Source: Thermoanaerobaculia bacterium (GTDB lineage Bacteria > Acidobacteriota > Thermoanaerobaculia > Multivoradales > UBA5704). From it: a DNA stretch of 64,000 bases. The stretch is taken from NCBI GenBank assembly GCA_044226625.1, contig JBGAGQ010000011.1:57736-121735 (forward strand). The letters run 5' to 3'. Each line of letters starts with the position of its first letter. The first letter of the stretch is position 1. The notes beneath the pieces are model-generated. The model made no database searches. It saw only the letters and a list, made by a program, of their open reading frames with translations, and was not told where the DNA came from. This document shows positions 1-64,000 of the stretch, one piece after another. The position numbers and the translations under genes were made by a program.

Positions 1-111
1 TTCCCTTTGCTCGGCTCCGTGGGGCCGCCCGCGGCCCCGTACGACGACCCCTAGAAACGGCGACGCCGCGGCACGATCGGCCGCGGCGCGAGAGTTCCTG
101 CCGGAGCGAAG

Positions 112-315
112 CTAAGCCGCTTTGTTGTAGCGCTTCTTGAAGCGCTCGACGCGACCGGCGGTGTCGATCAGCTTCTGTTTGCCCGAGAAGAACGGGTGGC
201 AGACGCTGCAGATCTCGAGGCGGAGCTCTTTCTTCGTCGTGTGGGTCTCGAAGGTGTTGCCGCACGCGCAGACCGCGGTCACGAGGTTGAGCTGGGGGTG
301 GAGGTTTTCTTTCAC
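112..315 (-). CDS. rpmE: 50S ribosomal protein L31 (zinc-binding type)
   Basis: GTG start at 315; 67 aa (V/M)KENLHP...CACG...EICSVCHPFFSGKQKLIDTAGRVERFKKRY, the classic L31 signature with 4 Cys. Confidence 0.97.
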   Translation of the reverse strand: MKENLHPQLNLVTAVCACGNTFETHTTKKELRLEICSVCHPFFSGKQKLIDTAGRVERFKKRYNKAA

Positions 316-679
316 GGGAACGTCCCCTCTCTTCTTGCTGGGCTTAGGCGCTTCGGATGGGCGCCGGGCAAACGACGAGACCGCGGACGCCGCAAGAGCC
401 TCGTAGGATACCCGATCAGGCCATCCTGGGGCAATAACCTTGGCGGTGATCCCAAAAATTGCCATCCCGTCTTCCCGGCCAGCCCGATCGAGCAGGGCGA
501 AACGCCAGGGCACAGTTCCTCCCTGGTGTGTCACACTTTCGCGAAGAATTGGCACCCTGACTTTTGTCTATACGTGAGCGACCCGGAATTCGGATTTGCC
601 TCCCACCGGCAAATCGCCAGCTTCTCGCAAAATCGACTCGGCCAGGCTCGTTGGACCGAATTTCATAGGAGTGCACTTC

Positions 680-2413
680 ATGAGCATGGAGCACGATGAT
701 CAGCAGGCGCCGGAAGGCGCCGAAGTTCCCAACGTCAACCGCCGCCAGTTCCTCGGAGGCGCTGGCGCCGCGGTGATCGGTGCGAGCGCCGGAGCGCTTG
801 CCTTCGCGCCGAAAGGCGCGGCGGCCGGTGCTGCCGCCGAGCTGGAAGGCAATGGGATCGTGACCGGTGAAGCGAACGTCGGGCGTGCCCGGGCTTCGTT
901 CAACTACCGGGTGAAGATGGCGACCCTCCGCCGCGACGCTCCGCACCCGCAGCACCGGAGCAACGGCGACGAGGCCCGATACGCGAACCGCATCGGGAGC
1001 TATTCCAAGGGCCTTCCGCACAACGAGTTCGGCGAGGTCAGCGCCTCGGCGTACTCCGCGTTCCTGAAAGCGGTCCAGACCGGCTCGCCGCTGGACTTCG
1101 AGGCCATTCCGTCCGGCGGCCCGCGGCCGCAGACCAGCCCGCAGGCCGGTATCGCGATGGACATCCAGGGCTTGGACGCCCTCGCCGTAACGGCGCCTCC
1201 GGCGCCGAAGCTCTCGAGCGCCGAAGCGGCGGGCGAGGCGGTCGAGCTCTACTGGATGGCCCTCCTGCGCGACCTCCACACCACGGAGTACGAGGGCAAT
1301 GCCGACGTCCAGGCGGCGTTGGACGACTTGAACGGATTGAGCGTCTTCAAGGGGCCGAAGGAAAACGGCCAGGTCACCGCTCAGACCCTGTTCCGCGATC
1401 CGTTCCCGGGCTGCACCGTCGGTCCGTACTTCTCGCAGTTCATGCTCCTGCCGACGCCGTTCGGTTCCGAGTTCGTCGACCGTCGGTCGCGCGTGTTCGC
1501 CGAAGGCTCGGATCACATGACCGATTTCGACAACTGGCTGACGGTCCAGAACGGCGGCGTCAACGAAACCACCTCGTTCGACTCGGAGCGCCGCTATCTG
1601 AGGAACGGCCGCGACCAGGCCGCCTGGGTGCAGATGGACGTGCTGTTCCAGGCCTACTTCAACGCCTGCCTGATCCTCGGCACGCCGCCGAACTCGTTCG
1701 ACGAGCACAGCGGAGGCATCGGCTGCCCGGTCAACCTGGGTAACCCCTACCGCCACTCCACGAACCAGGCCGGCTTCGCAACCTTCGGTCCGCCGGCGTT
1801 CAAGGGGCTGCTCTGCGAGGTCGCGACGCGCGGCCTGAAAGCAACGTGGTACCAGAAGTGGTTCCTCCATCGCCGGCTCCGTCCCGAGGCGTTCGGCGGC
1901 TTGGTCCACTTGCAGAAAACGCAGGACCGCTATCCGGGCGTTCTCCACGACGACATCCTGAATTCGACGGCGGTGTCGGCGGCTTTCGACAAGTACGGCA
2001 GCTACCTCCACCCGATGGCATTCCCCGAAGGGTCGCCGACCCATCCGTCCTACACCGCGGGTCACGCCACCGTGGCGGGCGCCTGCGTCACGATCCTGAA
2101 GGCTCTGTTCGACACAAGCTTCGTCATCCCGAACCCGGTGGTGGCGAGCGCCGACGGCCTGTCGCTCGAGCCGTACAGCGGTCCGGACCTCACGGTGGAG
2201 GGCGAGCTCAACAAGCTGGCCTCGAACATCGCGACGGGACGAAACGTCGCCGGCGTCCACTGGCGGTCGGACTCGATCCAGTCGATGCTGCTCGGCGAGA
2301 GGATCGCGATCGCGATCCTCGAGGACCAGCGTGCCTGCTACAACGAGAACCGGCGCGGCTTCTTCAAGGGCTTCACCTTCAACAAGTTCGACGGCAGCAC
2401 TATTACCGTCTAA
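680..2413 (+). CDS. Vanadium-dependent haloperoxidase, Tat-exported (paralog 1)
   Basis: AGGAG RBS at 667-671; twin-arginine motif NRRQFL; vanadate-site motifs KWFLHRRLRPE, HPSYTAGH, GRNVAGVHWRSD. Confidence 0.92.
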   Translation: MSMEHDDQQAPEGAEVPNVNRRQFLGGAGAAVIGASAGALAFAPKGAAAGAAAELEGNGIVTGEANVGRARASFNYRVKMATLRRDAPHPQHRSNGDEARYANRIGSYSKGLPHNEFGEVSASAYSAFLKAVQTGSPLDFEAIPSGGPRPQTSPQAGIAMDIQGLDALAVTAPPAPKLSSAEAAGEAVELYWMALLRDLHTTEYEGNADVQAALDDLNGLSVFKGPKENGQVTAQTLFRDPFPGCTVGPYFSQFMLLPTPFGSEFVDRRSRVFAEGSDHMTDFDNWLTVQNGGVNETTSFDSERRYLRNGRDQAAWVQMDVLFQAYFNACLILGTPPNSFDEHSGGIGCPVNLGNPYRHSTNQAGFATFGPPAFKGLLCEVATRGLKATWYQKWFLHRRLRPEAFGGLVHLQKTQDRYPGVLHDDILNSTAVSAAFDKYGSYLHPMAFPEGSPTHPSYTAGHATVAGACVTILKALFDTSFVIPNPVVASADGLSLEPYSGPDLTVEGELNKLASNIATGRNVAGVHWRSDSIQSMLLGERIAIAILEDQRACYNENRRGFFKGFTFNKFDGSTITV

Positions 2414-2433
2414 GTCTCGCTTCACGAGCGATC

Positions 2434-2478
2434 GAAAAAGACGCGACCGACCCGGAAGGGCGGTCGCGTTTTTCGTTT
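2434..2478. terminator. Bidirectional intrinsic terminator
   Basis: AAAAAG-ACGCGACCG(A)CCC-GGAA-GGGCGGTCGCGT-TTTTC hairpin flanked by A and T tracts, between convergent genes. Confidence 0.8.
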
Positions 2479-2491
2479 CGGTTCGCGAACC

Positions 2492-3169
2492 TCAGCCGTT
2501 GAACTTCGGCAGCTCGTAACGGCAGCGATCGAACGAACCCGAGACGTTTCCCTCGCCTCCCTCGCCTTTGTATGCAGCCGAGAACGTGCCGGAGATCTCG
2601 TCCTTGCCTCCGGCTTCCGCAGAGGGGAAGACCGTGATCTTGGTCTTCGCGACTCCACGCGACTGGCGGATCACCTCGCCCGAGAAGTTCGCACGCACTC
2701 GGGCATCCGCGTCGTAGTCGCCCGCGCCGTGGAAATTCTCGATGCGCAAGACGAAGAACGGAGCTCCCGGCAGGTTCATGCCGACTTGGAACGTCTTGTT
2801 CGGAAACAGCGCGCAATTCGGCACCACGTCCCCTTCGAAATCCTGGCTGCCGGTCATCGCGAGATGGCCGGTCTGGCCGGTGCCTCGGGGTTGAGCCTGC
2901 ACCGGAGGAAGCTTGGCGAAGGCCGGATCCGGCGCTACGTCCGAGGTGGCGCCAGGGGAGAGAGCGGGGGCCGAATCATCTGTCTCGACCGCCGCGGTAT
3001 CCGGCGCGGCGGTTTGCGAAGCGCCCGACTCCTCGTGTCCGCCGCTTTCGCTCCCGCAGCCCTCTAACCCCAGGCAAAGCGCCAGACCCAGAATTCCGAT
3101 CCCCAGGACGCTCGCGCCGAACCGCCTACTCGATCGCGAGGGTTCGCCCCGCGGTGTCGCTGCAATCAT
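2492..3169 (-). CDS. Hypothetical lipoprotein
   Basis: ATG at 3169 with AGGAG RBS; hydrophobic stretch ending in LEGC lipobox, low-complexity linker, then a beta-rich domain. Confidence 0.65.
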   Translation of the reverse strand: MIAATPRGEPSRSSRRFGASVLGIGILGLALCLGLEGCGSESGGHEESGASQTAAPDTAAVETDDSAPALSPGATSDVAPDPAFAKLPPVQAQPRGTGQTGHLAMTGSQDFEGDVVPNCALFPNKTFQVGMNLPGAPFFVLRIENFHGAGDYDADARVRANFSGEVIRQSRGVAKTKITVFPSAEAGGKDEISGTFSAAYKGEGGEGNVSGSFDRCRYELPKFNG

Positions 3170-3317
3170 TTTTCGCTCCTTTGGTCGGTCAAACCGCGCA
3201 ACCCGAACGGACTTTTCGTGCGGGTGTGGACCGCCCATTTTACGCGACGGAGCCCCCGGCGCCGGCACTCGTGGACGCGAGAATCTCTAGGGGACTTCGT
3301 GCCCTACAATCCACTGG

Positions 3318-4409
3318 ATGCGATCTTTTGAACGGCCCCTCGTCATCGACGGCCACACCGACGTCCCGACTCGCCTCTGGGAGGGGCCGGTCGACTTGTC
3401 GCTGCCGCAACGCGACCGGCAGGTCGACCTGCCGCGCCTGCGAGCGGGTGGCGTCGACGCTTTGGTCTGGGCGCTGTTCCTTCCCGCGAGCTTGGATCCC
3501 GCTTCCGGTCGCGAGCACGCGCGCCGGCTATATGAGATTTCCCTCGATCATCTCGTGCCGGGAGAGCTCGAAGGGGCGCGAAGCGCCGAGGACGTGAGGA
3601 AGAACGCCGCGCGCGGCGTCGTTTCCGTCCTGTTCGGCCTCGAAAACGGTCGGCCTTTGGCCCTTCCCGGGATGGTCGACGAGATTGCGCGCTGGGGCGT
3701 GCGCTACGTCACCCTCACCCATTTCGCCAGCCACGAATGGTGCGACGCCTCGACCGACGAGCCGCGCCATGGCGGTCTATCGCCCGCGGGGCGCGACCTC
3801 GTCCGACGGCTGAACGGAGCCGGCATCCTCCCCGACGTCTCGCACGTCTCGGATGCGGCGGTCGAGCAGGTTCTCGAGGTCTCGAAGGTCGCGCCGATCG
3901 CGAGCCACAGCTCGGCGCGTGCGCTTTGCGACCATCCGCGAAATCTTCCCGATGGATTGGTGCGCGAGATCGCAAGATGCGGCGGGGTCGTGATGGCGAA
4001 CAGCTTCCCCCCGTTCGTCGACCCCCGCGCGGCCTCGGCGCTCGTCGAAATCGAATCCGACCTCGCCGAGCCGATGCGGGAGCTTTCCGCGCGCTATTTC
4101 GCCGAGCCGGGTCGCGTCGCCCGCGAGCGGGCTCGGCTCTATGCGGATCGACGTCTCCCCGAAGCGACCCTCTCTCAATACGTCGATCATTTGATCCATT
4201 TGATCGAACTGGGCGGCGAAGAGCACGTAGGGATCGGCAGCGACTTCGACGGGATCCACGAGACGCTGCGCGGCTTCGAGAATCCGTCGAAATTTCCGGA
4301 TCTCGCGGATGCTCTGCTCGCCCGCGGGGTCGACAAGAGCGGCCTGCGGCTGATCCTCGGAGAGAACTTCCTGCGCGCGCTCGCGGCGGCCGAATCCGCG
4401 GCGCTCTGA
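3318..4409 (+). CDS. Membrane dipeptidase (peptidase M19 family)
   Basis: Motifs IDGHTD, GLENG, DVSHVS, ASHSSARAL, HVGIGSDFDG. Confidence 0.92.
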   Translation: MRSFERPLVIDGHTDVPTRLWEGPVDLSLPQRDRQVDLPRLRAGGVDALVWALFLPASLDPASGREHARRLYEISLDHLVPGELEGARSAEDVRKNAARGVVSVLFGLENGRPLALPGMVDEIARWGVRYVTLTHFASHEWCDASTDEPRHGGLSPAGRDLVRRLNGAGILPDVSHVSDAAVEQVLEVSKVAPIASHSSARALCDHPRNLPDGLVREIARCGGVVMANSFPPFVDPRAASALVEIESDLAEPMRELSARYFAEPGRVARERARLYADRRLPEATLSQYVDHLIHLIELGGEEHVGIGSDFDGIHETLRGFENPSKFPDLADALLARGVDKSGLRLILGENFLRALAAAESAAL

Positions 4410-4584
4410 AACTCGTTTTCCCCCCGCCAAGCAACACCGAGCCGGCCACCAACGCCGACTTCATCGAATCGGCTCGTATCGATCACCTCGCTCACCGGGA
4501 ATTCTCGATTCGCAAAGCTCTCCCATACCGCGGAGCGTGCCCGCGGCATTGAGCCAAAGCATTCGCCGATCGTCGAGCGACATT

Positions 4585-4609
4585 CGGATTAAAAGGTAAT
4601 ATTAATCCG
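4585..4609. promoter_or_regulatory. Candidate operator palindrome upstream of haloperoxidase 2
   Basis: CGGATTAA-N9-TTAATCCG perfect 8-bp inverted repeat in an AT-rich intergenic region. Confidence 0.4.
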
Positions 4610-4815
4610 CCGCAGCCACGCGAAGGCTTTCGATGTTACAACCCAATTTTTCTTTCCAAAGTTGTCTCGTCTTCGTTGGGGCCTAGCACCTCCAGAGTTG
4701 TAATCGTCGCGAGAAGGAAGTCTTCCCCGGAATGTCGGATGTTAAGTAAAGCCGATTTTCCAAAGGTCTGCTTCGGCCTCGCCCTGACACACAATCCTTA
4801 TCAAAGGAGAAGAGC

Positions 4816-6561
4816 ATGGACCGTCCCACAAACTCCCCGACTGACCAACGTACGCAAAGCCCCTCGGCGGCGGATTCACCCGGCGTGAGCCGGCGCGGCT
4901 TCCTCGGCGGCATGGGTACCGCCGCCGCGGCGATTGCGGTCGGAGGCGCGGCGCTCGAACCCGCGCTCACCGGCGCCGTCGCCGAAGCGGCGGAGATCGG
5001 GCCGCTCGGCAACAACCAGCGGCGCAACGCGGCGGCCGCGTACCGCAGAGAAGCCGCGCAGTTCTGGAAGCAGGCAGGCTTTCCCGACCACCCCACGAAC
5101 AGCGACGAGAAGCTCTATCCGAACAAGATCGGCAACTACTCCAAGGGGCTACCGCACAACGCCTTCGGCGAGGTCGACGAGGGTGCGTACGACAGCCTGA
5201 TCGACGCGTTGTCCTCCGGCGATCCGAAGGATTTCGAGGACATCATCTTGGGCGGTTCGGGCGCCGGTCCGGTGGGAAAACTGGTCAATCCCCAGTGCGG
5301 CCTCGCGTTCGACCTCGAAGGCTCCGATGCCCATCAGCACGCGATTCCTCCGGCGCCCGCCCTGGCGAGCGCCGAGGAGGCCGCGGAGGAGATCGAGCTC
5401 TACTGGATGTCGCTGCTGCGCGACGTGAACTTCAACGACTACGCGACGAACCCGCTCGCCCAGCGCGCGGTCTTGGAGCTCGACAGCCTACCGCCCTCGG
5501 CTTTCAAGGGACCGCGGATCGGCGGCCACGTCACCGCGCAGTCGCTGTTCCGCGACGTCGGCCCGGGAATGACCGACGGACCGTACCTGTCGCAGTTTTT
5601 CCTTCTGCCGACGCCGTTCGGCGCGGAGTACGTCGACCGGCGTTCGCGAGTGTTCGCGCCGGGCACGAACTTCCTAACGAACGCGTCGACCTGGGTGAAC
5701 GCCCAGAACGGCGGCGTGCCGATCGAGACCGCCGTGTTCGACTCGCAGCGCCGCTACATCCGCAACGGCCGCGACATCGGCCGGTGGGTGAACATCGACG
5801 TCCTGTTCCAGGGCTACTTCAACGCCTGCCTGATTCTCCTTACCCCGCCGGACGGCGCCGATCCGCTCTCCGGTGGCATCGGCTGCCCCTTCAACCCGGG
5901 GAATCCGTACACCAGCTCGGCCACCCAGTTCGGCTTCGGAACGTTCGGCCCTCCGGGGATCAAAGCGTTGATGTGCGAGGTCGCGAGCCGCGCCTTGAAG
6001 GCGGTCTGGTTCCAGAAGTGGTTCGTCCATCGGCGCCTTCGGCCCGAGGCGTACGGCGGTCTGGTCCACTGGCAGAAGGCGACCAACCGCTATCCGGGAG
6101 TGCTCCACCCGAGCGTCCTCGGCTCGGAGGCGGTCGACCGGGTCCACACCCAGTACGGCACCTACTTCCTGCCGATGGCATTCCCGGAAGGTTCTCCCAC
6201 CCACCCGGCTTACGGCGCAGGACACGCCACGGTGGCGGGCGCTTGCGTCACGATCCTGAAGGCTCTTTTCAACGAGAACTACGTCATCCCCAACCCGGTC
6301 GTCGCTGCGAGCGACGGCCTGTCCACCCAGCCCTACTCGGGGCCGGCTCTCACCGTCCGAGGCGAGCTCAACAAGCTCGCCTCGAACGTGGCGACGGGCC
6401 GCAACATCGCGGGCGTCCACTGGCGCTCCGACGCCTTCTGGTCGCTCCGGCTCGGCCAGCAGATCGCGATCGACATCCTGCGCGATCAGCGGGGTGGCTA
6501 TAACGAAGTCTTCAGCGGCTACACCTTCACGGGCTTCGACGGCGAGACGATCACCGTCTAA
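4816..6561 (+). CDS. Vanadium-dependent haloperoxidase, Tat-exported (paralog 2)
   Basis: AAAGGAG RBS; SRRGFL Tat motif; KWFVHRRLRPE, HPAYGAGH, GRNIAGVHWRSD; collinear with paralog 1. Confidence 0.92.
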   Translation: MDRPTNSPTDQRTQSPSAADSPGVSRRGFLGGMGTAAAAIAVGGAALEPALTGAVAEAAEIGPLGNNQRRNAAAAYRREAAQFWKQAGFPDHPTNSDEKLYPNKIGNYSKGLPHNAFGEVDEGAYDSLIDALSSGDPKDFEDIILGGSGAGPVGKLVNPQCGLAFDLEGSDAHQHAIPPAPALASAEEAAEEIELYWMSLLRDVNFNDYATNPLAQRAVLELDSLPPSAFKGPRIGGHVTAQSLFRDVGPGMTDGPYLSQFFLLPTPFGAEYVDRRSRVFAPGTNFLTNASTWVNAQNGGVPIETAVFDSQRRYIRNGRDIGRWVNIDVLFQGYFNACLILLTPPDGADPLSGGIGCPFNPGNPYTSSATQFGFGTFGPPGIKALMCEVASRALKAVWFQKWFVHRRLRPEAYGGLVHWQKATNRYPGVLHPSVLGSEAVDRVHTQYGTYFLPMAFPEGSPTHPAYGAGHATVAGACVTILKALFNENYVIPNPVVAASDGLSTQPYSGPALTVRGELNKLASNVATGRNIAGVHWRSDAFWSLRLGQQIAIDILRDQRGGYNEVFSGYTFTGFDGETITV

Positions 6562-6574
6562 GCCCTCAGCGATT

Positions 6575-6620
6575 CGGCCCGGCCGCCCTTCTCGTTCCGG
6601 GGGCGGCCGGGTCGACTTTT
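6575..6620 (+). terminator. Intrinsic terminator after haloperoxidase 2
   Basis: CGGCCCGGCCGCCC...GGGCGGCCGGGTCG hairpin followed by ACTTTT. Confidence 0.6.
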
Positions 6621-6672
6621 GGAGAAGCGCGCCGAATCGGCGGCGGCGAGCCCGAGTGAGAAGGCCGCGATC

Positions 6673-7578
6673 TCAGAAGATGAACATGTGGTGCTGCTCG
6701 TCCCAGAGCCTCTGGACCCCTGGCGGGTCGAGGCGGAACGTCGAATCCGGCATCGCCTCGTTGGCTCGAATCACCTCGATCCGGTAGGAGATCCGCTGAA
6801 GCAGATTGCCGCGCTCTGACAGTCGCTCCTCGACGATCGTCCATGGAAAGACCAGATCGGGGGCTCCTTGGACCGGATTGAAGAACGTCATCTCGACCCG
6901 GCGACGGACCTCACCTCGAGCCGTCCGCGCTTCCAGGAGGAGGCGGCCCCCACGGGGACCGGACTCCTCGGCCACCTGGTAGGCGCCGACCTCCGCATCC
7001 CCCAGGTTTGCGGGGGGGATGACGAGCTCGACCGGGCCTGTCTTCGAGTCGATCCGTTCGCGTGGCGCGCTGCCCCTCAGATCGATGACTCGAAGTCCGC
7101 AGGCGGGACACTCGTCGGAGTTGGGATCGAGCATCTTGAGCGGAAGAAACAACGGGTTTCGAACCGGTAGCGGCCACATCCGCTGGTTCGGACCGTTGAT
7201 CGAAAGAACGCCGCCGACCGGCATGAAAATTTGATAGGACCGGCCGTCGTACGCCACTTCGCCGACCTGGGAAAGACCGAGCACAGGTGGGACCGAGGAC
7301 ACGGCATGAAAGCGCTCGCCCGACTCCCAGTATTCGAAACTGCCGCTGCCGAGAAGGTCTCGGCCCAACCCCGTCTCCTCGGGAGAAATCCAGATTTCCA
7401 GCTGGGCTCGAAGGTGAATCGAATCGATTTCGGCGAGGGCCTGCCAGTACCTCCGAATCGCGGGAGGAACGCCACCCTTTCCGATAGCTTCCACTCTACG
7501 TTCGATCGCTACGACTTCCTGGGCCGTCTCCGGCCGTTGTGCAGGTGCAACGGATCCCTCCAGCCCACCGTCCTCCAC
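6673..7578 (-). CDS. Hypothetical protein (possibly secreted; N-terminus may lie in the overlapping ORF 7496..7774)
   Basis: 301-aa ORF with protein-like composition and a CPAC motif; the upstream overlapping ORF carries a signal peptide. Confidence 0.5.
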   Translation of the reverse strand: MEDGGLEGSVAPAQRPETAQEVVAIERRVEAIGKGGVPPAIRRYWQALAEIDSIHLRAQLEIWISPEETGLGRDLLGSGSFEYWESGERFHAVSSVPPVLGLSQVGEVAYDGRSYQIFMPVGGVLSINGPNQRMWPLPVRNPLFLPLKMLDPNSDECPACGLRVIDLRGSAPRERIDSKTGPVELVIPPANLGDAEVGAYQVAEESGPRGGRLLLEARTARGEVRRRVEMTFFNPVQGAPDLVFPWTIVEERLSERGNLLQRISYRIEVIRANEAMPDSTFRLDPPGVQRLWDEQHHMFIF

Positions 7579-7997
7579 GCCGTAGTGTCGTCGTCACGTT
7601 CTCAAGCGGAACCAAGGAAACGATGAGGGGAACGCACGAAGTGGGAAACAAGGTGCAGAGGGTCGCTTCGGGGTAGCACTGTCCGCCAGGCAATTGGGCT
7701 GAAAGGGAAAGCGGAACGAACAGGACCACGGAGAACAGGAAACGTCGCGCCATAAGTTTCATCATGCGCTCCATTTAGAAATGTTGCGATATTCTGTGAT
7801 CCACGTCGCCGCCGTGTCAAGGCGCCGCCAAAGAGCCGATGAAATCGGACCCGAAAAGGGACTCTTCCTCTCGACCATCTCGAGGCCCCAATTTCCTTCT
7901 TACCTATTGAGTCCAAACCACCCGATTTCGCGAACCTTCGGCCTTATGCTGAAGTCGTTCGGCCTGGCGGGCCGGACCGCAGCTGGAGGATGACGAG

Positions 7998-8525
7998 ATG
8001 CCGAGCGAAGCGAATCGAGGTTCGAGGACGGGATTCTCGGCGGTTGCCGTCGTGTTCCTGGTCTGTGCTCTGGCCGCGTGCAGAAAGCCTGCGCCGGCTG
8101 GTTTGGAGACACGCGGCGCTTACGAGCCCGGCCTCGGAGAGCTGATGACTTTCCAGCAGATGCGGCACCTCAAGCTCTGGCTCGCCGGTTCGGCCGGCAA
8201 TTGGGATCTGGCGGTCTACGAGTGCGAAGAGCTCGGCGAAGGGTTCGACGACGTGGTTCGCTTTCACCCGACGCACAAGGACGCGCCGATCGCGCCGCGC
8301 GATGCAATCCCGCGTATGGTCGTGGAGCCTCTCGCCGAAGTGCGAGCGGCGGCCGAAAGACATGATCGTGCGGCGTTCGTTCGGGCCTACGACACGCTCA
8401 CCGCGGCCTGCAACAACTGCCATGGTGCGATGAATTTCGGTTTCAACGTGGTCCGCCGGCCGACCGGCAATCCGTACACCAACCAGATCTTCGACCCGGA
8501 GCCGCCGGCCGAGGCCACCCCTTGA
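7998..8525 (+). CDS. Cytochrome c'-like (helical, C-terminal heme) lipoprotein
   Basis: LAAC lipobox; C-terminal CNNCH heme-binding motif. Confidence 0.75.
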   Translation: MPSEANRGSRTGFSAVAVVFLVCALAACRKPAPAGLETRGAYEPGLGELMTFQQMRHLKLWLAGSAGNWDLAVYECEELGEGFDDVVRFHPTHKDAPIAPRDAIPRMVVEPLAEVRAAAERHDRAAFVRAYDTLTAACNNCHGAMNFGFNVVRRPTGNPYTNQIFDPEPPAEATP

Positions 8526-8619
8526 GCGCTGGAGGCGCGCGCCGCAGCGTTCGGAGCCTCCCGCCGCGGAAATCGAAAAAGTCGTCTTCGCGCGACCGAT
8601 GGGGCTGGAGCGGCGCGCG

Positions 8620-9825
8620 ATGACAAAAGCGAGCGCCTCTGCCGCCGCTTCGACGGCGTTCCGGTTCGTGCTGGTGATGGGCGCGGTAAACCTTTTCGCC
8701 GACGCCACCTACGAGGGAGGTGGAAGCCTCAACGGCACCTTCCTGGCCTCGCTCGGGGCGAGCGCCGCCGCGATCAGCGTGATCGCCGGCTTGGGCGAGT
8801 TCCTTGGTTACAGCTTGCGGTCCGTTTCCGGGTACCTCGCCGACAGGACGGGAAAGCATTGGCCGATTACCTTCATCGGCTATACGGTCAACCTCCTCGC
8901 GGTACCGGCCATGGCGCTCGCTCCCTCTTGGCAGGCCGCCGCGACGCTCGTTCTCGCGGAACGTATCGGGCGCGCTTTGCGCAAGCCTACCGTCGAGGCG
9001 ATGCTTTCCTACACGACCTCCAAGCATGGAAAAGGGTGGGTGTATGCGGTGAACACGGCGCTCGACGAAACCGGCGCTACCCTCGGGCCCCTCCTGATGT
9101 CCCTCGTTCTCTATCGCGGCGCCGGTTTTCATATCGGCTATTCACTCCTTCTCGCCCCCGCGTTGCTTGCGATCGCCTGCCTGGTGGCCGCGAAGGTCAT
9201 CTTCCCACTGCCTTCGAAGCTCGAAGAGGGCGGCGCTTCCACCGCTTCGGCGCCCGGTTTCACCCGCGCCTACTGGCTCTACATGACTGCCGGCGCCTGC
9301 TTCGCGGCCGGCCTCATGAGTTTCGAGCTGATCTCGTTTCACCTGTCGGCCAGCGGCACCGCGACGCAGCACTGGATACCTCTCTTCCTGGCCATCGCCA
9401 CCGCGTTCGCCGTCGCTGCGAGCCTGATTCTCGGGAAGCTCTACGATCGGGTCGACATCCGGGCCGTCGTGATCGGTGTGGTGGTGACGGCGGCGTTCCC
9501 GCCGCTGGTTTTCCTCGGCGGGCCTTGGGTTGCGCTTTTCGGACTGATGCTTTGGGGCGTCGGCTACGCAACCCAGGACACTCTGCTCAAGGCACTCATC
9601 GCCAGCGTGTTGCCCGAGAAGCGCCGCAACCTCGCTTTCGGCATCTTTTACCTTGGGTATGGCGGCGGTTGGCTGCTGGGCAGCGTCGTCACGGGTCTGC
9701 TTTACGACAGGACGCGGATCGGCTTGATCGGGTTCGCGATGGGAACCCTTCTCACCTCGGTGCCCTTTTTCATGCTGGGTGCGAAGGCGTCGAAACGACT
9801 TCGGCGCCAAACGTCGGGCCGGTGA
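8620..9825 (+). CDS. MFS transporter
   Basis: About 12 hydrophobic segments; GYLADRTGK (MFS motif A). Confidence 0.9.
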   Translation: MTKASASAAASTAFRFVLVMGAVNLFADATYEGGGSLNGTFLASLGASAAAISVIAGLGEFLGYSLRSVSGYLADRTGKHWPITFIGYTVNLLAVPAMALAPSWQAAATLVLAERIGRALRKPTVEAMLSYTTSKHGKGWVYAVNTALDETGATLGPLLMSLVLYRGAGFHIGYSLLLAPALLAIACLVAAKVIFPLPSKLEEGGASTASAPGFTRAYWLYMTAGACFAAGLMSFELISFHLSASGTATQHWIPLFLAIATAFAVAASLILGKLYDRVDIRAVVIGVVVTAAFPPLVFLGGPWVALFGLMLWGVGYATQDTLLKALIASVLPEKRRNLAFGIFYLGYGGGWLLGSVVTGLLYDRTRIGLIGFAMGTLLTSVPFFMLGAKASKRLRRQTSGR

Positions 9826-10815
9826 CTCGAGGCGGCTCCTTTCCGCGGGAGGAACGGAAGGATCGGGTCGGAGCAACCAAGCGGCGAAACCCGCTTCCAA
9901 CGCGTCCCACGACTCACCGAGCGTAGCGCGATGCCGCTCCGCGTCGAAACGCTCTCCTCGCGAGAGGGTTTGGAGATATCCCTTGAAACGAGGTGCGAGC
10001 CGCGGATCGAGCAGTAGATAGCGGACCAGCAGGGCGCTTTCCTCGTAGTCGAACGAACGCACGTCGCGATCGAAATCGCTTCGATCGAGGCCGGCGAGCT
10101 CGGACAAAGGACGCGCCCAGCCCCGGGACCGGGCTTCGCGCAGCCGCTGGGCGAGAGCCTCGACACCGACGACTCCGCGCAGCGGAGCGATCCCCTCCTC
10201 CGAGGCGCTGTAGCCGATCGCGTCGGCGAGCCCCTCGGAGAGCCACGGAGGAAGATTCGTGCCGAGCGCCCGCCGATGGACCAAGTGGGTCAGCTCGTGA
10301 GCGAGCGTGGTGATCGCGCTCTTCCGTCCGCTCCCCGCGTGGATGACGATCAGGCCGTCTACATCGCTCGCGAAACCCGCGTATCCCGCGGCGAGACGAC
10401 CGTCCGCCTCGACGAATCGCCGATAGGACGAGAGCGTCGCGAAGAGGACGATCCCCTCGACGGGCTTCCCCGCCGGCACCACCCCGAACCGCTCCGCGTA
10501 GACCCGATCGATCGAGGCGCCGATCCGCTCGCAGGCCGTGAGCAGGAGAATGTCGCGGCTGTCGGTGGTGAGCGTATACGGTCCGCAACGCCCTTCTTGG
10601 GAACCCGACATCGTCGAGCGGGCGAGCGCCCGGAGCTTCGGATTCGGCGGGTGAGCCGCACGAGGGGCGGAAAGCGGCGGCTTGGGCCGGAATCGAGGCG
10701 GCTTCAAGACCCGAGGCGGCGAGGGCTCGCCGCAGCCCGAGATGAGGGCGCCCAGGAGGACGCACGCGCTCAAGCTGCGGCTCGCCCGAGAAGATCGGGT
10801 CCTGAAGCCCCTCAT
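9142..10815 (-). CDS. Putative zinc-peptidase-like lipoprotein (DUF1570-like); 3' end uncertain
   Basis: LISGC lipobox; AHELTH (HExxH) and PPWLSEGLAD; the protein-like part ends near 9860 but the frame stays open antisense to the MFS gene. Confidence 0.65.
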   Translation of the reverse strand: MRGFRTRSSRASRSLSACVLLGALISGCGEPSPPRVLKPPRFRPKPPLSAPRAAHPPNPKLRALARSTMSGSQEGRCGPYTLTTDSRDILLLTACERIGASIDRVYAERFGVVPAGKPVEGIVLFATLSSYRRFVEADGRLAAGYAGFASDVDGLIVIHAGSGRKSAITTLAHELTHLVHRRALGTNLPPWLSEGLADAIGYSASEEGIAPLRGVVGVEALAQRLREARSRGWARPLSELAGLDRSDFDRDVRSFDYEESALLVRYLLLDPRLAPRFKGYLQTLSRGERFDAERHRATLGESWDALEAGFAAWLLRPDPSVPPAERSRLESPARRLAPKSFRRLRTQHEKGHRGEKGSHREPDQADPRPVVKQTRDDAAQQPTAAIPKVKDAESEVAALLGQHAGDECLEQSVLGCVADAPKHQSEKRNPRPAEENQRRERRRHHHTDHDGPDVDPIVELPENQARSDGERGGDGQEERYPVLRRGAAGRQVKRDQLETHEAGREAGAGSHVEPVGAGETGRRSGGSAALFELRRQWEDDLRGHQAGDRKQRGGEKE

Positions 10816-10972
10816 CGCGTCACCATCCGAGGAAGCGTAAACCAACCGCCCCCCCGCCTTCTGAAAGCCCCCTCCTCGCCGGGGCATGGCAAAGCCATAG
10901 GCTGCGCCTGGGGCCTGGAGCGCCCCGGTCGAGGAGAGGGAGTTGTAACGCGGAGTTACTGCGAGGAACTAC

Positions 10973-11353
10973 TTACGCGGCTTCGGGGGAGGCGTTCGTC
11001 ACGGTCGGCTGGGCCTTTGCCTTCGTGCGCACCGGCGGGCGGCGCGGGCGGAAGCCGAACTTGACCAGGGTCTCACTGCCGAAACCGTGCTTCCACTGGA
11101 GGCTCGCGCCGATCCGGCGGCGCAGGCGGTCGCCTTCGAGCGCGAGGCTCTTGCGCTCGACCGTCATCCCCTGGGCCTCGGCGCGCAGCAGTTCCTGGTG
11201 CGCCTCGAACTCCCGGCTCTTGCGGAGGATCTCCTTGAGCTCCGCGACGTCGGCCGAAAGGTACGGCAGGTCGGGAAGGTCGGGCTCGAGGTTGGTGACG
11301 AGGGTTTCCCAGCGGCTGATGCGCGCGACGAGGGTCTGGCCGTTGGCAGCCAT
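10973..11353 (-). CDS. Hypothetical 126-aa helical protein with basic C-terminus
   Basis: AAAGGAG RBS then ATG at 11353; coiled-coil-like body ending in ...LVKFGFRPRRPP; directly downstream of the repeat element. Confidence 0.75.
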   Translation of the reverse strand: MAANGQTLVARISRWETLVTNLEPDLPDLPYLSADVAELKEILRKSREFEAHQELLRAEAQGMTVERKSLALEGDRLRRRIGASLQWKHGFGSETLVKFGFRPRRPPVRTKAKAQPTVTNASPEAA

Positions 11354-11425
11354 GATGCGGACTCCTTTTTCGCCTTGCGGCAAGGTGTGGGGTCGATCCC
11401 ACGCCGCGAGGGTAAACCACGAGGG

Positions 11426-11824
11426 TCCGAGAAAACGATAGTTTTTCGCGAACGAAGATTTTTTCTTCCGGGAAAGGGCGTCCGAGCCGGGCGGGTCTTT
11501 CTCCGGGCGGTCGATCCGACGGGGGAATGCAGTCGATGCGACCGTTGAAGCCCACGATGCGGCGGCGGAATCCGGTCGACGCGCCGGCCGAAGCCAGCGA
11601 TGCGAGCGCGGAATCGACCGGTTCGGCCTGTCGAAGCAACGGCTGCGGCGCCCGAATCGACTGGCTTCGATGGCCGAGTCGACCCGAGGAGGCGACGAAC
11701 CGACTGGATTCGAAGGTCGCATCGACCGGCTTCGGTCGCCGAAACGCCCTCTTGGGCCGTCCTAGGGAATCGGTGCGCCTCGGCGAAAAAAAGATCGCTC
11801 GTCAAAAACTATCGTTTTCTCGGA
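11426..11824. repeat. TIR-bounded non-coding element (MITE-like) with a 21/22-bp internal array, copy 1
   Basis: Perfect 21-bp inverted repeats at 11426-11446 and 11804-11824; internal GAA-initiated units at 11525, 11547, 11568, 11590, 11611, 11633, 11654, 11676, 11697, 11719, 11741. Confidence 0.85.
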
Positions 11825-11897
11825 GGGACCTCATGTACTCTCGGGTGGCCCGGTTCGGCATTTATATGCGGGCGACCTTCGCAACTCCCGGCTCGCC

Positions 11898-12422
11898 TTA
11901 CGCCGCATCCACCAAGTCGAGGCGGACCTTTAGATCCCTGAGCACGTAGAACGGGTCCCGGTAGCGGACTGCAAACTCCCTGCAGACATCGGGCAGCAGA
12001 ATACGGGCTCGCGAATCGGGCCGTGGCATCTCGTTCGTGACGACCTCCGTGCCGCGGACCATCGAATACGCGACCAGCCACCCATCCGCCTCGGTCGCGA
12101 ACTTGGCCTTGGCGCGGTCGAGGTATTTCGAGTTCCGCTGTACCCAGAGCATGATCTCGGCGTAGGCCGTACTAACGTCTGCGGCATTCGAGTCGACGAA
12201 AAAGCCGGCTGGGACGTCGTTCCTCACCCATTGCACGAGATCCTCTTCCTTCCGTCCTGCCAGCAGCTCGGCGCGAATTCGATCGAGGCTTTGGGCTCGG
12301 CCATGTCGGTGCGCTTGGAGAACCGCCTTCCAGAATCCCGGGCAGATCTCAAAGGCGTAGTAAGTGTTTTTGGCGGTAATGAAGACGTCCGCATCGAGCA
12401 GGTAGACGGGAGGCTTGCTCAC
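11898..12422 (-). CDS. DUF4411 family (PIN-like) protein
   Basis: YLLDADVFITAKNTYYAFEICPGFW...ADGWLVAY...VVTNE; GTG start overlaps the upstream stop (GTGA). Confidence 0.88.
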   Translation of the reverse strand: MSKPPVYLLDADVFITAKNTYYAFEICPGFWKAVLQAHRHGRAQSLDRIRAELLAGRKEEDLVQWVRNDVPAGFFVDSNAADVSTAYAEIMLWVQRNSKYLDRAKAKFATEADGWLVAYSMVRGTEVVTNEMPRPDSRARILLPDVCREFAVRYRDPFYVLRDLKVRLDLVDAA

Positions 12423-13570
12423 GGCAGGTCGACTCCGAGCCGGCGGGCGTACTCCTGGAACGCGCCCCCGCGGAGATCGGTGAGATCGTAGGCCTCCCGG
12501 AAGGTCAATCGCCCTTCCATCGCGGCGAAGATGACGCTGGCCGCGAACCTGGCACCGACGCGCGTATTTTGATTGTTGTAGAAGTCGCCGCCTCCGGAGG
12601 GCTTCGATTGCTGCCGCTCCGTCTTCGTGTAGGCGTCGTAGAACGCGAAGAAGGCCTTCCGGTCGACGAGTGCGAGATCCATCGCCCGACGGCCGGCCAC
12701 GATCTGGCTCACTTTGAAGTGCCGGGCAACCCGCTCGAACGCATCGTGTGCGCCTTTGATCGTTCGCCAGAGCTCCTTGAGCTCGGCCGCCGGCACGAGG
12801 AGCTCCGCCGCCGCCTGATCGCAGAACGTTTCGATCCGCGTGCCGCCGGGGAAAATGCCGTCGAAGCCCGAGAGCCCCTCGCCTTCCGAACCAAGCCAAA
12901 CGTGGGCGAGCTCGTGCGCGAGGGTGAACATCTGGGCCGACTTCGCATCCGCGCCGTTGACGAACACGAGCGGGGCGTAAGGGTCGCTCAGGGCGAATCC
13001 TCGAAACTCGTTCACGTCGAGCTTTCGGTGGGTGTCGTTGCCGACGACGCCATTGATGACCGCCATCACGCCGAGCTGCTCGATGCGACGCCGAAGCTCG
13101 CTGACCGCCTCCCGCCAGCTTGGGACCTTGGAGGCCCAGCCATCGTCGAGCCCGAGCATGCGGCGCATCTCTCGCCCGACCGCTGCCGGGTCGTCGCCGA
13201 GCCGCGCGCTGCCCACGAACTCCACGGGCTCCGCTTCGCTCTCGATGCGCGATTCCCGGAGCCAGTCCTGGCGCCGCTGCATGGCGTAAATGGTGTCGAG
13301 CAGATCGGCGCTGGGCCGCCCGGGGCTGCGAACGCCGGTTCGCAGGTCCCGGATCGGCAGCCGCTCGACGGGAGGCTCTGGAAGAAGCATGTACCCGAGC
13401 GGCGTGTGAGTTGCCTTCGCGAAGGCCTCGAGCTGTTTGAGCGTCGGCTGCCGCTCCTCACGCTCCCATGCCCCTAGCTGCGGAAAGCGAGTCGACAGCA
13501 CGAGCTCGTCGACCCGCGACCGTTCGACCGCCCAGCGCAAAAGCTCCGGCTTGACCTCGACACGCTGCAT
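12419..13570 (-). CDS. XRE-HTH + ImmA/IrrE family metallopeptidase
   Basis: N-terminal ELLRWA...WE...PTLKQLE HTH; FRGFAL, FTLAHELAHVW (HExxH), IETFCDQAAAE. Confidence 0.92.
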   Translation of the reverse strand: MQRVEVKPELLRWAVERSRVDELVLSTRFPQLGAWEREERQPTLKQLEAFAKATHTPLGYMLLPEPPVERLPIRDLRTGVRSPGRPSADLLDTIYAMQRRQDWLRESRIESEAEPVEFVGSARLGDDPAAVGREMRRMLGLDDGWASKVPSWREAVSELRRRIEQLGVMAVINGVVGNDTHRKLDVNEFRGFALSDPYAPLVFVNGADAKSAQMFTLAHELAHVWLGSEGEGLSGFDGIFPGGTRIETFCDQAAAELLVPAAELKELWRTIKGAHDAFERVARHFKVSQIVAGRRAMDLALVDRKAFFAFYDAYTKTERQQSKPSGGGDFYNNQNTRVGARFAASVIFAAMEGRLTFREAYDLTDLRGGAFQEYARRLGVDLP

Positions 13571-13812
13571 GGCCAGTTCCTGGCTCCTACTTTGGAAGGA
13601 TCCGAGCAGTCTAGTCCAACCTGACTGCGGTCTTATCTTACCGATCGCCGCCGTAACGAGTCGCGTGGAATTCTCTGGGCGGTCGAGGCGCTGCTCGAAA
13701 CGCAGGTGTCCGCCCCGGCCGTCGACGCTCCGATCCCGACCGCCTAACCTGCCGGCGGTCGTCCCCAAAAGCAAAACGCCCGAGAAGCTCGGGCGCTGGA
13801 AGGTCGAAGCTT

Positions 13813-13888
13813 TGGTAGCGCATACGGGATTCGAACCCGTGTTCCCGCCGTGAGAGGGCGACGTCCTAGACCCCTAGACGAATGCGCC
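13813..13888 (-). tRNA. tRNA-Glu (anticodon CTC)
   Basis: Reverse complement GGCGCATTCGTCTAG...CT-CTC-AC...GGTTCGAATCC...GCGCTACCA, 76 nt with encoded CCA. Confidence 0.97.
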
Positions 13889-13944
13889 GGAACATCAACC
13901 GCGGGCGGATTTATAGCACAACGCTTCCGGCGACTTCAAATCCG

Positions 13945-16362
13945 CTAGTCGTTCCGCAGCGCCTCCACGGGGTTGACCTGGGTCGCGCGGGTCGCCGGAA
14001 GGTAGCTCGCGACGAGCCCCACCGAGGCGAGCAGACCCGCCACCAGGAGGATCGACGCCGGGTCGTACGGCTCGACCCCGTAGAGGATTTTCGAGAGGAA
14101 GAACGAGAGCCCGATCGCCACCGGGATCCCGCAGCCGAGCGCCAGGAACACGAGCTTCGCCCCTTGGCCGACGACCAGCTTGAGGACCTGCTCGCGCCGG
14201 GCGCCGAGGGCGACCCGCACGCCGATCTCCCGCCGCCGTTGGCCGACCAAATAGGAGAGGAGCCCGTAGACGCCGATCGCAGCCAGCGCGAGCGCGAGGC
14301 CCGCGAAGACCGAGAACATGCCGCCGAAGAAGCGCTGGTCCCAAATCCGCGAGTTGAAGAGCGTACGCAGCGTTTGCAGGTCGAAGACCGGCAAGCCCGG
14401 ATCGGCGGCCCGGATCACGCGCCGTGCGCCCTGGGCGACGGTCGCGGGCGGGCTGCTCGTGCGCAGTGTGAATCCCGTGTTCGGCATCGGCGCCCAGCGA
14501 TAGGGGAGGAATGCCGCCGGCTCGACTCCTTCGTTCTCCGTGTCGAATCCGTCGTAATGGAAATCCGGCACCACGCCGATCACGGTGATCCAGGGTTTGC
14601 CTTCCTCGTCGAGCAGTCGGAAGCGTTGCCCGACCGGATCCTGCTTCGGCCAACGCTTCTTGGCGAAAGCCTGGTTGATCACCGCGAGCGGGGCTTTGCC
14701 GATCTCTTCCGAGTCGTTGAACATGCGGCCGGAAACGAGCTTTACGCCCGTGGCGTCCATGAAGTGCGCGGTCACCCCGGCCCAGTAGCTGTAAGGCTCC
14801 TTGCCGGGTTCCACCGGATGGCCGGCGATCTCGATCGAGCCGCCCGCGCCGCCGCCGCCGAGCGGGATCAGGTTCGAGGCCGCGACCGCCTCGACGCCGG
14901 GGAGCGTCTCGAGGCGCTGCACCAGCTCTTCCACCCGCCGGCTCTTGGCATCCGGCTCGACGTAGGACTCGCCGGGCAGATAGATCCGAAGCGTCATGAT
15001 CCGGTCGACGTCGAAGCCGGGATCCGCGCCGCGCACCGCGAGGAAGCTGCGCATCATCAGCGCGGCCCCCACGAGGAGGACCAGGGCGAGGCCGAGCTCG
15101 CCGACCACGAGCAGGTTGCGCATCCACGACCGGCCGCCGGCATCCGAACGGCCGCCCGATTTGAGAATGTCGTGCAGGTTCCTGCCGGTCGCCTGGAGCG
15201 CCGGTACGATGCCGAAGAGAAGCCCGGTGCCGATCGCCGCCGCGGCGGTGAACGCGAGAACCGGACCGTCGATCACGACCTGGATCCAGTAGGGCGGCTG
15301 GTTGTCCGCCGGGATCGAGGACATCATCCAGAGCACGCCGAAATGGGCGAGGCCCACGCCGAGGATTCCGCCGCCGATTCCGACCAGGACGCTCTCGGTC
15401 AACACCTCGCGCATCAGCCGGTGCCTTCCGGCGCCGATCGCCGCGCGCACCGCGAGCTCGCGGCCGCGGGCCGTGACCCGGGAGAGGAACAGATTCGCCA
15501 CGTTGGCACAGGCGATGAGCAGGACGAAGATCACCATGAACATGAGGATCAGCGTCATGCGGTGCATCCCCTCGCCGACCAGCTCGCGCCGAAGCGAGCG
15601 GACTTCGCCGCCCCATCCCTTGTCCTCCGGGTGCTCGTTCGCGATCTTGGCGGCGAACGCCTCGACCTGCGACTGGGCCGCCTCGACCGTCGAGCCCGGG
15701 GCGAGCCGGGCATAGACCGAGATCACTCGGTCGGCGCGCGGGTTCTCGTGGTGGTCGAGCGCCAACGGCGCCCACGCGAGGCATCTCTGGGGGAATTGGA
15801 ACCGGGGAGGCATGACTCCGACGATGGTGGTCGCGCGATTGTTGACCAGGACCGACGTACCGATCACCTTGGGGTCGCCTTCGAACCGGCGTAGCCAGAG
15901 CTCGTGCGAGATCAAGATCGTCCGCGGCGCGCCGGGCTGGTCGTCTTCCGGTCGCAACAAGCGGCCGAGCGCGGGTTTGACCCCGAGCATCGGAAACAGG
16001 TTCGCCGACATGTCGAGGCCGATCACCCGTTCGGGCTCGTCCTGGCCCGCGAAGGTGAGGCTGCGCTGGGTAAACCCAGCCACCTCGGAGAAGACCCCTC
16101 GGCTCTCGACCAGCTCCCGGTACGCCGGATAGGCGAAGTCGGCGCCTTTGATGTCGGCCTGCAGCTGGTTCGTGTGGAGGCTCAGGATGCGGTCGGGATC
16201 TGCGAACGGGAAGGGCCGAAGGAGAATCGCGTTCACCACGCTGAAGATGGTCGTGGTCGTACCGATTCCCAGACCGATGCAGACGATGGCCGCGAGGGTG
16301 GTCGTCGGCGTCTTGGCCAGCATGCGCAAGGCATAGCGGATTTCACGCAATAGGGTGTCCAC
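13945..16362 (-). CDS. ABC transporter permease, ADOP/MacB-like duplicated permease
   Basis: About 805 aa starting (V)DTLLREIRYALRML; LLIACANVANL, RELAVRAAIGAG and RRREIGVRVALGA duplicated FtsX domains. Confidence 0.93.
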   Translation of the reverse strand: MDTLLREIRYALRMLAKTPTTTLAAIVCIGLGIGTTTTIFSVVNAILLRPFPFADPDRILSLHTNQLQADIKGADFAYPAYRELVESRGVFSEVAGFTQRSLTFAGQDEPERVIGLDMSANLFPMLGVKPALGRLLRPEDDQPGAPRTILISHELWLRRFEGDPKVIGTSVLVNNRATTIVGVMPPRFQFPQRCLAWAPLALDHHENPRADRVISVYARLAPGSTVEAAQSQVEAFAAKIANEHPEDKGWGGEVRSLRRELVGEGMHRMTLILMFMVIFVLLIACANVANLFLSRVTARGRELAVRAAIGAGRHRLMREVLTESVLVGIGGGILGVGLAHFGVLWMMSSIPADNQPPYWIQVVIDGPVLAFTAAAAIGTGLLFGIVPALQATGRNLHDILKSGGRSDAGGRSWMRNLLVVGELGLALVLLVGAALMMRSFLAVRGADPGFDVDRIMTLRIYLPGESYVEPDAKSRRVEELVQRLETLPGVEAVAASNLIPLGGGGAGGSIEIAGHPVEPGKEPYSYWAGVTAHFMDATGVKLVSGRMFNDSEEIGKAPLAVINQAFAKKRWPKQDPVGQRFRLLDEEGKPWITVIGVVPDFHYDGFDTENEGVEPAAFLPYRWAPMPNTGFTLRTSSPPATVAQGARRVIRAADPGLPVFDLQTLRTLFNSRIWDQRFFGGMFSVFAGLALALAAIGVYGLLSYLVGQRRREIGVRVALGARREQVLKLVVGQGAKLVFLALGCGIPVAIGLSFFLSKILYGVEPYDPASILLVAGLLASVGLVASYLPATRATQVNPVEALRND

Positions 16363-16457
16363 GGGAGATCTCCTCAGAGGCGAAAAACGACAAACCTCCT
16401 CCTTTAGGAGAGGCCTACGGACGAGCCGCGACGTTTGTTTCGGTGACCGCGGGAATC

Positions 16458-17585
16458 CTACCGGAGCGCCCGATCCAGGTCCTCGATCAGGTCGTCCGGG
16501 TGCTCGAGACCGACGGAGACGCGGAGCAGCCCTTCCGGCGCCCGGGTATGCGCCCCTTCGACGGAGGCGCGATGCTCGATCAGGCTCTCGACTCCCCCCA
16601 GGCTGGTCGCGCGGGTGAAGACCTTCACCTTCGCCGCGACCTCGAACGCCCGGGCTCGGCCGCCCGGAACGACGAAGGAGAGCATGCCGCCCCAGGCGCT
16701 CATCTGGCGTTTCGCGACCTCGTGACCGGGGTGAGCGGGCAGCCCGGGAAAGAAGACTTTTTCGACGCCGGCGTGGGCCTCGAGGAACGTCGCGAGCCGA
16801 GCCGCGTTCTCGCAGTGCAGGCGCATTCGGGCGGGAAGGGTCCGGATGCCACGCAGCACGAGCCAGCTGTCGAACGCCGAGGCACCCGCTCCGGCGCTCG
16901 CCTGGAGCCGGCGGACGCGCGCGAAAAGCGGGTTCTCCTCCCGGGCGACGAGCGCGCCGCCGAGGACGTCGCAATGACCGCCCAGATATTTGGTCGTCGA
17001 ATGGAGGACCAGGTCGGCGCCGAGCTCGAGCGGTCGCTGCAGCACGGGGGTTGCCCACGTGTTGTCGACGAGGGTGAGCGCCCCGCGGCTTTTCGCGCGC
17101 TCGGCGATTGCCGCCACCGCCGATACGTCGGCAATCCCGAGCAGCGGGTTCGACGGGGTTTCGAGCCAGACCAAGCGAGTCGTCGGCCGAAGCGCCCGCT
17201 CGACCGCGGCGAGGTCGGACAGGTCGACGAAGCTCGACTCGAGACCCCAAGCGCCGAAGGTTTCGGACAGCAGCTGGCGGGTGCCGTAGAACACGTCGTC
17301 CGGAGCGATCACGTGGTCGCCCGGCGCGAGCGCCTGGAGGAGCGTCGAGGTCGCGGCCGAGCCGCTCGCGAAAGCCGCGGCGGAAGCTCCCCCTTCGAGC
17401 GCCGCGAGACACCGCTCGAGGTCGGCTCGATTCGGCTGGCTTTCGCGCGAGTAGATGTGACCTTTGGGATAGGAGCCGTCCTCCGCCCGCTCGAACGTCG
17501 TCGCGAGATGGAGCGAGGCCGAGACGCCTCCCGAGGCGGGCTCGATCGAGCGTCCGGCGTGGATGGCGAGCGTTTCGATGCGCAT
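16458..17585 (-). CDS. Cystathionine gamma-synthase/lyase family PLP enzyme
   Basis: ETLAIHAG, ETPSNP, VDNTWATP, HSTTKYLGGH (PLP Lys), SLGGVESL. Confidence 0.93.
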   Translation of the reverse strand: MRIETLAIHAGRSIEPASGGVSASLHLATTFERAEDGSYPKGHIYSRESQPNRADLERCLAALEGGASAAAFASGSAATSTLLQALAPGDHVIAPDDVFYGTRQLLSETFGAWGLESSFVDLSDLAAVERALRPTTRLVWLETPSNPLLGIADVSAVAAIAERAKSRGALTLVDNTWATPVLQRPLELGADLVLHSTTKYLGGHCDVLGGALVAREENPLFARVRRLQASAGAGASAFDSWLVLRGIRTLPARMRLHCENAARLATFLEAHAGVEKVFFPGLPAHPGHEVAKRQMSAWGGMLSFVVPGGRARAFEVAAKVKVFTRATSLGGVESLIEHRASVEGAHTRAPEGLLRVSVGLEHPDDLIEDLDRALR

Positions 17586-17809
17586 AGGGTCCCTCCTCGC
17601 GATGCCCTCCCATCTTACGTCGCCGCGCGATTTCGAGAGGCGCGGACGGCGTTTACACCTCGCGACCCGGGTGCTAGGGTCCCCGGCGGTTTTTCGACGC
17701 TCCTCGTCGAGGCGGGTACGCCTCATGGCTTCGCGCCGCTCGCGCTGCTCACGCCAATCGCGGGCTCGAACGAGACGAGGAGCCGGCACCCAAACTCTTG
17801 GAGGTTTCC

Positions 17810-20071
17810 ATGCGTCGATCGGTCGCGTTGGGTTTCGCCCTGCTCCTCGTCGTTCGCTTCGCCCACGCCGAGGGGGGAGATCCTCCCACCTTGCTGGGCT
17901 TTTCGACCGAGCGCTCGAACGCCGAGCGGGCGTTGGAGCAGCAGCTCGACCGATCGGTGAGCGCCGAGCAGATGAGGGAATGGTTGAAGCGGCTCTCGGC
18001 CCGCCCCCATCATCTCGGATCGCCGTACGGCCGGCAGAATGCCGAGTTCATCGCGGGGCTCTATCGCTCCTTCGGGTTCGACACGAAGATCGAAGAGTTC
18101 CGCGTCCTGTTCCCGACCCCCAAGCTGCGCAAGCTCGAGCTCCTCGCGCCCACCCCGTTCGCGGCGTCTCTTTCCGAACCGGCGATTCCCGGCGACTCCA
18201 CCTCGGGCCAAGCGGCGGAGATGCTGCCGACCTACAACGCCTATTCGGTCGACGGCGACGTGACGGGCGAGCTGGTCTACGTCAACTACGGCATCCCGGA
18301 GGACTATGACGAGCTGGAGCGTCGGGGCATCGACGTGATGGGGAAGATCGTCATCGCCCGCTACGGCCACTCCTGGCGCGGGATCAAGCCGAAGGTTGCG
18401 GCGGAGCACGGCGCGATCGGCTGCATCCTCTATTCCGATCCGGCCGACGACGGCTACGGCCAGGGCGACGTCTATCCCAAGGGCGGATGGCGGAGCGACC
18501 GGGCGGTTCAACGCGGCTCGGTCTCGGATGGCCCCCTTCGCTCCGGCGATCCGCTCACCCCGGGGATCGGCGCGACGGCGGATGCGCCGCGCATCGATCG
18601 CAAGGACGCCGTGACCCTCACGAAGATCCCCGTGCTGCCGATCTCCTATGCCGACGCCCTGCCGTTCCTGAAGGCGCTCGGCGGCCCGGTCGCCCCGGAG
18701 TCGTATCGCGGAGGTCTGCCGATCGCGTACCACCTCGGCCCGGGACCCGCCAAGGTCCACCTCGCGCTCGCGTTCAACTGGGACCTGGCCACGGTGCTCG
18801 ACGTGATCGCGACGCTCCCCGGCTCGGAGCTTCCCGACGAATGGGTGATCCGCGGCAACCACCACGACGCGTGGGTCCACGGCGCCACCGATCCGCTGTC
18901 CGGCCAGGTGGCGCTGCTCTCCGAAGCCAAGGCGATCGGCGCGCTCGCGCAGACTGGATGGCGGCCGCGGCGGACCATCGTCTACGCCTCGTGGGATGGC
19001 GAGGAGCCAGGCCTCCTGGGCTCCGTCGAATGGGCCGAAACGCACGCGGAAGAGCTTCAGAAGAAGGCGGTTGCCTATATCAACAGCGACAGCAACGCCC
19101 GCGGCTTTCTCGGCCTCGGCGGCTCGCATTCTCTGGAAGCGTTCTTAAACGACGTCGCGCGAGACGTCGTCGATCCGGAAAAAGGGGTGTCCGCCTTCGA
19201 GCGGGCTCGCGCCTACCAGAGCCTGAACGGCACCGCCGAGGAGAAGCGGGAGGCGCGCGACCGGTCGAACCTACGGATCGGCGCGCTCGGCTCGGGCTCG
19301 GACTACACGCCGTTTCTGCAGCATCTGGGCATCGCTTCAGTAGACGTCGGCTATGGCGGAGAGGACGAATACGGGCAGTACCACACGGCGTATGACAGCT
19401 TCGATCACTTCGTCCGGTTCGTCGATCCCGATTTGTCGTACGGGGTGGCGCTCGCCCAGACGGGCGGCCGCATGGTGTTGCGCCTGGCCCAAGCCGACGT
19501 GCTGCCCTTCGAGTTCACCGGCTTCGCGGAAAACGTCGCCCGGTACGCGCGACAGGTGCGCGAGCTGGCGGACGATTTGCGCACCGAGACCGAGGATCAG
19601 AACCGCCTGATTGCCGATGGCGCCTATGCCCACGTTTTCGATCCGCGCCATCCCTACGTCCTGCCCGAGGCGAAGGATCCCGTGCCGTTCCTGAATTTCG
19701 CGCCGCTGCAGAACGCGGTGGCCGCCGTGGAAAAGAGCGCCAAGGCCTTCAGCACCGCCGCCGCCCTGCGCGCCCGATCGGGGCGGCCATATGACGCCGC
19801 CGAGCTCCAGAACCTCGGCAAGCTCCTGATCGGCACCGAGCGGGCTCTCACCCGGCCCGAAGGCCTTCCCGGCCGACCCTGGTACGTCCACCAGATCTAC
19901 GCCCCGGGGTTCTACACCGGGTACGGCGTGAAGACCCTGCCGGGAATCCGGGAATCGATCGAGGGCCGCAAGTGGGACCAGGCCGCCCGCGAGATGGAAG
20001 TCGTGGCGCAGACCCTGCTCGGCTACGCCGCGCAGATCGATCGCGCCACGGCGGCTCTCGGAGGAAGGTAG
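17810..20071 (+). CDS. M28 family peptidase (glutamate carboxypeptidase II-like, PA and TfR dimerisation domains)
   Basis: Signal peptide; GNHHDAW, WDGEE, YINSD, GSGSDY, YHTAYD. Confidence 0.92.
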   Translation: MRRSVALGFALLLVVRFAHAEGGDPPTLLGFSTERSNAERALEQQLDRSVSAEQMREWLKRLSARPHHLGSPYGRQNAEFIAGLYRSFGFDTKIEEFRVLFPTPKLRKLELLAPTPFAASLSEPAIPGDSTSGQAAEMLPTYNAYSVDGDVTGELVYVNYGIPEDYDELERRGIDVMGKIVIARYGHSWRGIKPKVAAEHGAIGCILYSDPADDGYGQGDVYPKGGWRSDRAVQRGSVSDGPLRSGDPLTPGIGATADAPRIDRKDAVTLTKIPVLPISYADALPFLKALGGPVAPESYRGGLPIAYHLGPGPAKVHLALAFNWDLATVLDVIATLPGSELPDEWVIRGNHHDAWVHGATDPLSGQVALLSEAKAIGALAQTGWRPRRTIVYASWDGEEPGLLGSVEWAETHAEELQKKAVAYINSDSNARGFLGLGGSHSLEAFLNDVARDVVDPEKGVSAFERARAYQSLNGTAEEKREARDRSNLRIGALGSGSDYTPFLQHLGIASVDVGYGGEDEYGQYHTAYDSFDHFVRFVDPDLSYGVALAQTGGRMVLRLAQADVLPFEFTGFAENVARYARQVRELADDLRTETEDQNRLIADGAYAHVFDPRHPYVLPEAKDPVPFLNFAPLQNAVAAVEKSAKAFSTAAALRARSGRPYDAAELQNLGKLLIGTERALTRPEGLPGRPWYVHQIYAPGFYTGYGVKTLPGIRESIEGRKWDQAAREMEVVAQTLLGYAAQIDRATAALGGR

Positions 20072-20326
20072 CGGCGGCCGTCGCGCGCCGCCTCCTCGCT
20101 TACCCCATCATCGGCCGGCCCGGCATCCCGCCGGGACCGGCCGCCGCTTCACCTCGGGCGCCGGTTCTCCAGACCTTTCGCGGTCTCGGCGGTGTGGCTC
20201 GGCAAGCCGGCTCGTCTGTGCGGAATCAAGGGTTCGCACGTACAATCCACGTCCCATGTCGTCGTCGGGGCCTCTCCCCGCCGCCCTTTTGACCTGCTTT
20301 CGTTTTTTCGAGACTCCCGCCAACCC

Positions 20327-21415
20327 ATGAAACCCGTCGAGATTCACGAGTTCCTCGCCGAGCGCGTCATCGGCCAAGACGAGACCCTTCGGTTCGTGGC
20401 GGTCGCGATCTTCAAACACCTCGAGGGGGAGAAATACGGCAACCTCCTTCTGATCGGAAACTCCGGAACCGGCAAGACCACGATCATGCGCGGGATCGAG
20501 GCGCTCTACGCCGCGCACGACGAGTTTCGCGAATACCGGGTCGTCTTGATCATGAACGCGAGCACGATCGCGGCCGAAGACGGAGCGATCGACACGTCGC
20601 GCCTCTTCCACCGGTTGGAAGAGCGGACGCGCCAGGTGCTGGGCGCCGGCGCTACGGCCGAGGAGATCGGCCGGGCGATGGAGCGCGCGACGGTCTGCCT
20701 GGACGAGATCGACAAGGTCTCGGGCGTCGTCGGCGGCAAGCCGTACGTCACCGGCATCAACATCCAGCAGGCGCTGCTCACCCTGATCGAAGGCGAGAGG
20801 GTGAGCCACAAAATCACGGTGATGAAGGACAAGACGCCCGAGACGACCAACGTCTGGATCGACACGGGCAAGATGCTGTTCCTGTGCGCCGGCGCCTTCG
20901 AGACCCTGTACGACCAGGTGTTCCAGCGCGTGATCTCGCCGAAGAGCGGGATCAAGCTGCCGACGACGACGATCTACGAAAACGGCAAGATCCAGATCCG
21001 CGAGTACTTCACCCTGCGCCATCACTTCCGCCAGGAAGACCTGTTCGAGTACGGGATGCAGCCTCAGTTCCTCTCCCGCTTCGACAACGCGGTGATCCTC
21101 GAGGACCTGACGCCGGGTACCCTCGCGCGGATCTTCCGCGAGCCGGCCGAAGGGGTCCTCCAGGTGTCCCAGAACTTCTTCCGCAAGATGGGCATCGACC
21201 TCGAGGTGACCGGGCCGGCGATCCACAAGATCGCCGACGAGGCGTCGAAGAGCAGCCGCATCGGTGCCCGAGCGCTCAAGTCGGTCTTTGGGCGGGTGAT
21301 CAAGCCGTTCGAGTTCGATCCGTTCGGCCAACCGGAGGTCCAGCCGGAGGGAGAACGCCACCGGTTGGTGATCGACGAGAAGGTCGTCCAGTCGACTCTC
21401 AAGCCGGCGGTCTGA
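20327..21415 (+). CDS. ClpX/HslU-like AAA+ ATPase (atypical)
   Basis: ERVIGQD, Walker A GNSGTGKT, Walker B CLDEIDK, QQALLTLIEG, LFLCAGAF, GARALKS. Confidence 0.85.
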   Translation: MKPVEIHEFLAERVIGQDETLRFVAVAIFKHLEGEKYGNLLLIGNSGTGKTTIMRGIEALYAAHDEFREYRVVLIMNASTIAAEDGAIDTSRLFHRLEERTRQVLGAGATAEEIGRAMERATVCLDEIDKVSGVVGGKPYVTGINIQQALLTLIEGERVSHKITVMKDKTPETTNVWIDTGKMLFLCAGAFETLYDQVFQRVISPKSGIKLPTTTIYENGKIQIREYFTLRHHFRQEDLFEYGMQPQFLSRFDNAVILEDLTPGTLARIFREPAEGVLQVSQNFFRKMGIDLEVTGPAIHKIADEASKSSRIGARALKSVFGRVIKPFEFDPFGQPEVQPEGERHRLVIDEKVVQSTLKPAV

Positions 21416-21484
21416 GCTTCGATGTTCTGGATCGAGCCGCTTCGGCGAGATTCCGCGCGTTTCCTCTGAGATAGAATTTCGTCG

Positions 21485-22389
21485 ATGAGCCGGAAGAACG
21501 CCTATCGTCGTCGCCGCAAGCCCAGCCCGATCGTCGGGCTCGTCCTGCTGAGCGCCACCGCCGCGGCAACCGCGGCGCTCGTGCTCGCCTATCGGCGGGG
21601 TCACCTCGACGGGTTCCTCGACCTCGATCCGGAGCTCGATCCGGGACGCATCGGCGGGGAGCTCTTCTCGCCCACTCCGCGGCTCCAGGATCTCGCCCTC
21701 TGGCTGCCCGGACCGGCCGGCAACCTCTTCGTCCGGGACGGTGGGGCCGGCGGCTCCCACGACCTGCCGCTGTTGTTCGTCCATGGCCTCGGCGGCAACG
21801 GCGGCCAGTGGGTGCTCCAGCTCGACGCGTTCCGTTCGGAACGGCGGGCGATCGCCCTCGACCTTCGCGGCCACGGCGAGTCGGATCCGGCAAGCGACGG
21901 CGACTATTCGGTTGGCGCGCTCGCGAGCGACATCGCCGCGGTCGCCGACCAGCTCCACCTGCGCCGGTTCGTCCTGGTCGCCCACAGCCTCGGATCTCTG
22001 CCGGCGATCGCCTACGCCGCCGAGCACCCGGACCGCGTGGCGGCCCTCGTCCTGGTCGATCCCAACGGCGACCAAACGCGGCTCCCGGCGGCCGAGGTCG
22101 AATCCTTCCTGAGCGCCGTCCGCCGCGACCCCGTCGCCGAGACCCAGGCCTACTTCCGGCAGCTGGTGGTCGGCGGCGATCGCGAAGCCGCCGGCTGGAT
22201 TCTCGAAGATCTGGCGGAGACGGCGCCCCAGGCGATCGTCGGCGCGCTCGAAGGAGCCGCGGCCTTCTCCCCGATGGGCCCGCTCTCGGCCTACCCGGGA
22301 CCGAAGATCGCCCTGGTGAGCGAGCTCAACAGCTTGCCGATCAGCCTGCGCGCGCGCTCGACGAGCTGTTGGAAGCGATCGAGTCGTAA
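21485..22389 (+). pseudogene. Alpha/beta hydrolase with probable C-terminal deletion/frameshift
   Basis: FVHGLGG, DLRGHG, AHSLG nucleophile; similarity stops at ...SLPISL and the plausible terminal helix ALDELLEAIES* is in another frame. Confidence 0.6.
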
Positions 22390-22466
22390 ACGACTCGCCC
22401 GCGGCCACCCTCGCTTGGCCGCGAACCCGCCGCGCTGCCCGAGCGAGAGAATGCGATGATCCCCAC

Positions 22467-23585
22467 ATGGAGGGGTCGACTCGCGGAAGCTCTTGGCAAC
22501 CTCGTTACACCCTCACGGCGGGCGCCGTTCGGTCGCTCCTGAAAATCGAGGCCGCGAAGACGATCGTGGGAGGCACGCCGTTCCCGCCGTCGATCGCCGA
22601 GCAGCTGCGCAGGCGGGCCCGGGTAAGGTCCACCCACTATTCGACCCGCATCGAAGGGAATCGCCTGACCCTGGAGGAGGCCGAGCAAGCGCTATTCCGG
22701 CAGGCCGTCCCGTTTCATGGTCGGGAGCGAGACGTGACGGAGGTCCGAAACTATTGGACCGCCTTGCTCCGGACCGAGGAGTGGGCCGCGCGAAAGACCC
22801 CGCTCACCGAAGGCCTGATTCAACGTTTACATGCATTGGAGGAAAACGGTCCGCGGGCGCGGCCGACCCCGTGGCGGACCGGTCAGAACGTCATTCGCGA
22901 TTCCGAAACGGGGGCGATCGTCTACCTTCCTCCCGAAGCGAAGGACGTTCCGGATCTCATGGCGGCTCTGGTGCGGTGGGTGGAACGTGAGAGCGGCGAT
23001 TTGCCGGTTCCCCTGATCGCCGGCCTCGCTCATTACCAATTCGTCACGATCCACCCCTACTACGACGGCAACGGGCGCACGGCGCGGCTGTTGGCGACTT
23101 TTCTGCTTCACCGGGGCGGCTACGGCCTCCAAGGGTTCTTTTCGCTCGAGGAGTACCATGCCCGCGATTTGGCGGCCTATTACTCGTCGCTCGTCACCCA
23201 CCCTCACCACAACTACTACGAGGGGCGTGCCGAGGCAGACCTCACGCCGTGGCTCGAGTACTTTCTCGAGATCCTGGCGACCGTCTTCGGCAACGTCTCC
23301 GACGAGGCGTTGCGAGCGACAGAAGAAGACCGATCGACCGAACCGGAGGCGCTCCGGCGGCTGGATCCGAGAGCGAAGACTTTGCTGGCGCATTTCGCCC
23401 GCCACGATCGGTTGACCGCTCGCGACGCGGCTTCCGCTCTGGGCCTTTCGGAACGAACCACTCGCGACCTGCTGAGCCGTTGGGTGCGCGAGGGGTTCCT
23501 CGAGATCGCCGACCCTTCCCGCCGCGCCCGGTCGTATGCGTTATCGGCGGTTTATCGGCGGCTTATCGGCGGTTCTTCGACGTGA
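22467..23585 (+). CDS. Fic family protein with C-terminal HTH
   Basis: STRIEGN; Fic motif HPYYDGNGRTAR; C-terminal winged-helix-like segment. Confidence 0.93.
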   Translation: MEGSTRGSSWQPRYTLTAGAVRSLLKIEAAKTIVGGTPFPPSIAEQLRRRARVRSTHYSTRIEGNRLTLEEAEQALFRQAVPFHGRERDVTEVRNYWTALLRTEEWAARKTPLTEGLIQRLHALEENGPRARPTPWRTGQNVIRDSETGAIVYLPPEAKDVPDLMAALVRWVERESGDLPVPLIAGLAHYQFVTIHPYYDGNGRTARLLATFLLHRGGYGLQGFFSLEEYHARDLAAYYSSLVTHPHHNYYEGRAEADLTPWLEYFLEILATVFGNVSDEALRATEEDRSTEPEALRRLDPRAKTLLAHFARHDRLTARDAASALGLSERTTRDLLSRWVREGFLEIADPSRRARSYALSAVYRRLIGGSST

Positions 23586-23675
23586 CTAATACCGACGTTC
23601 CGGATCGGCGTCTCGATCCATGGCCGGGTGCGAGGCAGGTCTCGCGCTCGCCTTCTCGAGAAAGGACGCTACGCC

Positions 23676-23888
23676 ATGAAACGGAAACTCCGCCTCAACC
23701 GCGACACGATTCAATGCCTCACCCCGGCCGAGGCCTCCCAGGCCCAAGGCGCCGCCGCCGGTACCCGGGACGCGAGCTGCCTGATCGGCTCCTGCGCCTG
23801 CACCGTGAACTGCAGCCAGCGGACCTGCGTCGTCAGCTGCGCGGGTACCTGCTTCCAGATCTCCTGCGTCGCCGCCACCTGCTACTAG
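23676..23888 (+). CDS. Cys/Ser/Thr-rich RiPP precursor-like peptide (70 aa)
   Basis: AAAGGA RBS; leader MKRKLRLNRDTIQCL...AQG; core with 9 Cys and many Ser/Thr; hairpin terminator follows. Confidence 0.75.
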   Translation: MKRKLRLNRDTIQCLTPAEASQAQGAAAGTRDASCLIGSCACTVNCSQRTCVVSCAGTCFQISCVAATCY

Positions 23889-23898
23889 GGCCTGAGTT

Positions 23899-23930
23899 GC
23901 CCGCCCGCCTCCGGGCGGGCGGGGTTTCCG
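23899..23930 (+). terminator. Hairpin terminator after the peptide gene
   Basis: CCCGCCCGCC-TCC-GGGCGGGCGGG followed by GTTTCC. Confidence 0.55.
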
Positions 23931-23932
23931 AT

Positions 23933-24406
23933 TCAGGGGCGGACGAAGGTCGCCGACGCGGTGTAAGTCGCTGGCCCCGCGACGAAAGGCGAGTTGCCGG
24001 TACAGCCGCGTCGCAGGAACTTGAGGTTCTGCGACTCGATCCCGCGGCGCACTCCACTCAGGGTCGCGCCCACCGCGATCGGCTGGAGGTTGATCGTGCA
24101 GTCGTTGTTGTCGATTCCGCCGGCGCAGACTTGAACCATCAGCCCTTCGGCGTCGCTGCTCGCCATCAGGGTGACTTGGATCGTCCCGCCCGCGGAGACC
24201 GGGAAATCATGAGAATCGCTGGTGCAGCCGCCTGCCGCGAGCGTGGTCGTCGTGCCGGAGACCATCTGGGTCGTGGGAGCCGGCGGGGAGGTAGGAGAAC
24301 CTCCGCCTCCGCCCCCGCCACAGGCCCAGAGCCACGGCGTGCCGATCGCGAGCAACGCGGCGACCGGGCGGAACAAAACGAATCGTAGGGGAAATCGAGC
24401 GAACAT
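23933..24406 (-). CDS. Hypothetical lipoprotein
   Basis: LWAC lipobox, poly-Gly/Pro linker, small beta domain with 4 Cys. Confidence 0.65.
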   Translation of the reverse strand: MFARFPLRFVLFRPVAALLAIGTPWLWACGGGGGGGSPTSPPAPTTQMVSGTTTTLAAGGCTSDSHDFPVSAGGTIQVTLMASSDAEGLMVQVCAGGIDNNDCTINLQPIAVGATLSGVRRGIESQNLKFLRRGCTGNSPFVAGPATYTASATFVRP

Positions 24407-24645
24407 CGCGCCTCACCTCCGGTGAACGGCGGACCCTCTCAGTCTTTCCATCCGCTGGGTTCGAGAAAACCTGACCGAAGATAAGGGACGACCCCTCGGC
24501 CGCCACGCCGGCTGGGTCGAGAGCCCGCCTGCCGGGATGAAACGTCGGATTCGGAGGACGGCAGAAGGTCGGAGGTGGGCGGCGAAGGGCGAAAAAGAAC
24601 GGCCTCGATCGGATTCCGGATCGAGGCCCTGGCTCCGCTTCCCCG

Positions 24646-26076
24646 TTACTGCGCGTACAGCCGGATCACCTGCTCGATCGCCGCGCGGCAGGCGGCGCAG
24701 AAGCCGACCTCGTCGCGGGTGAACATGATGCAATCCTCCTGCGGCCGGTACATACCCGTCGCCTGGTAGTTCGCCCCTTCGAACGCGCCGACTTTGCCCG
24801 AGTGGACGTCCTTACCCAGAAGCTCGGTCTCGTGGGTCCGCTCCTCGCGGAAGAGGGCGTCCATCTCGGATTCGGGCCGGCGATCCGCGCGGATCTTCCT
24901 TCGGCGCGCCTGGACGTCCTTCTGGAACGCCTCGAACTCTTCTTTCTTCCAGGACGTTGGAACGGGGACCCCTGGCGTGAGCAGCGACTTCCACTTGATC
25001 GTCGCCGGATCGGGGTGGGCGGTGACGTTCTTTTCCCACGGCTCGACCACCTCGCCGTTGTCCGTGGCGACGTCCGAGGTGTAGTACTCGTCGGCCAGCC
25101 CGGCGAAATGGTGGCCGAACTCGTGGACGAACACGTAGGGTGCCCAGGCGCTGTCCGCGGCGACCGTGCCGTAGAGGCCGAAGATCCCGCCGCCTCCGTA
25201 GGTCTGGCCGTTCACCAGGATCTCGACGAAATCGTAGGGGGCGAACTGCGCCGCCTCCCGAAACGCGCGGTTGTCGAACGTCAGGACGTAGCGCTCCGAA
25301 CCGAACGCGTCGTAGGTGGACCCGATCGGATTCCTCCGATGGATGCCGGTCGACGGCCGGGAGATGCCGCTTTCCTGGGCCGGCGGGCAGAGACCCCAGA
25401 CGTTGAACTCGGCGCGATGGCTCTTGAACGGCTCCTGGGCGAACAGCGTTTCGATCAGGCGTCTGGCGTCGCGCTCGAATTTCTCCCTTTCGGCCGCCGT
25501 GTAGCCGTCGCCAAGGATCAGGAAATCGACCTTCTCGGCCGGATCGCCATGCCGTTCGAGCGCGAGCAACGGCGCCGGGGCTTTGGGCGTCGCGGTGTCG
25601 ACGAACATATCGGAGGGATCGACGACGAGGCTCCAGATCTCCCGGAAGTCGTTCCGCGCATCGCGCTTCTTCAAGCTGATGCGGACCGGATGCTCGGGCG
25701 CGGGGAAACGGAATGACTCGGAAAACGTGCCCCAACGTTCCTTGGCTTCGTCCGTCGTCTGCCACTCGCCGAAGATCGAGGCGAAGCCTCGCGAATAGAT
25801 CGCCCGATTCGTCTCGCGATCCACGACCTCGAAGAAGTAGAGACCGAGGTTCGTGTCGTCGAGCGACCGGGCCGGGTTACCCGCCCAGGGGAGAGGCTCG
25901 ACGACGACCCTCTCGACCGCGAACATCTCGGTCGTCGCGTTTCCGGTATGGAAGTAGTCGACGCGCAAAGTCCGCGGCGCGCCCGATCCCGACGGGGCGG
26001 CGGCCACCTGGGCCGGGAAGCAAAGCGCCGGACCCAAGGCCAGCGCGACGAGGGCGAAGCGTGCGATCTTGATCAA
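24646..26076 (-). CDS. Peptidase M64 (IgA peptidase-like), secreted
   Basis: Signal peptide; TLRVDYFHTGN, LGDGYT, YGGGG, VHEFGHHFAGLADEY, C-terminal CIM...FCAAC. Confidence 0.92.
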   Translation of the reverse strand: MIKIARFALVALALGPALCFPAQVAAAPSGSGAPRTLRVDYFHTGNATTEMFAVERVVVEPLPWAGNPARSLDDTNLGLYFFEVVDRETNRAIYSRGFASIFGEWQTTDEAKERWGTFSESFRFPAPEHPVRISLKKRDARNDFREIWSLVVDPSDMFVDTATPKAPAPLLALERHGDPAEKVDFLILGDGYTAAEREKFERDARRLIETLFAQEPFKSHRAEFNVWGLCPPAQESGISRPSTGIHRRNPIGSTYDAFGSERYVLTFDNRAFREAAQFAPYDFVEILVNGQTYGGGGIFGLYGTVAADSAWAPYVFVHEFGHHFAGLADEYYTSDVATDNGEVVEPWEKNVTAHPDPATIKWKSLLTPGVPVPTSWKKEEFEAFQKDVQARRRKIRADRRPESEMDALFREERTHETELLGKDVHSGKVGAFEGANYQATGMYRPQEDCIMFTRDEVGFCAACRAAIEQVIRLYAQ

Positions 26077-26176
26077 GAGAAGCCTCCCGGGACGCCTGTT
26101 CTACAAGGGATTCGAGCGGTTTGCCGACGGGCATGACGTTAGCATGGCCATGCCCTCGGACCGCCGGGAGGGACTC

Positions 26177-26692
26177 ATGTCCTATCTGATCGATGGCAGC
26201 AATTTGGGTGGCGTGGGAGGCGGGCGTGCCGGATCGCGCGACGCTCGCGCCGTCGTCGAATGGCTGCTTCCCTGGATCCGCGAGCGCGCGGGCCGGGGGC
26301 GCCTGATCGTCGTCTTCGACGGCTCTCCGCGTCCGGACGTGGCCCTTCGGTACGGCCCGATGGCCGTCGAGTTCGCCGCTCCACGCACGGCGGACGAGGC
26401 GATTTTGGCGCGGGTTCGATCGAGCCCGAAACGTTGGATCGTGGTCACCGACGACGGAGCCCTCGCCCGCGCCTGCCGCGATCTGGGAGCGACGACCCAG
26501 GCCGCCTCGACGCTGGTCCGGAGCGTTCTTTCCCCGTCCGGCGGCAAGCGGTCGAAGCGACCGGGGGCCGTACGGCCGGGCGACGAGAAACCGCATCCGA
26601 GCGGCAGCGATCAGGCGCATTGGAAAGCGGTGTTTGGAGGAGGAAGCGGAGGCGGAGGCGATTCGAGCGATCCCGAACGAGGATCGAAGTAG
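26177..26692 (+). CDS. NYN/YacP-like PIN-fold protein
   Basis: YLIDGSNL, VVFDG, TADEAI, VVTDD acidic motifs. Confidence 0.8.
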   Translation: MSYLIDGSNLGGVGGGRAGSRDARAVVEWLLPWIRERAGRGRLIVVFDGSPRPDVALRYGPMAVEFAAPRTADEAILARVRSSPKRWIVVTDDGALARACRDLGATTQAASTLVRSVLSPSGGKRSKRPGAVRPGDEKPHPSGSDQAHWKAVFGGGSGGGGDSSDPERGSK

Positions 26693-26737
26693 CGGCGGTC
26701 GCGGTAGGCGGGGCGGCGCAGATCGTAAACTCCCGCG

Positions 26738-27583
26738 GTGTCGACCCTTCGAGAGCTGATTTCCTGGGGGCGCTCCCGGCTTACGGCGGCGCCTTTCTCC
26801 CCGCCCCCGCGGGAAGCCGCTCTCTTGCTCGGCCGGGCGCTCGGCCTCTCCGAAGCGCAGGTCCTCGCCCGCGACGACCAGGACGCCGAATCGAAGGCCG
26901 AGGCGCTCTACCGCGAATGGATCGAACGCCGCGTTTCCGGCGAGCCGGTCGCCTATCTGCTCGGCGAGCGCGAGTTCTTCGGCCGCGTGTTCGAGGTGGA
27001 CCCGAGGGTGCTCATCCCCCGACCGGAGACGGAGCATCTGATCGAGCTGGCCCTGGGTCTCGCGCTTCCTTCTCGCCCGCGGATTCTGGACGTCGGCGTC
27101 GGCTCCGGAGCGATCGCGGTGACGCTCGCCTGCGAGATGCCGTCCGCCCGGTTGGTCGCGACCGACCTTTCCGTCGGCGCGCTCGAGGTGGCGCGGGGGA
27201 ACTCGCGACGGCTCGGCGCCTCGGATCGGCTGGCGCTGGTGCGAACCGATCTATGCGCCGGGATCGCTCTCGAGAAGGTCGACTTGTTGGTGAGCAACCC
27301 GCCGTACGTCGGTCGCCGGGAGATGGCCGAAATGTCACCCGAGGTTTGCAATTTCGAGCCCCACCTGGCACTCTTTCCGCCCGGCGGCGACGGGCTGGAA
27401 ACGATCTTCCGGCTGCTCGCGGCGGCCGGAGGATTACGCCCCGGCGTCCTGGCCCTTCTAGAAATCGGACAGGGCCAGATCGAGGCGATCGAATCCGGGG
27501 CGCGCGCGTTCGGTTTCGAGCTCGTCGAAGCGCGGGCCGACTATGCCGGCATTCCGCGCGTCGCGGTGCTCGCGCGGCGCTGA
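26738..27583 (+). CDS. prmC: Release factor glutamine methyltransferase
   Basis: GEPVAYLLG, VLIPRPETE, LDVGVGSG, SNPPY. Confidence 0.95.
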   Translation: MSTLRELISWGRSRLTAAPFSPPPREAALLLGRALGLSEAQVLARDDQDAESKAEALYREWIERRVSGEPVAYLLGEREFFGRVFEVDPRVLIPRPETEHLIELALGLALPSRPRILDVGVGSGAIAVTLACEMPSARLVATDLSVGALEVARGNSRRLGASDRLALVRTDLCAGIALEKVDLLVSNPPYVGRREMAEMSPEVCNFEPHLALFPPGGDGLETIFRLLAAAGGLRPGVLALLEIGQGQIEAIESGARAFGFELVEARADYAGIPRVAVLARR

Positions 27584-27668
27584 CCCCTCGGGCGCCGCGC
27601 TTGCAACGGCCGAGCGGCGAGCGCCGAAAAGGCACGGGGGACCGGAGCGGAGCGTCGGGGGAAAGAAC

Positions 27669-28949
27669 ATGGACAGATTCCGCATCATCGGACCGACGCG
27701 GCTCGACGGCCACGTGCGCGCGAGCGGCGCAAAGAACGCCGCCCTTCCGGCCCTCGCCGCCTCTCTCCTGACCGATCGGCCGATCCGCCTGAGCCGGGTT
27801 CCCCGGGTGCGCGACATCCGGACGATGCTACGCCTGCTCGAACATCTGGGGGTGGGCGGCAGCGAGATCGGTGAGGACGGCGAGCTGACGCTCGAGCGGC
27901 GTCACGCGGGAGGTGCGCCCGCCGTCGAGGCTCCCTACGATCTGATGAAGACCATGCGCGCCGGCGTCCTGGTGCTCGGGCCGTTGCTCGCGCGCTTCGG
28001 GCGCGCCCGCGTCTCGCTCCCCGGGGGGTGCGCGATCGGCGTACGCCCGATCGACCAGCACCTCAAGGCCCTGGAGGCGCTGGGCGCGAGGGTCCACCTC
28101 GAGCACGGCTACGTCGAGGCGAGCTGCGCGCGGTTGATCGGCACCCGGTTCCGCTTCGACATGGCGACCGTCACCGGCACGGAAAACCTCCTGATGGCGG
28201 CCTGTTTCGCGCGCGGCACGACCGTGCTCGAAAACTGCGCCCGGGAACCCGAGGTGGTCGACCTCGCGCTGTTGCTCAAGGCGATGGGCGCGAAGATCGA
28301 CGGCGAGGGGACCGAGACAATCGAGATCGAGGGGGTAACCCAGCTCGACGGGGCGGAGCACCCGGTGATCTCGGATCGGATCGAAGGGGGCACTTACCTC
28401 ATCGGCGCCGCGCTCACCGGGGGCGACGTGACGCTCGAAGACGCCGATCCGGCGGCTTTGGCGCCGCTGCTCGAGCAGCTGGAGCGGGTAGGCGCAGCGG
28501 TTGCGGAGGGTCCCGATGGCATCCGCGTACGCGCCGAGGGCGAGCTCTCGGCCGTCGACGTCGAGACCGCCCCCCATCCGGGATTCCCGACCGATCTTCA
28601 GGCACAGTACCTCGCGCTGATGACCCAGGCCGAAGGATCCGCCACGGTGCGAGAAAGCGTGTTCGAGAACCGCTTTCAACACGTCCCGGAGCTGACGCGA
28701 ATGGGCGCCGACCTGCACGTCGAGGGTCGCGACGTCCGGGTCAAGGGACCGACTCCGCTCGCCGGAGCCAACGTCATGGCGACCGACCTTCGCGCCTCGG
28801 CCTGCCTGGTCCTCGCCGGTCTGGTCGCCGACGGCGAGACGATCGTCGACCGGATCTATCACCTGGATCGCGGGTACGAGTCCATGGAAGACAAGCTCCG
28901 CGCCTTGGGCGCGCGGGTGGAGCGGATCGCGGGTCCCCCCACCCCTTGA
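27669..28949 (+). CDS. murA: UDP-N-acetylglucosamine 1-carboxyvinyltransferase
   Basis: [46 protein letters not shown]. Confidence 0.97.
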
Positions 28950-29042
28950 GCTCGCGCCGGCGCCGGCCGCTCCGGCCGCTCCAAGAATTCACGGTTTGAT
29001 TTACGCCTCGGCAAACCACGGGACATCGCACGAAACGACCGC

Positions 29043-31310
29043 ATGGTGAGCTCACCTTTCGTCGTCGCGACCTTCGCCCTCGCCCTCGCCGGCGGGGGGC
29101 GCGCGCCCGATCCTCGGCCGACCCTGGTCGAGCTGGAGCGCGCCGGCCGGAACCGAGACGCGCTCGCCCTGGTGGAGCGGGAGATCGCGGCGAACCCCGA
29201 AACCGCGCGCGAGATCGGGCTGTCGTATCTTCGCGGCCATCTGTTGGAGGGGTTGGGCGACGAGCGGCGCGCCGCCGAGGCGTTCGCGGCGGCGATGGTC
29301 GAGACCCCCGCGCTCGCGAGCTACGGCCGATACCGGTTGGCTCTCGGCCAGGTGCGCGCGGGTCATCCCGAGGTGGCCGCCGGCTTGCTCGCCGCGGTGG
29401 TCAATGACAATGCCCGGTCGCCGCTCGCGGGTCGGGCCGTCCGGCTCTTCGAGCGAAGCCTGCGCAACGGCGGGGACTGCCGCCTGCTTCGCTCGGTCAC
29501 CCTGCTCGCGTTCGCTCCCCCCGAACGGCGCGCGCTCGAGCTCGCTCGGGCCGATTGCGCGTTTCGCGGCGGCGACGTCGAGCTCGGGCGCAGCCTGCTC
29601 GTCGACCTGCTCGAAGAATCGCGCATCGACGAATGGGCGTTCGCCGCCGCCGAGCGGCTCGCTGCGCTCGCGGGATCCCAGGCGGAATCGCGCGGACGGG
29701 CGGCATTGCTGTCCGGCCTGGTGCTGGCCCTCGGACGCGAATTCGACCGGGCGATCCTCGAGCTGCGGCGCGCCGCCGTCTCCACACCCCGCCGCGAACG
29801 GAGCGAAGCTGCCGCCGCCCTCGGCCGGGTGGAGCTCCAGGCAGGCCGCTACGATCCGGCGATCGCCCAGCTGGAGCTCGTCGCCCAACAGGCGACCGGC
29901 CCCTCGTCCCTCGCCCGGGCGCGCTACGACCAGGCGCGAAGCTTCGAGGCGCGCGGCCAGGCGCAGATGGCGATGAGCCGCTATCTCGCTGCGGCGGCGG
30001 CCGACCCGGACGGCGCGGTGACGGCGGCTTCCTATGCCGGGGCCCTTCGTCTCGCGGCCCGCGCGGGAGACGACGCCAACGCGAGCGCGCTCCTCTCCCG
30101 GCTCGGCGCTCGCCCAGCCTGGCGCGGCGAAGCGGCGCGCGCGGCGCTCTTCCTCGCGGCCGGCGACCTCGTCCGAGGGCGCGCCGATCGCGCCCGGGAT
30201 TGGCTCGATTTTGCGGCGTCGGGGGGAGATGCGATCGAGGTCGCCTACTGGCGCGCGCGCGCCGCGGAGCTCACGGGCAATCGGCAGGCCGCGGTCAACG
30301 GCTACCTCGGCGTGTTGCGATTGGACCCATATCACCTGCTCGCGATCGGGGCGCGTCGACGCCTCGCCGGGCCGTCAATCGCACCGACCGCGACGATCCT
30401 CGCCCAGAAGCTCACCGAGACCGGCCGGCCAGCCGACCTCACGAACGCCTGGCTCATCCTCGGCGATCTGAACCCGCTCGGACGTTCGGCGCGCGCGCGG
30501 CTGGCCAAGCTTCTCGCGAGCGACCGGCAGGTGGCGCCTTTCCTACGCCTCTCCCTGGTTCCGGTCGACCGATGGCCGATCTGGGGGGAGCCCGACGTCG
30601 GGGGCTCCGGCCGAAGCCTCGGCGCCGAACGGATGCTGCTTCGCCTCGGGATCTGGGCCGACGGAGCCGCCGCGGTCGCGACGGCGTTCGATCCCGCGAC
30701 TCCGGATCTGGCGTTCACCGCCGCCCGGGAGCTGTCGCGGGTCGGTCAGACCCGGCGCGCGATCGCGATGGCCGAGGCGATCCGCGCCCGCGCCCCGGCG
30801 CACCTTCCGGAAGCTCTCCTCCCGGCGGCCCTTCGTCGTCTGATCTACCCCTTCCCCTATGCCGATCTGCTGCGGCGGGAAGGCACGCGACGAGGCATCG
30901 ATCCGCTGCTTCTCGCCGCGACCCTGCGCGAGGAGAGCCGGTTCGATCCCGGGCAGGTGCGCGGAGCAGAACGCGGGCTCGCCGGCTCGTTTCCCTCGAC
31001 CCATTCCCGCATCGCTACGATCGCCGGCCTGCCGGAGCCCGGCGACGACGACCTCGATCGGCCCGAGGTTGCGATACCGCTCGCCTCCGCCCATCTGGCG
31101 GCCGAGCTGGCCGCCGCCGGACGCTCCACCCACCGCGCGGTGGTCGCCTTCGAAGCGGGCCCCGAAGCCGCCCGGATCTGGCAGGGGACCTGCTACACCA
31201 CCGAGCCCGAGGAGTTCTGGACGAAGGTCACCGATCCCGAGGCCCGCGAGCACCTCGCCGCCGTGATCTCCTCCTGGGCGCACTACCAGGAAATCTACGG
31301 TCAACCGTAG
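29043..31310 (+). CDS. TPR-containing soluble lytic transglycosylase-like protein
   Basis: Ala-rich helical repeats; C-terminal YPFPY...DPLLLAATLREESRFD SLT domain (later motifs degenerate). Confidence 0.75.
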   Translation: MVSSPFVVATFALALAGGGRAPDPRPTLVELERAGRNRDALALVEREIAANPETAREIGLSYLRGHLLEGLGDERRAAEAFAAAMVETPALASYGRYRLALGQVRAGHPEVAAGLLAAVVNDNARSPLAGRAVRLFERSLRNGGDCRLLRSVTLLAFAPPERRALELARADCAFRGGDVELGRSLLVDLLEESRIDEWAFAAAERLAALAGSQAESRGRAALLSGLVLALGREFDRAILELRRAAVSTPRRERSEAAAALGRVELQAGRYDPAIAQLELVAQQATGPSSLARARYDQARSFEARGQAQMAMSRYLAAAAADPDGAVTAASYAGALRLAARAGDDANASALLSRLGARPAWRGEAARAALFLAAGDLVRGRADRARDWLDFAASGGDAIEVAYWRARAAELTGNRQAAVNGYLGVLRLDPYHLLAIGARRRLAGPSIAPTATILAQKLTETGRPADLTNAWLILGDLNPLGRSARARLAKLLASDRQVAPFLRLSLVPVDRWPIWGEPDVGGSGRSLGAERMLLRLGIWADGAAAVATAFDPATPDLAFTAARELSRVGQTRRAIAMAEAIRARAPAHLPEALLPAALRRLIYPFPYADLLRREGTRRGIDPLLLAATLREESRFDPGQVRGAERGLAGSFPSTHSRIATIAGLPEPGDDDLDRPEVAIPLASAHLAAELAAAGRSTHRAVVAFEAGPEAARIWQGTCYTTEPEEFWTKVTDPEAREHLAAVISSWAHYQEIYGQP

Positions 31311-31346
31311 GTCGGCGCGAATTGACGCCCTCGGAGACGGCCCGCC

Positions 31347-32120
31347 CTATCTCGGTTTTCCAGTGATATGCAGCACGGGTGGCAGGTGGTCGACCGGCTC
31401 GTCGTAGAAGCTCTCCACGTCGGCGTTCCGGCGCAGCTCTTCCGACCAGCGCGCGAGCTCGTCGTTCAAACGCTGCTCCTTGAGGACGGTGCGGATCTCT
31501 TCGCGCACGTCGTCTAGGGGAGGCGCTTTCTCACCTCGTTTCTCGAGCTCCGGCACGAGGGTCGCGTCGTAGTAGGCGCGGATGTCGTCCAGGCTCACGA
31601 AGACGCGGGGACCGAGCCGTTCGTCGATGTAGACCAGAATGGCGATCTGACGCGCCACCAGCTGCGACAGGGCGGCGCGCGTCATCCCCAGCTCGGTAAG
31701 GCGCCGATCGAGCTCCGCCTCGTCGCGAAAGCGGGAGCGGATCTCGGCGGTCTGCTTTTCGATCTCGTCGACCGGTACCTCGACGAATCCCGCGCGGTCG
31801 ACGGCGTGAGAGCGCAGTCTCTGCTCGATCAGCTGGTCGAGCACCCGGCGCCGCAGCAGGTCGACGCTCTCGTCCGGCTTCTTTTCGACCAGGCCGAGGC
31901 CGACCACCCGGTCGATGTCGGAGCTCAGGATCGGATCTTCGTCGACCACCGCGACCACCCGATCGAGAAGCGTGGCGACCGGAGCGCCCGGTTCCCCCGC
32001 CGACCCCGCCGCCGCCACTCGGGGAAAAACCACGGCGAGAGCGAGAAGGCAGAACGCCCGAACGCAGCGAGCGAGCGGTGCGCGATCGAACCCGGCGGCC
32101 ATCGAGGGTGATGCTAGCAT
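31347..32120 (-). CDS. SurA N-terminal-domain-like periplasmic chaperone
   Basis: Signal peptide; LDRVVAVVDEDPILSSD...VLDQLIEQRL. Confidence 0.75.
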   Translation of the reverse strand: MLASPSMAAGFDRAPLARCVRAFCLLALAVVFPRVAAAGSAGEPGAPVATLLDRVVAVVDEDPILSSDIDRVVGLGLVEKKPDESVDLLRRRVLDQLIEQRLRSHAVDRAGFVEVPVDEIEKQTAEIRSRFRDEAELDRRLTELGMTRAALSQLVARQIAILVYIDERLGPRVFVSLDDIRAYYDATLVPELEKRGEKAPPLDDVREEIRTVLKEQRLNDELARWSEELRRNADVESFYDEPVDHLPPVLHITGKPR

Positions 32121-32890
32121 CCGTTCGAATGGCCCCGCCTTTTGTCCCCGAACCCGATCGGACCGAGAGCCCGGCGGCCGCCGGCCGCTTGATCCTGGTG
32201 GCGACGCCGATCGGCAATCTCGGCGACCTCTCGGCCCGCGCCCGGCAAGCGTTCGAGCGGGCGGACCTGATCGCCTGCGAGGACACGCGGGTCACCGGCC
32301 AGCTGCTCGCGCATCTCGGGATCAAAAAGCCGCTCGTCTCGCTCCACGAGCACAACGAGCGGCAACGCTTGCCGCGCCTGCTGGCCGATTTGGAGCGAGG
32401 CGCGACGATCGCCGTCGCGAGCGATGCGGGGACGCCCCTCCTGTCCGACCCCGGCTTCCTGCTGGTGCGCGAGGCGGCGGCGCGAGGCGCCACCATCGAG
32501 CCGATCCCCGGACCTTCGGCGATCCTCGCGGCGCTGGTCGCTTCGGGGCTACCGCCTTACCCGTTTACCTTCGCGGGCTTTCCGCCGTTCCGCTCGGGCA
32601 AACGGCGGACGTTCTATCGCGAGATGGGCGCGCTCGGTCACACCTTCATTCTGTTCGAGTCGCCCCACCGCCTGCTGGCTTCGCTCGACGACGCGATCGC
32701 CGAGCTTGGCGAACGGCCGGCCGCGATCGGCCGCGAGCTGACCAAGCTGCATGAAGAGGTCGTCCGCGGGCCGCTGTCCCACCTGCTCGCCGTGTTCACC
32801 GCTCGACCGAGCCTGAAGGGCGAGTTCGTGCTGGTGGTGGGTGGTACTTCCTCGAAAGCCGCCGGATCGCGACGGATCGATTCCGACGAG

Positions 32891-36148
<3,258 letters not shown>

Positions 36149-36161
36149 AGTTTCGTACCAC

Positions 36162-36251
36162 GGAGGGGTGGCTGAGCGGTCGAAAGCAGCGGTCTTGAAA
36201 ACCGCCGGGCCTGCAAGGGTCCCATGGGTTCGAATCCCATCCCCTCCGCCA
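36162..36251 (+). tRNA. tRNA-Ser (anticodon TGA)
   Basis: GGAGGGG...GCGGT-CT-TGA-AA-ACCGC, long variable arm, GGTTCGAATCC...CCCCTCCGCCA. Confidence 0.97.
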
Positions 36252-36305
36252 CAAGGAATCGAGTTCGAATCCGTATGCCACTCCCTGCCAGACTGCCGCC
36301 GCAAG

Positions 36306-36720
36306 TTAGTTATGCCAGATCGATCCTCCCGGCAGCGCTCTTCCCGCCTCCGGAAATTGAGGGTGTCGCATAGTTTGATCATAAAAGCTCACCCCTGCCG
36401 ATGCCATTGCAGAAAATGCCCGCTGCTGCTGAATCGATGGAGTCGAGAGCCAACCCTGCTGATTCGCCTCATAAGCGAGAAGCCAATGCTCCCCTATCAG
36501 TGAATCGGATTGAGCGATCAAGTCAGCCCAACGGGTCTTTGTTAAAGAACCTCGCGGAAAGAGGCCGAGGTCCGCGGCATGCATCGCTAAGCGCAACAAC
36601 GTCGTCTTCGATCGCGTCGACAAGTTGCGCTGCGTCAGTGCTCAGAGCGACATCCCATGCCAGGGCACCCCAGAGCGCCCAGGCGAATAATGCCTGCCGA
36701 CAAGCGAGATCGCTACGAGC
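36306..36720 (-). pseudogene. Frameshifted C-terminal gene remnant, resembling the tail of Abi/UG-type reverse transcriptases
   Basis: Two frames join into AWALW...DDVVAL / ...EHWLLAYEA..QGWL...GVSFYD; no RT core (YxDD) present; family call is from recall only. Confidence 0.45.
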
Positions 36721-37222
36721 CAACCACTCGCCTGACGGTCCTCATCGGCAGCACGAGGCGGTGCGAATCGGGGAGCTTCACGAAACCATGAGCAGAATAG
36801 AATGCTGCAGCGGAGTCATCCAAAGCGTCCACCACGACCATGGATGAGCCCACGGTGTCCGAGCTCGCCAGCGCTCTTCGAAGCGCGTCGACCAGGAGGA
36901 CTGAGCCGAAGCCTTGGCCGTGGCAGCGCGCGGCGACGGCAAGGCGCCCGATCAGCGTAGCGCTGACCAGGGGGTATCGCGGAATGTACTTCCTCGCGGC
37001 TTCGGGAACGTCACCCGGAAGAAGCGCGGTCGCACAGAGCGTGTAGTACCCGAGGATCGTCTCAGGCTCTGCGTTCGCAATCAGAACGAAGACCGCATTG
37101 GCGTGGCGACGCATGTCCTGACCGGCCTGATGGTGCAGGTAAAGGTCGAGGCTTTCAACTCCGCAGGTGAACTCAGCCCGCCGATGGCCGTCGCGCAGCG
37201 GGACGACCGAATCGTCAGCCAC
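36713..37222 (-). CDS. GNAT acetyltransferase toxin (TacT/AtaT-like)
   Basis: FTCGVESLDLYL, ILGYYTL, LIGRLAV...GQGFG..LL, VVDA...FY...GF. Confidence 0.92.
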   Translation of the reverse strand: MADDSVVPLRDGHRRAEFTCGVESLDLYLHHQAGQDMRRHANAVFVLIANAEPETILGYYTLCATALLPGDVPEAARKYIPRYPLVSATLIGRLAVAARCHGQGFGSVLLVDALRRALASSDTVGSSMVVVDALDDSAAAFYSAHGFVKLPDSHRLVLPMRTVRRVVGS

Positions 37223-37225
37223 CCG

Positions 37226-37534
37226 TCAAACACCGACTCGGCGCTTGTGCGCGGCGATCGCGCGCACCAACCGCTCGTTCGGCTCGGGCGGGTGGATCAG
37301 CGCATCGAAAAACGCAGCCCGGTCGTTCTCAGACAGATGGAGCCCCTCGTGCTGTGCGATCGTCCGGCGGGCAGCCTCTGAGATAGCGGTCACGCAGAAG
37401 TCGCTGATCTTGCGGCGCTCGAGTTGTGCGGCACGCTCAATCAACTCCTTGGTCTGTTCGTCGATCCGGAATCCGAGACGGTCATCTCGGGTGATCCGAA
37501 TTTTCCGATTGGTACTGTGGCTGAGCATGCCCAC
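37226..37534 (-). CDS. DUF1778 RHH antitoxin (TacA/AtaR-like)
   Basis: RLGFRI...KELIERAA...SDF...LS..D...FFDALIHPPEPNERL; directly upstream of the GNAT gene. Confidence 0.92.
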   Translation of the reverse strand: MGMLSHSTNRKIRITRDDRLGFRIDEQTKELIERAAQLERRKISDFCVTAISEAARRTIAQHEGLHLSENDRAAFFDALIHPPEPNERLVRAIAAHKRRVGV

Positions 37535-37631
37535 CCCCTAGGTCACAGAATGTACACCCAAACGGCGCACAAGTCGAGAACAGGCCGCCGCTTCATCCCC
37601 GCGACCAATAACGAAGCGTCGAGGACGGCGC

Positions 37632-37868
37632 TCACCGGCGATCCGCGTCGCGGTGAGCCATGATTTCGGCTGCGGAGAGCCTTCTTTTCGACCTCGCGTT
37701 TCCTTTCTTTACCTGAGCCAGAAGCTGTTCGATCGGTGAGCGCGAGGCTAGGCGCTCCAGCTCGGCACGCAAGAACTCGTGCGTCGACTTGCCCACAAGG
37801 GCGGCCCGGGCGGCCAACTCTTTCTTGACGGCGTCCGGAATGTCACGGATGGTGATTTGAACTCCCAC
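37632..37868 (-). CDS. FitA/VapB-like RHH antitoxin, copy 1 (toxin truncated)
   Basis: QITIRDIPDAVKKELAARAALVGKS..EFLRAEL; the stop overlaps a GTG that starts MSAVLDASLLVA (PIN-like N-terminus), which then degenerates. Confidence 0.8.
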   Translation of the reverse strand: MGVQITIRDIPDAVKKELAARAALVGKSTHEFLRAELERLASRSPIEQLLAQVKKGNARSKRRLSAAEIMAHRDADRR

Positions 37869-37924
37869 GCCATGCTCATGGGAACTCTGCGGGCAAAATA
37901 CAAGCTGCGGTACGTGCCGCGGTA

Positions 37925-38266
37925 TTGTTTCGCCCGGATGGAGATCGCGTCCCCAATCTACGCGATCTACAATCCGTACCGAAGAAACCACCGGCGCCAG
38001 GCGCCGTCGCCCAGTCGTGCGACACTCTCCTCGACGTGGAGGAGATTCTCCTCGCCGGCTATCGGCGAATGACGCCCGCCGAAAAAATGGAGCGGGTCGC
38101 GGACCTCAGCCGCGCGGTCCAACAGTTGGCGCTAGCACGGATCCGGGCGCAGTATGGCCCGAACCTCAGCGAGCGCGAGGAGCGGCTCCGTCTGGGTTCG
38201 CTATGGCTCGACCGAGAGACCATGATCAAGGTATTCGGTTGGGACCCCGAAGTCGAGGGCTACTGA
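37925..38266 (+). CDS. Small hypothetical protein (antitoxin-like; start uncertain)
   Basis: LLAGYRRMTPAEKMERVADLSRAVQQLALARIRAQYG..LSERE..LRL; recalled as a family usually paired with a nucleotidyltransferase. Confidence 0.55.
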   Translation: MFRPDGDRVPNLRDLQSVPKKPPAPGAVAQSCDTLLDVEEILLAGYRRMTPAEKMERVADLSRAVQQLALARIRAQYGPNLSEREERLRLGSLWLDRETMIKVFGWDPEVEGY

Positions 38267-38368
38267 AGTGGGCGCCCGCGGGTGTCGCGCCTTGGCCGAG
38301 GCCGGTGCTTTCTTGACTTGACTAGGTGCCCGAGGAGTAACTGGGCTGGAGGCTAACCCAGGAGAGTG

Positions 38369-38801
38369 CGAGAAAACGATAGATTTCGGCGAACTTTCTT
38401 TTTTCGCTTGCTCGCGCGAGGCCCCGCAGGAGTAGAACCGTCGAGTTTCGCCGACCTCGGCACACCGATGCGCTGTTGGTGCCCGGCCATTTGGCGCCTT
38501 GGAGAATGGGTTCGAAGGCTGAGTCCGGTGCATTCGACGACGAAACCCACGGGATGCGAGGCCGAATGCGGTGGATGCGATCGCGGAATCCAGTGGATTC
38601 GGCGGCCGAACCGAGCGCTGACTCCGGAGAACCCACAGGATTACGTGGTCGAATCGAGCGGTGAATCCGAGGAAACCACCGGATTCGACCGCCCAATCGA
38701 CTCGATTCGACCATGCGATCGAAGGCTGCATCCGCCCGATGCACCTTGTGCGACCCCGCGGACGAAGATTCTTCGCCAAAAACTATCGTTTTCTCGGACC
38801 C
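38369..38801. repeat. TIR-bounded non-coding element (MITE-like) with a 21/22-bp internal array, copy 2
   Basis: CGAGAAAACGATAGATTT at 38369-38386 and AAAAACTATCGTTTTCTCGGACCC at 38778-38801; units at 38521, 38542, 38564, 38586, 38608, 38629, 38651, 38672, 38694. Confidence 0.85.
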
Positions 38802-38850
38802 ACCTGTTTTATCGTGCCAGCCAACCCACACAGCGCCGCGAGGACGGCGC

Positions 38851-39087
38851 TCACCGGCGATCCGCGTCGCGGTGACTCAGGATCTCGCTAGCCGAGAGCC
38901 TTGTTTTCGACTTCGCTTTTCGTTTCGGGACTCGAGCTAGAAGCTTCTCGACCGACGGGCGCGAGGCGATGCGCTCCAACTCAGTTCGGAGGAACTCCTG
39001 CATCGACTTGCCTGCCAGAGCGGCTCTGGCGGCGAGCTCGTCCTTCACGGCGTCCGGAACGTCTCGGATGGTGATTTGAACGGCCAT
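38851..39087 (-). CDS. FitA/VapB-like RHH antitoxin, copy 2 (toxin deleted)
   Basis: MAVQITIRDVPDAVKDELAARAALAGKSMQEFL...HRDADRR, a close paralog of copy 1; followed only by GTGAGCGCCGTCCTC (MSAVL). Confidence 0.82.
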   Translation of the reverse strand: MAVQITIRDVPDAVKDELAARAALAGKSMQEFLRTELERIASRPSVEKLLARVPKRKAKSKTRLSASEILSHRDADRR

Positions 39088-39241
39088 ATCGCGATCATGG
39101 GGAACCTGCCCGCAAAATGGAAGTAGGGGTGGCTGGCGAGCCGCGGACCCCATCGCGGCCACTGCGATTCAGTTTCGTCGCAGCCAGGTTGACTAGGAAA
39201 CTATCTCGATGTAGTTACCTGATCAACCATCGGAGAATCCC

Positions 39242-39703
39242 ATGCCGTCGAACCAACCCGCGTCGGACCTGACCGCCCATCTTGGTTATTGGCTGCGCTA
39301 CGTCTCCAACCATGTCTCGCAAGCCTTTGCCCGCAAGGTCGAGGCGCATGGCGTGACGGTGGCGGAATGGGTGCTGATGCGCCAGCTACTGGAGGAGGAA
39401 GCCCTCGCTCCGAGCCGCTTGGCTGAGCGCATGGGCATGACACGCGGCGCCATCTCTAAGCTGGCCGACCGGTTGATCGTCAAGTCGATGCTGGTGCGGG
39501 CTGCCAATCCGGACGACGGGCGGGCACAGACGCTTTCCCTTACGTCGACTGGCCGCGCCCTGGTGCCGGAATTGGCGGCGTTGGCCGACGCCAATGACGC
39601 CGAATTCTTCGATCACCTGACGCCGGATGACCGCGCGGCGCTTCTCCAAACCCTGCAGGAAATCGTCGAGAAGCGCGGTCTCAAATCCATGCCCGTCGAT
39701 TGA
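39242..39703 (+). CDS. MarR family transcriptional regulator
   Basis: VTVAEWVLM...LAERMGMTRGAISKLADRL...DGRAQTLSLT..GR. Confidence 0.93.
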   Translation: MPSNQPASDLTAHLGYWLRYVSNHVSQAFARKVEAHGVTVAEWVLMRQLLEEEALAPSRLAERMGMTRGAISKLADRLIVKSMLVRAANPDDGRAQTLSLTSTGRALVPELAALADANDAEFFDHLTPDDRAALLQTLQEIVEKRGLKSMPVD

Positions 39704-39745
39704 GGACGGACGCCTCTCCCAATCTCACCACGAAGGAACACTGAC

Positions 39746-40172
39746 ATGACCAGAAGCTGGAAAGATGTTGCACGCACTTGCCTGGAGGGTGCGGAATCGG
39801 GTGCCATGACCTTCCCCCAGATCGTCGGCACACTGATCGAGGCCGGCTTTGACGGCTATGCCGCCGATTTGCGCCGCGCCACCACCATCTACTACCGGCC
39901 GGACGGCGAAACGGTCGAGCTGGAAGCAACGCACACCCAACCGGTCGCCGAGCACTTCGACGCGCCCAAGGTCAAGGAAGCGATCGGGCGAAGCCCAGGC
40001 CCTGATTCCTGGCTACACCTACCAAGGCTTCTGCGCCAAGGTGGCCGGGGCGGGCTGCGCCGGCTACCTGGTCTCGTTCCCGGGCAAGCGGGTGCTCTAT
40101 TACGGCCGCACCGGCGAGACGCATACCGAGTACTTCCCCGGCACCCAGCCAGCGACCCAACCATCGACTTAG
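39746..40172 (+). pseudogene. DUF1398 family protein, frameshifted
   Basis: GAMTFPQIV..L.EAGFDGY..DL in frame 1 continues as EAQ...YTYQGFC...AGCAGYLVSFPGKRVLYYGRTGETHTEYFP in another frame; shift near 39985. Confidence 0.8.
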
Positions 40173-40342
40173 GCTGGCTAATGACCACTTCCCGGGTCAG
40201 GCGGTTCGGTCTCCCGCAGAGTTATGGAGTGGGCTGGAGGGCTATGGCGTAAAGGAGTGATCCACGCTATCGGCCGTGACCCTCGGCATGATCCGCGAGC
40301 GAGGGACCGCGGCGGCCCCTCGCTGGAGCGGCATTGCCCGAC

Positions 40343-40816
40343 TCAAGCCGGCGGCCCGCCCAGCATCGTGATGCCGTGCCGCGAGCAGGCGGCGAGGACC
40401 TCTCCGATCTCAGCGTCGCTCGGCGGGCCGGCGGGAGGGGTCTCGGTTTTGCCGAGGTCGCGGAAGAAATTTTCCATCGACTTTTCGATCACCACGAGCA
40501 TGGTGGCGGGGCCGCTGCCCGCGTTCTGGTAATTGTGCGGAACGTTCGAGGGGACGGTGACGACCGTGCCCGGTCCTGCCGCGGTCATCGAGGGGGGACC
40601 ATCGGCAAAACGACCGAACGTGATCTCACCCGTCAGAACGCGAAAGATCTCCGGCGACGCGTGGAGGTGCGGAGGAGTTCCGGAACCCGGCGGAACTTCG
40701 ACCTCGGCGACGGAAAGCTCGGTTCCGTCGAGTGACCCCATGAAGCGAATCCGATCGCGAACGACCCAGAGGGCTTCGGCGTCGGCGGTGCGGGTGATGC
40801 GAATCTCGGGGTGCAT
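40343..40816 (-). CDS. Cupin domain protein
   Basis: PPGSGTPPHLH..PE.FRVLTGE and VPSNVPHNY cupin motifs. Confidence 0.88.
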   Translation of the reverse strand: MHPEIRITRTADAEALWVVRDRIRFMGSLDGTELSVAEVEVPPGSGTPPHLHASPEIFRVLTGEITFGRFADGPPSMTAAGPGTVVTVPSNVPHNYQNAGSGPATMLVVIEKSMENFFRDLGKTETPPAGPPSDAEIGEVLAACSRHGITMLGGPPA

Positions 40817-40833
40817 ACGATGTCTCTCCTTGG

Positions 40834-41466
40834 TCATTTCTGCGAAGGGTTTTGCGACGTGTCGGCCGATGGGTTCGGCGCCTGCATCGCGTCGATGAGA
40901 ATTTGTAAAGCCCAGGAAGCCGCGTCGCCGGCCTGCTTGCCGTCGATTCCGGCGTAGTCGCGCATCGATTCCCAGGCCGCGGCGCTGTACAGCGCGTGGG
41001 CCACGGCCTCGATCCGCCTGCGATCTTTGGCCGTCGCGCCACGAGTGGCCTCGCGAAGCGACGCTCGGAAAGCCTTGCGGCGTGCCTCGACCGTCGCGAG
41101 ACGCATCGCGCGCCCGGCCGGCGTGTGGAGGCTCGCGCGAATCACGCCCTCCTGATCGTCGAACCGAGCGAAGGCCTCGCGAGGTCCGTCGATCAGCTCC
41201 GGCAACGATTCGGGCAGAGTGCGCGGCGTGATGCGATGGTTGATCCACTGCCAGAACGCCTCCAGCAGGGCTTCTTTCGTGGCGAAGTGCCGGAAAACGG
41301 TCCGGCGCTCGACGCCGGCCTCCTCGGCGATCGCCTCCAGGGTGAACGGGGTCGGGGAGTCGCGCTGAATCCACGCGGCCACCCCTTCCAGGATTCGTTC
41401 GCGGGTTTCCCGAGCGCGGGCCTCGCGGAGCGGACTGTTGTAGGACCGACGTTCCGACGTTTCCAT
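40834..41466 (-). CDS. TetR/AcrR family regulator
   Basis: TRERIL...FTLEAIAEEAGVERRTVFRHFATKEALL. Confidence 0.93.
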   Translation of the reverse strand: METSERRSYNSPLREARARETRERILEGVAAWIQRDSPTPFTLEAIAEEAGVERRTVFRHFATKEALLEAFWQWINHRITPRTLPESLPELIDGPREAFARFDDQEGVIRASLHTPAGRAMRLATVEARRKAFRASLREATRGATAKDRRRIEAVAHALYSAAAWESMRDYAGIDGKQAGDAASWALQILIDAMQAPNPSADTSQNPSQK

Positions 41467-41569
41467 GTCACGAAGAGTGACACGAATTTGAGGCGGCGTC
41501 AATCCTCCTGTGGAGAGTCAGATTTTCTAGTTTGATTCGCGGAGGGCGAACGGGGATGTGATGCGCGAT

Positions 41570-41965
41570 CTAGCGAGGAAGGAGCTCACGCATCTGCCCG
41601 TAGATCGGAGTGAGCTGATCGATCTCGCAGGTGCCATCGCCGAAACGATAGGTCGTCTCGAAATCCTCGTAGCTTCTCGCCCGCCAGAGCCGGCCTTCCG
41701 GATCGATCACGAGCGAATGGCCCACGCCACCGCGGAAGATCGTCGAGCCATCGGTGCCTGAGAAGATCGTGCAGGTCCAGGGACGTTCCTCCGGGTGCGC
41801 CGCCATGTAGTCGACGATTTCGGCGACGAGCCGGCTGAACAGCGCTTTGCGCTCGGCGGCGGGAGCGTCGAGCGCGAGGGCGATCGCCCGGCCGAGCATC
41901 GGATCGGCCGGGGAGGTGGAGACGCCCGATGGAAGGGTGAGGTCGATCGGCTCTTCGAGGTCCAT
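41570..41965 (-). CDS. Hypothetical protein
   Basis: 131-aa ORF with protein-like composition; no recognised motif. Confidence 0.55.
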   Translation of the reverse strand: MDLEEPIDLTLPSGVSTSPADPMLGRAIALALDAPAAERKALFSRLVAEIVDYMAAHPEERPWTCTIFSGTDGSTIFRGGVGHSLVIDPEGRLWRARSYEDFETTYRFGDGTCEIDQLTPIYGQMRELLPR

Positions 41966-42118
41966 GACACCGGGAGGGGTCCGATGGAAAGCTCCCCCGA
42001 GAGTCTAGCCGCGGGCGCGGAGAGTGCGGTAACGCCGAGGAAACGAGCGGGCCGGGTTTCCGGTGAGATCGGACGTCCCGGGGAGAGACGACGTGTGACT
42101 CCCCCCGGGACGACAGGC

Positions 42119-43591
42119 TCAGTTCGGCGGGCCGTCGAGCGTGCGGCGTACGAGAACCTCGTAGCCCAAGAAGGGGCTATAGGCGGTTTGCCAGGCCGGC
42201 ACGTTGTAGCAGGCGTAATCGGTGCTCGAGTAGAAGATGAACTCCCGGGTGCAGTTGCAGGCCGGAGAGTAGACGTAGTGCGCGATCGGGCTCGTGCGGC
42301 CGAAGCCGTTGCGCGAGGGCCAGAGAGTCGTTTTCACATAGGGCGCCGAGGCGAGGTTTGCGTAGGCGAGGCGCGCCCCGCTCGTCGGGGTGAAGCTGTC
42401 CGCGCAACCCGTGGTGACGGTCGTGTCGGGCTCGCTCCCCCAGAGCTTCCAGGTCGCCGCGAGGGGGTCGTATTTGACATCCGAATAATCGCCCATGCCG
42501 AACTGCGGGGCGACGTTGTCGGGAATCTGCGGGAAGGTACCGTTGGAGTTCATCGGGACCCAGGACGACCCCTTCTTGAAATAGAGCCGTGCCTGACTCG
42601 GTCGAACCGGAAGGGCGACGTCCGTGACGATGACCGCGGCCAACCGATACGGGCCGGTGCCCTGCAAGCAGCTCGGAGGGCTGCCGGTCGTCCAGGACGA
42701 GCAGATCTGATCGAACTCCATGAACCCGAACATCACCGGCGAGAGGCTCGAGCTGCCGGCGAACATCGGCAGGCTCGCGGCGGTGGCGTCGTAGGGTGCA
42801 AGCAGCGGAGGCAGTGCGGTGAACGTTTTCGCCTGGCCGTCGGTGTCGATCAGGTTATCGGTGATCTTCACGAGCGGAGTGGTGGACCAGACGAACGCCG
42901 GCGTGCAAGTCTGGCTGGCCGGAGGATTCAGCTCGCCCTTGCATTGACCGGACGAAGACGTGGCCTTCGCGAGCGCAGCGGAAAGCGAGACCTGGGCGCC
43001 CAGGTAGATCTCGTCGAAATCGCCGGCCGCCCAGGAGTCGCCGGTCGAGGCGAGCTCGTACGGAGAGGTGCTCGTGGGCGTCTTGCGGATCCGTGTGCGG
43101 TTGACGACCTCGTACACCTTCCCGAGCGACGGAACCGGAACGGTGCTGCCTCCACCGTAGGCGACCGTCCGGTGTTGCTGTTCCGTCGGCTCGCCGAAAC
43201 GGCCGTCGAAGCAGGGCGACACCGTGCGGAAACGGGTGAACGCCGGGTTCGTCGACTGGAGGAAGGCAAACGCGTTGTCACCGCGGTACCCGATCACCTG
43301 CTCGGTGATCGTGCGCGTAGTGCCCGTCACGGTGTCCAGATAGAAGCACTCACCGGGCGGATGCCAAGATCCTCCGGCCAAATAGTTGTCCGTGGCGAGC
43401 ATGTAGTAGTAGGAACCTTCGACCGCGCCGGACGCGTACGCGACGAACGACCCGTTGAGGACGGAGCCCGGCGTATTGGTTCCGAACTCGAGCTTCGGGC
43501 TGATCACCGGTTCGTCCACGGCCGGCTGCGCCAGCGCGGCACTGGCCGCAAAACACGCCAGAAGGGATGAGGCGAGAATGGTTTTCTTCAC
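42119..43591 (-). CDS. Secreted hypothetical protein (Thr/Ser/Tyr-rich, several Cys)
   Basis: AAAGGAGG RBS, GTG start, signal peptide ending ALA-Q; strong GC3 codon pattern. Confidence 0.75.
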   Translation of the reverse strand: MKKTILASSLLACFAASAALAQPAVDEPVISPKLEFGTNTPGSVLNGSFVAYASGAVEGSYYYMLATDNYLAGGSWHPPGECFYLDTVTGTTRTITEQVIGYRGDNAFAFLQSTNPAFTRFRTVSPCFDGRFGEPTEQQHRTVAYGGGSTVPVPSLGKVYEVVNRTRIRKTPTSTSPYELASTGDSWAAGDFDEIYLGAQVSLSAALAKATSSSGQCKGELNPPASQTCTPAFVWSTTPLVKITDNLIDTDGQAKTFTALPPLLAPYDATAASLPMFAGSSSLSPVMFGFMEFDQICSSWTTGSPPSCLQGTGPYRLAAVIVTDVALPVRPSQARLYFKKGSSWVPMNSNGTFPQIPDNVAPQFGMGDYSDVKYDPLAATWKLWGSEPDTTVTTGCADSFTPTSGARLAYANLASAPYVKTTLWPSRNGFGRTSPIAHYVYSPACNCTREFIFYSSTDYACYNVPAWQTAYSPFLGYEVLVRRTLDGPPN

Positions 43592-43792
43592 GAAGAACCT
43601 CCTTTCGCATCGGCCGGGAGAACGGATCCGCTAGGGCTCTCTCCGCCTTCCAACCAAGGAATGGAGTACCACGCCGATGCGAGAGGGGGTGCCTTCCGGG
43701 GGCCCAACACGCCGGCTCGGGGGAGGAAGCGTCCTGAGCCGGCGACCAATAGGCGACAGAAAAGGGGCTCTGGGGGAGCGGGGACGCGCTCC

Positions 43793-45811
43793 CTAGACCC
43801 GCCCGATCAGCTTCTTCACCCGGGCCGACACGTTGTCGACCGTGAAGCCGAATTTCTCCGCAAGCGCCTTGTAAGGAGCCGACGCGCCGAAGGTTTCGAT
43901 TCCCAGGACCTCTCCCTCGTCGCCCACCCAGCGGTGCCAACCGAACGGGCTCGCGGCCTCCACGGCGAGGCGCTTCTTGATCGTGGGCGGCAGGATCTGG
44001 TCGCGATACTCCTGGGGCTGCGCGGCGAACAGCTCCCAGGACGGGAGGCTCACGACGCGGACGTGGATCCCTTCGGCCGCGAGCGCCCGGTGCGTGTCGA
44101 CGCAAAGGGAAACCTCCGAGCCGGTCGCGATCAGGATCGCCGCCGGGTCTTGTCCTTCGGGAGTCTCGGCCACGACGTAACCGCCCCGCGGGAAGCCGAG
44201 CGCGGCGTGCGCGACGGTCCCCTCGAGGATCGGCAGGTTCTGGCGCGTGAGCGCGAGGGCGGTCGGGCCGGAGCGGTGGGCGATCGCGAAGCGCCAGGCC
44301 TCGGCGGTCTCGACCGCGTCGGCCGGACGGAGGACGACGAGCCCCGGGATGCTGCGGAGCGAGGCGAGCTGCTCGATCGGCTGGTGGGTCGGGCCATCTT
44401 CACCGAGGAAGATCGAGTCGTGGGTGTAGACGAAAATCGGCCCGATCCCCATCAGCGAGGCGAGACGGATCGGCGGGCGCATGTACTCCGAGAAAATCAG
44501 GAACGTACCCGCGTAGGGGATCCACTGCTTGGACAAAGCGATGCCGTTGAGGATCGCGCCCATGCCGTGCTCGCGGACGCCGAAACGGAGGTAGCGACCG
44601 GAGCGGTTCGCCGCTTCGAAATCACCCCAGCCTTTGACCTGCGTGTTGTTCGAAGGGGTGAGGTCGGCCGAGCCGCCGACCAGCTGCGGCAGCTTCGGGG
44701 AGATCGCCGCGAGCACCTTGCCCGAGGCAGAGCGGGTGGCGATCGGCTTGTCGGTGGGGGCGAAGGTCGGGAGCGCCTCCTCCCAGCCGTCGGGAAGGTT
44801 TCCGGCCAGGCGGGCGGAGAAATCCTTCGCCGCCTCCGGATGGGCGGCGGCGTAGGTGCCGAACAGCTCGCGCCACTCGGATGCCAACCGCTTGCCGTTC
44901 TCGCGCGCGGCGGCGAACGGCGCGCGCGCCTCGTCCGGGACGAGGAACTGCGCGTCCTCCGGCCAACCGAGCGCGCGCTTCGCGGCTTTCGTCTCCTCCG
45001 CGCCGAGGGGCGCGCCGTGCGCCTCGTGACTCCCCGCCTTGTGGGGGGCACCGTAACCGATCACCGTCCGCACGGCGATCAGCGAGGGACGGGTGGTCTC
45101 GGCGAGCGCGGCCCGGATCGACGCCTCGATCGCGTCGAGATCATTGCCGTCCGCCACCCTCTGGGTGTGCCAGCCGTAGGCGGCGTAACGGGCGACCGTG
45201 TCCTCGCTGAACGAAAGCGAAGTCGGGCCGTCGATCGAGATCTGGTTGTCGTCGTAGAACACGACGAGCTTGCCAAGCCCCAGGTGGCCGGCGAGCGAGC
45301 TCGCCTCGGAGGCCACCCCTTCGCTCATGTCGCCGTCGGAGGCGATCACCCAGGTTCGGTAATCGACCATGGGAAAACCGTCGCGGTTCCACTCGCTCGC
45401 CGAGAGCTCCTCCGCGATCGCCATGCCCACGGCGTTCGAGATCCCCTGTCCGAGGGGGCCCGTGGTGGTCTCGACCCCTTGGGTATGGCCGTACTCCGGA
45501 TGACCGGGGGTCTTCGAGCCGAGCTGCCGGAAACGCTCGAGCTCGGAGAGGGGCAGGTCGTATCCGGCGAGATGGAGCAGGGAATAGATCAACGCCGAGG
45601 CGTGGCCGCACGACAGGACGAACCGGTCGCGGTTGGGCCAGGTCGGCTCGTCGGGCGAGTGGCGCAGATGGCGCGTCCAGATCCAGTAGGCGAGCGGCGC
45701 GAGCGCCATCGGCGTTCCCGGATGTCCCGAGTCGGCCTTCTCGACCATGTCGACGGAAAGGAATCGGATGGTATTGATCGCCAGTTGATCGGTCGCGTTC
45801 GGGTCGGGCAT
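43793..45811 (-). CDS. tkt: Transketolase
   Basis: [26 protein letters not shown]...[19 protein letters not shown]. Confidence 0.98.
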
Positions 45812-45964
45812 TTTCGATCCTCTCGGGAGTTCGCTCTGGAGGGGGGCGCATCCGGCGCGCCGGGCGCCAGGTTCAAGGATATCGCTTCGAGAGTCGGTGC
45901 ACCGTGCCGTTTTTGACTCCCGCCCCCCGCCACCATACAATTCCTCCCCTTGCAGGGCCCCCGC

Positions 45965-46058
45965 GGTGAGGTGCTGGAGTGGCTGAACAGGGCTGCCTGC
46001 TAAGCAGTTGTCCGGGGGAATCCCTGGACCGAGGGTTCGAATCCCTCCCTCACCGCCA
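45965..46058 (+). tRNA. tRNA-Ser (anticodon GCT)
   Basis: GGTGAGG...CTGC-CT-GCT-AA-GCAG, long variable arm, GGTTCGAATCC...CCTCACCGCCA. Confidence 0.97.
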
Positions 46059-46084
46059 TTTCCCTTCCCTCCGAGGGCGCAATC

Positions 46085-47548
46085 ATGGCCACCGAAGTCA
46101 CCGGTCCCGTCAGGGTCCGTTTCGCTCCGTCTCCCACCGGTTTCCTGCACGTCGGCGGCGTCCGCACCGCGATCTACAACGAGCTGCTCCGCCTTCACTG
46201 CGGAGGAGCGTTCGTCCTACGGATCGAGGACACCGACAAGGCGCGCTCCGACGAGGCGATGACTCGGCAGATCCAGGACGCCCTTTCCTGGACCGGGATC
46301 CGTTGGGACGAGGGGCCTTTCCTCCAGAGCGAGCGCCTGCCGCGCCACGCCGAGCGCGCGGCCGAGCTGCTCGCGGCCGACAAGGCGTACCGCTGCTTCT
46401 GCACCTCCGAGGAGCTCGAAGCGCAACGCGCCGAGGCCCAGAAACAGGGGGGGAGCTTCCGCTATCCGCGCACTTGCGCGCACCTTCCGGCCGACGAGAT
46501 CGCTCGGCGGGTCGAGGCGGGCCAGGCCTTCGTGGTCCGCTTCCGCGCGCCCGACGTGAACATCACGTTCTTCGATCTGGTGCGCGGCGACATGGAGTTT
46601 CCGCCCGAGGCGATCGACGACTTCATCCTGCTCCGCTCGGACGGCTCGCCGACGTACCACATGTCGGTGGTCTGCGACGACGTGGACATGGCGATCACCC
46701 ACGTGATCCGCGGCGAGGATCACCTGTCGAACACGCCGAAGCACGTGCCGCTCTTCCAGGCCTTCGGCGCCGCGGTGCCGACGTTCGCCCACCTGCCGCT
46801 GATCCTGGGGCCCGACAAGAAGCGGCTGTCGAAGCGATTCGGCGCGACGTCGGTCGAGGAGTTCCGCGCGGAGGGGGTGCTCCCCGAGGCGCTCTACAAC
46901 TACATGGCGCTCCTGGGCTGGAGCCCCGGCGACGATCGGGAGATCCTGTCGCGGGACGAGATGGGACGGGTCTTCGACGTCGACCGTCTGAACGCGTCGG
47001 CCGCCGTCTTCGACCGGGAAAAGCTGCTCTGGATGAACGGCCAGTACATCGCCGCGTCGACGCTCGACCAGATCCGGCCGCACCTCGGCCCGTTCCTCAC
47101 CGAGTCGGGGCTCGACGGCGCCGACCCGACGCGCCTCGAGACGGTCCTCGCGCTGCACCAGAGCCGCGCGCGCACCCTGCGCGAGCTGGCGCAGTCGATC
47201 GTCTTCTATTTCCGCGACGAGATTCCGTACGAGGCGGATCTGGCGAAGAAGTTCCTCGCCGATCCGGAGCTGCCGGTCCATCTCGCCGCGCTCCGCGACC
47301 GCTTCGCCGAGGTCGATCCGTTCGAGAAAGATGCTCTGGAAGCGGCGCTCCGCGCCGTCGCCGAGGAGCGGGGCTTGAAGCCGAGCGTGCTGATCCATCC
47401 GACCCGTCTCGCGCTCTCCGGTACGAACGGCGGGCCGCCGCTGTTCGACCTCGTGGCCGCGATGGGCAAGGACGAGACCTCCCGGCACCTCGGCCACTTC
47501 ATCGCCTTCCTGCGTCGGGGCGGGGCGCTGCCCGAGCATCAGGACTGA
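46085..47548 (+). CDS. gltX: Glutamate--tRNA ligase
   Basis: [16 protein letters not shown] (HIGH), RIEDTD, IRGEDH, RLSKR (KMSKS-like). Confidence 0.97.
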
Positions 47549-47649
47549 TTTGAGTCCCGGCCCCTTTCCCACGGGAGAGGGGGGCAAAAGCCCGTTCCGG
47601 AATCAGCGGCCCCATGCGACTCGCGGATCGAAGCTGAGGGGTACCCTCG

Positions 47650-48189
47650 ATGGGAGATTCCGTGTTCCACCCGGATGAGGCCCGTGCGTTGCTCGAACGG
47701 ACGCCAGATCTCCTGCGCTCTTGGCTCGGCGGCCTGCCCGACGCCTGGCTCCGCGCGACCGAAGGCGAAGGCACCTGGTCTCCGTACGACGTGATCGGCC
47801 ATCTCATCCATGGTGAGCGCACCGACTGGATTCCGCGCGCTCGGCACATCCTGGCGGGCGATCCCCGGCCGTTCGAGCCGTTCGACCGGATGGCGATGTT
47901 CCGCGAGAGCGAGGGCAAGAGCCTGGACGAGCTGCTCACGACGTTCGCCGATCTGCGGCGATCCAATCTCGCCGAGCGGGCCCTGCTGGATCTGAGCGAA
48001 GAGGCTCTCGATCGGCGAGGGTTGCATCCCGCCTTGGGCGAGGTCACCCTCCGCCAGCTCCTCGCGACCTGGGTCGTCCACGACCTCGACCACGTCGCGC
48101 AGATCGCCCGCACCATGGCCCGGCGCTACGCCGAGGCCACGGGCCCCTGGACCGCCTATCTCTCGATCCTGCGCGATCGATTGCCGTAA
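47650..48189 (+). CDS. DinB family protein
   Basis: WSPYDVIGHLIHGE..DWIPR, HPALGEVTLRQLLATWVVHDLDH. Confidence 0.9.
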   Translation: MGDSVFHPDEARALLERTPDLLRSWLGGLPDAWLRATEGEGTWSPYDVIGHLIHGERTDWIPRARHILAGDPRPFEPFDRMAMFRESEGKSLDELLTTFADLRRSNLAERALLDLSEEALDRRGLHPALGEVTLRQLLATWVVHDLDHVAQIARTMARRYAEATGPWTAYLSILRDRLP

Positions 48190-48236
48190 GGGGCGTCCGC
48201 CCCTCCGCCACGCCGAGCCTCAGGCGTGGCGGCGGA

Positions 48237-49340
48237 CTACCGATACTTCGCGAGGAACCGGCGGTCGATCCAATCCTTGAGACGGAACACGGAGCGGCCT
48301 TCGAGCACCACGCCTTTCCAGTGCATCAAGGCGCGGCCGTCGCCGAGGTTCAGGAGCGAGAGGAATCCCGTCTGCGGCCGGTACCTCGGCGGCGCTTCGC
48401 CACGGATCGCCGCGACCAGGCTTTGCCAAAGGATCGGCGCCTGCCGGACGGCGTAGACGCCGGCTTTCGGGGTTTCGGGATAGCTCGCCATCGTGCCGCA
48501 ATCCCCGGCCGCGAAGACCTTCGGATCGGCGATCGAGCGAAGCGAGTCGTCCAACAAAAGGAATCCACGGTCGTCGAGCGGAAGGCCGGAGCCGGCGAGG
48601 ATCGGCCAGCCGACCGCTCCGGCGAGCCAGACGGTGAGGTCGGAGGGGACTTCCCGCCCCGTGGCGAGCTTCGCGCGATCGGGCAGGACCCGATCGACGC
48701 TCTCGCCGACGATCGCTTCGATCCGCTTGTCTCGGAGCACCGCGAGCGCTCTGTCCCGGAAGCGCTCCGGATAGTCGGCGAGCAGTCGCGGCCCGCGCTC
48801 GATCAGCCGGACCACCGCCGAGGGACCGAGCGCGGCGCGGAGGGCGAGCGCCACCTCGTAACCCGCGGCCCCTCCACCGACCACCGCGGCGCGGCGATCC
48901 GCCTCTTCCCGTTCGCGAACCTGCGCTTCGAGCCGCGTCTTGAGGTCGATCACCCGGTCGAGCGGTTTCGCCGCCACGGCGCCCGCGGCGATCTCTTTTC
49001 GCTCGATGCCCGCGGTGGTCGAGCCGACGGCAAACGATACGAGGTCGTACTGGATTTCCCGGCCGTCGGCGAGCGCGACGCATTGCCGCCTCGGATCGAG
49101 CGCCGTGGCCTTTCCATCGATCAGGCGCCCTCCGGCATTCTCGACCAGCGGCGCAATGGCGACCGAAACGTCGTCGAGCGCGTACGTCCCGGCGAGGTAA
49201 CCGGGGACCATGCCGGAGTAGACCTGGCGCGGTACCGGGGAGACGAGAGCAAGGTCGAACACCGTCTCCGCCGCGGCGTGCCGCAGCACCTCGAGATGGG
49301 CGTGGCCCGCCCCCACGAGCAGGAGCCGCGGCCGGCTCAA
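48237..49340 (-). CDS. FAD-dependent oxidoreductase (SelD N-terminal-domain-like)
   Basis: VGAGHAH, YSGMVPG, VVGGGAAGYE, FAAGDC, KAGVYAVRQ, LKDWIDRRF. Confidence 0.85.
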   Translation of the reverse strand: MSRPRLLLVGAGHAHLEVLRHAAAETVFDLALVSPVPRQVYSGMVPGYLAGTYALDDVSVAIAPLVENAGGRLIDGKATALDPRRQCVALADGREIQYDLVSFAVGSTTAGIERKEIAAGAVAAKPLDRVIDLKTRLEAQVREREEADRRAAVVGGGAAGYEVALALRAALGPSAVVRLIERGPRLLADYPERFRDRALAVLRDKRIEAIVGESVDRVLPDRAKLATGREVPSDLTVWLAGAVGWPILAGSGLPLDDRGFLLLDDSLRSIADPKVFAAGDCGTMASYPETPKAGVYAVRQAPILWQSLVAAIRGEAPPRYRPQTGFLSLLNLGDGRALMHWKGVVLEGRSVFRLKDWIDRRFLAKYR

Positions 49341-50098
49341 AGGAGCTCCTTCAGCTTCGCGTAGCCCGCGCGCGAGACGGGCAGGCGACTACCGTCGCGG
49401 AGGATCGCCACCCGGCTGTCCTTGGCGTAGAGCTCCAGCCGGGCCAGGCGCTCGACGTTCAGGAGGTACGAGCGGTGGATGCGCACGAAGCGCTGCGGGT
49501 CGAGCTCGGTTTCCAGCTCGGCAAGCGTTTCGGCCTTTCGGTGGGAGGCCCCTTCGGCCCGGACGAGCACATGGTCGTCGCGCGCCTCGATCCAGTCGAT
49601 CCGTTCCGCGGCGAGGACGTGGATCTTCGCGTCGTCGCGGATCAGGATCCGGTCGAGCGGACGGCCGGGAATTCGGCCGAGCCGAGCGAGAGAGCGCACC
49701 GGCTCGCGCTGCGTCGCCGCGAGCCGGACGCGGGCGCGCCGGAGCGCCTCGGCCAACCGTTCCGGTCCGTAGGGTTTCAAGAGGTAATCGACCGCGTGGA
49801 TATCGAAGGCGCGCACGGCATGCTCGTCGTACGCGGTGGCAAAGATCACCGCCGGTTCGTGGTCGAGCAGCTCGAGGACCTCGAAGCCGGAAAGCTTCGG
49901 CATCTGGATGTCGAGGAAGAGGAGATCGGGCTTCCTGTCCCCGACCGCCTTGACCGCCTCGAACCCGTTCGCGCATTCCGCGACCACTTCGACCCCTCCG
50001 AGCTCCGCGAGGTCCTGACGGAGCGCCCGGCGGGCGGCCTCTTCGTCGTCGACCAAGATGGCGCGGAGGGGGGGTTCGAAAGACATTTTGGCTCGCAT
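49337..50098 (-). CDS. LytTR family response regulator
   Basis: VDDE, FLDIQMP, TAYD, DYLLKP receiver domain; FVRIHRSY...VSR LytTR domain. Confidence 0.93.
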   Translation of the reverse strand: MRAKMSFEPPLRAILVDDEEAARRALRQDLAELGGVEVVAECANGFEAVKAVGDRKPDLLFLDIQMPKLSGFEVLELLDHEPAVIFATAYDEHAVRAFDIHAVDYLLKPYGPERLAEALRRARVRLAATQREPVRSLARLGRIPGRPLDRILIRDDAKIHVLAAERIDWIEARDDHVLVRAEGASHRKAETLAELETELDPQRFVRIHRSYLLNVERLARLELYAKDSRVAILRDGSRLPVSRAGYAKLKELL

Positions 50099-50249
50099 CT
50101 TAGCGAGACAGAGCGAGCCCGGGGGCGAGAGCGCCGAGGCCCCGAATTTGCAAGACCGTCAAGCCGTCACGGCCCTCTTTTGCCATAGAGTGCCTGCCGG
50201 TCTTTCGGCCGTCTCAACTTCCATCCACCGATCGCGTATCTGGAACCCT

Positions 50250-51533
50250 ATGCCCCGAATGCCTCGACTTCTTCGAACATTGCGCGCGCTCGCCCTCGTT
50301 TCGATCGTCGCCTCCTCCGGATTCGCGTGCGGGGGCGGAAAGTCCTCGAAGGGAGGCGGCAAGGAAGCCGCCGCCGAGCCGCCCCGGAAGGTCCAGCTGG
50401 CGAAATCCGAAGAGGGACGGTTGCCGCGCGTCGTCCCCGCGACCGGCACGCTCGCCGCCGACGAACGGACCGAGCTGGCGTTCAAGGTGGCCGGGCGGGT
50501 GGCCGACATCCCGGTCGACCTCGGCAGCCGCGTCCAAGCCGGGCAGGTGGTCGCCCGCCTCGCGCCCGAAGATTTCTCCCTTCGCGTCGCCCAAGCGGAA
50601 AGCACGCTCGCCCAGGCGCGCGCGCGGCTCGGCCTCCAGGCCCAAGGTCCCGACACCCTCGTCGATCCGGCGACCACCTCGCCGGTCAAGCAGGCTAAGG
50701 CGTTGCTCGAACAGGCGCGGGTGACCCGTGAGCGCGGACGGACGCTGTTCGAGCAGCAGCTCATCCCGCGCTCGGACCTCGACAAGATGGAAGCGGACTA
50801 CGGGGTCGCCGAGGCGGCCTACCAGGCGGCGATCGAAGAGGCCCAGAACCGTCAGGGCGTGCTCGCCCAGCGCCGCGCCGAGCTCGATCTCGCCAAGGCC
50901 CAGCTCGCGGACTCCACGCTTCGTGCCCCGTATTCCGGCGCGATCGAGGAGCGCCGGGTGGCTCCCGGCGACTACGTGTCGGCGGGCACCGTGGCGCTCG
51001 TCTTGGTCCGGACTCATCCGCTCCGGCTGCGGCTTTCGGTTCCCGAGCGGGAGGCGATCGGCCTCGCGGTCGGTCTGCCGGTCCGGTTGTCCGTGGGCGA
51101 GACGCCCGAGAACGCCCAGGGCGAGAGCGCGGTCGGCGCGCGGGAAGAGGCCCCGGCGACCGCACCGAACGTCGAGGGGCGCATCGCCCGCCTCGGCCCG
51201 TCGATCACCGAAGCGAGCCGCACCCTCGAGGTCGAGGTCGAAATTCCCAACCGGAGCGGCGCGCTCCGACCGGGCGCTTTCGCCCGCGCGGAGATCGTGG
51301 TCCAGGCGGCCGATCCCGCCGTGCTCGTGCCCACGTCGGCGGTGGTCTCGTTCGCCGGGGTCGACAAGGTGATCGGCGTCGAGCAGGGCAAGGCGGTCGA
51401 AAAGCGGGTTCGGCTCGGCAGGAAGAGCGGCGATCGGGTGGAAATCGTCTCCGGGCTGGACGCCGGCGAGTCCGTCGTCCTGGAGCCAGGGAACCTCACG
51501 GAAGGCCAGGCGGTCGAGGTCGCAACCGAGTAA
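50250..51533 (+). CDS. RND efflux periplasmic adaptor (MFP) lipoprotein
   Basis: GFAC lipobox; VAGRV...GSRVQAGQ, LRAPYSG, LRPGAFA. Confidence 0.92.
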   Translation: MPRMPRLLRTLRALALVSIVASSGFACGGGKSSKGGGKEAAAEPPRKVQLAKSEEGRLPRVVPATGTLAADERTELAFKVAGRVADIPVDLGSRVQAGQVVARLAPEDFSLRVAQAESTLAQARARLGLQAQGPDTLVDPATTSPVKQAKALLEQARVTRERGRTLFEQQLIPRSDLDKMEADYGVAEAAYQAAIEEAQNRQGVLAQRRAELDLAKAQLADSTLRAPYSGAIEERRVAPGDYVSAGTVALVLVRTHPLRLRLSVPEREAIGLAVGLPVRLSVGETPENAQGESAVGAREEAPATAPNVEGRIARLGPSITEASRTLEVEVEIPNRSGALRPGAFARAEIVVQAADPAVLVPTSAVVSFAGVDKVIGVEQGKAVEKRVRLGRKSGDRVEIVSGLDAGESVVLEPGNLTEGQAVEVATE

Positions 51534-51665
51534 GAGAAGGGGGCACGGCGCGGGGCGTGACTCGAAGGTCTGCTCCGCCCGGCGGCCCAGCCCCGTCTCC
51601 ATCGAGAACAGCAGCAACGGAAAGAGCTTGATCGAAGAAGGCTACCGGAAAGGGACCTGAACGCC

Positions 51666-54905
<3,240 letters not shown>

Positions 54906-54987
54906 GACACCTCCCGGAACGCGGCCGGGGCGTCCGATCCGACGGGACGAGTGCCGCAAACCTCTGACAACAAGGGGTTTGCGAATC

Positions 54988-55026
54988 TATTCACGGCGTG
55001 AATACAATTTATTCACGGCATGAATA
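54988..55026. promoter_or_regulatory. Tandem palindromic operator-like sites
   Basis: TATTCACGGCGTGAATA (54988-55004) and TATTCACGGCATGAATA (55010-55026), 22 bp apart. Confidence 0.6.
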
Positions 55027-55084
55027 GTTATCCGAAGGCCCCCCGCGGCGCGGCGATGGCCGGTCTTCCCAGTAGGATCGCTCC

Positions 55085-56062
55085 ATGCGTTCCCCTGTGA
55101 GGATCCCTTCGGCGGCCCTTGGAGCCGCGCTCTCGCTCGTTCTTTCGCTTGCTCTCGGCTGCACTACGAAGACCCCGGAAGCTCCCTCCGAGAACGCGGC
55201 AGAGAAAACCTCCGTCGCCTCTCGAACCGACGACCTCTGGGGGGTCTACCGCGACACGTTCGAGAAGGCGAAGTACGTCGACCTGACGCACACGATCGCG
55301 CCGGGGATTCCGGTCTGGTGGGGCTTCGGGCCTTCGAAGTTCGGTCCGGCGATCAATCCGAAGACGGGGAAGGCCTACACCTACGGGAGCGACGGCTTCG
55401 AGGCCACGCGCTACGAGCTTTCGACCGATCAGCTCGGCACGCAGCTCGACCCGCCCGCCCATTGGGACCCGAACTATCCGGCGATCGACGAGATTCCGGC
55501 CACTTTCGCGGTGCGGCCGCTCGTGGTGATCTCGATCGTCGCCCAGGTCGAGAAGAAGCCGGACTACCCCCTGCAGGTCGCCGACGTCCAAGCCTGGGAG
55601 GCTCGGAACGGCCGCATTCCGGCGGGGTCGGTCGTCTTCGTCCGCTCCGATTGGTCGAAGCGTTGGAACCAGCCGGGGCTCGCCGCCGAGACTCGCTTCC
55701 CCGGGGTTTCGCTCGACGCCTTGAAATTCTTGCACCTCGAACGCCACATCCTCTTCCATGGCCACGAGCCGTTGGACACCGACACCACTCCGACGCTCGA
55801 GGGGGAGTCGTGGCTCATGCACCACGGCTACGCCCAGGCCGAAGGGGTCGCGAACCTCGATCAGGTGCCGGAGGCGGGAGCGCTCGTCGCGATCGGCTAC
55901 GCTAAATTCCAGGGAGGAACCGGCGGATACGCGCGCTACGTCGCGATCTGCCCTCCGAGCTGGCCGCACGGCGTGACGATCGATCAGGCGCCGGGTGCGC
56001 CGTTGCCGCGGAGCGAGAAACCGCTCCACTGGGATGAGCGGCTGGGCGTGAAAACCCGCTGA
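55085..56062 (+). CDS. Cyclase family (kynurenine formamidase-like) lipoprotein
   Basis: LALGC lipobox; VDLTH, GTQLDPPAHW, FVRSDWSKRW, GHEPLDTD, EGVANL. Confidence 0.88.
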   Translation: MRSPVRIPSAALGAALSLVLSLALGCTTKTPEAPSENAAEKTSVASRTDDLWGVYRDTFEKAKYVDLTHTIAPGIPVWWGFGPSKFGPAINPKTGKAYTYGSDGFEATRYELSTDQLGTQLDPPAHWDPNYPAIDEIPATFAVRPLVVISIVAQVEKKPDYPLQVADVQAWEARNGRIPAGSVVFVRSDWSKRWNQPGLAAETRFPGVSLDALKFLHLERHILFHGHEPLDTDTTPTLEGESWLMHHGYAQAEGVANLDQVPEAGALVAIGYAKFQGGTGGYARYVAICPPSWPHGVTIDQAPGAPLPRSEKPLHWDERLGVKTR

Positions 56063-56066
56063 GACC

Positions 56067-56471
56067 TCAGGTCTCGCTCGAGCCTTTCTCCTCGTCCTCG
56101 TCCAGATGGAACCGGTGGAGCAGCCGATGGGCGAGCGGGGCGAACCCGATGCCCGCGCCGGTGATGAAGGCCACCCCTGAAAAGATCGCGTAGGCCGAGG
56201 CGAATAGCTTCGCGGCCGGGCATTCCGGTTTGTCGACCGGGCCCATGCCGGTGAGGATCATCGAGGCGTTCAACAGCGCGTCGAGCCACCCCAGGTCCTG
56301 GAAATAGCGGTAGCCGAGAACGCCGATTCCGAGGCAGGCCCCGATCAGGAGCACTGCGACGCCCACGTGGTGCAGCATGCGGGGGATGAACTGCGCGACC
56401 GGCAGCAGCTTCTCGCCCCGGCGTTCATACCGGAGGAGACGGCGGGATGCGCGAGGCTTCCGGCGGTCCAT
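56067..56471 (-). CDS. Small 2-TM membrane protein with a K-channel-like pore segment
   Basis: TM-GY...WLDALLNASMILTGMGP-TM (KLFASAYAIFSG). Confidence 0.7.
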   Translation of the reverse strand: MDRRKPRASRRLLRYERRGEKLLPVAQFIPRMLHHVGVAVLLIGACLGIGVLGYRYFQDLGWLDALLNASMILTGMGPVDKPECPAAKLFASAYAIFSGVAFITGAGIGFAPLAHRLLHRFHLDEDEEKGSSET

Positions 56472-56536
56472 GCCAGAACGCTAACCGGACCGCCGCGGTG
56501 CGTCAATCAAGCGTCGCGGTGTATCCTTCCGGCCCT

Positions 56537-59038
56537 ATGGACAGGACCCAGGCCATTCTCGACCAGCATCACGAATCGACCGCGGCCGGCGTGTTGGACG
56601 CCTTCCGCCGCTACGGATATCTCGCCGCCGACCTCGATCCCATGGGACGCCTCCTGCCGGAGGCCGAGCCGCTCGCGAGCCTTTCGGCCGGCGACGCCGG
56701 TTCCCCGGAAATGGAGGCGGCACGACGCTGGTATTGCGGCTCGATCGGCCTCGAGTTCATGCACATTATCGATCCGGAGCGGCGGCGTTTCCTCGCCGAA
56801 CGGATGGAGCGCGAGGCGCCGGTCCCCGACCGTCGCCGGCTGCTCGAGCTCCTGGTGCGAGGAGAGACCTTCGAGCAGGTGATCCAGCAGCGCTACCTCG
56901 GGAGCAAGCGCTTCTCGATCGAAGGCGTCACCTCCCTCCTCCCGATGCTCGACGGGCTGCTCGAGACGGCGGCCGACCTCGCCACCGAGCAAGCGGTGCT
57001 CGCGATGCCGCACCGCGGCCGGCTGAGCGTGATGGCGATCACCGTCGGCCGGCCCGCGGCCGAGCTGTTCGCGGGCTTCGAGGACGTCGATCCCAAGAGC
57101 ATCCTGGGAAGCGGCGACGTCAAGTACCACATGGGGGCGACGGGAGAGCACGTCGGCAAGAACGGCCACTCCGTTCGCCTGCATCTGGTCTCGAACCCGA
57201 GCCACCTCGAAGCGGTCGATCCGGTCGCGATGGGTCGCGCTCGCGCGAAGCTGGACCGGATCCAGGATCCCACCGGCCGCAAGGTCCTGAGCATCGTGAT
57301 GCACGGCGACGCCGCTTTCGGTGGACAAGGGGTGCTCGCCGAGACGCTCAACATGACCGAGCTCGCCGCCTATCGGGTGGGGGGCACGATCCACGTCGTG
57401 GTCAACAACCTGATCGGCTTTACCACCGAGCCGATCAGCCTCCAGTCCTCGCGGTTCGCGACCGACGTCGCGAAGCGCCTGCCGATCCCGATCTTCCACG
57501 TCAACGCCGAGGACCCCGACGCCGTCGCGCGGGTCGCGCGGATGGCGTGCGAGTACCGCTACGCGTTCGCGAGCGACGTGGTGATCGATCTGATCGGCTA
57601 CCGCCGGCACGGCCATTCCGAGGTCGACGATCCGACGATCACCCAGCCGCTCCTCTACAAGAAGATCGCCGCGTTCGCTCCGACGTGGAGGAACTACGCG
57701 CGACGCCTCGCCGCGACGGCCGGGCTTCCCGAGGCGGAAGCCGAAGCGATGGCCGCCGCCTACAAAGCCGAGCTGTTCGAGGCGCAGAAACAGGCCGAGG
57801 AGCTCGAGAAGAAGCCGACCCTCCGCACGATGCCCTCCTACTGGAGCGCCTTTGCGGGCGGGGGCTACCGGCCCGAATACGATGTTCCGACCGCCATGTC
57901 GGCCGATCGGTTGGGCGCGCTCGCCGAGGGCCTCACCCGGGCGCCCGAGGGATTCCACGTCCACGACAAGATCAAGAAGCTCCTCGAGCAGCGGCTGGAG
58001 ATGGGGCGCGGCACGCGGCCGATCGATTACGGCATGGGCGAGGCGCTCGCCTTCGCCTCGCTGGTGACGGCGGGCGTGCCGGTCCGCCTCTCCGGCCAGG
58101 ACTGCCGGCGCGGCACGTTCAACCAGCGCCACTCCGTCCTGATCGACGTCGAAAACGGCCGCGACCACATGCCGCTCCAACACCTGGAGCCCGGGCAGGC
58201 GCGCTTCGAGGTCTACGACTCGCTCCTGTCGGAAGCCGCGGTGCTCGGTTTCGAATACGGCTACAGCCGGGACTTTCCCGAGGCGCTGGTGATGTGGGAG
58301 GCCCAGTTCGGCGATTTCGCCAACGGCGCCCAGATCATCCTCGACCAGTTCGTGACCGCGGGAGAGGACAAGTGGGGCCTCCTGTCGGGCCTGACGATCC
58401 TGCTTCCCCACGGCTACGAAGGCCAGGGGCCGGAGCACTCGAGCGCGCGCATCGAGCGCTTCCTCCAGCTCGCGGCGGAGGACAACATCCAGGTCTGCCA
58501 GCCTTCGACCGCCGGCCAGTACTTCCACCTGCTGCGCCGCCAGGCGCTCCGCAAGTGGCGCAAGCCCCTCATCGTCTTCACCCCGAAGAGCATGCTGCGC
58601 CACAAGGATTCCTCGTCGGCGCTCACCGAGCTCACCGACGGGGCGTTCCAGAACGTCGTGCCCGACCGGCAGGTGAAGAACGCGCGCCGAATCCTGCTCG
58701 CGAGCGGCAAGATCGGCCACGAGCTGCTGCGCGAGCGGGAGCGGCGGGGGGATACGCAGACCGCGGTGGTGTTCGTCGACCAGCTCTATCCGTTCCCGAC
58801 GCGCGAGCTCGAGGCGATCTTCGCCGCGCACCCGGAAGCGCGCGACGTCGTCTGGGTCCAGGAGGAGCCCGCCAACATGGGCGCTCTCTTCTTCGCCCAG
58901 CCGCGCATCGAGCGCCTGCTGCGCCGGCCGATCCGCTCGGTCAAGCGCTCGGCGTCCGGAAGCCCCGCGACCGGCTCGGCGACCGCGCACACCCTGGAGC
59001 AGAAGACGCTGATCACGATGGCCTTCGGCATCGGTTAG
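56537..59038 (+). CDS. sucA: 2-oxoglutarate dehydrogenase E1 component
   Basis: KRFSIEG, MPHRGRL, GDVKYH, NPSHLEAV, HGDAAF, WEAQFGDFANGAQ, PHGYEGQGPEHSSAR. Confidence 0.96.
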   Translation: MDRTQAILDQHHESTAAGVLDAFRRYGYLAADLDPMGRLLPEAEPLASLSAGDAGSPEMEAARRWYCGSIGLEFMHIIDPERRRFLAERMEREAPVPDRRRLLELLVRGETFEQVIQQRYLGSKRFSIEGVTSLLPMLDGLLETAADLATEQAVLAMPHRGRLSVMAITVGRPAAELFAGFEDVDPKSILGSGDVKYHMGATGEHVGKNGHSVRLHLVSNPSHLEAVDPVAMGRARAKLDRIQDPTGRKVLSIVMHGDAAFGGQGVLAETLNMTELAAYRVGGTIHVVVNNLIGFTTEPISLQSSRFATDVAKRLPIPIFHVNAEDPDAVARVARMACEYRYAFASDVVIDLIGYRRHGHSEVDDPTITQPLLYKKIAAFAPTWRNYARRLAATAGLPEAEAEAMAAAYKAELFEAQKQAEELEKKPTLRTMPSYWSAFAGGGYRPEYDVPTAMSADRLGALAEGLTRAPEGFHVHDKIKKLLEQRLEMGRGTRPIDYGMGEALAFASLVTAGVPVRLSGQDCRRGTFNQRHSVLIDVENGRDHMPLQHLEPGQARFEVYDSLLSEAAVLGFEYGYSRDFPEALVMWEAQFGDFANGAQIILDQFVTAGEDKWGLLSGLTILLPHGYEGQGPEHSSARIERFLQLAAEDNIQVCQPSTAGQYFHLLRRQALRKWRKPLIVFTPKSMLRHKDSSSALTELTDGAFQNVVPDRQVKNARRILLASGKIGHELLRERERRGDTQTAVVFVDQLYPFPTRELEAIFAAHPEARDVVWVQEEPANMGALFFAQPRIERLLRRPIRSVKRSASGSPATGSATAHTLEQKTLITMAFGIG

Positions 59039-59136
59039 CGGAAAGACCGGGAGAGCGGGCGGCCGGTTCGCCTCCTTCGAGCGAATCGACGGCCGGCAAC
59101 GCCGCGGAATCTCCGTGGCACAATGGGTTGGCCGCC

Positions 59137-60459
59137 ATGCCGTTTTCCTCCTTCGACACCGCCGCCGTCGCCCGATCGCTCGCCCAGCTCGCAGGAACCG
59201 GCGAGGAGTGGGTCGACGCCTTCTTCGAGCGGATCGAGGAGATCGAGCTCCCCCCCGACGGCGAGGGCCCGGGGTTTTCGATCCGCCGGGAGGAGGGATT
59301 CGCGGTGCGGCTGGTGCGCGAGCGCCGCTCGTTTCTCGCCTCGCGCGACGGCATCGACGGCCGGTCGTTCTCCGAGGCACTTCGCCAGGTCGCCCGCGCG
59401 CTCCCCGCGGCGAGCGTGCCCGAGCCCGACCTGCCGCTCGGCCCCTGGCCCGGCGCCCCTGGACCTCCTGAGGCGCCCGAGGTGGTCGATTTCACCGGCT
59501 TGCTCGAGCGCGCGATCCGCGCACACCACACGGCGTTTCCACTTCGCTTGACCGTCCGCCGGCATCGCCGTTGGCTCCAGGTGGCGACCCCGCGCCTCGT
59601 CCCCGCGCTCGAATCCGAGAGCTACTACTCGCTGAACGCGGAGATCCCCGGCGGACGCTGGGGTTCGCTCCTGCCCCAGCTCGGGCGCCCGGAGGCGGAA
59701 GAGGTCGGGGCGCGACTGGTCGAGCTGTTCCGGTCGCGCTCGGCGTATCCCTTCTCGGCGCGCACCGGACCGATCCTCCTGGGACCGGCGGCGGTCGCGG
59801 TGCTCCTCCACGAGGCGGTCGCCCACGCGCTCGAGGCGGATCTGCTGGCGCTCTCGGGCAAACCCGACGCGGCGATCGGCGTCGCCCTCGGGGCGCCGAT
59901 CCTTTCGGTGCTCGACGATCCGGGCGCGGCACCCGAGCCGGTCCGCCGGGCGACCGACGACGAGGGGATCCCCGTCTGCCGCCGATGGCTGCTGCGGGAT
60001 GGAAAGGTGGAGCAACCGCTCGCCGACGCCGCCTGGTCGCGGTCGTCCTCGGCACTCGTTCCAGGGGCGGGCCGGCGCGCCGGCCGCCACGACTTGCCGA
60101 TGCCGCGCAGCCACCATCTGGAGCTCCTCGCCGGGACGACCACCGAGCCGGATCTCCTCGCCGGTGCCGAGGGGGGACTCTGGTTCCCCCAGGTCCGCCG
60201 CGGCGCGCTCGATCCGCGAACCGGCGCCTTGGAGCTGCGCTTTCCGTTCGCTCGGCGGATCTACAAAGGCGAGCCGGCCGAGACGCTCGGTCCCTGCGCA
60301 ATCCACGGCCGCCTGGCCGACCTGCTCGGCCGGGTCGTCGCCGTCGGCGACCAACGCCGTCCGGAGGGGGCCGGCTGGTGCGCCAAGGGAGGCCAGAAGC
60401 TGCCCGTGTGGGCGACGGCACCGGCGCTTCTCCTGGACGGGGTCGAGGTGAAGGGATGA
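59137..60459 (+). CDS. tldD: TldD-like metalloprotease
   Basis: LLHEAVAHALEAD (HExxxH), DDEG, C-terminal GWCAKGGQ.LPV. Confidence 0.8.
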   Translation: MPFSSFDTAAVARSLAQLAGTGEEWVDAFFERIEEIELPPDGEGPGFSIRREEGFAVRLVRERRSFLASRDGIDGRSFSEALRQVARALPAASVPEPDLPLGPWPGAPGPPEAPEVVDFTGLLERAIRAHHTAFPLRLTVRRHRRWLQVATPRLVPALESESYYSLNAEIPGGRWGSLLPQLGRPEAEEVGARLVELFRSRSAYPFSARTGPILLGPAAVAVLLHEAVAHALEADLLALSGKPDAAIGVALGAPILSVLDDPGAAPEPVRRATDDEGIPVCRRWLLRDGKVEQPLADAAWSRSSSALVPGAGRRAGRHDLPMPRSHHLELLAGTTTEPDLLAGAEGGLWFPQVRRGALDPRTGALELRFPFARRIYKGEPAETLGPCAIHGRLADLLGRVVAVGDQRRPEGAGWCAKGGQKLPVWATAPALLLDGVEVKG

Positions 60460-61799
60460 GCGAGCGTCCCCGTTCGGGGGTCAGCGCGGAGGCGATCGAG
60501 GCGACGCTCAAGTCGCTTCTCGCCCGCGGTCTGCCCGAGGTGGAGGTGCTCGCGAAACGGGGGCGCTCGCGCCGCTTTTCTTTGGAGGGCGACCGGACCG
60601 CGAGCAGCTATGCCGAAGAGCGCGGCTGGGCAGTGCGGGCAGGCGACCGGCGCGGCTCGCTGTTCGCCTGCGGCACCGGCGATCCGCGACCGGACGGTCC
60701 GTGGCCTCCTGCCTACCCTCCGGCCCTGCGGCTGCCAAGCCCGGAGGCGCCGCCCGCCTGGAAGGAGCCGTCCGATTTCGAAGCGCCGCTGATCGCCGAG
60801 CGCGAGGGGCTCGCGCTGCTCGAAGGGATCGCCCGCGAGCTCGCCGCCGAGCTGCCGGGAGGAAGGGTTCTCGCCGCGACCCTCGGAGACGGCTCGAGCG
60901 AGGGGCGGATCGTGAGCTCCAAGGGGCTGTCCGCCGCTTTCCGCGGCCGGCTCGCCGCGCTCCGGATCGAGGCGATCGGACCGGGGAACCCGCGGCCGGT
61001 CGGGGTCGAGCTCGCCGAGCGCGAGGCGCGCCGATTCAATCCCAAGGCGCTCGCCCGACGGCTCGGCGACCGGCTCGCGGTCGGCGCCTCGCCGGGGCTG
61101 GGCGAAGAGGAGGAACGGCAAGGCGATCTGCTCCTCGCCCCCGCCGTCGCGGCGCGCCTGCTCGCGGGCCTCGCTCCGCTGTTCTTCGGCCCGCGGACGG
61201 AGGGAGAGGTCTCCGCCGTCCTGGGTCACGCCGTCCGGATCGGAAGTGAGGCGCTCACGGTGATCGACGACGGGCGTCTGCCCGGCGGAGCGTTCGAGAG
61301 TCCGATCGACGGCGAAGGAACTCCGACTCGAGAGGTCACGCTCGTCGAGCGGGGCAACTTCCTCGGTCCCCTCCTTTCCCCCGGCCAAGCGCGCACCGCC
61401 GCCGCGGGGATGCGCGTCCAAGTCGCCGGCGTCGCCCGCCGCGCGAGCTTTCGCGACCTGCCCTCGCCCGGACCGACCCACCTCTACGTCCGCCCGGAAC
61501 CGAAGGTCTCGGTAGGCAGCCTGCTCGCCTCGGTCCAGACCGGAACCTATTTAATCGATGCCCTGGGCCCCGCCCGCTTCGATTTCAAAGAGGGCTCGTT
61601 CGCCCTGCCGGTCTGCGGGCTCGCGGTCGAAAAGGGAAAAGCCACCGCTCCGCTCGGCCACGCCTGGCTTTCCGGCGAGATCTCGGACCTCTTGCGCGGC
61701 ATCGTGGGCGTCGGACGGGATCTGGCGTTCCTGCCCCTCGACGGAATGGTTGGGAGCCCGACGTTACTGGTGCGAGGGTTGGGGCTGCGGGGCCGGTAG
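60456..61799 (+). CDS. TldE/PmbA-like protein
   Basis: ATGA overlap with tldD; LTVIDDG...IDGEG.P, GSPTLLV; lacks HExxH. Confidence 0.78.
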   Translation: MSERPRSGVSAEAIEATLKSLLARGLPEVEVLAKRGRSRRFSLEGDRTASSYAEERGWAVRAGDRRGSLFACGTGDPRPDGPWPPAYPPALRLPSPEAPPAWKEPSDFEAPLIAEREGLALLEGIARELAAELPGGRVLAATLGDGSSEGRIVSSKGLSAAFRGRLAALRIEAIGPGNPRPVGVELAEREARRFNPKALARRLGDRLAVGASPGLGEEEERQGDLLLAPAVAARLLAGLAPLFFGPRTEGEVSAVLGHAVRIGSEALTVIDDGRLPGGAFESPIDGEGTPTREVTLVERGNFLGPLLSPGQARTAAAGMRVQVAGVARRASFRDLPSPGPTHLYVRPEPKVSVGSLLASVQTGTYLIDALGPARFDFKEGSFALPVCGLAVEKGKATAPLGHAWLSGEISDLLRGIVGVGRDLAFLPLDGMVGSPTLLVRGLGLRGR

Positions 61800-61969
61800 G
61801 CCGTCCCCGCCGCTACGCTTCGATCGCTGCCTCCCCCAAGGAGCAGGGCGAGGAGCTGGCGACTTCCCGGTGCAGGAACTGACTTCCTAATGCAGGGTGA
61901 CTTCCCAGGTCGTGTCCTACTCAGAGTTGGTGCCGCAGGCCGGCGGGCGGTGGGACGGGGCCGGCGGGG

Positions 61970-62260
61970 CTAACTCCAGACAATCGGCCCGCCGATCGTC
62001 ACATGCATTCGATCTCCCGCTTGCATGGTTCGCCCTTCGGCCGAAATAGGCCCGCTCCCTTTTAAGGGCACGCGGACGGACCTCGTATCCACCCTGGTGA
62101 TTAGCGCTCGACCTTGAAGACGAGGATCTAAATCTGCCAGATTTATGCCACTTTTCTCAGAAAACAGGCGGACGATATCGCCTTGGTCGCCTTCGATCCA
62201 TCCTTCTGAGTAACGGAGCGGTCGGTCGGTGTGCTGCCGACATATCAACTCGATTTTCAT
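61970..62260 (-). CDS. Hypothetical protein (lower GC)
   Basis: GGAGG RBS, 96-aa ORF; no motif recognised. Confidence 0.45.
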   Translation of the reverse strand: MKIELICRQHTDRPLRYSEGWIEGDQGDIVRLFSEKSGINLADLDPRLQGRALITRVDTRSVRVPLKGSGPISAEGRTMQAGDRMHVTIGGPIVWS

Positions 62261-62394
62261 TCCACTTCCTCCCCCGGCGGTCGGATATTACCATCGTCAG
62301 CGCGCTTCATCTTACACTACAATTCACGGGATCGCGACGCCTCGAAGATTTGCACGTCGAGCGTCTGAACCTTCACGTTCGGATGATGCCCCGC

Positions 62395-62540
62395 CGGTTC
62401 CCCGGAAGCGCGAGAACCTCCGGGCCGCGGTCGCCCTGTTCCTAGCGAGCTACAACCTGACTTGGATGCGCTCTTGGCTTCGTTGTACCCCAGCTATGGC
62501 GGCGGGATTGCTCGCAAGCCGTGGTCGGTGCGGGAGCTGT
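62395..62540 (+). mobile_element. IS1-family-like transposase C-terminal remnant
   Basis: RKRENLRAAVALFLASYNL...LRCTPAMAAGL resembles the (S)KK.EN..AAVAL....YN...TPAMAAG tail of IS1-group transposases. Confidence 0.5.
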
Positions 62541-63340
62541 TTACCGCGTAGGGAGACCGAGCCTCTCGAAGAGCGCCCGGTTGCGCTTCTTGGCATTATC
62601 AACCATCTTCGTGTAATCCATTAACTCCCAATAGAATTTGAGTTTGTCGTTGTAGCCATAGAAACCCCGGCCGTCGGGCATCGGCGTCCATCCCGCTGTT
62701 ATGCTTGCAAGCTTCAAGAGCGATGGCGTTAGGTCACAGATGGCATATCCGTAACAAGGGGTGTCGTCTATTTTCAGCCAACGTCCTCTGGGATCCTTCG
62801 CCTTGCCTTCCTTGAGTTGGTCCACGTAATTCTCCATTTGGACCACGGGATTACTGGCGCGCGAGTAATTGTCCCGCTGTGGCTTCTTGAACTCAAGGAT
62901 CACAGCGGAGGAATGTGGATGCTCGTTCGCGAACGCCAGAGATTGTTTGAACAAAAGGATATCCGGACGGGTGCTCTCGCTATTCTCAAGCTGTTCAATT
63001 CGGTCAAGCTCGATATCTGACGCCAGAAAGGCGTGATACTCCAGTCGTTCATCTACTAGCCACAGGTTATGGCTAGCAAAGATAGGATCATCTGACGTGG
63101 CTCTCCGTGGGCATATGATCGCATGCAGAACCTCTTCTAGCTCGAATCGCCCGTCTTCGCGCTGACCCAGGAACCGGTCGAATAAATCTAGGACGATACG
63201 TCGCACGCTCACATACTCCGCAAGCTTCGCTTCCCCCAGCTCCCTATGCTCCTCCACAAACCGTAAATATTCTTCCTTAAAGGCTGGGATATCCTCTATG
63301 CTCCTGATGCGATACGAATTGGCAAGTATTTTTGGCGGCG
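62541..63340 (-). pseudogene. C-terminal fragment of a GHKL/MORC-type ATPase-nuclease protein (PD-(D/E)xK)
   Basis: E..LH.II.P, HNLWLVDERL, RPDIL...ILEFKKP; no N-terminal ATPase; low GC. Confidence 0.6.
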
Positions 63341-63429
63341 GGCGTAACCCGGCTATTTCTTTCCTGTGCGTATTTTCCTCAAACCCGCTTGCGGTCATGG
63401 CGATAGATCAACCCTTTGACTACTGTCTG

Positions 63430-63915
63430 CTTAAGATGGGAAACGGAGGGACCCAGTCCCTCCCGAGATGGAGAGTTGACTCTAAGGGTGTGCGAGCAGA
63501 CAACATCACTGACTGGGCGCTCGATCAGTTCAAGAAGCACTATCAGCCGGGCCGCGGCAAGAAGGAGCGCCCGATCACGAAGGACGCGGTTTTCCATTAC
63601 ACCTACGCCGTCCTCCACGACCCAATCTATCGAGAAAAATACGTTCAGAATCTGAAGCGCGAGCTGCCGCGCATTCCGTTTTACGAAGACTTTTGGCGCT
63701 GGGCCGACTGGGGGCGAAGTCTGATGGATCTCCACATCGGCTATGAGACCGTCGAGCCATTTCCGCTGCGGCGAATCGACGTCCCCGACGAGCGGGCGCA
63801 ACGCGCGGGTCAACCTCCCAAAGCCCTTCTCAAGGCAAACAAGGAAGCCGGGAGCATCACCTGTCGAGCGACACCCGAGACTAGAGCTAAGGCGACACCC
63901 AGTCTTACGACCTGA
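63430..63915 (+). pseudogene. Fragment of a Type ISP restriction-modification enzyme (C-terminal specificity domain)
   Basis: DNITDWAL..F, ITKDAVFHYTYAVLHDP.YREKY..NLKRELPRIP, LMDLHIGYETVEP; truncated at both ends. Confidence 0.75.
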
Positions 63916-64000
63916 TCGAAGACGGGAGTCGAGGCGCCAAGCTTCTCCGCAAGGGGGAGTGACCCATGGCGCCGAAGCTCGGTCCGGAGGCAGTCATGAC

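Follow-up and report, generated by a model that had tools for sequence, protein, structure and literature searches.

The question raised by this locus is what kind of element is formed by a pair of perfect inverted repeats that enclose a helically phased tandem array in intergenic DNA. The window, i.e. the whole 64,000-nucleotide stretch of Thermoanaerobaculia DNA that was analysed, holds two such elements, the first of which (copy 1) was described in an earlier note as either a non-autonomous mobile element or an iteron- or centromere-like protein-loading platform with divergent promoters. Copy 1 is confirmed here as real and non-coding; it has a defined anatomy, belongs to a unit that is conserved among related genomes, and that unit has been copied to unrelated places. 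We hold, with moderate confidence, that it is the control region of a small coiled-coil gene, composed of a phased loading array and a promoter, that has secondarily spread as a mobile cassette. The adjacent gene, which is the conserved partner of the array, and the presence of more than 100 further arrays of this kind in the genome had been overlooked in the earlier note.

Anatomy of copy 1

The gene that copy 1 adjoins (10973–11353, minus strand) encodes an orphan helical-hairpin protein of 126 aa with a basic C-terminal tail, and is followed by a GC-rich hairpin (10869–10946, minus strand) that is probably its terminator; a similar hairpin follows the orthologues L090 and L098. Upstream of the gene is a conserved leader (11354–11403, minus strand), present also in congener orthologues; it contains two hairpins of small size and carries the ribosome-binding site AAGGAG (11362–11367). 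Next comes a -10-like hexamer, TACCCT (11409–11414, minus strand), which is directed at the small gene and holds the same position in orthologues. Beyond it lie the left 21-bp arm (11426–11446, plus strand), which forms the conserved box of the left promoter-like module (positions -24 to -44, approximately), and a T-tract (11454–11468, plus strand), i.e. an A-tract on the promoter strand at about -52 to -61; columns +26 to +35 are T-rich in the 31 ends of the genome, and the tract may act in the manner of an UP element. The array (11525–11755) has 11 units with a period of 21.6 bp (a 43-bp dimer), built of degenerate 15-bp dyads (consensus GAATCCA-S-TGGATTC) with 6–7-bp spacers. The right promoter-like module (11785–11841, plus strand) consists of an A-tract, the second 21-bp arm (11804–11824) and the -10-like hexamer TACTCT (11836–11841), and is directed antisense into a DUF4411 gene. 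Copy 2 (38350–38815) comprises two outward-facing modules that flank an array of the 43-bp class, without the small gene.

Much of what the earlier note had read from the letters is present as described. The arms (left on the plus strand, right on the minus strand) are inverted repeats, perfect over 21 bp and matched by none of 100 shuffles, and both -10-like hexamers point outward. Unit starts run from 11525 to 11741 in steps of 22, 21, 22, 21, 22, 21, 22, 21, 22 and 22 bp (mean 21.6 bp), exactly as claimed, and GAA opens nine of the 11 units. Self-identity at a lag of 43 bp is 0.58 (z 9.2 against 500 dinucleotide shuffles, the best z of which at any lag has a 99th percentile of 3.8). The claimed unit of about 21.6 bp stands as a spacing, but the true repeat unit is a 43-bp dimer in which alternate units are poor dyads: five alternate units together with unit 10 fit the 15-bp dyad consensus at 10–13 of 15 positions, and the other five fit at 6–8 of 15. 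Stop codons occur in six of six frames of the whole element and in just one of six frames of the 250-bp array alone; its non-coding status, also claimed earlier, follows instead from the alternation of 21- and 22-bp steps and from the changing order of these steps among orthologues.

Neither the Rfam search nor searches of plasmid and phage collections gave a match to the element, and a single viral match, AT-rich and coding-like, was taken as chance. As the earlier note had argued from the short spacers, copy 1 is not a CRISPR array, given spacers of 6–7 bp, degenerate units and the lack of an Rfam match. A right end in helical phase with the array was rejected (the offsets of 97 and 89 bp give different phases), as was an array of GANTC methylation sites (0 to 13 GANTC per array, not dominant). 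Elsewhere in the window, a 22-bp AT-rich unit is present in two copies with 90% identity (54984–55026).

The neighbours of copy 1 are an IrrE-like gene, the DUF4411 gene, an MFS gene and an orphan gene; Rep, ParA and ParB are absent from the neighbours scanned, and the iteron- or centromere-like part of the earlier proposal is thus not supported. Copy 1 is located in an island that follows a tRNA gene, beside the IrrE-like HTH/peptidase gene and the DUF4411 gene (11898–13888). Copy 2 also follows a tRNA gene, in a toxin–antitoxin cluster (36162–39090) that has a GNAT–TacA pair and two FitA-like antitoxin genes (37632–37865 and 38851–39087); behind each of the latter, no more than the opening codons of a probable PIN toxin gene remain. 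A 76-aa orphan ORF without a Pfam match (38036–38266, plus strand) has relatives just downstream of the small helical gene in the congeners G002 and G004.

End modules as promoter-like units

There are 31 ends in the genome, distributed over 19 loci as eight short inverted pairs (91–134 bp), four long pairs and seven solo ends, and thus far more than the two copies visible in the window. A genome-wide search with an end profile revealed no copy beyond these 31 and none in a control genome. All four long pairs enclose a 21/22-bp array, and these are the four period-43 arrays of the genome. Each end module is about 55 bp in length and reads outward as an A-tract, the conserved box, a spacer of fixed length and variable sequence, and TAnnnT. 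The first T, the A and the last T (T1, A2 and T6) of TAnnnT are invariant in 31 of 31 ends, in line with the -10 boxes of the earlier note; the ends were chosen by their core alone, and the -10 positions played no part in the choice. Because the ends were selected on the box, the invariance of the box itself is partly built in. The box occupies positions of about -25 to -39, i.e. in place of a -35 element, and the minimal motif is found 21 times at a spacer of 11 and at most five times at any other spacer from 7 to 16. It is these invariant bases and the fixed-length spacer of variable sequence that lead us to describe the end as a -10-box pattern rather than a transposon end.

The left end of copy 1 has a sigma70-type layout, with TAnnnT at a fixed distance from an upstream element, followed by a leader, a ribosome-binding site and a start codon. 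A consensus promoter scan of the element found nothing, as expected where the canonical TTGACA -35 is absent and the conserved box stands in its place; contigs of a single RNA run gave no cover on the element. The palindrome AAAAC-N4-GTTTT that the earlier note saw within the arm is present in copy 1, but its right half varies across the genus (35 of 67 ends have T at column +14). The end motif itself is limited to the genus: it was found in six of seven congeners and in none of 84 other genomes of the family, and its model had no match in 117 genomes of the order outside the genus. Ten of 11 exact core matches in a contig database come from unrelated taxa and lack the surrounding module.

The ends show no preferred orientation towards neighbouring genes: 13 point at a tRNA or at a gene in the sense direction, 15 at a gene in the antisense direction and three at neither, after the tally had been corrected by hand for an overlooked FitA-like gene, a tRNA and a pseudogene. 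Such indifference would be expected of cassettes that land regardless of their neighbours. The end is also found before three other subfamilies of the small gene. Upstream of the paralogues L126 and L127, which are two of the three paralogues without an array call, there is a second box variant that agrees with the first in its final seven bases and in its distance from a TAnnnT-like hexamer. Several other neighbourhoods of ends were recorded. At L007 (6384–7155) and L118 (1118–1947), a conserved operon of a pterin-4a-dehydratase-like gene and the small helical gene lies behind an end, near XRE-HTH genes, and is kept in G001, G002, G003 and G006; a multi-copy 144-aa orphan family, with several members per congener, repeatedly adjoins ends (e.g. 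L011, 4557–4991, minus strand). At L016 (about 3950–4100), a short pair is situated between a PIN toxin gene and the DNA on the side away from cas2. At L015 (about 3957–4000), a nucleotidyltransferase antitoxin gene precedes a partner gene, probably of the HEPN kind, of which just the beginning is present before it breaks off near an end.

An array lies directly downstream of 10 of the 31 ends, and the copy-1 element has a better predicted fold than any of 100 shuffles (z -5.45), as would be expected if the modules transcribed repeat RNAs that serve as decoys or antisense regulators. We consider a role as RNA very unlikely: both copy-1 promoters face away from the array, the folding follows from the inverted repeats, Rfam offers no match, and helical phasing would have no clear meaning for an RNA.

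The small gene, its protein and the phased arrays

Congeners hold 11 close copies of the small gene (68–79% identity). An end faces the gene at all 11 orthologues (73–76 bp upstream in 10), and a 21/22-bp array is present at all 10 orthologous loci with enough sequence. A second, away-facing end is found at none of the 10 orthologous loci with 1.4 kb of upstream DNA. The inverted pair is therefore local, and the earlier note's view that inverted repeats define the element is not supported; the conserved unit is not bounded by them, and the right arm of copy 1 is an extra copy of the promoter module, which creates the look of terminal inverted repeats. Only two pairs of orthologous loci have a neighbour gene in common, and we conclude that array, promoter and gene have been copied as a unit to unrelated places. 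The layout of an array, a single end and the same gene family recurs at seven metagenome loci, of which about four are distinct; 50 of 59 metagenome matches had been dropped because they failed a filter on GC content or profile. The gene start and the left end are also retained in a strain from a separate study. The ends at L030 are identical to those of the G006 locus L018.

One orthologous locus, on C11, departs from this order: the promoter is missing between array and gene, and an end is present on the far side of the array. This swap, the inverted arms and the dyad core around a 6-bp centre would fit an invertible segment, in which the arms are recombinase sites and a flip changes the promoter that faces the gene. 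We regard inversion as extremely unlikely, since the -10 boxes lie outside the perfect arms and would not be exchanged by a flip, the dyad is not conserved, the assembly has only two tyrosine recombinases, and the contigs of four runs (which drop rare forms) contain no strand-change joint. Joints that skip the array do occur in these contigs and are most simply explained by short pairs elsewhere.

The genome encodes 19 paralogues of the 126-aa protein, the family of which comprises 1,484 clusters at 50% identity; the named homologues, like the one congener locus with a named record, are from Thermoanaerobaculia MAGs. Members are found in 81 of 91 genomes of the family, at 4–45 copies each, in none of 10 genomes of the genus g10, and in none of 150 genomes of a phylum sample searched by profile. 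The array and the gene are thus family-wide and the end motif is limited to one genus, so this promoter is not an essential part of the arrangement.

A Pfam search of the protein returned no family, and none of 134 DUF6261 (PF19775) members matched it at E 0.01, which leaves an Atlas score of 0.77 for that family as a lead only. The predicted fold is a helical hairpin (pLDDT 85.9; helices 8–28, 30–89 and 94–99), in which a 60-residue helix is followed by a conserved motif (G90, L96, G100, P103) and then by the basic tail. Foldseek gave no fold match at E 0.001, the best VIA structure match (Z 6.4) was to generic helices only, and matches to PDB sequences were coiled coils; the family and fold searches revealed no recognised DNA-binding domain. 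Modelling predicts an antiparallel dimer with a length of roughly two DNA turns. The homodimer model scored 0.62, versus 0.11 for the best of three controls, with at least 93% contact agreement between runs and a partner pLDDT of at least 85; this mark was attained by 20 of 30 solved homodimers and by one of 23 single chains. Modelled contacts (39–77, 42–74 and 49–70) correspond to antiparallel packing about residues 58–60, which would place the two C-terminal motifs about 70–90 Å apart (1.5 Å per residue, by arithmetic on a predicted structure), compared with 71–75 Å for 21–22 bp of B-DNA. It is the position of the gene and the basic tail of its product that suggest DNA binding.

The arrays themselves are a genome-wide feature. 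In an unbiased census of intergenic lags from 8 to 100, the peaks fall at 20 and 21 and at multiples of these, lags of 41 and 43 are represented too, and shuffles have no peaks. A fixed detector called 126 arrays with periods of 20–21.5 bp, 114 of which are non-coding, versus two at control lags. They occur about once per 50 kb and fall into many unrelated sequence families among the matches listed, i.e. the two-turn geometry is held while the sequence drifts. In 14 arrays of the copy-1 class the unit is a 15-bp dyad, with 110 of 146 intervals being 21 or 22 bp and 13 more being 43 bp. An array lies within 900 bp upstream of 16 of the 19 small-gene paralogues and of 88 of 4319 called genes (a simple caller was used, which missed some small genes). 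In other genera, an array lies upstream of 15 of 25 homologues and downstream of one of 25, after exclusion of one locus with too little upstream DNA. Fifteen of the 19 end loci have an array nearby and four do not; in seven of the eight short pairs the array lies outside the pair. Outside the window on the same contig, a further paralogue (G000 C123:4192–4950, L122) has a 42-bp-class array of a different sequence family.

The arrays are also sparse in a genome of g10, the sister genus from which the protein is absent: 700 kb of it gave three array calls, two of them non-coding and all with lags divisible by three, versus 28 calls, 25 of them non-coding, in 800 kb of two protein-bearing genomes. 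In 400 kb of a genome from another family there were three calls, one of which is a 5-bp repeat. This comparison covers one genome per contrast and one genus, and is not phylogenetic.

These observations bear on a more ordinary explanation, in which the box would be the operator of a regulator and the arrays would be neutral minisatellites, produced by slippage or template switching in permissive intergenic DNA. XRE-HTH genes do accompany some solo ends (behind them on C38 and C69, nearby on C57), the arrays change fast and differ by locus, and array and gene may be merely co-inherited; nevertheless, an ordinary regulon with neutral arrays seems improbable to us, because the period of 20–21.5 bp is kept across unrelated sequences (126 arrays against two at control lags), the arrays lie upstream and not downstream of the gene, and they are depleted in the genome without the protein.

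According to the reading that we favour, the order at copy 1 would be a phased dyad array, a sigma70-type promoter in which a fixed box of about 15 bp replaces the -35 element and makes it dependent on a factor, a leader and the gene. Protein loading, which the earlier note had offered as one of its alternatives, would still best account for the array: an antiparallel dimer of about two helical turns, with basic tails at both ends, may load side by side on 20–21.5-bp arrays along one face of the DNA. Such loading would autoregulate the protein's own genes, and at the roughly 100 orphan arrays the loaded dimers would insulate the chromosome or help to organise it. Within a single branch of the genus, this promoter module would in addition have spread in pairs placed back to back, some of them with an array and some without. 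As the arrays outnumber the small genes by about six to one and differ in sequence, it is an assumption that a single protein family reads all of them, and the three of 19 paralogues and four of 19 end loci without an array count against this account, as does the lack of orientation bias among the ends. A bolder version holds that the coiled-coil dimer is a two-turn ruler that polymerises on any 20–21.5-bp dyad array, with paralogues matched to array families, and that modules of gene, promoter and array copy themselves without a recognised transposase and seed more than 100 architectural sites per genome; we regard this version as possible but doubtful.

Mobility and relation to known systems

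The earlier note's mobile element survives in part. Three elements have empty sites in congeners, namely C97 (in G003 and G007), C46 (in G006) and C93 (in G007), whereas no target duplication is visible and no IS630-type (DDE_3) transposase was found in the 133-contig assembly. The junctions of the empty sites are ragged and at least 24 bp outside TA, in congeners that are only about 80% alike; four further loci offered no usable empty site. The suggested adjacency to no transposase is borne out, none of the 31 ends lying beside a recognised transposase or integrase (four solo ends are within 1.3 kb of contig ends), and the insertion sequence with the same ends that the note had envisaged did not emerge, as the profile finds only the 31 ends. 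Neither the two tyrosine recombinases nor the one Y1 gene of the assembly has an end near it (the Y1 locus spans 3.2 kb).

A true MITE with an internal minisatellite would have ends that are transposase sites, TA as a duplicated target, the array as a passenger and the gene as a captured sequence or a neighbour. The 12 inverted pairs, eight of them of 91–134 bp, accord with this view, as do the unbiased orientation of the ends, the empty sites of three elements, the two toxin genes that break off near an end, and the restriction to one genus. We nonetheless think a MITE unlikely. The bases flanking TA are the least conserved stretch of the end, and the base 4 bp outside TA is invariant; the C97 empty sites lack a matching TA target and all junctions lie outside TA, although this point is weakened by the divergence of the congeners. 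There is, moreover, no DDE_3 transposase and no end near the recombinase or Y1 genes, single ends persist before the gene, and the array is outside in seven of eight short pairs. Neither the conservation profile nor the empty sites support a TA target duplication of an IS630/Tc1-like element.

Other origins were considered and set aside. Local inverted duplication does not explain the pairs, in which an end resembles its partner no more closely than it does a random end (mean rank 13 of 30); the right end of copy 1 does have the left end as its closest match (rank 1 of 30, 58%). A likeness of the ends to dif-type or attC sites was discarded, in that the dyad is not conserved and the copies are not in cassette arrays. 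REP and REPIN sequences are GC-rich hairpins with a 5' tetranucleotide, copies of which flank a RAYT gene; they, too, were rejected because the single Y1 gene has no end in its locus and the end is not a GC hairpin.

In the literature searched (mostly open-access main texts), there is no account of these arrays or of the end motif in Thermoanaerobaculia. The closest published forms are BrickBuilt and MITEPgRS, which combine inverted ends, a minisatellite and outward promoters (PMC4596501, PMC2575886). BrickBuilt of Porphyromonas gingivalis is intergenic, with about 19 loci per genome, 23-nt tandem units, outward promoter activity in its flanks, a narrow host range and many one-ended copies; its ends correspond to those of IS5-family elements in its own genome, and target duplications are seen at some copies (PMC4596501). 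The present elements resemble it in their intergenic position, number of loci, tandem units of nearly two turns, outward promoters (predicted here), narrow range and one-ended copies, and differ in that no matching insertion sequence or target duplication was found, that one end constitutes a promoter-like site conserved in a gene family (for BrickBuilt, the text consulted mentions no linked gene), and that unrelated arrays share the period. MITEPgRS/MITE464 similarly has inverted ends around variable tandem internal repeats, but its ends are those of ISPg1 (PMC2575886), whereas no cognate insertion sequence was found here. We have not filed the element as a MITE, since neither a cognate insertion sequence nor target duplications came to light and it is the single end that is conserved.

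Like the sopC centromere of plasmid F, which has about 12 repeats in a 43-bp register, each with a dyad of about 16 bp, beside a protein gene (PMC3177203), the copy-1 array has dyads on a 43-bp register beside a protein gene. Unlike sopC, the arrays studied here are chromosomal, occupy more than 100 loci, have degenerate units with a dyad per 21.5 bp and are associated with a helical-hairpin protein, and ParA and ParB are absent from the neighbours of copy 1. Putative mobile promoters are near-identical promoter-region sequences before unrelated genes, mostly in pairs and with an unexplained mechanism of spread (PMC3575422); by comparison, the end module has 31 copies, is often arranged back to back, and is linked both to phased arrays and to a single gene family. 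T4 middle promoters (PMC2988021) have a -10 hexamer and a fixed box about 12 bp upstream instead of a -35 element, a likeness of layout only, the sequence here being different.

If phase-dependent binding is true, it would provide a function for bacterial minisatellites that are now filed as passengers of MITEs, and would suggest a protein of a new type, with a role in regulation or in organising the chromosome. Within one genus, the paired promoter module offers a clear example of how a promoter becomes a dispersed repeat. For this widespread, uncultured family of Acidobacteriota, a candidate reader, a lineage that lacks it and a defined promoter make the question of what the arrays do a testable one.
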